The notes under the pieces are model-generated. The model did not search any database. It saw nothing but the letters and a program-made list of their open reading frames with translations, and was not told the DNA's origin. The translations under genes were made by a program, and so were the position numbers. From a virus (taxonomy: Duplodnaviria; Caudoviricetes), in IMG/VR virus record IMGVR_UViG_3300033487_000023, positions 1 to 37,194 of that record: a stretch of 37,194 nucleotides of DNA. One strand, written 5' to 3'. Below, piece after piece: positions 1 through 37,194 of the stretch; position 1 is the stretch's first letter, and each line of letters opens with the position of its first letter.

Positions 1-133
1 ATTGAGACATAGCTCGTGTTATTCAGATACACTCCGAGCAGATATCCGTAGATGTTGCACCCGGAGATTGTGTGTCGGTAGTTGCTCCCTGCCGCTGGGT
101 TTAGCTTGATTGCGTAAGCGGACGACCCTCCAG
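1..133. repeat. Terminal direct repeat, left copy (circular assembly overlap)
   Basis: 1-133 is identical to 37062-37194 except C24 vs T37085. The tailspike reading frame continues in frame across the junction. Confidence 0.97.
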
Positions 134-2405
134 TGAACGAACAAGATGCAATCTGAATGTCTGTACACCCGGAACCAAGAGAGATCCCATCGTGGGCCCC
201 GGATGACGAGAAGTTGCAGCCCTGCACTGATACTCCAACAGCACCAGTAAGCGTGAGCGTTCCATTCACGAAGTTGCATCCACAGAGCGCAGCCCTTGAC
301 CCGGCATAGGTGCATGATACGAGATTGCATCCCGTGACCGAGAAGTTGTTCCCGGAAAGCTCAAGGGTTGACAGAATGTTGCAATTTGCCACCAGAACTT
401 GCTCTGCGCTGAGAACGGCGTTCGCAGAACCACTCAGGTAGCATCCTGTTACCTGGACGTAGTTTGTGCTCCCGACTGCGATAGGCCTTGCGTATGACCC
501 AGAGACGTAGCAATCAGAAACAGTCAGGTTGTCAACCGAGCCTGCTCCTGGCTCGCATAGGATTGCGTCATGGGCCACACTGCCTCCAATGAACGAGCAG
601 TTTGAGATCCTGATGTTGTCGCATCCTTCATCCGGCCAGACCCCATGAGAGACACCATCGAACGTGCATTCATTCACGCACAGGTTCGTGGTGGTTAGCA
701 TCGATAGGTATCCACCGATTTTGCATCTCTGCACCTTTCCTGCGGAGACGTTCGACGTTGAAACGTTCAACATTGACGACTCTGAGATGTCAATGTCGTA
801 CACGTAATTGATAATTACGTACGGCCTCGCTATTCCACTGGATATCCTTTGCAGGTTTCTCAGTGTTACCTTGGCGAGAGGTGCGGCGGCCCTTCCTGTG
901 ATGCTGATTGATGGGTTTCCTGCGGCGCCAGCGTTCCGTGCGTCAATATCGCAGTCAGTCACAGAGATGTTGACTACTGGCACAAACGCCGTGATGACAT
1001 TCGCATCCGAAAAGTAGACACCATAGCCAGTGTCTATGTCGAATTGGCAATCCCTCACGTCTACGGAGAAGGCTCCGCGCAGGTACAGTCCCATCCTGTT
1101 CCCTGCAAGGCCTGCGTTGTATGAAGAGTCATTGATTTTGCATCCCGTGATGAGTGTGTCATCACAGCAAGCCCAAACCGATATCGACCAGAAACACCCG
1201 TTGAACGTGCATCGCGAGACCTTGGTCTCGTAGGACTGTCCGTGCCTTGAGCCCTGAGACCCCCAGTCGCCAATCCTCACCGCGCCATGGAGCAATGCAT
1301 ACGTGTCTCCTCCGATGAACTCGAAGTCGCAATCATGGATTGTGATCTTTCTGCATGCCTTGAGCACAACAACGCCGTGCGTGTCGGCTCCATCCCCCGC
1401 CGTTCCTGTCGAGTAGAACCGAGAGCCCTCGACTCGGCAGTTGTAGCAGTCGGAGAACGTCACACCCGAGCTGTCCGTGCCTCCAACGTAGGGCCGAAAG
1501 ACGCAATCACGAACAGCGATTCGCTCGCAGTAGGAGAACGACGCGGCCTTGAACGAGCCAACACCGCTACCGCACAGGACCGTGAGCCGGGACAGCGTGA
1601 TGTCGTGGAGCTGTGTGATCGGTGTGACGATTGCCGTGTCGCCCGTCAGGAATCCTCGCTGGTTCCTGACCCTGTCGGCCAGGTGGAGCACGGTCCCGGT
1701 CGCAACGTAGTCGATCTTACTCATCTCGGCTGCGCAGTTGTTTGCGTGCGCCATCGCGAAGCCGCTCGATAGCAGCGCGAGCTGGCCGGCCGCGCATCCT
1801 GTGGCTGCCGCTGTCGTCACAGTTCCGAGTCTCGTGGTGGAGCTCGCCGTGAGCGTCACGGGAGCGCTCGCTGTCCCGGCCGCGCTGAATCCTGTGTTTG
1901 ACGCCGAGGAGAAGTCGATCGTCCCGTTCCGCACCTCGAGATTGCTCTTTAGCGTGAGCGTGGAGTTGCACTTGTAGGTCTTGCCTGCGAGGTCCACCAC
2001 GCCAAGAGCGGCCGTGATGGCTGCCTGAAGCGCCGTCGCATCGTTGGCGACGCCATCCCCCACGGCTCCGTAGTCGAGAGGGCAAGCCACGAGCTGTTTG
2101 AGGCGGGTCGCGACCGAGGCCGTGGTGAGCTCCACTGCGGCGACGTTGTCCTCGGTGTAGATCGTCACGTCCGCGCTGGTCTTGATGACCACCCGGTAGA
2201 GCGTCGCCTTGACGCCGAAGATTCGCGGGAGGAACCCGTTCGCGTCCGCGACTACTGGGTTCGTGTTGGCGACCGTGAGAGCCTCGTCCTGGTACGTGGC
2301 GAGCGGGGTCGAGCTTCCCGTGGCGTAGGTATAGACCTTGCCGCCGGGCATGATGGCGCCGGCGTTGTCGAGGAGTCGCTGCTTTGGCGTCAATAGAGTG
2401 GTCAT
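1..2405 (-). CDS. Tailspike / receptor-binding protein with right-handed beta-helix, 5' part (about 949 aa in total across the junction)
   Basis: Absent from the ORF track because it runs off the contig end. The ATG at 2405 overlaps the upstream TGA (ATGA). N-terminus MTTLLTPKQRLLDNAGAIMPGGKVYTYATGSSTPLATYQD...NTNPVVADANG is a typical podovirus virion-binding domain, followed by DYGAVGDGVANDATALQAAI (pectate-lyase-3-like start) and many beta-helix rungs such as ISNCSF and VTGCNL. Confidence 0.9.
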   Translation of the reverse strand, partial: MTTLLTPKQRLLDNAGAIMPGGKVYTYATGSSTPLATYQDEALTVANTNPVVADANGFLPRIFGVKATLYRVVIKTSADVTIYTEDNVAAVELTTASVATRLKQLVACPLDYGAVGDGVANDATALQAAITAALGVVDLAGKTYKCNSTLTLKSNLEVRNGTIDFSSASNTGFSAAGTASAPVTLTASSTTRLGTVTTAAATGCAAGQLALLSSGFAMAHANNCAAEMSKIDYVATGTVLHLADRVRNQRGFLTGDTAIVTPITQLHDITLSRLTVLCGSGVGSFKAASFSYCERIAVRDCVFRPYVGGTDSSGVTFSDCYNCRVEGSRFYSTGTAGDGADTHGVVVLKACRKITIHDCDFEFIGGDTYALLHGAVRIGDWGSQGSRHGQSYETKVSRCTFNGCFWSISVWACCDDTLITGCKINDSSYNAGLAGNRMGLYLRGAFSVDVRDCQFDIDTGYGVYFSDANVITAFVPVVNISVTDCDIDARNAGAAGNPSISITGRAAAPLAKVTLRNLQRISSGIARPYVIINYVYDIDISESSMLNVSTSNVSAGKVQRCKIGGYLSMLTTTNLCVNECTFDGVSHGVWPDEGCDNIRISNCSFIGGSVAHDAILCEPGAGSVDNLTVSDCYVSGSYARPIAVGSTNYVQVTGCYLSGSANAVLSAEQVLVANCNILSTLELSGNNFSVTGCNLVSCTYAGSRAALCGCNFVNGTLTLTGAVGVSVQGCNFSSSGAHDGISLGSGCTDIQIASCSFTGGSSAYAIKLNPAAGSNYRHTISGCNIYGYLLGVYLNNTSYVS

Positions 2406-4753
2406 GGGGAGACCTCTTCGTGTGTGAGCTGTCGCATGATGTTCGTCGCGGGGGCCTGAGGACGAGGACGGGATAGAGCCTCGATGTCCTCTCGTTCGGT
2501 ATCGGCCTTGTACCTGGCGAGATCCTCATCAGTCATCGTCGAGGGATTCTGTTCCTGTTGGCCTCTCGTCATGTACTCGACGAATCGATAGAGAGCTCGA
2601 CCAGCCGTGCCAGGCCAGCTTCTCTTCGGCGGGTCGATGAGCCCAAACATGATGTCTCGGCCTTCCCGCGTGAACAACATCTCGTAGAGCTTCTTGTCGC
2701 TTGGAATGCCTGTCAGGATCGAGTCTGCCTTGGCGATTACGGCTCCGAGCGCCGGGATGTTCTTCACCTTCGACGTGGCCACCTTGATCATCTGAGCGAC
2801 TGGCGTTGTCTGCGCTCCCTGTGGCTGGACGATCGGACCACGAGCGACCATGGAGTCCGAGAGAGACGCGACCCTGCGAAGTGCCAGGTATGCTGCATGG
2901 TCCTTCCCGAAGACGGACCGAAGCTTGGCGTCGTTGTCGGCCAAGAATCTGCTCATGCCTCCAGCCGCGACCTCTCCCTCGGTTCCAGCCGCGGATAGAG
3001 CGGCAGACGCGGACGGGCGCGACTTGTTGACCACATCGACCAGCACGCCTGCGCGAAGTCCGTTCGCAGCTTGCTTGTCGAATTTGTCTAGGTATCCAAG
3101 ATAGGCAGCAACCCTTGATGCGCCTTTGTTGCCGGACAACAACACCCCGGCGATGGCCTCGGGGTTCCCTGCTTCCTTCAGCTTGAGGATGGTCTCTCCG
3201 ACTCCGTCCACAAAGCCGTCGATGTGCGCGCTGTCCTCCGCATAGGTCCTTCTGACGTTCTGGAGAGCCTTCGCCGCCTCGGACCTCGCCTGCATCTCTG
3301 GACTCGACGCGATGCGCTCGAGGTCTGCGTTGATGGCGTTCTTGACCGACTTGAAAACAGCCTGGCTCGGACTATCCCCCATGCCTTCGATGGTGCTTCT
3401 CGATTCGATCTTCTCCGTCAGGGTGACGAGGTCTCGCGCGATGTCGCCAATCGAAGCGTGCGTGGTGCCTCGAATCTTGCGAAGCTCGCCAATCCTCCCG
3501 TCGATCCACTCAAGTGCAGCGCGTTCCGCCTTCCCTCCGTAGTTGCCAGGCAGAGCCTTCTGAGCCAGTTCCTCGCGCAAGGCGTCCAGATTTCGCATGG
3601 GATAGCCCTGGATAAGGCCGGTCTGGCTCATGACCTCATCCATTCCATCGACCCAAGCCTTGTTTCGGGCCTTCCGCATCACCTTGAGCGCCGCCTCGGT
3701 GGCCGTCGCCGCGGATTGACCAAGCTCAGCCGAGGTCCTCTCGTTGATTGCGCGTGTCGCAGGTCCTTTTCCGAGTCTCTCTGCCTGCTCGTAGATCTGA
3801 TCCGTCAGGGCCGCCATCCGCCTCTGGTCATCCACCGCGATGCGTGGCGCGAATCTCTCGGTCCTCCTTAGCAGGTTCTCTTTATCGAGAGCGATCGTGC
3901 TCTTCGAGGCCTGCCCTGCCGTGTAGAGGTCGGATTCCTCCGGCAACGGTTTTCCGCCAGGGCGAAGTTTCTCTGTTGCGACCTCGACCGCCGGCCTGGT
4001 CTCTCCTCTCGCTTTGAGCCGAGCCGCCTCGCGTTCGGTGGTTCCCTCTGGTACGGATAGCACCGCCTCTCGCCTCACCCGTTCAGAGAATCTCCTGGCA
4101 GGGCTCACGGCCCTCGCGATTCCCTTCGCCGCGGCTCCAATTCCCTCCCCGAGCGCACCGAGCCCGACGTTGATCCCTCCCTCGGCCATCCGCTCGGATA
4201 TCGGCACACTCTCCGGCACCCAGGCGTGCCTGACGGCCTGGCTCGCCACCTCTCCGGCCACATCGCCAGCAATGGCCCCTGCGGGCCCGGCCACAGCTCC
4301 ACCGAGGACGGCAGGAGCGGCGCGCAAGACCGCCCACGGTATTGCCAGGACGTCTTCGGTGTTGATCTGGTTCTCCGGGTTCAACAGTCGCTCGGGCCCG
4401 CCAGGTGTCTCCCGATAGAGGACGTTCTTGATCTGCCCGGTTCGTCGGTCGAAGACCGGCCGCACGTTCCCGGCGCCGAAACGTTGCGCCATCATCTCGA
4501 GGCGCCCTCGGTCAGTCCTTGCTAGCGACGACAAGACGGCCGTCTTGAAGTCCGGGCCGCCGAGCTCGGCAGCCTTGGTCACGTCGCGCTCTTGCTGCGC
4601 GGCGCCGCCGATGGTCAACCCTTGCTCGGAGCCGCCTTGCCATCCCTCGATGATGGCGCCGACGTCCTGATCTGACTTGACAGGCTTGTCGCCCTCGACC
4701 TTGCCAATGTTGGCGTCGAGATAGGCGTTGAGCTCTTGTTCGCTTATGGCCAC
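2402..4753 (-). CDS. Large DNA ejection/internal virion protein (P22 gp16-like position)
   Basis: 783 aa, Ala/Gly-rich and helical, with a GGAVAGPAGAIAG segment; last of four ejection-type genes before the tailspike. Assignment is by synteny. Confidence 0.65.
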   Translation of the reverse strand: MAISEQELNAYLDANIGKVEGDKPVKSDQDVGAIIEGWQGGSEQGLTIGGAAQQERDVTKAAELGGPDFKTAVLSSLARTDRGRLEMMAQRFGAGNVRPVFDRRTGQIKNVLYRETPGGPERLLNPENQINTEDVLAIPWAVLRAAPAVLGGAVAGPAGAIAGDVAGEVASQAVRHAWVPESVPISERMAEGGINVGLGALGEGIGAAAKGIARAVSPARRFSERVRREAVLSVPEGTTEREAARLKARGETRPAVEVATEKLRPGGKPLPEESDLYTAGQASKSTIALDKENLLRRTERFAPRIAVDDQRRMAALTDQIYEQAERLGKGPATRAINERTSAELGQSAATATEAALKVMRKARNKAWVDGMDEVMSQTGLIQGYPMRNLDALREELAQKALPGNYGGKAERAALEWIDGRIGELRKIRGTTHASIGDIARDLVTLTEKIESRSTIEGMGDSPSQAVFKSVKNAINADLERIASSPEMQARSEAAKALQNVRRTYAEDSAHIDGFVDGVGETILKLKEAGNPEAIAGVLLSGNKGASRVAAYLGYLDKFDKQAANGLRAGVLVDVVNKSRPSASAALSAAGTEGEVAAGGMSRFLADNDAKLRSVFGKDHAAYLALRRVASLSDSMVARGPIVQPQGAQTTPVAQMIKVATSKVKNIPALGAVIAKADSILTGIPSDKKLYEMLFTREGRDIMFGLIDPPKRSWPGTAGRALYRFVEYMTRGQQEQNPSTMTDEDLARYKADTEREDIEALSRPRPQAPATNIMRQLTHEEVSP

Positions 4754-4756
4754 GGG

Positions 4757-6058
4757 TTACCTCTTGACCTCTGGTCTCGTGATGTAGCCCTCTTGGATCA
4801 ATGCCTGGTGGATGTCGGGCTGAGACAGGCCTTGCTTCTCGAGCTCGCGAAAGCGCTCTGTTGCGGCGTCTCTCTCGGCCGAGCGAACACGGATTCCCAT
4901 CTTCTCGCGGAACGACCGCATCTCTTCGAGCGTCCGTGGCGCACCCTGGTCGATGAGCTCACCGTACATCGCCATCCGGACATCGAGAGCGCGGATGGAC
5001 CTGTTCAGGTTGACCTGGAACGTCGCAGGGTCTTGCCCCTCCTCTAGCGTCGCGCCCATGATTCGCTGCAACTCCTTATCGGTTGCGGCAGCCCCTGTCT
5101 TCTCGACCTTGTATTCGAGGAACAAATCCCTAACGGCTCCCTGGACATACTTCTGCCTGTTCGCCCAGTCCTTCCGTGCTTCGGATGGGATCCTTCCGAT
5201 CAAAGGGAATCCAGAAACACCTCGGACGACTGCTCCGAGGAATTGCGCGCCGAATTCGTTCATCGACGTATCCCAGCGAGACCTGATGTCTTTGAGTCTC
5301 TGGCTGGCCGAGTAGGCGTCCGCAATACCTGTCACGGCCTTGGCTTCAGCCGCTCCCTTGAGCTCTTCTCCTGTTCCGATGCTCACTTTGAAACCGCCAG
5401 CCTTGCGCCGCTTCTCCATCGCTGCTGCATAGCGTGGGTCCGTCAACGCGCGCTCGGGGTGCGCCGCATAGGCGGGGCTGAGCTCGGGGGCAATCTCCCT
5501 CTGCGCCGGCGTAAGCTCGGGAGTTGCCAGGCCCTCGGCTCGTTTGTCGGCCATGGCTGAGAGCTGCTGCAGCCGCTCCGGCGTCACGATTCCGATCTGG
5601 TCCTCGGAGATGTCGATCTCCCCTCGCTTCGCCATCTCTCGGAGCTTGCCCTCAATCATCCCAGAAACCTGCGGGTTCTGCGCCACGAGCTGCGATGCAT
5701 CATAGAGGGCGCGCGAAGTCGCCGTCGCCTTCTCGATTCCAACCTTGCGCCGCATCTCCGAGACCTCACCCGTGGTCTTCTCGATGCCGGCCTTCTTGGC
5801 CTTGATGTCGAGCTCGGCCTCCTGCATCTTGCGCCACTCGTCGGGCGCGAGACGCTGTAGCATCGATGGATCCCCCTTCATGGCGAGTTCGCGAGCCTTC
5901 GGCAGGATGCGCGAGAGCTCCGCCTTGCGCTCGGCCTCTCGGAGCTGCATCCCCATCATGAGGTTCTGCTGTTGCGCCTGTTGCTCGCGGAGGCGGCCCT
6001 CGCGCATCTGCTGCGCGACGGCGAAGAGCTGCGGGAAGTCCATCGACTGGTAGGCCAT
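4757..6058 (-). CDS. DNA ejection protein (gp20-like position)
   Basis: 433 aa with a Gln-rich coiled-coil N-terminus; synteny within the ejection cluster. Confidence 0.6.
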   Translation of the reverse strand: MAYQSMDFPQLFAVAQQMREGRLREQQAQQQNLMMGMQLREAERKAELSRILPKARELAMKGDPSMLQRLAPDEWRKMQEAELDIKAKKAGIEKTTGEVSEMRRKVGIEKATATSRALYDASQLVAQNPQVSGMIEGKLREMAKRGEIDISEDQIGIVTPERLQQLSAMADKRAEGLATPELTPAQREIAPELSPAYAAHPERALTDPRYAAAMEKRRKAGGFKVSIGTGEELKGAAEAKAVTGIADAYSASQRLKDIRSRWDTSMNEFGAQFLGAVVRGVSGFPLIGRIPSEARKDWANRQKYVQGAVRDLFLEYKVEKTGAAATDKELQRIMGATLEEGQDPATFQVNLNRSIRALDVRMAMYGELIDQGAPRTLEEMRSFREKMGIRVRSAERDAATERFRELEKQGLSQPDIHQALIQEGYITRPEVKR

Positions 6059-7134
6059 CAGCGTCTCCCTTGGAGGTACTGCAACATGGCGAGTTGCGCG
6101 AGGTCGCGGACCCCGCCTTGAATCGCCTGCCCTTGTCCTCCGGCTGTCGCGAGGATCGAAGACCGATCGATGCCTGTGGACAAGTCGGCTCCGAGCTGCG
6201 CCTGCCCGGTCAGGGCCGCCGCGATGTTCGCCCCCCTCGTGCCGTAGAGGCTCCCGAGCTGCGTGCCCATTGCCTGCTGTGCGCCGAGCGCCTGGCTTCC
6301 GTAACGCTGCGACGCTCCGGCCATCGCAGAAGCGATCGCCTGCTGCTGAGCCGAGAGGCCCTGGCCCTGCATGCCGTAAAGTCCAGCAAGTCCTGTTCCG
6401 GCGTTTGCCTGGATTCCCGCGACACCGAGAGCCTGAGCCTGGCGCATCGCATCCATGCGCGAGGCTTGCGAGCCGAGGGCGCCTACCTGGATTTGCTTGG
6501 CGGCCATCGCGCGGGAGGCGTAGTCCGCGAAGTCCTGCGCCGCGACACCCTGCCCCGCCTGCGACATGGCCTTCAGAGCCGCTCCGCCACCTCGCCCACC
6601 CATTGCCGCAGCCTGCCGCATCACCGCTTGCTGCGCCTGCTGGCGAGCAAACTCGTACCCGGGGCTCGCCTGGTAGCCTGCACCGAGGCCCTGGGACGAT
6701 ATCTGGCCGAGCTGCGCTGCGCGTATTGCGTCGGTCGGGCCTCCCATTCCTTGCAGCGTCGCACGAGCTCCGCCGTAGCCCTGTCCCATCGCCTGAACGC
6801 CTTGGCCATATCCACCTTGCAGGTACGCCAGGCTAGCGAGGCCTCCCTGGCTCAAGGCCTGGCTTGCCTGGTCGTAGAGCCCTCCCATGGAGGAGAGGCC
6901 AGAGGCGGTTCCCTGCCGGAGCTCGCCGGCCGCTCGGACCGCGCCGCCTTCGATCTCTCCCATCCCGGCCCGCATGGCGAGCTCGCCCTGTGCGCGGGCT
7001 CTCGCTCTTGCTTCGAGCTCGGCCTGGAGATTCGCCCGGGCCGCTTCCGTGGTGGCTGTACTCGGGACGAACAGCGACTTGAACGCTCCGCCCACCACCT
7101 GCGCGCCGAAGTTGAACGGGTTGATGTCCGTCAT
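6058..7134 (-). CDS. DNA ejection/pilot protein (gp7-like), paralog 2
   Basis: 358 aa, Gly/Ala/Gln-rich; YQASPGYEFARQQAQQAV...GGRGGGAALKAM motif typical of gp7-like DNA transfer proteins. Confidence 0.7.
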   Translation of the reverse strand: MTDINPFNFGAQVVGGAFKSLFVPSTATTEAARANLQAELEARARARAQGELAMRAGMGEIEGGAVRAAGELRQGTASGLSSMGGLYDQASQALSQGGLASLAYLQGGYGQGVQAMGQGYGGARATLQGMGGPTDAIRAAQLGQISSQGLGAGYQASPGYEFARQQAQQAVMRQAAAMGGRGGGAALKAMSQAGQGVAAQDFADYASRAMAAKQIQVGALGSQASRMDAMRQAQALGVAGIQANAGTGLAGLYGMQGQGLSAQQQAIASAMAGASQRYGSQALGAQQAMGTQLGSLYGTRGANIAAALTGQAQLGADLSTGIDRSSILATAGGQGQAIQGGVRDLAQLAMLQYLQGRR

Positions 7135-8246
7135 CGACCACCTCCAAGGCCAAAGATTTCATCCTCCGAGTAGCCAGACGGAGACGAGCCCATCCCCCAC
7201 TGATTCCCCCCTCCGCCTCCCTGCGACAGGAGATAGCCTAGCTGGCCGATATCGCGCCCGAGCCCTCCGATGTCGCGAGCGGCTCCGCCGGCCGCATTGA
7301 CGAGCGCCGAGCGGTCAATCCCTGTCGCCAGTCTCGCTCCGAGTTGGCCTTGCCCTGTGAGCGCCGCGGCAAGGTTGCTCCCGGTCGTGCTATAGAGGCT
7401 TCCGAGCTGCGTGCCGAGCCCCGACAGCGCTCCGTAGGTCTCGGCTGCCCGTTGCTGCTCGAGAGCGGCGAGCGAAGAGCCTGTGCCCCATTGCTGGCCG
7501 GCGATGCCCTGTCCGGCCTGCGAGAGGTAGTTCGCCATGTCCGTGCCGCCCTGCATCCCGAGCTGCGCGAGAGCAGATGTCTGCCCTCGGTTCCAGATGT
7601 CTTGCCTTCCTGCCTGTGCCTCGAGGGCGCCGAGGCCTATCCCCTGTGCCTGCATCTCGCGCTGCGCGAAGTTGCCATAGCCCTGCGCTGCGAGACCTTG
7701 GTTGTACTTGGCCAGGGCCGCGTCTCTCGCGCTGCCTCCGCCTGTCAGTCCCGACATGCCCTGCTGCATCTGCCACGCGGCGCCCGGGTCCGTGGCGAAT
7801 CCCCTCTGCATCGAGCCCTCGTTCAACCCCATGATCCCACTTCGACCGACCACGTCTGCGGCCGGGGCCATCCTGGCGTAGTCCGAGAGCGCCGAGCCAT
7901 AGCCACCGAGCATCGCCTGCTCGGCGCCGCCATAGCCCTGCGCAAGACTCGACATCGCCTGACCGCCTGCCTGGCCATAGGAGCCCATCGCGCTCCGGTA
8001 CCCGGTGTCGAGCGCCGAGAGGCCGGCTCCGCCCTGCTTCCTGACCTCGTCCGCTGCGAGGTCCCCGTAGTGCCCGAGCCAGTATTGACCCTCCTCGGAT
8101 AGCTCGCCTGCGCGACGGGCCGCTGTCTCTCGCTCATCGATGGTCTGCGTGGTTGTTTCACGTGCAACATCGGCCTGCTCTGCGGCTCCGTAGGCCTGGC
8201 CGCCCATGTTGATGGCTGCTCCACCGATTGCCGCCGCTGCTCCCAT
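7131..8246 (-). CDS. DNA ejection/pilot protein (gp7-like), paralog 1
   Basis: Likely start MGAAAAIGGAAI at 8246 (TGATG overlap, GGAGG upstream). FATDPGAAWQMQQG motif; C-terminus clearly homologous to 6058-7134. Confidence 0.7.
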   Translation of the reverse strand: MGAAAAIGGAAINMGGQAYGAAEQADVARETTTQTIDERETAARRAGELSEEGQYWLGHYGDLAADEVRKQGGAGLSALDTGYRSAMGSYGQAGGQAMSSLAQGYGGAEQAMLGGYGSALSDYARMAPAADVVGRSGIMGLNEGSMQRGFATDPGAAWQMQQGMSGLTGGGSARDAALAKYNQGLAAQGYGNFAQREMQAQGIGLGALEAQAGRQDIWNRGQTSALAQLGMQGGTDMANYLSQAGQGIAGQQWGTGSSLAALEQQRAAETYGALSGLGTQLGSLYSTTGSNLAAALTGQGQLGARLATGIDRSALVNAAGGAARDIGGLGRDIGQLGYLLSQGGGGGNQWGMGSSPSGYSEDEIFGLGGGR

Positions 8247-8710
8247 CACACCCTCCTGGCCCACACGGTTTCGAGAGGCGCATACCCGCGTCTCTTGAGC
8301 GACCCTATGACGATGTTCTGGTCGCGGTGTGGAATCACGAGAAAGCACGAATGCGTCGCGCCGCGCTCTCTTGCCCATACCAGGGCCATGTCGGCGAGAG
8401 CACTTGTGACACCGAGACCACGGGCCGCCGCGAACGCCCCCCAGAACACCTCCGTGGCGAAAATTGCATCGCCGAAGAAGCTGGGGTTGAGCGCAACAGC
8501 CATGGCCCCGGCCGGCACTCCTGCGATCTCACCCATGAAGACGCCAAACCGCTCCGGCTGCTCGAGCCACCGAAGGCAGAGCTTCGATGACCACTCGGGA
8601 TCGAATGGCAACCCGCGCTCGATGAGCCCGGACCAAGCATGGAGCTCTTTTCCGAGCTCCACGATGGTCGGCACATCGGCGGGGACCGCCATCCTTACCG
8701 TCACGCTCAT
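8246..8710 (-). CDS. GNAT-fold acetyltransferase-like protein of the podovirus tail/ejection module
   Basis: VRMAVPADVPTIVEL start, ARGLGVTSAL acetyl-CoA-binding-like motif, LKRRGY end; standard position before ejection genes. Confidence 0.75.
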   Translation of the reverse strand: MSVTVRMAVPADVPTIVELGKELHAWSGLIERGLPFDPEWSSKLCLRWLEQPERFGVFMGEIAGVPAGAMAVALNPSFFGDAIFATEVFWGAFAAARGLGVTSALADMALVWARERGATHSCFLVIPHRDQNIVIGSLKRRGYAPLETVWARRV

Positions 8711-9330
8711 GGCGTCCCCACCTCGTTCCCGACGCCGTCAATCTGCACCGTGACGCCTGCTGCCACGATGAGCGCTGCGCCTCCAAGGCTGTCGTCTCCG
8801 TGTGCCCCGTACCGAAGGACCTCGCAGAGCACCGTGTCGCCTCGGTCGGCGGTCACCGTGTACGCGGCAGGTGAGAATCGATGAATCTTGCGAGCCGTCC
8901 CATCGAAGGCCTCGGTTCCGTACTCGGAATATGAGTCCGCGATCACATCCCCCTTGCCTACAGGGGTCGATCCGACGAAGCGCCAGCGAACTGCGCCTGC
9001 CGCGACTGTGGAGGTCCAATCGACCCAGGGCTGGACGTATGCCCCGGATCGAAGCTCTCGCGGCAGGCGAACGTTGAATGCGACGCCACTCGTCGCTGCA
9101 TCGGGACACGAGATGGCCATCGCGGTCGCTCCCGTGATGGCTTGCAGCGACGCCGTGCCGACGAGCCCCATCCCGCAGGCCTCGATAGCGACCTCGCGGT
9201 ATATGGGAGCCGAATCGTCGCACCCTAGGATTCTGCGAATGTCTCGCATGTAGCGGTACCAGTCCGCGACGAATGCCCCCGTCCTGCCGACGATGGTCGA
9301 GGTCGGGTTCGGCGTCGAGAGCACGCTCAT
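8707..9330 (-). CDS. Putative tail needle/tail accessory protein
   Basis: Likely start at 9330 (ATGA overlap with the gp10-like stop); 207 aa; gp26 position; beta-rich C-terminal domain. Confidence 0.5.
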   Translation of the reverse strand: MSVLSTPNPTSTIVGRTGAFVADWYRYMRDIRRILGCDDSAPIYREVAIEACGMGLVGTASLQAITGATAMAISCPDAATSGVAFNVRLPRELRSGAYVQPWVDWTSTVAAGAVRWRFVGSTPVGKGDVIADSYSEYGTEAFDGTARKIHRFSPAAYTVTADRGDTVLCEVLRYGAHGDDSLGGAALIVAAGVTVQIDGVGNEVGTP

Positions 9331-10703
9331 GCACTCACCTCGACGTTGGCATAGAGCCCGAACAGCCCAATCGGGATCGGATCCGTGATGCGAACACGGA
9401 ACGATCGAGCTCTGGACCTTCCAAGGCGATACCACTCGGCGCGAAGACGGTACTCGCCAATCTTGCCTAGCGTTGCCGAGCGCTCGTCGGACCAGGTGCG
9501 GCCGCCGTCGTCCGACCACGAGAGCAGAGCCACAGGGTCAGAGCCCTGGCCCGACACCAGCCCGAGCCCCATCTCGCAGTCGAGTCGGATCCCTCGGTAT
9601 GTCGCCCATCCCGAGTCGGCCCATTGACAAGGCGTGATGACCTCGCGCTCGAGCATGTCCGCACCGTCCCAATAGGTGTTCGGGTCAAGCTCGTAGATGG
9701 CGCCTGTCGAGTAGTCACCCGCGAGATGCTTGCCTGCGAAGTACCCATAGCACGAGGCCCGCCACCTCGTCATATTGCGCGTCTTGCGCTCGGACCAGAG
9801 TCCGGTCGTGATGTCGTAGGAGAGGCACAGGTTCGAGAACAGGAGCACGTACCACTCATGACCCTCTTGCGAGTAGGTGAAGGCCGTGCACGTGTCTACC
9901 GAGGACGCTCCTTCGATCATATGGCGGATTGCCGCTGTGCTGATCGGATCCGCCTGGTATCCTGCGGCCCGGTAGACGTTGAGGTCATCCCCGAGCCAGA
10001 AGACCATGTTCTCGGCCTTCGAGATCGAACCAGGCGAAGCGCACCCATGCTCGATGAACCCGCCACCAGAGCGCACGAATGGGAATCCGGCCTGCCCGAC
10101 GTTCTGCCAGACCTCGATCGTCTGCTGCTTGAACATCCACAGCTCTCGATGGTCCGAGATACACCCGACGTTGTCGTCCGGCTGCGCGTCCGCTGTGGAG
10201 TAGTCGAGCGGGTCGATGACCGTCATGTTGTCGAGGCCGGTGCAATAGAATTCCTGCGACCCGGCCCGACAGAAGATTCCATACCCGTCCTGGTACGCGC
10301 ACCCGACGACGCCGCTTATGCCGAGACCGATGATGCCTGCCGAATTCGCGGCCTGTGCCTCCCCACCAGCGGCGATGCCAACGTGGGTTCGGTTGTGGAT
10401 CATGCGGACCGTGCCGCTCCCCGACACGACCCCGACGAGCGATGAAGCTCCGAGCGAATCGACCGCCCACAGTTGCGAGCCGCTCACCGCGAAGAGCAGG
10501 CCTGCGCACGGCTCCATCCCGCGAATCGGTCCCGTCCCCACGCTCGCCCATTGCTTGAGGCCTGGCGAGCCGAGCAGGCTAGCTGGAGCTCTCGTGCTCT
10601 GCGGGTTGGCCTCGAGGTAGAGATTGCGCACGCGCTCAACAGAGACGCCTGGCGACCTCGGCTGGTAGCTACTCTGGGCGAGAGGGATCTGTCTCCAGTC
10701 CAT
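9327..10703 (-). CDS. Packaged-DNA stabilisation / tail hub protein (P22 gp10-like)
   Basis: Likely start MDWRQ at 10703. Motifs RNLYLE, GPIRGM, QDGY, YSQEGHEWYVL, YDITTGLWSER, LSWSDDGGRTWS, GKIGEY and WYRLGRSR are typical of this family. Confidence 0.88.
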   Translation of the reverse strand: MDWRQIPLAQSSYQPRSPGVSVERVRNLYLEANPQSTRAPASLLGSPGLKQWASVGTGPIRGMEPCAGLLFAVSGSQLWAVDSLGASSLVGVVSGSGTVRMIHNRTHVGIAAGGEAQAANSAGIIGLGISGVVGCAYQDGYGIFCRAGSQEFYCTGLDNMTVIDPLDYSTADAQPDDNVGCISDHRELWMFKQQTIEVWQNVGQAGFPFVRSGGGFIEHGCASPGSISKAENMVFWLGDDLNVYRAAGYQADPISTAAIRHMIEGASSVDTCTAFTYSQEGHEWYVLLFSNLCLSYDITTGLWSERKTRNMTRWRASCYGYFAGKHLAGDYSTGAIYELDPNTYWDGADMLEREVITPCQWADSGWATYRGIRLDCEMGLGLVSGQGSDPVALLSWSDDGGRTWSDERSATLGKIGEYRLRAEWYRLGRSRARSFRVRITDPIPIGLFGLYANVEVSA

Positions 10704-10705
10704 CG

Positions 10706-11059
10706 TCAAAACCAGTTCGGAACGACAGGGGTTTGCTCTACGCCATTTGCGCACTGCTCCGTCAGATCTCTCCTGCCCTTCGCGGCGGCAGACTTGAGGT
10801 CTGCGAGACGTTCACCTGTGATTCCGTAATGGTTTGTCAGGTCTGCCGCCACGATATGAGCGAACGAGGCCTGCGCCCATTCCGGCACGGCGCTCGTCGC
10901 GAACGGTGCTACGCCAAGCTTCCGCAGCGAGGCGTAGGTCGCATCAAAGTACCTGCCCACAAGGTCCGCGTCCTCGGCGCTCGCGGACTGCCCCGCAGGC
11001 TTGACCCCGAGGACCTCCAGCGTCCAGTCGATCATCTCTGCGCGCGTCTTCGTCGCCAT
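10706..11059 (-). CDS. Head-to-tail adaptor (P22 gp4-like)
   Basis: 117 aa, MATKTRAEMIDWTLEVLGVKPAGQSASAED; lies between capsid and gp10-like genes. Confidence 0.7.
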   Translation of the reverse strand: MATKTRAEMIDWTLEVLGVKPAGQSASAEDADLVGRYFDATYASLRKLGVAPFATSAVPEWAQASFAHIVAADLTNHYGITGERLADLKSAAAKGRRDLTEQCANGVEQTPVVPNWF

Positions 11060-11062
11060 CGA

Positions 11063-11356
11063 CTAGGCCTTCCTTGGCCGCCCCGGCCCGCGACGGAATC
11101 CATGGAGCGGGGGGGCTGCGCGCTTCACCTCGAGCTCGTCATGCTCCTGCTTCTTCGGCTCAAGCACGGCCTGTTCCGTCTCGACGGGCGGACCTGCGAC
11201 CTCGGTCTTCTCGAGCTCGAACGTGCCGACAAGGAAGGAAGCCTTCCTAGCCTGCACATCGCTCGCCTCGACCCATTCCCCGAGCGGGCACCAGAGACCG
11301 AGCAGGTTGAGCCGGTCGGGACCGCCTTCTGGGCGCTTCGCGTATCGAACTTTCAT
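11063..11356 (-). CDS. Small protein with C-terminal AT-hook-like motif
   Basis: Likely start MKVRYAK at 11356; ends RRGPGRPRKA. Confidence 0.7.
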   Translation of the reverse strand: MKVRYAKRPEGGPDRLNLLGLWCPLGEWVEASDVQARKASFLVGTFELEKTEVAGPPVETEQAVLEPKKQEHDELEVKRAAPPLHGFRRGPGRPRKA

Positions 11357-11374
11357 CGTACCTCGCAGGGCAGT

Positions 11375-11397
11375 GCCCGGGGGATGAGCCCCCGGGC
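11375..11397 (-). terminator. GC-rich hairpin after the major capsid gene (attenuator/mRNA stabiliser)
   Basis: GCCCGGGGG-atgag-CCCCCGGGC, a 9-bp perfect stem; no U-tract, so termination is uncertain. Confidence 0.5.
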
Positions 11398-11411
11398 CTA
11401 ATGCCGGTTTA

Positions 11412-12485
11412 TCAGGTGTCGGCAACGCACGCACAGTATACGGTCGCCATGCCATGCTGTATGCTGTTGTGCATCAGCTTCTCGACTCCGCGGATTTCCG
11501 CAACACATACGCCTACTTGGTTCTCGTAGTCGAATTCCTTGGTCGTGAGCTTCGTCTTCTGGCCCCACGCCACACCGAGGGCCTGCGCTCCGAGCAAGAA
11601 GTTGGGCGCCACGTCAATCGCCGGAGAGCCGGCGCCGACCGTGGAGATGGACGTCATCTCGGGGATTTCCTTGATGATGATACCATCCCACATCAGATCA
11701 CCGTCATTGAACAGGGGATTTCCCTTCCCCCGCTCCGCGGCGTAGTCGTGCGCGGCAACCATCGTCGCGTGGTTCTTGAGGTCGCGGAAGCAATACGAGT
11801 GCGCGAGAAGCACGTACCACTCGCCCTGCTCGTCGATCATCATCGGGCGGATGTGCGGGTCAGCCTGCTTGGCCATCCGCTTGATGAGCGACACGATGGT
11901 CGGCTGCAGGATGTCGTTTGACGCATCCACGTTCAGGAGGCATGCAGAATGGTCGTTCGCTGCGTTGTTGGCCTTCGCAGCGCCGAACAGCACACGGTCG
12001 CTGTTCGCAGCGAGCCAGGCATCCTTCTCGCCTTCGGTGCACGAGGCGTAGGCCGTCGTTCCGTCAACCTTCGCGCTCATGAGCTTCTCGATGATTTGGT
12101 CCCTGAGGTCCTGCACCGACCAGAGCTTGAGCATCTCCCGGGCTGCCTCGGCGTAGTCTACCTCGGTCTTCTGCTGCTCCATGCGACCGACTCGAACCGC
12201 GTTCCTGCGCTGGTTGATTTCGATCTCATGGTTGTAGTTGTTGAGCGCCTCTTCGGCGCCTTCCATGACGTTGTCGCCTGTGACGGCTGCCTGCGTGAGG
12301 CGGGTCACGAGTGGGAAGTTGATCTTGGTCCCGCGCTCACCGCCGAGCCGCGTGTTGACCTGGAACGGGAAGTTGATCCCTTTCCCCATGAGCTTCGCAA
12401 ACTGCGAAGCGCGGACGTACTCCGCGAAGTACCCGCTCTCCCATACGCTCTTGACGCTTCCGCTAACGGTTACGATGTTGGCCAT
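11412..12485 (-). CDS. Major capsid protein (N4-gp56/DUF4043-like)
   Basis: 357 aa; GTKINFPL..L...VTGDNVMEGAEEAL, NPLFNDGDLMWDGIII and FLLGAQALGVAWG motifs; follows the scaffold gene. Confidence 0.9.
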   Translation of the reverse strand: MANIVTVSGSVKSVWESGYFAEYVRASQFAKLMGKGINFPFQVNTRLGGERGTKINFPLVTRLTQAAVTGDNVMEGAEEALNNYNHEIEINQRRNAVRVGRMEQQKTEVDYAEAAREMLKLWSVQDLRDQIIEKLMSAKVDGTTAYASCTEGEKDAWLAANSDRVLFGAAKANNAANDHSACLLNVDASNDILQPTIVSLIKRMAKQADPHIRPMMIDEQGEWYVLLAHSYCFRDLKNHATMVAAHDYAAERGKGNPLFNDGDLMWDGIIIKEIPEMTSISTVGAGSPAIDVAPNFLLGAQALGVAWGQKTKLTTKEFDYENQVGVCVAEIRGVEKLMHNSIQHGMATVYCACVADT

Positions 12486-12500
12486 GACTTCCTCGTGCGG

Positions 12501-13319
12501 CTATCCGCCGCGTCTCTTGAATCGAGTTCTGCCGAACAGGTCCTCGAAGACCTCGTCGTCGGACTTGACGTGAGGCGTCTTCGGGGCCGGCGAGCCTCGA
12601 CCCACTCCAGGGCTCGGAGGCGCCACAACGGCGGCCGGCTCTGGCGGTTTGGTTGATTGCTGGGACTGTTGCGCGACGTATTCCGCGATGGCCTCGGCCT
12701 TGATCTTAGCCTTGTAGGCTCCGAGGTCCGTCACGCCGGACATCTCTTGGATCGACTTGCCGACCTGGTAGGCATACTCGGCAGGATCGTACTGCGCTCG
12801 CATCTCCTGCCATAGGGCAGGCGACTTGTTCGCGGCGTCCATGAAGGCGCGCTCGGCGTCCTGGTAGTCCTGATAGCGACGCTTCGCGGCCTCGACGCTG
12901 TGGTCGATCCGTCTCTTCTCGATCTCTTCCCGTTGAGCCCCGAGCTTCGCATCGAGCTTCGCCTCGACGTAGGCGCGCGGGTTCCGGTAGAACTCGGCGT
13001 CCTCGTCCTCCGGCTCCTTCTTCGGCTCTTGCTTCGCGGGTTCTCGAGCTCGGCGCTCGACCTCCGCGAGGCGGGCTTCGAGCTCCTGGCGCTTGCGTCG
13101 CTCTTCGTGGAGAGCAGCGAGCGGGACACGGGAATCATGCTGATCCGATTGCTTGGATTCTGTCTTCGTCTCCTCCTTCGGTGCGGCCTCTTCCGCGGCC
13201 TCTTGCTTGTCTTCTGGTGTTGGCGCTGGTTCGGTCTTTGCCGGTGCGGTCTCCACCTGCGGGTCAATCATGCCCTCGAAGACCTTTCCAAAGACCTGTG
13301 CGTCCTGCAGTGATTCCAT
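12501..13319 (-). CDS. Scaffolding protein
   Basis: Likely start MESLQ at 13319 (GGAG upstream); acidic Pro-rich N-terminus, VPLAALHEERRKRQELE coiled coil, DPAEYAYQVGK. Confidence 0.82.
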   Translation of the reverse strand: MESLQDAQVFGKVFEGMIDPQVETAPAKTEPAPTPEDKQEAAEEAAPKEETKTESKQSDQHDSRVPLAALHEERRKRQELEARLAEVERRAREPAKQEPKKEPEDEDAEFYRNPRAYVEAKLDAKLGAQREEIEKRRIDHSVEAAKRRYQDYQDAERAFMDAANKSPALWQEMRAQYDPAEYAYQVGKSIQEMSGVTDLGAYKAKIKAEAIAEYVAQQSQQSTKPPEPAAVVAPPSPGVGRGSPAPKTPHVKSDDEVFEDLFGRTRFKRRGG

Positions 13320-13393
13320 GTTTTCTCCGCTTGTTGTGGCCGTGCGTGGCCGTGACGAATCGCCCGTAACGCCGGCGGCGCGAGAGACTGACC

Positions 13394-13442
13394 CTTGCAT
13401 CGTATCCACAAAGTATGGATAGATGCAAGCCAAGTGATCACT
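13394..13442. promoter_or_regulatory. Palindromic control region between divergent scaffold and decoration-like genes
   Basis: CTTGCATC-g-TATCCA-caaagta-TGGATA-GATGCAAG (13394-13429) plus perfect palindrome AGTGATCACT (13433-13442). The minus strand reads TTGCAT-N18-TACGAT, which is sigma70-like. Confidence 0.55.
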
Positions 13443-13476
13443 CAAAGCGCGTCATCTGCGCCGAAAGGAAAAGACC

Positions 13477-13938
13477 ATGGCTACCGTTTACACGACCGAA
13501 GGTGCTGCGAGCTATCCGGTGTTCCAGCCGATGGGACAAGGCCAATGCGGTGTTGCCGCGAGCTGCTACACGATCGCAAGCGCCCTCTCGAAGAACGACA
13601 TCGTCACGTTCTTCCGGCTTCCTCCGTGCTCTGTTCTGTGGGGCTGGTTTATCGCGACCGACATCGATACTGGGACCGAGGCCATGGAGGTTGACATCGG
13701 GACCTCGAGCGACACCGATCAGCTCCTCGACTCCGGCGTGCTGACCGGCGACGTCGTCACGGACGTCTTCGGAGCGCACGCGGCTCTCGGCCAGCCGAAC
13801 TACCGCGTTCTCAACGGCCTCCAGGCCGGGCCCGTGGCCTACACCTCGGAGACCACCATCATCGGGACCGTGGTTGCTGCGGCGGCCGGTGGAGGAACGG
13901 GCTACGCCTATCTGGGCCTGTTCTACAAGTGCGCCTAG
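13477..13938 (+). CDS. Putative capsid decoration/cement protein (beta-sandwich), inverted orientation
   Basis: 153 aa, AAGGA RBS. NDIVTFFRLPP...TDIDTG...VDIG pattern resembles proteins normally encoded right after N4-gp56-type capsids. Its stop lies 1 bp from the portal stop. Confidence 0.65.
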   Translation: MATVYTTEGAASYPVFQPMGQGQCGVAASCYTIASALSKNDIVTFFRLPPCSVLWGWFIATDIDTGTEAMEVDIGTSSDTDQLLDSGVLTGDVVTDVFGAHAALGQPNYRVLNGLQAGPVAYTSETTIIGTVVAAAAGGGTGYAYLGLFYKCA

Positions 13939-13939
13939 C

Positions 13940-16168
13940 CTAGATGACTGACGGGCCCAGCCCGCCAATCTCCCCAGCCGCAGCGTCCATCTGACGAGAA
14001 GCCATCAAGGCTCGATACTGGTCCGCGTTCATCGCAACCTGGTCTGCCTGATTCTCCAGGCTGGTCTTCTGCGCGAGCGCCGCATCGTGCGCGGCCTTCG
14101 GTGCCATCGCCTGCGCCGAGGCCTGATCCTTTTGTGCCTTCGCCACGCTGGCCATCGTGTCAGCCTTGGTCTTGCCCACGTTCGCCTGCGCCTGAGCGAT
14201 GGCGAGTTGCTGCGCCTCTTGCTGTGCCTGCTGGGCAGCCTGAGCCGCGGCATCCTTCTGGCCCTTGAGCATGTTGAGCAGCTTGCGCTTCGAGCGTAAC
14301 TGAGAGGCCTCGATGAGCACCTCGGGAGGAATCGGAACGCCGGACTGCGCCATCCCTGCAAGCGCGTCGAATTCCTCCTGCTGAACAACGGCGGTATCGG
14401 GCGCCTCGTCGATGATGATGTCCACGTCGAGTTGCGAGATGTCGTTGTCGGTCACGACCTCTTGCGCGAGCGGGTGCTGGAGGAGCTGCTGGATTGCGAT
14501 CTTCTCGATGGCCTCCGGAGGAACCTGCTGACCTGCGGCCTGCATCTGTGCTGCGAGGCTCGCCACGGCCTGGTCGAAGAGCTCCGTGGCGCCAGGGACC
14601 TCTGCCGCGTCGAGCGAGTCACGCGGAGGAAGCCCGCGCTTCATCGCCTCCATCACGCGCCGGCCTCGCGTCATAGGCCTATTCAGGGCAATGAATCTGT
14701 ATCCAGCGTCGTTCACGTCGTCTCGGACTCGGATCCATTTTTCCTGGGTCCAGAATTGGCAGACCCGAAGCACGACCTGCACGAGCGTTGATCGCTTGAG
14801 CCTGCGAAAGTGGTCGAAGAGCTTCTCCAGCTCGGTGCTCGCGATTTGCTGCCAAGCGAGGATGGCCCGCCCCGAATTGTTGGTTTGCCCGCCCATCATC
14901 GGCGAATCGGGGCCGACCGTATCGATCTCGTTCTTCGCCTCTTGGAGAAGCTGGAATTGGGGAGCGCTCAGGTCACCGCCAGGCGGGAACACGATTCGGC
15001 CCTCCATGAGCGAACCGGGCGATACCTCGGCGTACCCGTCAGGCTTGGCGAGCTCGTTCTGGAACCCGCGCTTGTCCGTCACGACCCCTTCCTCGGCAAC
15101 CACCTGGCGCACGTTGATGGCGTGGAGTGCCTTCGAGCGCCGCTTGTTGATCTCGTCCTGGGCCGAGAGCATGCCCTTGACGATGCCGTAGCGACCGTTC
15201 TGCCTGTCACAGAATGCCGAGCCGAAGATGAGCGGGCACACGGCCTTGTTCTTGCGGTCGTGGTAGACGCTCCTACGCGGCGGCCACACCCAGCCTCCGC
15301 CGACCGCGTGCCCGCAGTACCACTGCCCATCCGAACGCCAATAGCCCTCGACCACGAGGTAACGATCGCGTGACACGTCGTACCACGAGCTCGGCCTGTC
15401 CTTGTGGTGCTCGTCAGCGACGTCCGAGTCCGGCCTCGAGGCCTGGATGATGGCGTCGAGCTCCTCGTCAGATAGGCCCTTACCCTGGTAGGTCGTCCGA
15501 AGGTCGTCCTCGTCCATCCAGATGACCGTGCCGAGGTATTTGGCGTCGCTGAAGTCCGGCTCTCTCGACTTCGGGTCCCACCACATCCTGTCGTGGTGGA
15601 CCTGCCGGACTCGGATCCGAATCTCCTGCTTGCGAGCCTCTGCGGCATCGACCTGGACGCCCTCGCCGATTCGCTTGACTTCCGCCCCGAGCGGTGTCAC
15701 AACGTCTTCTGCCTCGTGGTCAACAATCACTCCCCCGCACCCCTCCACCAGAAATTCCTCGAAGACCTGGGTCAGCGTCTGCTGGATTTGCTGCTCGTCT
15801 GAGACGTAGCGGATGGCGTCGCTCATGGCCTCCGCGGCGGCCTCATGCATCGGCGTGCGCGGCAACGTGCGCGGGTCGGAGCGGGTTCGGATCTCGCTTC
15901 CTGTCAGGTAGTTGACCTTCTTCGCGATCCGATTGAACACGACCACTGGCTGGCCCCGCGAGCGAAGCGTGGCCTTCTCGTCGTCTGTCCATTGCTCGCC
16001 GTCATAGTAGTCGCGGCAGAGCGCGGACGTGTCGCGGTCGGTCTGCGTGGAGGTCTGCCACTCGCTGTAGGAGTCCCGTAACTGGGTCAGCGCCTCGTCT
16101 TCATCAACGACATCCACTGGGCCAAGGCTCTGAATCGGGCTTCCACCATCGCTCAAACCGTTCGCCAT
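13940..16168 (-). CDS. Portal protein (P22-like)
   Basis: 742 aa; DYYDGEQW, RGQPVVVFNRI, WWDP.SREPDFSDAKY, QDEINKRRSK, SGRAI, DVDIIIDEAP; Gln/Ala helical barrel tail. Confidence 0.93.
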   Translation of the reverse strand: MANGLSDGGSPIQSLGPVDVVDEDEALTQLRDSYSEWQTSTQTDRDTSALCRDYYDGEQWTDDEKATLRSRGQPVVVFNRIAKKVNYLTGSEIRTRSDPRTLPRTPMHEAAAEAMSDAIRYVSDEQQIQQTLTQVFEEFLVEGCGGVIVDHEAEDVVTPLGAEVKRIGEGVQVDAAEARKQEIRIRVRQVHHDRMWWDPKSREPDFSDAKYLGTVIWMDEDDLRTTYQGKGLSDEELDAIIQASRPDSDVADEHHKDRPSSWYDVSRDRYLVVEGYWRSDGQWYCGHAVGGGWVWPPRRSVYHDRKNKAVCPLIFGSAFCDRQNGRYGIVKGMLSAQDEINKRRSKALHAINVRQVVAEEGVVTDKRGFQNELAKPDGYAEVSPGSLMEGRIVFPPGGDLSAPQFQLLQEAKNEIDTVGPDSPMMGGQTNNSGRAILAWQQIASTELEKLFDHFRRLKRSTLVQVVLRVCQFWTQEKWIRVRDDVNDAGYRFIALNRPMTRGRRVMEAMKRGLPPRDSLDAAEVPGATELFDQAVASLAAQMQAAGQQVPPEAIEKIAIQQLLQHPLAQEVVTDNDISQLDVDIIIDEAPDTAVVQQEEFDALAGMAQSGVPIPPEVLIEASQLRSKRKLLNMLKGQKDAAAQAAQQAQQEAQQLAIAQAQANVGKTKADTMASVAKAQKDQASAQAMAPKAAHDAALAQKTSLENQADQVAMNADQYRALMASRQMDAAAGEIGGLGPSVI

Positions 16169-17625
16169 GTCCGCTCGTCCTCCTGCCTGTCGGCATAGCC
16201 ATCACGTGGCTTCTTTGGATCTTTCGACCCGCCGACTATAGCAGGATGTGCGGACTCAAGCGCAAGGCACAGGAGAGAGATCGTGTCGAAGGCGTCATCC
16301 TTGCCGGCCGGGAACCGGCAGAGCTGCGAGATGATGCGTTCGGCCCATTCCTGGCGACCGAATCGGATCCGGCCCATGCTGGACATGCCCTGCATCGCTC
16401 GACCTCGGACGGCCTTGTCGTTCACGGACGGGATCCACTCCTGGCGCCAATGCGTCTTCGCGTCCCTCGCCATCCGGATAAGAAGAGGACGCACGGCCTT
16501 CGCGATCACGCCACCCTCGCCAAAGCAACAATGCGGCCTCCACTTCTTCACGAGGCGGATCTGCTCCGCGATCCACACATCTGGCGACGTCTGCCCGAAC
16601 CACCAGTCGAGCACGAAGACCTCATCTCCGAGCAGGCCGAACACGCCATGCTCTGTGAAGTCCGGCTCTGCGCCCTCCGCCGGCTCGCTTACCGCGTAGT
16701 CGCTGGCCATGTAGATGCGCGCGCCCTTCGGTGCCTCCGTGTAGCGGTCCGCGTACCAGTCCCGCCTGCAGTACCCTCCGACCTCGGTCTGCGGCTCGCC
16801 CTGGTAGAGCGCGGCCCATACGCGCGGGTAGACCTCCTTGCGTGTGCGCCGGAGCTCGTCGAGGCTCCACCACTCCGGCCAGAGAGATTGCTCATGGTCG
16901 GTGTGCTCGCACTCGATCGCCTTGAAGTGGACCACGTGCCACGTGCCAGGCTCGTCTCGCATGAGCACGCCGGCGAGGTCCTCCTCGTGCCATCGGGTCG
17001 TGATGAGGACAATTGCCCCGCCAGGCATCAAGCGGGTCCGCATCGTGGAGCGATACCACTTCACCACGGCTTCGCGCCGAAGCGGAGAATCCGCCTCCGC
17101 CTGGTTCTTGATCGGGTCGTCGATGATAGCCACGTGCGCTCCGCGGCCCGTGACCGGCCCCCCGACGCCGGCGGCCACGTACCATCCGCCCGCCGAGGTC
17201 CTCCACCGGCTCTTGCTGACCGAGTCGCGCTTGAGCTGCACGCCCGGGAACACGGCGCGGAACTCTCGGCCCGCCACGATGTCGCGGACCTGCCCGCCGA
17301 AGTCCGAGGCGAGGTCGGCTCCGTAGCTCGCGCAGATGACCTGCTTCGTGGGAGACCTGCCGAGCAACCATGCCGGGAAGCGAACCGTGCACAGCTCGGA
17401 CTTCGAGCTCCGCGGCGGCGCCGTGATGATGACCCGCTTGAGCTCGCCGCGCTCGACCCGCTCGAGCACGTCACATATGATCCCGTGGTGCTCTCCGCTG
17501 GTCCATGACGGGTGCGTGTACTCGACGAACGGGAGGAGATGAGACCTTGCTGCTTTGCGCTTCAGCAGGACGTCTGCGGCGCGAGATGAGGTTACGGTTT
17601 CAATCGGCTTCGCCTCGATTATCAC
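16153..17625 (-). CDS. terL: Terminase large subunit
   Basis: Walker A-like APPRSSKS, GVGGPVTGRGAH, Walker B IIDDP, TRWHEEDLAG, ALYQGEP; RNase H-like C-terminus ending GKDDAFD. Confidence 0.95.
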   Translation of the reverse strand: MIIEAKPIETVTSSRAADVLLKRKAARSHLLPFVEYTHPSWTSGEHHGIICDVLERVERGELKRVIITAPPRSSKSELCTVRFPAWLLGRSPTKQVICASYGADLASDFGGQVRDIVAGREFRAVFPGVQLKRDSVSKSRWRTSAGGWYVAAGVGGPVTGRGAHVAIIDDPIKNQAEADSPLRREAVVKWYRSTMRTRLMPGGAIVLITTRWHEEDLAGVLMRDEPGTWHVVHFKAIECEHTDHEQSLWPEWWSLDELRRTRKEVYPRVWAALYQGEPQTEVGGYCRRDWYADRYTEAPKGARIYMASDYAVSEPAEGAEPDFTEHGVFGLLGDEVFVLDWWFGQTSPDVWIAEQIRLVKKWRPHCCFGEGGVIAKAVRPLLIRMARDAKTHWRQEWIPSVNDKAVRGRAMQGMSSMGRIRFGRQEWAERIISQLCRFPAGKDDAFDTISLLCLALESAHPAIVGGSKDPKKPRDGYADRQEDERTWRTV

Positions 17626-17871
17626 TCACTTCCAGCCGCAATCCTTTTCCTTCCGGTAATCATCTAACGTATCAAGCGCCTGATCTACCAACCGCGGAAC
17701 TGAAAAGTGGTGAAAAAGTCCGTGACGCATCTCAAAATGGATGCTGGCGAGAGTAGCCATCTCGCGCATTTCGGACGGAGAGAATTGCGCTTGTGCTAAC
17801 ATGCTCTCCATAATGTCTACCATGTGCTTGTACTTCGCATCAGAATCATACCGATCTCCTGGTGAATTCAT
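17626..17871 (-). CDS. Hypothetical protein
   Basis: 81-aa ORF between terS and terL; lower GC; stop abuts the terL start. Confidence 0.65.
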
Positions 17872-17906
17872 GTCCTACCCTTCATTTCTTCTCTTGTCAT
17901 CTGATG

Positions 17907-18320
17907 TCACTTTCCCTTCCTGGCAATCGCCATCAGTTCCTTGTCGGTCAAGTCGTCCACATCATCCGTCGAGACCGAGAAGCCTCCCACGAACCGACTC
18001 ACGAAGTCCGCTTGCGTCTTCCCGAGCAGCTCCGAGGCGCGCAATCGGTCAGCCATGTCCTCCTTCTCGTCGAGCATGACCTTCGTCCACCAGCGCTGCC
18101 TGTCCTCCCTCGTCGCGACAACCGGATCCGCTTTCGCTCGCTTTTCAATCTCCTCTCGAATTAGTGATTTCTTGAGATTCTGTTTTCCGCAGGCTCCAAG
18201 GGTGACTGCATTCCCACGATATCCTGCTATCCTGCAAGCCTCCGTGGCATTGCCGCACGCCTGGCCCATAAAGGCCTCGACGAACCTGCGTTGTTTCTCT
18301 GTGAGGGTGTCTCGTTTCAT
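17907..18320 (-). CDS. terS: Terminase small subunit
   Basis: LTEKQRRFVEAF...NATEACRIAGY, and DRLRASELLGK; Terminase_2-like. Confidence 0.92.
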   Translation of the reverse strand: MKRDTLTEKQRRFVEAFMGQACGNATEACRIAGYRGNAVTLGACGKQNLKKSLIREEIEKRAKADPVVATREDRQRWWTKVMLDEKEDMADRLRASELLGKTQADFVSRFVGGFSVSTDDVDDLTDKELMAIARKGK

Positions 18321-18335
18321 GCGTGGATCATACCA

Positions 18336-18575
18336 TCACCATCTCTGCAGCTTCCCGCTCTTCGCCTCTTCTGGGAACCAGCAATGGTTGCAGACAAGGC
18401 ACTCGTACATGCCTTCCTTGTTGCGAAACAGCCGAAGCTTGATCGGCCAGTGCCGCGGGCAGACGAACACGGTAGGCCTCATGCCTCGACGAATCGCGTT
18501 CTCCCTGGCGAGCTCGTCCTTCGCCGATGTTGCTCCGAGGAAAGCGAAGAGCCTGGTTGCCCACGATACGCTCAT
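18336..18575 (-). CDS. Small Zn-ribbon-like hypothetical protein
   Basis: 79 aa with CPRH and CLVC.HC motifs. Confidence 0.55.
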   Translation of the reverse strand: MSVSWATRLFAFLGATSAKDELARENAIRRGMRPTVFVCPRHWPIKLRLFRNKEGMYECLVCNHCWFPEEAKSGKLQRW

Positions 18576-18579
18576 GCCC

Positions 18580-18843
18580 TCAGCTCCGAATCACCTTGGC
18601 TGCGATGTCCGCGACCCAGCGTTCAAACGCCTCCGCCATGCACGTCTCGGGCTCGAGGCTTAGAATCTTCGCCAGCGTTCGGATCTTCTGCTTCGCTAGC
18701 TTGTGCCTCTTGAGTGCGCCATCAAGCGAGGACCTCTCCGGGTCACTCATCATCTCCTGCCGCGCTTCCTCGATGCAGTCCTGTCCTCTCTCTTCTCCGA
18801 AGAGATTCTCTTGAACCACTCTGATTTTGGATTCCTGTGTCAT
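18580..18843 (-). CDS. Hypothetical protein
   Basis: 87 aa; ATGA overlap with the upstream gene. Confidence 0.6.
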   Translation of the reverse strand: MTQESKIRVVQENLFGEERGQDCIEEARQEMMSDPERSSLDGALKRHKLAKQKIRTLAKILSLEPETCMAEAFERWVADIAAKVIRS

Positions 18844-19310
18844 CTCGTGTTTCCTTTCTGAGGAACGATGAATGGATCACACCAAAACAGGTCACCGTCC
18901 TGGTGACACTTTCCACCGGATGTTTCAACAGGTGCATCCACAGTAGGCAATTTAGGCAACGGAGCCCATCTGCATGTCGCTTCATCACCTTGCTTCAGTC
19001 GTAGCTTCTGGCCTTCATAGGTGCACTCAAGCTCGGTCCCGCGCGGCTGCATCGTGAAGCCGTCTTTCCACAGACTGCCCTTTGGGCCCAACGAATCAAA
19101 CACGACATCCCTCTCGTTTCGCTCCTGGAACACGATGCTGTCCGCCGTGTCAGTTTCTGGTTGATAGACCAAGAACGGCTCATCCTTTTTTTGCTTGGTC
19201 GGAGTGAAACCACAGTCCATCTCCAAAGCCTTGACGACGACAAAGAAAAGGCCAACAAACACACCAATTGCGCCGACACACGCTAGCACGTCCCCCGCCG
19301 TGTCCTTCAT
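18840..19310 (-). CDS. Membrane-anchored hypothetical protein
   Basis: Likely start at 19310 (ATGA overlap); N-terminal TM VLACVGAIGVFVGLFFVVV; four Cys in the C-terminal half. Confidence 0.65.
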   Translation of the reverse strand: MKDTAGDVLACVGAIGVFVGLFFVVVKALEMDCGFTPTKQKKDEPFLVYQPETDTADSIVFQERNERDVVFDSLGPKGSLWKDGFTMQPRGTELECTYEGQKLRLKQGDEATCRWAPLPKLPTVDAPVETSGGKCHQDGDLFWCDPFIVPQKGNTR

Positions 19311-19912
19311 TCGCTCAACCCCCACACCCCTGCATCCTTCTGCAGGTCTCCCGGCCGAGCATCCTGAAAGACGAGCTCCACCATGAGCGGAAGAGCCGCC
19401 ACGACCATCAAGAGCGAGCTCGCCGCGTGCTCGGCCTGGAGGATCCGATAGGCTGCATGCACCGCGTCCCGGTTCTGCAGCCTGGTCACCTCTCCCGTCG
19501 CAGACTTGCAGTCGCTCGGGTTGCTGATTACGATGACCGCCCGGCAGGCGATAGGCCTAAGCGCATGCACCCCGCAGGCCTTGTCTGACCGCAAGAAGAT
19601 GCACGGATTGCCGAGGCCGAACCACCTCTCGCGCGTCATGCCCGGCAGCCTTGCGACGTCCGCGGCGCTCTTGAGCCCACGGGCTGAGAGGTCGTATCCC
19701 GTCTTCTCGCAGGCAATGGCGCACCAAAGGGCCTCGAGGAAGCTCACGCCCACCCACTGCTTGCAGCATTCCCCGCAGCCCTTCCGGCACGACACGGGCC
19801 TGCCGTTCTCACGCTCCCATCGCCTCGTGAGCTCGGCGTTCTTCGCATCGAGAGCCGCATAGGTGCGGCGGATCCGCTTGAGGCTCTCGCGGTAGGCTGC
19901 AAAGACCATCAT
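19307..19912 (-). CDS. YkgJ/CxxCxxCC family cysteine-cluster (putative Fe-S/Zn) protein
   Basis: CRKGCGECC ... CIFL...CGVHALRPIACR signature. Confidence 0.85.
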   Translation of the reverse strand: MMVFAAYRESLKRIRRTYAALDAKNAELTRRWERENGRPVSCRKGCGECCKQWVGVSFLEALWCAIACEKTGYDLSARGLKSAADVARLPGMTRERWFGLGNPCIFLRSDKACGVHALRPIACRAVIVISNPSDCKSATGEVTRLQNRDAVHAAYRILQAEHAASSLLMVVAALPLMVELVFQDARPGDLQKDAGVWGLSE

Positions 19913-20241
19913 GCGTAGTCCTCGGAGCTCGCCAACGTGATGACCCGGAGCCGCTCGACGAGGGTCCTCGATGCCGACGTCACGACCTTGTTGCGCAGCT
20001 CCCCGCTCCCGGTGCTCACCTTGACCGTGGCGGTCGTGGTCGTGTTCGAGCTCGTCACGACCGTGGGCCCATCGCTATCCCATGCCGATGTCGAGATTGT
20101 CTCGCCGGTGTCAAGAACGTCATTCCAGTCGATCGTAAAGCTTTCAATCTGCTCTTCGTGCTTCGAGACGGACAAGACGCGGTCCTTGTCCCGGAAGAAC
20201 CTGTTGCGCGAGAGCGGGAGAATTGTCGTGGTGCCAGCCAT
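19909..20241 (-). CDS. Small beta-rich conserved phage protein (putative virion/adaptor)
   Basis: 110 aa, AGGAGG RBS; FTIDWNDVLDTGETISTSAW...TATVKV...VVTSASRT pattern common in phage structural accessories. Confidence 0.6.
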   Translation of the reverse strand: MAGTTTILPLSRNRFFRDKDRVLSVSKHEEQIESFTIDWNDVLDTGETISTSAWDSDGPTVVTSSNTTTTATVKVSTGSGELRNKVVTSASRTLVERLRVITLASSEDYA

Positions 20242-20270
20242 GGATTCCTCCTGATGTGCTGCAGAAAACA

Positions 20271-20335
20271 GGGAGCGCCCGCCGTAGTTGTGAGACGCTT
20301 CAAAACGAGCCGCTTACCGGACCGTGGGCGCTCCC
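20271..20335 (-). terminator. Long-loop stem, possible terminator or structured RNA
   Basis: GGGAGCGCCC (20271-20280) and GGGCGCTCCC (20326-20335) form a perfect 10-bp inverted repeat; followed on the minus strand by TGTTTTCT. Confidence 0.45.
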
Positions 20336-20347
20336 CTCTTGCGCGGC

Positions 20348-20815
20348 CTATCCGCGCAACCTACTTTCCTTTGCCCTTTGGCTTCTTCTTGCCCTTGCCT
20401 TTACCTTCGTTGCACATGCATGTCTCCTTTTGGGTACGACTCCGATCCACACGGACGGATCGTCCCTATCACGCACGGTTGCCACATGCAACGCGTCGAT
20501 CCATCGATCATCAGAGATGATGCCTGAGTCTACCAGCGCATCAAGAGGAGCCGCGGCAAGATTGTCAACATCGATGCGCTGGCCCTTCGCGAGTGTGACC
20601 ACCAAAATGACAGTGATCGATATCAATCTCCCATTGATCGTTTCACTCGGACCCCTCTCTGACCTCTGCTGCCGCAGAATGAGCGCAGCCCAGTTCCTCC
20701 AAGACGTGACACCATCGTTGCTTGCGATGAACGCCCGTCCGCTTCTGGTGCGACGGATCACCTTGCTATTCTTCTGGCTCACAGGGCGGCCAGGTATGTG
20801 AAACGAGAATATCAC
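20348..20815 (-). CDS. rusA: RusA-like Holliday junction resolvase
   Basis: Likely GTG start at 20815 (GTGA overlap); IPGRPVSQKN, RIDVDNL...LDAL...IISDDRWI catalytic Asp pattern. Confidence 0.88.
   Translation of the reverse strand: MIFSFHIPGRPVSQKNSKVIRRTRSGRAFIASNDGVTSWRNWAALILRQQRSERGPSETINGRLISITVILVVTLAKGQRIDVDNLAAAPLDALVDSGIISDDRWIDALHVATVRDRDDPSVWIGVVPKRRHACATKVKARARRSQRAKESRLRG
20361..20417 (-). CDS. Putative 18-aa Lys/Gly-rich peptide nested in the rusA 3' end
   Basis: AGGAG-N6-ATG TGC AAC GAA GGT AAA GGC AAG GGC AAG AAG AAG CCA AAG GGC AAA GGA AAG TAG = MCNEGKGKGKKKPKGKGK. Confidence 0.45.
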   Translation of the reverse strand: MCNEGKGKGKKKPKGKGK

Positions 20816-21057
20816 TCGATGTCTGTCCATACACTCTCTGCACAACGAAAGCCGAGCATCGCTGCAGCGAGCAGTTTTTTCGCTCCCTCGGGATTGTTCG
20901 ACACGCCGCGAATGAAACTTTGGATTTCGTGCGAGTCTTGTCTGGAAGCAATACCGAGCAGAGCCTTGGACACCTTGCGGACTTTCTCTATGCCTCCCGA
21001 AAGCTCGACGAACTTGAGGAGATCACAAATCGGAATTTCATCGTCTTCTTCGCTCAC
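20812..21057 (-). CDS. Hypothetical protein
   Basis: 81 aa; coupled by start/stop overlaps on both sides. Confidence 0.65.
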   Translation of the reverse strand: MSEEDDEIPICDLLKFVELSGGIEKVRKVSKALLGIASRQDSHEIQSFIRGVSNNPEGAKKLLAAAMLGFRCAESVWTDIE

Positions 21058-21275
21058 GAACTCATCCTTTCCGACGTTCTGATACGAAACCGCGCAGCAT
21101 CAGGACACGTCGCGAAGTGACTCGTGTACCTGGGTTCACCTGGGCCAGCGACAGCCATACCTGCTTCGAGCGTGAACATCCCGTCCGTATCTGGACGCTC
21201 GTTGAGAGGAATACTACTTCCGCTTGTCGTGCGGACGAAGAAGATTCGAGCGCCGCAAGCAAGACACTTTGTCAT
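21054..21275 (-). CDS. Zn-finger phage protein (CxxC ... HFATC)
   Basis: Likely start MTKCLACGARIFF at 21275 (ATGA overlap); SHFATCP motif. Confidence 0.75.
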   Translation of the reverse strand: MTKCLACGARIFFVRTTSGSSIPLNERPDTDGMFTLEAGMAVAGPGEPRYTSHFATCPDAARFRIRTSERMSS

Positions 21276-21448
21276 TCCGACCGTGACCTTTCGTGTTCGG
21301 ACCGACACGATTTCTCAATCTCGCCTGCAAGCTCTTCTATGCTGTAGACCAGTCGCTGGAAATAGAACGTGATCTTTTCCGCGCAGATAGCCAGATCCGT
21401 CAACTCTCCACTGGAGTCTCTCTGGTTTATCATCTCGTCAAGATTCAT
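21272..21448 (-). CDS. Small protein, paralog of 21445-21654
   Basis: Start at 21448 (ATGA overlap); QRDSSGELTDLAI motif. Confidence 0.65.
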   Translation of the reverse strand: MNLDEMINQRDSSGELTDLAICAEKITFYFQRLVYSIEELAGEIEKSCRSEHERSRSE

Positions 21449-21654
21449 ACTTTCTCTTCCATCTCCAATTGATTGAGGCGCTCCTCGATGTCGCAAAGTT
21501 TCTTGGCGATATCATTAGCAATATCGAAACTACCACCCGATAGGCGTCGGATCAGTTCCATCAAACCGTCAACAGCAACAGCAAGGGGCGTGAGCTCTCC
21601 ACTGTCGTCTCTCTGCTCTCGAAGCTCATAGATGTCCATCATAAAACCACTCAA
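21445..21654 (-). CDS. Small protein, paralog of 21272-21448
   Basis: QRDDSGELTPLAV motif; C-terminal coiled coil. Confidence 0.65.
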   Translation of the reverse strand: MSGFMMDIYELREQRDDSGELTPLAVAVDGLMELIRRLSGGSFDIANDIAKKLCDIEERLNQLEMEEKV

Positions 21655-22055
21655 TCCTTCAGATAATCAACGAACGCATCGACCACGGCGCAAAAGAAGT
21701 GATCCTTCAGCTTCTGGTCGGAAGGAAGCTGATCGTATGGCACCATGCATGGATGCTCTTTCTTCTCGGCGTCCTTGATCGGACCATACTTCCACCCTTC
21801 TTTCTCTTTGTGCTCAAGCCACCGTTCATGACTCGTCTCAGGTGCTTGGTGTGGATTCTTCATCCTTTCGGCGACGCCAGAAATGCATGACTTCTTCTGC
21901 CAGTCCGGCGAAGCAGACCATGATAGCTGACTCGCATCTCCGAGGTGGCCACAATAGACCCGGTTGACCTCGTGCGCGACGCGAGCCGCCATTTCGATCA
22001 CTTCCAAATTCCGCATGTTCAGTTCATCCTTTCCTGCTGGTTCGACAAATGTCAT
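21651..22055 (-). CDS. RyR-domain protein
   Basis: HERW...KEKEGWKYGPIKDAEKKEHPCMVPYDQLPSDQKLKD matches the RyR repeat signature. Confidence 0.88.
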   Translation of the reverse strand: MTFVEPAGKDELNMRNLEVIEMAARVAHEVNRVYCGHLGDASQLSWSASPDWQKKSCISGVAERMKNPHQAPETSHERWLEHKEKEGWKYGPIKDAEKKEHPCMVPYDQLPSDQKLKDHFFCAVVDAFVDYLKD

Positions 22056-22795
22056 AACGCGGCCCCCTGCATCCTGGACTCCAACGACTTGATAATCTCC
22101 CTAACCCTGCTAATAGCGACTTGTCTCTCTTCCTCGGTTCGTTCGTCAGATTCGATATGGGCCGTTTTCGTGGCGCAACCCATGTCCTGAGTCGCGCCAG
22201 GCTCCGAAAACGCGCCTGCTGGCAGTTTTGCCCCGGTCTCGGCCGTCTCCGGGAGCGCGAGAGACCCCTGTTTCGGACCGGGTCTCGGCTCCGACCCATA
22301 CTCAACCGTGATTACTTTTACTTCCTCGCTATTGTTGACGCCTCTAAACGGCATCTCCTGCTCTCGTGTGCAGCCGGTAACCGAGAGCATGCAGAAGGTC
22401 TTGACGAAGTCCCTCTTGACCCAGTCCATCTCCTCGCTCGTCTTGCGCGCCATGGAGCACCACCCGCCAATCATCCGCACCGTGGCCGTCACGATTGGGT
22501 CGGAGAACCTAACCGATGCATAGGCTCCGACAGACGAGAGAGCTCGGCGTACGCAACCCCACGCAATCTCGGCCCTTGATGCTTCGTCTCCTCCGCAAAG
22601 ACGACAGAGATAGTAAGGCAACGGAAACCACTCGCACGAAAAAGATGCTCTTCTGCATGCGTCTGTTACCTGCTGAATCGGAAACCGCACGAGAGCATCC
22701 CAATATGCTTGCGCGATTGGGCGTGGGTCGCGATTCCAAATCCTGCACATCGCGCCGAACGAATCGGCGAATGCTTTTCGATCTGCATTTTCCAT
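22052..22795 (-). CDS. Replication accessory protein (DUF6475-like; helicase-loader position)
   Basis: AEIAW..V..A...VGAY.SV.F.DP.....V..IGGW...WVKRDF pattern; immediately follows the initiator gene. Confidence 0.7.
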   Translation of the reverse strand: MENADRKAFADSFGAMCRIWNRDPRPIAQAYWDALVRFPIQQVTDACRRASFSCEWFPLPYYLCRLCGGDEASRAEIAWGCVRRALSSVGAYASVRFSDPIVTATVRMIGGWCSMARKTSEEMDWVKRDFVKTFCMLSVTGCTREQEMPFRGVNNSEEVKVITVEYGSEPRPGPKQGSLALPETAETGAKLPAGAFSEPGATQDMGCATKTAHIESDERTEEERQVAISRVREIIKSLESRMQGAAL

Positions 22796-22804
22796 TTCGC
22801 GCGT

Positions 22805-23809
22805 CTACAGCACTATCGATATCTGGTCAACCTCAATTCGGTTTCTGATCGCTTGTCGCTGTGCTGGTGTTGTGACGTGTTGCTCTCGGTATCGATCCAC
22901 GTGCGCCGCGTCACGCATCGCGAGCTCAAGCGAGAGGTACATGCGACCCTGCGCGTTCGAGCCGAGGTTCCACGGTGTCTCGTGTATCCCATCGATCGCC
23001 TCGCGCAGTTCGTCAACCGTGTAGCCCTCCTCGAGCCGATCCACGATGTGCCTCCATTCCTTCGACTTCGTGCTCGGTTTTTTGAGCGCCCGGGGGTGGT
23101 AGGCCCGGAAGTGGTCGATGACCTCGTGGACCTCGGAAGAGCGCGAGACGCGCACGGACTCGATGCCGATCTTCGATGAACCAACTTCGCCACGAGCGAC
23201 GAGCGAACCGGATGGTGCGGCTTCAGCCGCACGAGGCGCGTTAGCGCCGGCCGGTTCTGGTTGTTCGGATGGCTGCTGGGCCGGTTCTGCGGCGGCGAGA
23301 TCGACATTACTCTCTTTCAAGCACTGATCTTGTGTATATATGTGAGCCTGATCATGAGCATGAGCATGAGCATGAGCATGAGCATGAGAGGGCGACAAGT
23401 TCGGCGACAAGTCCTGCGACAGAGCTTGTGACAGAACTTGTGACAAGTTTTTCGACGAGCGCCTCTTCTCTCGCGCCTGCTCGTCTCTTTTTCTGTTATA
23501 TTCCAGCTTGTTAAAGTAGGCTTCGTTGTGATCTAGCCATCCTCTCAGGTACCATTTTCCGTCCCCGGCGCATCGAAGGTAGTGCTTGAGCATCGCTCGC
23601 CACATGACGTCTCGGTCTCCCCTCCATGAAACGATCTCAGCGAGCCTGTCACGATCAAGACGGAGGACGCCGTCAACCACGCGACCCGCCATCGCGTGAC
23701 CCCAAAGACGAACCGGGTAGGCCAAACCGGACGGCTCTCCGATTTCGTGGCAGAAGTCCTCGAGGTCCGATCCGAAAATGAACGACGTCTCAACGAAAAT
23801 AGCTGGCAT
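22805..23809 (-). CDS. Replication initiation protein (lambda O/DnaD-like)
   Basis: Likely start at 23809 (GAGGAG RBS). N-terminal wHTH-like region ending LRGWLDHN, low-complexity linker with internal DNA repeats, C-terminal RLEEGYTVDELREAIDG domain. Confidence 0.75.
   Translation of the reverse strand: MPAIFVETSFIFGSDLEDFCHEIGEPSGLAYPVRLWGHAMAGRVVDGVLRLDRDRLAEIVSWRGDRDVMWRAMLKHYLRCAGDGKWYLRGWLDHNEAYFNKLEYNRKRDEQAREKRRSSKNLSQVLSQALSQDLSPNLSPSHAHAHAHAHAHDQAHIYTQDQCLKESNVDLAAAEPAQQPSEQPEPAGANAPRAAEAAPSGSLVARGEVGSSKIGIESVRVSRSSEVHEVIDHFRAYHPRALKKPSTKSKEWRHIVDRLEEGYTVDELREAIDGIHETPWNLGSNAQGRMYLSLELAMRDAAHVDRYREQHVTTPAQRQAIRNRIEVDQISIVL
23353..23450. repeat. Putative replication origin: five 12-bp iterons plus (CATGAG)x6
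   Basis: GGCGACAAGTTC, GGCGACAAGTCC, TGCGACAGAGCT, TGTGACAGAACT, TGTGACAAGTTT (23391-23450) and CATGAG x6 (23353-23388) inside the initiator gene, as for lambdoid ori. Confidence 0.65.
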
Positions 23810-24075
23810 GCCGTCTCCTCTCATTTCCTCTAGACAAGACGCGCGGCCAGCGGTATTGATGGCTCGCGCGTGCTTGTGCGTGATCGTGCGCGTTCCTCCG
23901 TGCTTCGTTCGTTCACTGCTCGCGCACCTCCTTCTTTGTTGTTGCGGGTCGCGCCGGGGGCTTCGGGGCTCCCGGCCACTCGCTATCGATTCCTAGCCAC
24001 CGATGGCGCAACGGGTCAAGTCGGATCTTGCGGCCACTGGCCGATCCGTGTATAGAAGGCCATCCCCCCTTACAG

Positions 24076-24114
24076 TCCGGCGTGACGGAGCGACCTGGCC
24101 TCACGCCGGATTTT
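24076..24114 (+). terminator. Hairpin with T-tract in the divergent control region
   Basis: TCCGGCGTGA-N15-TCACGCCGGA followed by TTTT. Confidence 0.45.
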
Positions 24115-24117
24115 GCT

Positions 24118-24151
24118 TGCATGCTGTTCGGTGCATCAATATAGAGGCCGC
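24118..24151 (+). promoter_or_regulatory. Possible promoter for a leaderless or short-leader HTH transcript
   Basis: TTGCAT at 24118 and TATAGA at 24140 (16-bp spacing), ending 6 nt before ATG 24152. Confidence 0.35.
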
Positions 24152-24550
24152 ATGAACAATCTCTATTCGGACAGTTTCAAGGCGAAGGCGCTCAAGTTGC
24201 TAGCGACGTCAACCATGGCTGCCACCTCGGCGAAGATGGGGATCAGTGTTGTCACCCTGCGGAAATGGAGAGACAGGGCAGGACATGTCGAGGCGACACG
24301 AGGACCAGGGAGGCCCAGGAAGGAACAGGCGGTCGTGGAGCTTGTGCGTCGTCGGGGGTTTCCCAGACGACAGAAGCGAGTGAACGGAGGTCCCGAGAAG
24401 ACAACGGCGATCACAGCGGCACTGATCGGCACGCTTCAGAGGCTATGCAAGGCCGTCGAGCTCCTCCACGAGGCGCTGGGTATTCGTCAGATGGCCGACG
24501 ACCCGAAACCGACAGAGAAAGCTCTTGACGTCACACGCTGCGAAGCATAG
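24152..24550 (+). CDS. HTH DNA-binding protein with AT-hook (candidate regulator)
   Basis: YSDSFKAKALKL...AATSAKMGISVVTLRKW (homeodomain/transposase-type HTH) followed by RGPGRPRK. No transposase catalytic domain. Divergent from the replication operon. Confidence 0.75.
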   Translation: MNNLYSDSFKAKALKLLATSTMAATSAKMGISVVTLRKWRDRAGHVEATRGPGRPRKEQAVVELVRRRGFPRRQKRVNGGPEKTTAITAALIGTLQRLCKAVELLHEALGIRQMADDPKPTEKALDVTRCEA

Positions 24551-24863
24551 CGGTCTCGATCTCGTAGAGCTCATTCTCCGCCATCGCGATGCGATGCCTC
24601 GACGAGCAGAGCTGCGACTTGGCGACGACTCGGTCCTCTCCTGTCGCTTCCTCGAGTAGGCGCATCGCTCGCTGCATGTCCTTCTCGGCGTCCTGTAGCG
24701 ACTCCATCCACGACCGCTTGGTGGCCTCGAGCATCTCCGAGGTCCAGTCGCGATAGTGCTCGGATGGAGGGACCCAGCCACGGCCCACGCACACGAGGCA
24801 CACGTGGCCCGGGTCGGTTCCCACGATACCATCTCCGTGGCATGCATCACATGGAGGGATCAT
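24531..24863 (-). CDS. DnaJ-type Zn-finger (CxxCxGxG x2) plus helical domain protein
   Basis: CDACHGDG and CLVCVGRG motifs. Confidence 0.7.
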   Translation of the reverse strand: MIPPCDACHGDGIVGTDPGHVCLVCVGRGWVPPSEHYRDWTSEMLEATKRSWMESLQDAEKDMQRAMRLLEEATGEDRVVAKSQLCSSRHRIAMAENELYEIETAMLRSV

Positions 24864-25552
24864 GCTTGCCTCACGACCGCGATGGAGTCCTCGAATATAT
24901 CAACGCCTGGAATCGATCGCACGCCACCAGCCGTCACGGCCTGTCGGATGGCCCGCTCATCCACTGCGAGGTACTCGCGCGGCACAAGCGCCGGGTCCAC
25001 AACCCGGAAGGACCACTTCCTCCTCACCGATACCGGGCCCGATGGAACAGCGGACGGCGCCACGGTCCGCACCGCTGGGATGCGAGCAGCGTGTTCCTCG
25101 GCGCGCTGATCCATGGCGGCCGCGGCCGACTTGTGCCCGAGCTCCGCTAGCTGCTGTGCCTTCTCCTCGCAAGCACGACGCATCGCCTCCTCGCGCGCAG
25201 CCTTCGCGGCAGCCTGCTTCGCCTCCGCCGCTTCGCGCTCTACGCGACGCTTCTCCTCCGCGCGGTAGGCCGCCACCCGCTTGCGCAGGACATCCATGAC
25301 ATTGGAATACGGTTGCGAGACTTCCTTGAAAAACGTGTTGATTGCCGAGACATGTGCGTTCAATGGCCCAACGAAGAACTTCCGCTTCTCCTCGACACGT
25401 TTCAACGTAGCCGTCATCGCGACGAGCATCTTCTCGGCGCTCGCACAGGTCTCGAGGTCCGTGATAGCGCGCGGTACAGCATTCATGATCTCTGCGCCGT
25501 CCGCTATCGTGCTAGCCACGTCCGGGTCTTTTCTGATCTCGTCTATGTTCAC
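24860..25552 (-). CDS. Gp157/Gam-like coiled-coil phage protein
   Basis: GTG start at 25552 after AAGGAGG; C-terminal WSFRVVDPALVPREYL.VDE.AIR.AV..G.RSIPGV motif. Confidence 0.7.
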   Translation of the reverse strand: MNIDEIRKDPDVASTIADGAEIMNAVPRAITDLETCASAEKMLVAMTATLKRVEEKRKFFVGPLNAHVSAINTFFKEVSQPYSNVMDVLRKRVAAYRAEEKRRVEREAAEAKQAAAKAAREEAMRRACEEKAQQLAELGHKSAAAAMDQRAEEHAARIPAVRTVAPSAVPSGPVSVRRKWSFRVVDPALVPREYLAVDERAIRQAVTAGGVRSIPGVDIFEDSIAVVRQA

Positions 25553-25584
25553 TTTGCGTCCTCCTTCGTGTCGTTTGTTGTTCT

Positions 25585-25971
25585 GCACCGAGCCGTACCA
25601 TGCCCCGCCTAGCCTCACCTAGCCTCACCATGCCTGCCGTACCATGACGCGCCTCTCCCAGCCTTTCCGCGCCGATCCACGCCTTGACAGCCAAACCGAG
25701 CCCCGCCAAACCACGGCACGCCTAGCCAGGTCATGCCCTGCCTGCCTTGCCGCGCCTAGCCCGACCAAACCACGCCTGGCCCCGCCCAGCCTTGCCTCGC
25801 CTGCCCTGACGTGCCGTGCAGCGACGAGCCCCGCCGCTCCGCTCCGCGCCTTGCCTGCCCTGACATGCCGTGTCATAACGAGCCCCGCCGTTCCATTCCG
25901 CGCCTTAGCCCTGACGGCCATGCCCGCCCTGACGAACCGTGCCACCCAATCCGAGCCTACCCATGCCTGCC
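25585..25971 (-). ncRNA. Downstream GGY/NN pentamer array (putative multi-guide RNA, about six 54-59-nt modules plus a degenerate 5' part)
   Basis: Minus strand parses as (GGC/GGT/GGA/GTC + NN) x10-11 separated by 4-nt GGCA/GGCT. Module 25801-25747 is GGCga GGCaa GGCtg GGCgg GGCca GGCgt GGTtt GGTcg GGCta GGCgc GGCaa. The array ends GGTGC-AGAACAACAAAC. Confidence 0.8.
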
Positions 25972-26403
25972 TAGCTCAGCCAGGATCACACCCCGAAGCC
26001 CTGCTAGTTCCTGAGTGTCTGTCGCTTCTCTGCACCAAGCCCGCAACACACCGATCTGTCTATCGATGAACAAGGCCCTTGCGTCCTTGTCGAGAAGCGC
26101 AGAAGGCCTCTCTAGGTAGACCGATTCTCCACCGGACTTTGGCAAGAACGCACGGACGAAGACCTCCTGTGTTGGCTCGTTGCACTGAATGAGCACCATC
26201 TGAGCACGAAACAGGTGAAGGATCTGTTGCCTTCGATATTGCTCTCCAGCCACAGAGTCGTCCCATTCAAGATGCTCATGCAGCGGATTCGCTGGGCTTC
26301 TGGCTGCCTCAAGAGCCGCATCAACCGAGAGTTTCCCTCCATTCTCTCGCATGATGCGCTTGAACTCCTGAGCAACAGCGGATCCGCTACTCGTCGCTTT
26401 CAT
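25957..26403 (-). CDS. Conserved accessory protein of the Cas7-like/array locus
   Basis: Likely start at 26403, overlapping the Cas7-like 3' end; GKLSVDAALEAARSPANPLHEHLEWDDSVAGEQYR.QQ motif; its stop lies inside the start of the array. Confidence 0.75.
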   Translation of the reverse strand: MKATSSGSAVAQEFKRIMRENGGKLSVDAALEAARSPANPLHEHLEWDDSVAGEQYRRQQILHLFRAQMVLIQCNEPTQEVFVRAFLPKSGGESVYLERPSALLDKDARALFIDRQIGVLRAWCREATDTQELAGLRGVILAELGRHG

Positions 26404-27160
26404 CAGCACTGTCTTCTTCCTTCCCGGCCGCAACATCTTCCTTTCCGGCCGCAACGTCGCCTAGCCTTGCAAGAACCTCGGCTGTGAACTCGATTCCTCG
26501 CGCCCAATCTGGGATCTTGAGTTGCACAAGAGGAACGGAGCATTCAGCCCTGACCTCGGCCATCTCCTTCACGTCCAGAGTCCGAGAGACTCGGAACGTT
26601 CCGTGAGTCCCGTTTCTCTCTGGCCTCCACTCGCCGACACCGACCATCCCTGCACGAGAGAGCAGATCCGTCACAGTCTCGACCGCTATCTGATCGCCCA
26701 TGGCTATCAGCAATCGAGCCTTCCACCCGAAGAACTCCGGACGGAAGCGGATATCCATCGTTCTGTTCATTCCTCCAACAGGAACGGGAACCATGGAAAT
26801 ATCAGTCCGCTCATATGTGATAGGGACGCTGTTTCCAATCACGAAGATCTGAATTCGGAGCTGCGTCTTCTTCAGACCTTTGACCTGCGTGCTTGCGCTC
26901 AACATCGCCATCTTGATCGCGGCCGGAGGTATGCAGACACGGCCGCTTTCGTTGCGCACCGTCGCATCCTCGACACACTTTTCAGGGACTTTCGGGACTC
27001 TGAGTGCGCTTATCCCCATTTGCTTCCGCAGCATTGCATCGATGCTTTTTTGTGCAAACTTGTTCTGGAGCAATGGTGCTGTGCCAGTGATCTCGAATCC
27101 TACGATTAGAGATCCCCTGCTCTGTTCGATCGCTGTGTCCTTCGTCTTCTTCCGTGCCAT
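26387..27160 (-). CDS. Stand-alone Cas7/RAMP-like RNA-binding protein (Vipr-like effector)
   Basis: Start at 27160 after AAGGAAGG. RAMP hallmarks: first strand FEITGTAPLL, IPPAAIKMAM (cf. IPxSSxKGxxR) and C-terminal Gly-rich loop AGMVGVGEWRPERNGTHGTFRV. Flanked by pentamer arrays. Confidence 0.8.
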   Translation of the reverse strand: MARKKTKDTAIEQSRGSLIVGFEITGTAPLLQNKFAQKSIDAMLRKQMGISALRVPKVPEKCVEDATVRNESGRVCIPPAAIKMAMLSASTQVKGLKKTQLRIQIFVIGNSVPITYERTDISMVPVPVGGMNRTMDIRFRPEFFGWKARLLIAMGDQIAVETVTDLLSRAGMVGVGEWRPERNGTHGTFRVSRTLDVKEMAEVRAECSVPLVQLKIPDWARGIEFTAEVLARLGDVAAGKEDVAAGKEEDSADESDE

Positions 27161-27187
27161 ACATTGCCCCCTTCCTTGTTGGTTGTT

Positions 27188-27264
27188 GCCGCACCAGACG
27201 CGCCTCGCCATAACTGGCCTCGCCCGGCCGTGCCATGCCTAGCCTCGACACGCCGCGCCACGCC
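27188..27264 (-). ncRNA. Upstream GGY/NN pentamer array (single putative guide)
   Basis: GGCgt GGCgc GGCgt GTCga GGCta GGCat GGCac GGCcg GGCga GGCca GTTat GGCga GGCgc, then GTCT-GGTGC-GGCAACAACCAAC; lies between the recT stop and the Cas7-like start. Confidence 0.8.
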
Positions 27265-27276
27265 GTCACATGTCAG

Positions 27277-28182
27277 TTATCGGCTCGTCTGGTCTGAAGT
27301 TGCGTGCTCTTCGTATTCACGAAGCAAGGCCTTCTGCTCGTCGTCTAGCTCGGGCTCCTTCTCCTGCGCGGGTGCTTGCTCCCGCGCCGCAGCCCTCGAC
27401 TTGGCTGCAAGTCGCCTGGTCGCGGGCTCCTGCGGCAAGGCCTCGAGGTCTCCACCGTCGACAATCCGCACTTCCTCCTGGTCCTCGTCATTCCCCACGG
27501 CGTCGGCGAGCTCGGGCGTGACGACAATCGGAAGCCGCGAGATGAGCCTGCGGATGACGGTCTTTCGCGCCATCATGTCCCACCACTGTGTCCACGGGCC
27601 AATCTCCGAGGCCCCGGCCTTGCTCGCGGCGCGCACGCGTTCGATCTGCTCTTTGGTCATGAATTCGGTAGCTACGCTCCCATCGTCGAGCCTAGCCCAG
27701 GCATAGGCTCCCTTGATCTGAGAGTAGTCCGAGCGGCCATCGAGGCGAGGGCGATGGGAGACGCGCATATCCGAGCCGAGCTCGATGGAGAACTCGTCTC
27801 CAGGGTAGACCACCTCTGCGGCGCATGCCTGGATTGCCCCAGAGCGTTTCGCCAGAGTGAGCAGACCCATGTAGCCGATCATCATCTGTGCATCACTTGT
27901 TCCTGTGCGCTTGTTTCCGTAGGGTATGAGATAGGCCTGCTTGAGCGGCCCTGCCGGCTCAAGCCCGAGCTGCAGCGCATCCATGCACGCGATGACGATG
28001 CTCCGAGGGTCGCACCCGAGCAGTTGCGGAGAGCGCGATACCGCACCGAAGACGATCCGAGCAACGCGCTCGGGCGTGAGGTACTTCGCAGCAATCGCCG
28101 GGATGAGCTTGGTCATCTGTGCCACTGTGGCCGGGTTTTCCAGGTGCCTCCGCACCTCAAGCGCTGTGTCTGTCTTTGCCAT
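27277..28182 (-). CDS. recT: RecT-family single-strand annealing protein
   Basis: LGLEP....QAYLIPY, IGYMGLLTLAKRSG, VYPGDEF, GAYA, MTKEQIE, PWTQWWDMMARKTVIRRL...LP. Confidence 0.95.
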   Translation of the reverse strand: MAKTDTALEVRRHLENPATVAQMTKLIPAIAAKYLTPERVARIVFGAVSRSPQLLGCDPRSIVIACMDALQLGLEPAGPLKQAYLIPYGNKRTGTSDAQMMIGYMGLLTLAKRSGAIQACAAEVVYPGDEFSIELGSDMRVSHRPRLDGRSDYSQIKGAYAWARLDDGSVATEFMTKEQIERVRAASKAGASEIGPWTQWWDMMARKTVIRRLISRLPIVVTPELADAVGNDEDQEEVRIVDGGDLEALPQEPATRRLAAKSRAAAREQAPAQEKEPELDDEQKALLREYEEHATSDQTSR

Positions 28183-28201
28183 GTTGGTCCTCCTGTTTGT
28201 G

Positions 28202-29143
28202 TTACTTCCACTTCGGCAGAAAGCGCCGGACTGGATTTGATGCTGTCGTGTGCCTGTCTATCACATCTTGAGGTATTGGATACTCAGAAACGACATCTTC
28301 CCAATGGATGTATGGTGTCGATTTCACGAGTTTCCAAGTGAGCCTCCATCCGTCAACAGGGCATACTATGCCTTCGGCGTCCCCAATCTCAGCGCAGAGA
28401 TGATTGCGGGCCTCGAGCTCGATGGCCTCCGCCTTCTTCGAGAGCTCGCGAGCCTCGTGAAGCTGCGCCATCCACTTGCGCGACTCGATTGTCGCCTCGC
28501 GCATCTCGGAGTTGTGGCGCGCGAAGCGCCTTGCCAGGTGCCGGCCATAGCTCGCGCTCGCATCCACGGGAGGCTCGACGCCGGCCACCACGTAGCGCAC
28601 GCGCCAGTCGTCGAGAGCCGCGATGAGCTCGGCCTCGGCCTCGATGTCGCGCTCGATGGGGAAAATCCGGATGTCCCCGAATGTGAACAGCACGACATCC
28701 GAGCTCATCTGGTGGCAGGCCATCTCGACCATGTCCTGCGCGAGATAGTGGTCGGGCACCTCGTCTGTGCCGTCCGCGCCCCAGCCGTCGTCTCGACGTG
28801 GACACTTGATCTCGAGGAGCCTCTTCTTTGGCACTGCCAGCGTGAACCCGTCGTTGCTGGCACCGAGCCAATCCTTTTTCGGGTGGACGGAAAAAGAACC
28901 AGGCTCTGTCTGCCGGCCCAGTCTCTGTCCGGCCCAATCGCGGATCCCTTTTTCAAGGTGGATGCCGCGCTCGACATCGGGGCCAGTGAGGTCCTCGCGT
29001 TCGTAGGGCTTGCCAGCGAGCTCGGCCGTCATTCGCTCCCAGACGTCGATGGCTCCTCGCCACGGGGATAGCCCGAGGACCGCCGCGGCATCGGTGCTCG
29101 TCATGCGACCCACACGCCGAGGGTCAAGGTGGGACTCGTTCAT
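28202..29143 (-). CDS. YqaJ/lambda-exonuclease family recombination nuclease
   Basis: STDAAAVLGLSPW, RGIHLE, WLGASNDG, LLEIKC, VPDHYLAQ; paired with recT. Confidence 0.92.
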   Translation of the reverse strand: MNESHLDPRRVGRMTSTDAAAVLGLSPWRGAIDVWERMTAELAGKPYEREDLTGPDVERGIHLEKGIRDWAGQRLGRQTEPGSFSVHPKKDWLGASNDGFTLAVPKKRLLEIKCPRRDDGWGADGTDEVPDHYLAQDMVEMACHQMSSDVVLFTFGDIRIFPIERDIEAEAELIAALDDWRVRYVVAGVEPPVDASASYGRHLARRFARHNSEMREATIESRKWMAQLHEARELSKKAEAIELEARNHLCAEIGDAEGIVCPVDGWRLTWKLVKSTPYIHWEDVVSEYPIPQDVIDRHTTASNPVRRFLPKWK

Positions 29144-29155
29144 GTTGTTCTCCGT

Positions 29156-29410
29156 TTAGACGAGGGGATATTTACCAGCATTGATACCGGCCGCGTCTAG
29201 GATGTAGACGTCTCCAGCCGCGATTGTGGCTACCGTCCATGTGCCGTCCGGCAGTCGGGCCGGGTGCGCCAGGGGGAAGTCCACGCGCAATCCTTCCGCT
29301 GCATTCCGTGCGTAGTCCGGAGGCCCATCGACAGCGAGCGTCGTGTCTGTCCTGCGCCAGCCGAGCTTGATCATGTCACTCGTGCTGATCTTGTTGGCCA
29401 TCGCGTTCAT
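29156..29410 (-). CDS. Hypothetical protein
   Basis: 84 aa with GGAGG RBS. Confidence 0.6.
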   Translation of the reverse strand: MNAMANKISTSDMIKLGWRRTDTTLAVDGPPDYARNAAEGLRVDFPLAHPARLPDGTWTVATIAAGDVYILDAAGINAGKYPLV

Positions 29411-29606
29411 CTCGTCCTCCTGTGATCGAATACCGTCCAGTGTCGGGGTCGAGCACCATGCTGACCCCGGTATCCCGCAGTCGTCTCAGCGCCCACTGCA
29501 CCGTCCGCAGGGGCATGTGGGCCTCTCGCGCGAGGTCTCGCGGAGTCGCCGGCCCATTCTCCAAGAGCCAGGCGACCATGGCGAGGCTCTTCTCGTGGCG
29601 GCTCAT
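29376..29606 (-). CDS. Winged-HTH transcriptional regulator
   Basis: GPATPRDLAREAHMPLRTVQWALRRLRDTG...DPDTGRY. Confidence 0.75.
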   Translation of the reverse strand: MSRHEKSLAMVAWLLENGPATPRDLAREAHMPLRTVQWALRRLRDTGVSMVLDPDTGRYSITGGRDERDGQQDQHE

Positions 29607-29794
29607 CGCTTGAACGTCCCCCGGTCCGTCATCTCGCGCGCTCCCCAGGTGTCCACAATCAGCACCCTAAGGCTCGCGGACCCGGAGAGAGCGCGACGCT
29701 TGCGTTGAAGCGCGCCGGCGAACGTGCGGTGCCAGAATTTTTCGTTGCCCACCCACACAATGAACCCGGTTTTCCTCTCGATAAAGCCCTTCAT
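29603..29794 (-). CDS. Hypothetical protein, first gene of the early operon
   Basis: ATG at 29794 after GGAGG; 63 aa; ATGA overlap with the HTH gene. Confidence 0.55.
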   Translation of the reverse strand: MKGFIERKTGFIVWVGNEKFWHRTFAGALQRKRRALSGSASLRVLIVDTWGAREMTDRGTFKR

Positions 29795-29829
29795 GCCGTC
29801 CTCCCGTGTTGCTGCTGCGACCATGATCC

Positions 29830-30016
29830 TATGGTACTCTTTCTTGCGCGACGCGCAATAATAATCGACAAGGACACCCCTCAATCGGGTGGTGCGCCGC
29901 GCAAGATTCCCGTCAAACTCCCTGCAGATTCCCTGCAGATTCCCGGATCGAATCCGTTGTATGTGTGCGGATTTACTGTAGATTTAGTGACTGCGCAATG
30001 CGCAGGCAATGCGCAG
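29830..30016. promoter_or_regulatory. Early promoter/operator region with TGCGC-N3-GCGCA palindromes and 11-bp tandem repeats
   Basis: TTGCGCGACGCGCAA (29844-29858) overlaps a minus-strand TTGCGC-N16-TACCAT. Also CTGCGCAATGCGCAG (29991-30005), TCCCTGCAGAT x2 (29919-29940) and GCAATGCGCAG x2 (29995-30016). Confidence 0.6.
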
Positions 30017-30026
30017 GATTAGGGAT

Positions 30027-30638
30027 CTAGATGAGCCCCGCCGCTACCCTTGGCGCGAGCCAGGCGAGAATTGCGTCCGCGATTGCATCTGCCGCAATCA
30101 GGCTCCGCTTCTCGCAGAGCCGCAGCGAGCCATAGTGGTCGATGAAGTAGCTCTCCACGAGCACGCACGCCTGGCAATCGGTGAGCTCCGCGGCGCGCAG
30201 GACGGCGAGCTCCTGGTGCACCACGCCCGGCAGGCACCCGGCATCACAGCGTAGGCGCATCGAGAGGGCGGCCCCAACGCGCTTGGCGATGTCTGCCGCG
30301 AGCTCGATGGATCCGACCGATGCCCGGTAGCTGGCGACACAGGCGAAGGTGTGGTGGTCGATCCTATCGTGGGCGTTGTGGTGGAGCGAGACGAACGCGG
30401 CGGCCCCATGCGCCCGCCGGCCTATCGCCTCGAGGTCGTCGCCACCTGGGACCTCGACCGCAACGCCGAGCTCGCCGAGACGCTGGCAGATCCAATCGCA
30501 CTGGAGCTGGTTGAGCTCGTGTTCCTGCGGCACGTCGGGGGGGAGGCCGCGAGCGCCGGGCTTCTCTGGCGAATGACCAGGGTCCAGAACAACCCGCACG
30601 CCGGAGAACGGGTCATCCTCGTCACATGTGTCGCTCAT
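30027..30638 (-). CDS. Endolysin, N-acetylmuramoyl-L-alanine amidase (Amidase_3)
   Basis: VVLDPGH, E.ELN, FVSLHHNA, LAVLR, VLVESYFID Zn-amidase motifs; likely start at 30638. Confidence 0.92.
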   Translation of the reverse strand: MSDTCDEDDPFSGVRVVLDPGHSPEKPGARGLPPDVPQEHELNQLQCDWICQRLGELGVAVEVPGGDDLEAIGRRAHGAAAFVSLHHNAHDRIDHHTFACVASYRASVGSIELAADIAKRVGAALSMRLRCDAGCLPGVVHQELAVLRAAELTDCQACVLVESYFIDHYGSLRLCEKRSLIAADAIADAILAWLAPRVAAGLI

Positions 30639-30639
30639 G

Positions 30640-31062
30640 TCACTTTCCGAGGTCGCGTTTCGCCTCGAGTACCTGGCCTTCGATATGAGCGCGAATCGCG
30701 ACCGTGGCCTCTTCCTCACCACCCACTAGCCGGACGAGTTCGGTCCATCCCACGGGCCCAAGTAGCTGTCTGGCGCGAGCGCAGGCAATCTTCGCCAGCT
30801 CCGCGCCATCCTCAAGCGATAGCTTGCCGTCCTGGGCCTTCGCCTGGAGGATTGGCCGCAGGGTCTGCTGTGTCTCGAGCACCGCGGCCCACACCGCGTC
30901 ATTGAGCCGCGTCATCACGCCGGCGGCCCTGGTGTTGCTCACCTTGGCGTCGATGAGGCGCTTGACTGACGCCGAGGCCCACGCGACGAGCGCGGTCACG
31001 ACTGCAACGGCTAGCTCGCCTACGTGCGGGAGGATTGTCTGGAGGATGGAAGGCTCGGTCAT
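30640..31062 (-). CDS. Putative holin (single N-terminal TM, LL-H-like)
   Basis: TM LAVAVVTALVAWASA then AVWAAVLETQQ; directly upstream of the amidase. Confidence 0.6.
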   Translation of the reverse strand: MTEPSILQTILPHVGELAVAVVTALVAWASASVKRLIDAKVSNTRAAGVMTRLNDAVWAAVLETQQTLRPILQAKAQDGKLSLEDGAELAKIACARARQLLGPVGWTELVRLVGGEEEATVAIRAHIEGQVLEAKRDLGK

Positions 31063-31481
31063 GGTGTGGCTCCTGCTGGCTGCGCGAGGACGCGCACCGA
31101 GCGGGTCAGGGAGTCGATCCGCCGTTGCGTCTCTCGCTGGTCTTCGCGTAGTTGCGTGTGCTGGTCGGCGAGCTCGGCGCGGAATCGGTCGAGCGTCTCG
31201 CGCATTTCTTTTTTCATGTTGACCTGGGCCTCCTCTATCTTGGCACTAAGCACCTGGTGCTCGGCGAGCGCAAGGGACCTGCTCTGACGGTCGAGTATCC
31301 ATCCTCCGACGCCGTAGACGATTCCGACCGTTGTGACAATCAGGGCCGCGAGCGAGCCCCAGAACTTGACCCAATACTCAACCACCTCTCGGCGATGTGT
31401 GACCGGGCGGTCTCGCTCTGGCTTGGATGCTCTCTCGCCGCGGGGAGGACTTTCGTCAGTTTGGTCATCGCGATCAGCCAT
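31059..31481 (-). CDS. Membrane protein with coiled coil (lysis-module accessory)
   Basis: Likely start at 31481 (GGAG); TM FWGSLAALIVTTVGIVYGVGGWI followed by a coiled coil. Confidence 0.65.
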   Translation of the reverse strand: MADRDDQTDESPPRGERASKPERDRPVTHRREVVEYWVKFWGSLAALIVTTVGIVYGVGGWILDRQSRSLALAEHQVLSAKIEEAQVNMKKEMRETLDRFRAELADQHTQLREDQRETQRRIDSLTRSVRVLAQPAGATP

Positions 31482-31558
31482 GCTCCACGACAGGGAAGGC
31501 GTCGCCCCGTCGCGCCGCCCGGGCACATGGTCAACCGTCGCATGCTCCCCGGCGTGTG

Positions 31559-31912
31559 TCAATCGGAGCTCTGCGGCGTCCACACGCCGCGAATCATGAC
31601 CCAGGCGTCAGCACGCAGGCGGCGTACGCCATCCTCGCCCGTGAGCCATTGGAGCACGAGACGCTGGAAGCTCTTGTTGCCCGCGCAGGCCTGCGGGCCA
31701 GAGAGCTCAAACTCCTCGTTGATCTGAGTGCAGAAGCGAGCCTGGGCCCAGTTCTCGATGGTGCTCTGCTGCCCCGGCGTGACCTCGAGGCCAATCTGCC
31801 GCTCGGTGGAGTAGGGACGCTGAGCTTGCGCCGTCAACCCCTGAGTCTCGAATCCTGCAACCCAGCCCATCGCGAGCGCAAGTGACGTTGTCACGATATA
31901 TACCTTGTTCAT
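31559..31912 (-). CDS. Putative secreted protein
   Basis: Start MNKVYIVTTSLALAMGWVAG at 31912 after AGAGG; signal-like N-terminus; one Cys pair. Confidence 0.65.
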   Translation of the reverse strand: MNKVYIVTTSLALAMGWVAGFETQGLTAQAQRPYSTERQIGLEVTPGQQSTIENWAQARFCTQINEEFELSGPQACAGNKSFQRLVLQWLTGEDGVRRLRADAWVMIRGVWTPQSSD

Positions 31913-31965
31913 GGTAACTACCTCTTTCTTGTCGTTCCGTTGTTCCTCTGATTTAATCTTTCGGC

Positions 31966-32253
31966 TCATGACTGCGAGCCGGCGACCGTCCATGTGTTCG
32001 TCGCCGTGCAGATCTGAAGCTCGTTGACCACCACAGCGATGTCTCCGACCGCGCACGAGCTCGGCGCGGTATCCTGCGCTCCGAGATGCAGCGGGGCCGC
32101 GGATGGGCTCGTGGCGTCCGGCGTGATGACGAGCCCGACCGTTCCGTCTGGGGGAGTGATCGTCACGCTTCCGGTCGCCACCCATTCGCTTGTCGCTGCG
32201 GTCAGCCACAGAGCCGCGACGAACGCTAGAAGAAGCTTGTCTGTCTTGGTCAT
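31966..32253 (-). CDS. Secreted fibre-like small protein, paralog of 32263-32724
   Basis: Signal peptide MTKTDKLLLAFVAALWLTAATS; LGAQDTAPSSCAVGDIAV...ICTATNTWT. Confidence 0.75.
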   Translation of the reverse strand: MTKTDKLLLAFVAALWLTAATSEWVATGSVTITPPDGTVGLVITPDATSPSAAPLHLGAQDTAPSSCAVGDIAVVVNELQICTATNTWTVAGSQS

Positions 32254-32262
32254 GTCGTCACC

Positions 32263-32724
32263 TCACAGTTGGACGCATTGGAGCCCAGCTCCGATGTCAG
32301 TGCACACGCACCCGTCTCCAGGGCAGCAGTCATCGGCCGTGACGCATGCGCCTCCCACGGCGCTGCACACGCACGTGGTGTTGCACACGCCGAACGAGCA
32401 GCACACCGGGTCGCCGTCGCACGCCTGGCCATCCGCGATGCACCCCTGGTTCCCGACCACGGTCCACGTGTCCACGGCCGTGCAGACTTCGAGCTTCGTT
32501 CCAACCACGGCGAGGTCACCCACAGCGCAGCCCGTGGGAGCCGTGTCCTGCGCGCCGAGGCGCATCGCTCCCTTGCTTGGCGTGGTAGCGTCAGGCGTGA
32601 CCGAGACGCCCGCTGTCCCGTCCTTGGGTGTCACCGCGAGCTTGTTGCCGAGGACCCACTGCGAGCTCGCGGCAGGGAGCGCGAGCGCCAAGAAGGCGAG
32701 AAGGCCAATCGTGGTTCGCGTCAT
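32263..32724 (-). CDS. Secreted fibre-like protein with C-terminal tandem knottin-like Cys-rich repeats
   Basis: Signal peptide MTRTTIGLLAFLALALPAAS; shared domain LGAQDTAPTGCAVGDLAV...VCTAVDTWT; 13 Cys in the last 59 aa. Confidence 0.8.
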   Translation of the reverse strand: MTRTTIGLLAFLALALPAASSQWVLGNKLAVTPKDGTAGVSVTPDATTPSKGAMRLGAQDTAPTGCAVGDLAVVGTKLEVCTAVDTWTVVGNQGCIADGQACDGDPVCCSFGVCNTTCVCSAVGGACVTADDCCPGDGCVCTDIGAGLQCVQL

Positions 32725-35700
32725 GGCGTCACCGCGTTGACGCTCGGAGCCGTGACGGTCGTGTAGTGCGCGACGACAGCGACCTTGCCTGCCGTGCAGT
32801 TGCCGCCCGCGAAGGTGATCGTCACCTCGCCAGCCGCGAGTTGCGGGTTGCCCCAGTTCGCCGTCGCGTCGCTGTTGTCGGTCGTGGCGCCGAGCGTCGC
32901 TGTCGCTTCGACTCCATACAGATCCGCGTCCGCACCGTCACCAACGCTGTATCCTGTCGAGCCCGTCAGAGCAGTCGTGATGCGCGTGGTCACGCCATGC
33001 AGGATCGCACCGTCAGGAATGAGGCTGGTCGTGACGAGCGTCGCGCTTCCGCCGCCACCTGCACAGGTCAGCTCTTCCTGGGCACCCGTGCTGCTCGTCT
33101 TCGCGCCGAGGGTTCCTACCGTGTGCGCGAGCATGTCCCAGGTCAGCGTGGCGAATTGCTGCGGGTCGTTCGCGTCGCTGGATTGGAAAAAGAATGTTGG
33201 ATCGTTCTGATCGGCGTGGGCGAAATCTGTATTTCTGTCTGCATAGTCACAAACTATAAGTGACTCGGTGTCTGTACCAAGGCCAATGACAGCACTGTCT
33301 GGTGTTTGATCCGTTTGAAAGCCTATAACCAGATCTGGCCCATTCCCAAACACAGCTTCTACGTCATCCGCAAGAAGCAGTTGCGTCATGCCTGTAAACG
33401 CCAGCCTCTCGCTGCTATCGATATTCATACAGACGTCCGTGCTTGTTGGGTTCGCTTCCCAGCACACACTCTCCGCATTCCCCAACCTCACAACCCCCGA
33501 GTCTGCGGGGTCGGCGGCGGTGCTTTGGAAGTATGGTGCCTGCACCGTCGTGTCGAAGTCGAAGCGGTCCTCATCCTCCATGTACGTGATCGAACCGTCC
33601 GCACTCTGCCCGTTGACGTCGATACGGTAGTCCACATCCGCCGTGCCTGTGCCGAAGCTGATCACCGTGTCGTGGATGTCGAGCGTTGCTGTCGCCGCGC
33701 CGGCATCGTTGGGTGCGGAGATGCGCAGGTAAGGATCTCCACCATGGATGGTTTGGATGGTCGTCTCTTGTGGTGTCGTAGTGTTGTCGGCAACAAGACT
33801 GATAGCCCCGGATTCGCAGGTAGTGCCACAGTCGAGAGCATAGAAGGCGCTGGCCCCATTCGCTGAGTAGCCCGAGGCAATAACCCCGGTCGAAGCACTG
33901 TCATCTGCGAGCCGGGCTTCCATGTTTGCGGCGTTGCGCTTCCAAGCTGGATAGGCATTGGTAGTACCGCTGATAGCCACCACTGAAGTTGCCGGGCTCA
34001 GCACCAAGTCGCCCTTGCCGGTTGTGATGACGCCGTCAGTCTGGTCGTGGGCAAGAGATAGCCATTGGGTGTTGTCAGTATCGGGGTCTACTGCGGAATG
34101 GATCCATAGAGTGGGGTTGGTCTGCTGGACATGATCATAGTCACGCCCCGAATAGGCATATGTGCCGTAAACCAAGTTATGGTCAGATCCACCACCCGAG
34201 ATATCGGTGCTGATCAACGCCTGTTGGCTTGCAGTGGTGTTTAGTTTCAGCCCGCTACCTGCAGTCGAACCGATCAGCACGCTCCCTGCTGTGGTTTGAA
34301 GCCCCCCATAAGCCACCACTGCCCCATTGTAGTCCACAGAGAAATACTTGGCTCCGTTCTTGTATAGACTATACCCATATACACCACCACCCCAATGGGT
34401 GTGACTGGTGTCCGTCAAATTCATCTTTATGCCTTGATAGTACATAGTAGGATCTGCCGCTGTGGGATCATTCAAAGTCTGATTCACAATCAACGCCGCG
34501 TCGGCAGTTTGTGCGGCCGTCAGTGTAGGCAGGTCCGCGTGGATCGTGCCCGCGTCCACCGCAATCTTCCCGCCGGTGGCGTCGTGCTGGAGGTAGAAGC
34601 GTTTGAGCTTCTCGTCGGCGGTACAAGCGGTGGGAGTCGCGCAAGGACCCCATTGCATCACAAGGGTTGGCGTTGTTTGATCTGGTATACCAAAGTCAAC
34701 TCCGTTTGCAGCACCATCTGCTATGAGAAATGTTCTAGAATTGCTCGACGATCCATTGAGCCCAAGGGTGAACACGTTCTTGAGCGCTGGTACTGAATTG
34801 TTGAATAGATATGGTGATCCCGAATAGCCCGCCGTCCCAAAGGCGATCGAATAATTATCCGCCTGTCTGATGTTGGTATTGAATGCGAACACGTTGGTTC
34901 CAGACGTACCACTTTTCATTGCTATTACGTTTGCCTCGAAGTCTAGATCGAAGCAAACCTCTTCCGGGTTCGTCCCCCCATTCCCCCCGAAGCAAATGTC
35001 GCCGTCTGCCGTGTTGGTGACGTACTCGCCGTTCTGGCCAGCTACTCCTGCGACGAGGGTCCCAGCGTAGTTGGGGACGGCGCCGACCGAAGCAACGGTG
35101 AGCTGCGAACCGCCGACGAAGGGCTTGATGTCGATTCGCCCGTCTTCGCCTGCTGCGGTCGGGTCCACGTTGATTGCCTCGAGTCGCACGAATTCCTGGT
35201 CGGCGGCACCCGAGTCCTTGCCTGCGAAGATGACGCGCCCGAGCACGTCCGCAGCTAGTGGAGACGCCGAGTTGTGCGCGAAGCCGAGGGTCGGCCCGAG
35301 AGCGCCGTCGTCGGCCAAGGGGAGGCTCATACCAGCCCCCTGCGTGGTCATGCCGAGCTCTTGCACCTTCTTCTCGGCTCCTCCGATGTAGGCCCACGTG
35401 TCGAGGCGGAAGTCCTCGCTCGTGGATGTCGGGTCAACCAAGACGCCGAATTGGGAGCCGTAGTGCTGCGCGTTCGCGGCGCTGTCGGTGGAGTAGTATT
35501 GCACGCCACCGATTCCATCATCGGCCGTAGGCGTTCCGTCCGCGTAGCGGAAAATCATCGTTGGGCCTGTGACTCCCGTGGCCGTGGACTGCAGCTCGAG
35601 ATAGCTCCCTGCTCCGCTGTCGAGCGAGGCGATGACGTCGCCTGAGCCGTTCGGGTCAATCGTGAGGTCCTCGTTGGTGTTCGTCACCACAAACGAGTCC

Positions 35701-36092
35701 GCGTCCGTCCCGAGGATGATGTCGCCGGTTCCGTTCGGTGCGAGCTGCAGGTGCTCGTTTGTCGCGGTCGTGATGTCGGCCGTCACGCCAGAGAAGATGG
35801 CCTGAACGGCCCACGTCGCCGCCGCGGTCGTGATGAGGCACTGCGGGCCGGCCGCGTTGAGGTAGAGCGCGGTCTGGTCGTCTGTCCCGTTCTCCCAGCG
35901 CGAGTCCGAGTCCGCGTCAAGGTAGAGGTCGAACCCGAGCATCTTGAGGTCGCCAGAGAGGCCGCCAGCGGTCAGGAACTCCTCGGCGTCAGGGTAGAGT
36001 TGAGGCATCGGCTCGGCGATTGCGCGCAGGCAGACCGCCAAGACCAGGGCGGCGCCAAGCACCGCGATAGCAATCCCGAGCTTTCGCAACAT
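32721..36092 (-). CDS. Large beta-rich fibre-like protein with N-terminal signal peptide and internal repeats
   Basis: 1123 aa, Gly/Thr/Asp-rich; starts MLRKLGIAIAVLGAALVLAVCLRAIA-EP; LAPNGTGDI/IDPNGSGDV fibre repeats; AGGAG RBS. Confidence 0.8.
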   Translation of the reverse strand: MLRKLGIAIAVLGAALVLAVCLRAIAEPMPQLYPDAEEFLTAGGLSGDLKMLGFDLYLDADSDSRWENGTDDQTALYLNAAGPQCLITTAAATWAVQAIFSGVTADITTATNEHLQLAPNGTGDIILGTDADSFVVTNTNEDLTIDPNGSGDVIASLDSGAGSYLELQSTATGVTGPTMIFRYADGTPTADDGIGGVQYYSTDSAANAQHYGSQFGVLVDPTSTSEDFRLDTWAYIGGAEKKVQELGMTTQGAGMSLPLADDGALGPTLGFAHNSASPLAADVLGRVIFAGKDSGAADQEFVRLEAINVDPTAAGEDGRIDIKPFVGGSQLTVASVGAVPNYAGTLVAGVAGQNGEYVTNTADGDICFGGNGGTNPEEVCFDLDFEANVIAMKSGTSGTNVFAFNTNIRQADNYSIAFGTAGYSGSPYLFNNSVPALKNVFTLGLNGSSSNSRTFLIADGAANGVDFGIPDQTTPTLVMQWGPCATPTACTADEKLKRFYLQHDATGGKIAVDAGTIHADLPTLTAAQTADAALIVNQTLNDPTAADPTMYYQGIKMNLTDTSHTHWGGGVYGYSLYKNGAKYFSVDYNGAVVAYGGLQTTAGSVLIGSTAGSGLKLNTTASQQALISTDISGGGSDHNLVYGTYAYSGRDYDHVQQTNPTLWIHSAVDPDTDNTQWLSLAHDQTDGVITTGKGDLVLSPATSVVAISGTTNAYPAWKRNAANMEARLADDSASTGVIASGYSANGASAFYALDCGTTCESGAISLVADNTTTPQETTIQTIHGGDPYLRISAPNDAGAATATLDIHDTVISFGTGTADVDYRIDVNGQSADGSITYMEDEDRFDFDTTVQAPYFQSTAADPADSGVVRLGNAESVCWEANPTSTDVCMNIDSSERLAFTGMTQLLLADDVEAVFGNGPDLVIGFQTDQTPDSAVIGLGTDTESLIVCDYADRNTDFAHADQNDPTFFFQSSDANDPQQFATLTWDMLAHTVGTLGAKTSSTGAQEELTCAGGGGSATLVTTSLIPDGAILHGVTTRITTALTGSTGYSVGDGADADLYGVEATATLGATTDNSDATANWGNPQLAAGEVTITFAGGNCTAGKVAVVAHYTTVTAPSVNAVTP

Positions 36093-36111
36093 GTCAGTCT
36101 CCTTCTCCTTC

Positions 36112-36603
36112 TCAGTGCCCGAGCAGATAGCCGGTCACAGTGATCTTGTCCGTCGCGCCAGGCGAGCCCCCGTGCGCCACCACGCACGATAGAGCAGCGT
36201 ATCCCTCGATTCGCATCCTCACGACCCACTTCGTATCGGCCGAGAGGCTCGCCGTGACGAAGACGCCGCCCATGTTCACGGTGCAGGTCCCGGTGGCCGT
36301 GGTGCAAGTCGTCGGCGAGAACGCGGCCGTCGCCACCGTGCGCCCGACCTTGCACGTGGTCGTGATGGTCCCAGCCGTGGCCGTATAGTCGAAATAGTGC
36401 TCGAGCACGATCTCGTCATAGCCCAAGATGTCGATGTTGTTCTCCCTGGGCCCGACCGTGAAGGTGCGCGTCGCCGCCGCTCCATTGAGCGCCTTCGCAT
36501 CGAGCAGCGTGCCGAGGTCCATGACGTAACGCTTGCCTGGCTCGCCTGCCGCGAGCGCAAGGTGCGGAAGAAGGAATGCCAAGGTAGCGATGAGTCGAAG
36601 CAT
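36112..36603 (-). CDS. Secreted beta-sandwich protein
   Basis: Likely start MLRLIATLAFLLPHLALA-A at 36603 (ALA cleavage motif); Thr-rich, four Cys. Confidence 0.75.
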   Translation of the reverse strand: MLRLIATLAFLLPHLALAAGEPGKRYVMDLGTLLDAKALNGAAATRTFTVGPRENNIDILGYDEIVLEHYFDYTATAGTITTTCKVGRTVATAAFSPTTCTTATGTCTVNMGGVFVTASLSADTKWVVRMRIEGYAALSCVVAHGGSPGATDKITVTGYLLGH

Positions 36604-36616
36604 GATCCAAGTCCTT

Positions 36617-37194
36617 TCACAGAGCATCGGTGACAGTCAAACCGGCTCCGTTTGTGGCTCCGGTTGCCTGGTCGAAGATATCGTTGCCGTGAGCGTTTCC
36701 AACCGTGGCGGCATCGTAGTTGATGCCATAACGCCCTTCGTCGATGATGTTCCCGGAGAACATGCAGGTGTCTCCGAAGGCGATCCAGATGTTGTCATAG
36801 GTATCTGCGTTCAACACGCAACTGTTGTTCGCGAACAATACACGGATAGCGTTCCAGACCCTGATTGATTCCCTATTCCTTCCTCCGACAGACAGGAAGT
36901 TGCCATATATCGTCGAATACTGAAGGGTGCCGAAGCTGATAAGTCCAGTATCGGTCGTCGCCGTTGCCTTGCCATGGACAGAGTTTCCGCTGACCCTGAC
37001 ATAGTCGCTGGTTCCCTCTCCGCGGATAGGATAGTCTGTGGCCTCAATCGTGTTTCCAATGATTGAGACATAGCTCGTGTTATTTAGATACACTCCGAGC
37101 AGATATCCGTAGATGTTGCACCCGGAGATTGTGTGTCGGTAGTTGCTCCCTGCCGCTGGGTTTAGCTTGATTGCGTAAGCGGACGACCCTCCAG
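36617..37194 (-). CDS. Tailspike, 3' part (continuation of the 1-2405 ORF)
   Basis: Same frame after circularisation (...GVYLNNTSYVSIIGNTIEATD...); beta-helix rungs IIGNTI, VSGNSV, IYGNFL, FSGNII; stop at 36617. Confidence 0.9.
   Translation of the reverse strand, partial: GGSSAYAIKLNPAAGSNYRHTISGCNIYGYLLGVYLNNTSYVSIIGNTIEATDYPIRGEGTSDYVRVSGNSVHGKATATTDTGLISFGTLQYSTIYGNFLSVGGRNRESIRVWNAIRVLFANNSCVLNADTYDNIWIAFGDTCMFSGNIIDEGRYGINYDAATVGNAHGNDIFDQATGATNGAGLTVTDAL
37062..37194. repeat. Terminal direct repeat, right copy
   Basis: Matches 1-133 with one mismatch; implies a circular unit length of 37,061 bp. Confidence 0.97.

What the first reader, a model, noticed from the sequence alone, without database searches (positions are those of the whole stretch)
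27200..27675. The upstream guide decodes as a recT target: NN dinucleotides equal codon positions 1-2, skipping the wobble base
Seen in sequence: the 13 variable dinucleotides at 27264-27200 are GT GC GT GA TA AT AC CG GA CA AT GA GC. Read as NN-x triplets they can encode V-A-V-E-Y-M-T-R-E-Q-I-E-A. The phage's own recT at 27675-27637 reads GTA GCT ACC GAA TTC ATG ACC AAA GAG CAG ATC GAA CGC (V-A-T-E-F-M-T-K-E-Q-I-E-R). That is 9/13 dinucleotides identical, in codon register, and three of the four mismatches are conservative substitutions (V/T, Y/F, R/K). A rough uniform-base hand estimate gives ~1e-8 per position, ~1e-3 over both strands for this guide. Inference: the guide recognises a gapped target insensitive to synonymous mutation. 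The likely target is the recT of a related competing phage, with self spared by mismatches, or an ancestral or autoregulatory self target. The guide is sense to recT, so it would pair with template-strand DNA rather than mRNA.
Basis: partly seen in the sequence, partly recalled or inferred. Interest (0 to 1): 0.95.

Follow-up and report, generated by a model that had tools for sequence, protein, structure and literature searches.

The report
VIPR guide aimed at kin recT
This phage carries a VIPR system (a CRISPR-like gene silencer described in 2026), and one of its predicted guide RNAs matches a recT motif of close relatives better than its own copy, so it likely silences rival kin while sparing itself; this is a new example of a known system.

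Summary
The 13 dinucleotides at 27264-27200 match the phage's own recT codons 170-182 at 9 of 13 units in codon register (32 of 20,000 shuffles). Scored by bases, however, it is 19/26 and not significant. The locus is a VIPR system: a RAMP-fold Vipr, a vap gene and staggered GGY/NN arrays. The best support for recT comes from two of the three closest RecT proteins (71-72% identical). They read V-[M/L]-V-E-Y-M-T-R-D-Q-I-E-R, fit 11 of 13 units, and carry V, Y and R exactly where the own gene mismatches (chance about 0.001-0.002). No perfect 13-unit DNA target was found in three collections. A second guide (25801-25752) decodes to a conserved tyrosine-integrase motif (18 of 19 viral hits), which supports the code at this locus independently. 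Likely role: repress kin phages' recT operon, with self below the binding threshold. That the own gene mutated to escape is only weakly supported. This scan noted near-self VIPR guides, one aimed at recT, on other genomes before. Verdict: new member of a known kind.

The parts
27200..27264 (-). Upstream vrRNA guide g1: 13 GGY/NN units, decoding to V-A-V-[DE]-Y-[IM]-T-R-[DE]-[HQ]-[IM]-[DE]-A; a degenerate 14th unit follows at 27199-27195
27637..27675 (-). Near-self site: recT codons 170-182; 9/13 units, 19/26 bases; mismatches at T172, F174, K177 and R182
27277..28182 (-). recT (RecT ssDNA annealing protein, 301 aa)
   Evidence: PF03837 E 1e-41; phrog_148 E 9e-71
28202..29143 (-). recE-like YqaJ exonuclease, upstream on the same strand
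   Evidence: PF09588; phrog_434
26387..27160 (-). vipr, 257 aa RAMP-fold protein; the longer ORF call from 27211 starts inside the guide and is probably spurious
   Evidence: profile hit to SUSP1 Vipr 36pp_D, E 3.4e-8; model pLDDT 89; Csm/Cmr folds
25957..26403 (-). vap-like accessory gene, 148 aa, overlapping the end of vipr
   Evidence: homologues in 74 of 80 Vipr loci; phrog_15946
25585..25975 (-). Downstream staggered vrRNA array: six called segments (g2-g7) plus degenerate units at the 5' end; segments shift register by one base, mostly at GGCA|GGC
25752..25801 (-). Guide g4: 10 units decoding to [DE]-[KN]-[CW]-G-[HQ]-V-[FL]-R-Y-A, a conserved motif of arm-type tyrosine integrases
   Evidence: 18 of 19 exact 9-unit viral hits in register in integrases, one 10/10

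Best explanation
The tract at 27264-27200 is the upstream guide unit of a VIPR locus, and its dinucleotides fit the recT motif of this phage's closest known relatives (11 of 13 units) better than its own (9 of 13), so it likely directs Vipr to repress recT of rival kin phages. By the published mechanism (inferred here, not tested), one Vipr protomer would hold each GGY, and each NN would pair with codon positions 1-2 on the template strand, skipping the wobble base. The bound filament would block transcription. In a rival built like this phage, a block inside recT would also likely cut expression of the vipr, vap and replication genes that follow on the same strand. The own recT differs at four units (7 of 26 read bases) and is predicted to be spared. 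Shown: the sequences, the fold, and the protein-level fit to kin. Inferred: expression, binding, repression, the mismatch threshold and co-infection with such kin.
For: Vipr identity. Self site in codon register with a 1-nt skip only. P0122 and P0123 fit 11/13, and units 3-12 fit without a break; 0 of 20,000 shuffled guides reach 11 in 73,824 residues of 216 non-self RecT proteins (not independent of the self match). All three kin carry V, Y and R at 172, 174 and 177, where self has T, F and K. Given the site, 3 of 4 free units agreeing by chance has P 0.0012-0.002. Implied read-base identity is 21-22/26 (81-85%) for two kin, over the papers' 80% cut-off, against 73% for self. Guide g4 confirms the same code and sense on an unrelated family: 18 of 19 hits are integrases with all nine skipped bases variable and median flank identity 61%. 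Lower self than non-self scores and targeting of relatives are reported in 10.64898/2026.10.15.759431.
Against: No perfect DNA target: 0 hits for 13 units in viral, metagenome and genome collections and 0 for units 4-13 in viral contigs. Units 4-12 gave 1 + 18 + 15 hits, with 1 of 34 in recT (L110, 9/13 units). An unrelated gene (L102) reaches 11/13 by chance in the genome collection. Unit 2 fits self but none of the kin; unit 13 fits none of the four. The third kin, P0124, scores 9/13 (19-20/26), no better than self. Kin DNA could not be fetched, so their scores are deduced from protein. No sibling recT allele appeared in the four runs laid. The base-level self match is not significant.
Confidence: 0.7

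Rival explanations
1. Self-escape or relic: the guide once matched this lineage's own recT, or an allele now lost, and the own gene gained non-synonymous changes at read positions to escape; the guide may have no present target.
For: Self has 3 private changes among 9 kin-conserved footprint columns, against 11 of 161 outside (Fisher p 0.028, post hoc). Unit 2 matches only self. R177 is also in the next outgroup, P0192, so K177 looks derived.
Against: Self is sister to the three kin (85/82, weak), so T172 and F174 cannot be polarised. T, F and K are ordinary RecT residues at these columns (6, 5 and 7 of 71). A larger cluster of private changes lies at residues 82-97, outside the footprint. Selection against self-matching guides gives the same pattern with no escape.
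Confidence: 0.14
2. Autoregulation: the complex binds the 9/13 self site weakly and damps its own operon, since the site lies about 370 nt upstream of the guide and about 480 nt upstream of vipr on the same strand.
For: Geometry seen in sequence. The self site is the best site in the genome at unit level.
Against: 73% identity, with three units wrong at both bases. The first paper found no self hits at 80% or more in the clades it checked. The guide fits kin better than self at three of the four mismatches.
Confidence: 0.08
3. Chance: the guide is aimed at some other, unsampled sequence and the recT fit is a coincidence.
For: Base-level self match p 0.02-0.06. About 1% at unit level after 7 guides. 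33 of 34 core hits are not recT. No perfect target was found.
Against: The conditional kin test (p 0.001-0.002) does not depend on how the site was found. The fit is in wobble register, on a conserved motif, as with g4.
Confidence: 0.06
4. The tract is not a guide but a low-complexity repeat or the start of a longer vipr reading frame.
For: An in-frame ATG at 27211 lies inside the tract.
Against: GGY/NN arrays were called in 67 of 80 related Vipr loci, 275 of 276 on the vipr strand. A ribosome-binding-site-like run precedes ATG 27160, and the database protein is 257 aa.
Confidence: 0.02

Closest known systems
VIPR systems, type II of Escherichia phage SUSP1 and a Pseudomonas fulva prophage (bioRxiv 10.64898/2026.04.26.720920; structures 10.64898/2026.04.26.720927)
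   Same: vipr plus a small vap gene; one guide upstream and an array downstream; GGY/NN units; 1-nt skip on the wobble base; G-loop W178 and R179 and thumb arginine (R140 here, R138 in SUSP1) kept; no self match at 80% or more.
   Different: Vipr is distant from SUSP1 Vipr (pairwise E 0.17; profile E 3.4e-8), 257 aa with a C-terminal extension, E177 for D177. Arrays are staggered, and no SUSP1-like structured tail was seen. recT is not named as a target in the text or PDF supplement I could search; data S3 was not held.
Staggered vrRNA arrays (fig. S18 legend of 10.64898/2026.04.26.720920)
   Same: Segments that shift register by one base, the end of one being the start of the next.
   Different: Type number cannot be assigned, because the figures and data S4 are not held.
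Kin-directed and anti-satellite vrRNAs (bioRxiv 10.64898/2026.10.15.759431)
   Same: Wobble-aligned targeting of conserved coding motifs; self scores lower than non-self; a recombinase of an integrated element as target (here g4).
   Different: There the kin targets are vipr and vrRNAs, mostly from solo guides of vipr-null phages. Here a vipr-positive phage aims at a housekeeping gene that it also carries, next to the locus.
Class 1 CRISPR-Cas RAMP backbones (Csm3, Cmr4, Cas7)
   Same: RAMP fold (Z 11.1, rmsd 3.9, 158 aligned to 6s6b_I).
   Different: No CRISPR array or cas gene among the 42 ORFs scanned; gapped rather than contiguous pairing.

Membership tests
VIPR | Stand-alone RAMP homologue (RRM core, thumb, G-loop) | tested here: met
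   Profile of 119 homologues hits SUSP1 Vipr best, E 3.4e-8; model matches Csm/Cmr subunits
VIPR | GGY-binding residues (SUSP1 H17, R138, D177, W178, R179) | tested here: met
   R140, E177, W178 and R179 are invariant in 119 sequences and align to R138, D177, W178 and R179; D177 is E and H17 aligns to N33
VIPR | Adjacent vap accessory gene | tested here: met
   148-aa ORF with homologues in 74 of 80 Vipr loci; which vap class was not determined
VIPR | Flanking intergenic arrays of 9-16 GGY/NN units | tested here: met
   Seven segments of 10-14 units as called
VIPR | 1-nt skip code, skip on the wobble base | tested here: met
   Computational only: g1 and g4
VIPR | No self target at 80% or more of NN bases | tested here: met
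   g1 19/26; g2-g7 at most 6 units and not significant-looking in the own genome
VIPR | vrRNA is expressed, binds Vipr, and the complex binds dsDNA and represses | not testable with these tools
   Needs small-RNA sequencing, pull-down and reporter assays
VIPR type II (SUSP1-like) | Conserved structured 3' tail with pseudoknot after each guide | tested here: inconclusive
   Only about 35 nt of A/C-rich linker lies between g1 and the vipr start; fold z -0.33; no covariation test was run
VIPR type I-VII assignment | Vipr phylogeny, vap class and array architecture | not testable with these tools
   Reference tree, figures and data S4 are not held
Class 1 CRISPR-Cas | CRISPR array and several cas genes | tested here: not met
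   No Cas family among 42 ORFs; no CRISPR-period repeat; no Rfam match

The most novel reading that the evidence does not exclude
A phage aims an RNA guide at a conserved motif of a gene that it needs itself, and has paid for self-tolerance with amino-acid changes at the read positions of its own recT. Hitting kin recT would also shut the rival's VIPR and replication operon downstream. Sub-threshold, wobble-aligned self matches would then be a general footprint of kin-directed VIPR guides, missed by the 80% cut-off used in print (9 of 157 self against 66 of 2,983 non-self guide-genome pairs).
Probability: 0.2. Interest if true: 0.65.

Novelty: new member of a known kind. Interest (0 to 1): 0.38.

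Why it matters
What this locus adds is a testable natural set for mismatch tolerance and self/non-self discrimination in a PAM-less system: one guide, a 19/26 self site and 21-22/26 kin sites that differ at three defined units. It also shows one small, apparently complete phage splitting its guides between close kin (recT) and integrated elements (tyrosine integrase), in a staggered-array Vipr clade far from the two systems studied in the lab.

Tried and rejected
Exact 13-unit target: 0 hits in viral, metagenome and genome collections. Units 4-13: 0 viral hits. Units 4-12: 1 viral hit, not recT; 18 metagenome hits, 0 recT; 15 genome hits, 1 recT. The tools warn that records very near the window's genome may be left out. 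A motif-centred protein search returned only the four known clade members. No RNA holder listed. No sibling allele in four same-study runs, of which only part was read. My idea that g2 and g3 read antisense as a Walker B motif: 24 hits for an 8-unit g2 pattern did not converge, so rejected. g7 had 0 viral hits; g3, g5 and g6 were not scanned in collections. No window guide other than g1 fits RecT or Vipr homologues (7 units or fewer). No sigma-70 promoter match and no Rfam match. General near-self test: the first two versions gave weak excesses that also appeared in an off-register class. The cleaner result came after I changed the frame rule on seeing misclassified hits. It uses 20 records picked mostly by guide count from 80 loci; one record (G035) was added knowing it held a hit, and 53 of 157 guides come from one record. 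I treat it as a hint only. Paper search for vrRNA plus RecT: 0 papers.

Full report
OBSERVATION. The gene upstream, 27277-28182, is recT (PF03837 E 1e-41). Its codons 170-182 (27675-27637) match 9 of 13 dinucleotides at codon positions 1-2, the best site on either strand with a one-base skip; skips of 0 and 2 give 7 and 6. 32 of 20,000 unit-order shuffles and 38 of 20,000 random guides reach 9 or more, about 1% after the seven guides tested. Scored by single bases, as the papers do, the site is 19/26, reached by 288 of 5,000 unit shuffles and 99 of 5,000 base shuffles. The self match alone is thus weak to moderate evidence. Contigs of two other runs from the same wetland study repeat guide and target regions with no other letters.

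WHAT THE LOCUS IS. The ORF after the guide (26387-27160, 257 aa) has no Pfam match. A profile of 119 homologues finds the solved SUSP1 Vipr protein as best hit (36pp_D, E 3.4e-8; pairwise only E 0.17). Its model (pLDDT 89) matches CRISPR Csm/Cmr RAMPs (Z 11.1, rmsd 3.9, 158 aligned). R140, E177, W178 and R179 are invariant and align with the SUSP1 residues R138, D177, W178 and R179 that grip GGY (10.64898/2026.04.26.720927). A 148-aa ORF follows (25957-26403), with homologues in 74 of 80 related viral loci. Then comes an array of six called segments that shift register by one base, the staggered form of fig. S18. This is a VIPR system. The contig has a 133-nt terminal repeat with one mismatch and no PF00589 match, so it is probably a whole phage genome without a tyrosine integrase, though IMG/VR lists it as linear and 52% complete.

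WHAT IS ALREADY KNOWN. [quoted passage not shown] 10.64898/2026.04.26.720927 (parts 1-2 of 6) gives the filament and triplex. 10.64898/2026.10.15.759431 (parts 1-3 of 8, section 17 and a term search) shows silencing of a satellite recombinase at wobble-aligned codons, and guides against relatives' vipr and vrRNAs that score lower on self. Of 10.64898/2026.10.21.760802 I saw passages only. recT is not named in these searches, and a search for vrRNA plus RecT found 0 papers. Data S3, the target tables, and the bioRxiv supplements were not seen and could list recT.

IS recT THE TARGET? No exact 13-unit match exists in the viral, metagenome or genome collections. The 9-unit core gave 1, 18 and 15 hits, of which one lies in a recT at the homologous motif (L110, 21/26 bases). 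An unrelated gene reaches 11/13 (L102), so scores of that size can be chance in 596 billion bases. The protein side is more telling. The three closest RecT proteins (71-72% identical) read VMVEYMTRDQIER, VLVEYMTRDQIER and IMVEYLTREQIER. The first two fit 11 of 13 units, the best of 217 RecT proteins, and 0 of 20,000 shuffled guides reach 11 on the 216 non-self proteins; this is not independent of the self match. What is independent: at the four units where self fails, the guide specifies V, Y, R and A, and all three kin carry V, Y and R at the first three. The chance of three or more such agreements is 0.0012-0.002. Codon positions 1-2 follow from the residue, except for Arg, so the two best kin must score 21-22 of 26 bases and 19-20 of 20 over units 3-12; 244 of 305 Arg codons in ten window genes are CGN. 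They pass the published 80% cut-off and self does not. Against: unit 2 fits only self, unit 13 fits none, P0124 does no better than self, and the kin DNA could not be read. P0123 and the top Vipr homologue P0002 both come from a 4,438-nt Logan contig, which hints, by length alone, at a sibling with the same recT-VIPR layout.

AN INDEPENDENT CHECK OF THE CODE. Nine units of guide g4 (25801-25752) gave 19 exact viral hits, against 1 and 0 for the 9-unit patterns of g1 and g7. 18 of 19 fall in register on the motif [NK]-C-G-Q-V-[FL]-R-Y-A. The six of these proteins scanned are all arm-type tyrosine integrases (PF13356, PF22022, PF00589). L274 matches all 10 units, all nine skipped bases vary, and median flank identity is 61% with one near-identical pair. 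So this locus uses the same code and sense against a conserved gene of integrated elements, as SUSP1 does against its satellite. These are family-level matches; the actual target element and the host are unknown.

ESCAPE OR FILTER? Self has 3 private changes in 9 kin-conserved footprint columns, against 11 in 161 outside (p 0.028, post hoc; a larger cluster lies at residues 82-97). The tree puts self sister to the three kin with weak support, and only K177 can be called derived. T, F and K are normal RecT residues there. Escape by mutation is possible, but a guide kept because it happens to miss self explains the data as well.

GENERALITY. In 157 guides from 20 other VIPR phage records, wobble-aligned sense self matches at p of 0.02 or less number 9 of 157, against 66 of 2,983 on non-self records (Fisher p 0.011). 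The frame rule was revised after a first look, one record was added knowing it held a hit, and the guides are not independent, so this is a hint. Earlier notes of this scan describe near-self VIPR guides on five other genomes, one aimed at recT, and anti-satellite guides on two. They are unchecked AI notes, not support. None concerns this genome.

MECHANISM. Shown: anatomy, fold, and sequence fit. Inferred from the papers: the operon yields vrRNAs, Vipr coats g1, the NN pairs read the template strand of recT codons 170-182, and the filament blocks transcription. In a sibling of the same layout the block would lie upstream of its VIPR genes and of the replication-initiation gene (22805-23824). 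Self, with three units wrong at both bases, would be spared. Odds: kin targeting 0.70, escape or relic 0.14, autoregulation 0.08, chance 0.06, not a guide 0.02.

VERDICT. Interest 0.38.

Noticed in passing
window 25752-25801 (-): Guide g4 decodes to a conserved motif of arm-type tyrosine integrases; 18 of 19 exact viral hits, L274 10/10.
   Followed up: yes
window 25794-25906: Guides g2 and g3 are a 54-nt tandem duplication at 85% identity whose differences fall largely in NN positions, a possible trace of how new guides arise; no target found.
   Followed up: partly
window 1-133 and 37062-37194: 133-nt terminal repeat with one mismatch, suggesting a complete circularly assembled genome although the record is classed as linear.
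   Followed up: partly
L069:6997-7061, L048:7837-7886, L026:3334-3418, L042:5405-5489, L047:7280-7324: Other VIPR phages hold guides with sub-threshold, wobble-aligned matches to their own genes, which look by eye like tail, capsid and ClpP-like protease genes (names from recall, not scanned).
   Followed up: partly
G039 (L199-L202), G007 (L009), G004 (L005): Very large guide collections: 53, 19 and 15 called segments. L009 separates guides with a fixed AATCACGGCA-like linker rather than a one-base stagger.
   Followed up: no
L003, L004, L007: The vap homologue lies upstream of vipr instead of downstream; in L003 guides sit before, between and after the two genes.
   Followed up: no
H7-H31 (phage records): Cultured Gordonia and Mycobacterium phages (e.g. 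UmaThurman, Donkeykong) encode about 30%-identical Vipr homologues annotated as hypothetical, five Gordonia records with a vap homologue close by; possible tractable models.
   Followed up: no
window 21651-22055 (-): Small ORF with a RyR domain match (PF02026, E 2.6e-11).
   Followed up: no
window 23343-23445: Short tandem repeats (TGAGCA x7.7 and two 12-mers) inside the replication-initiation gene, possibly origin iterons.
   Followed up: no
window 27227-27266: Short unrelated contigs in runs X1 and X3 align to the guide tract with 7 differences in about 40 nt, probably other GGY/NN arrays in the same samples.
   Followed up: no
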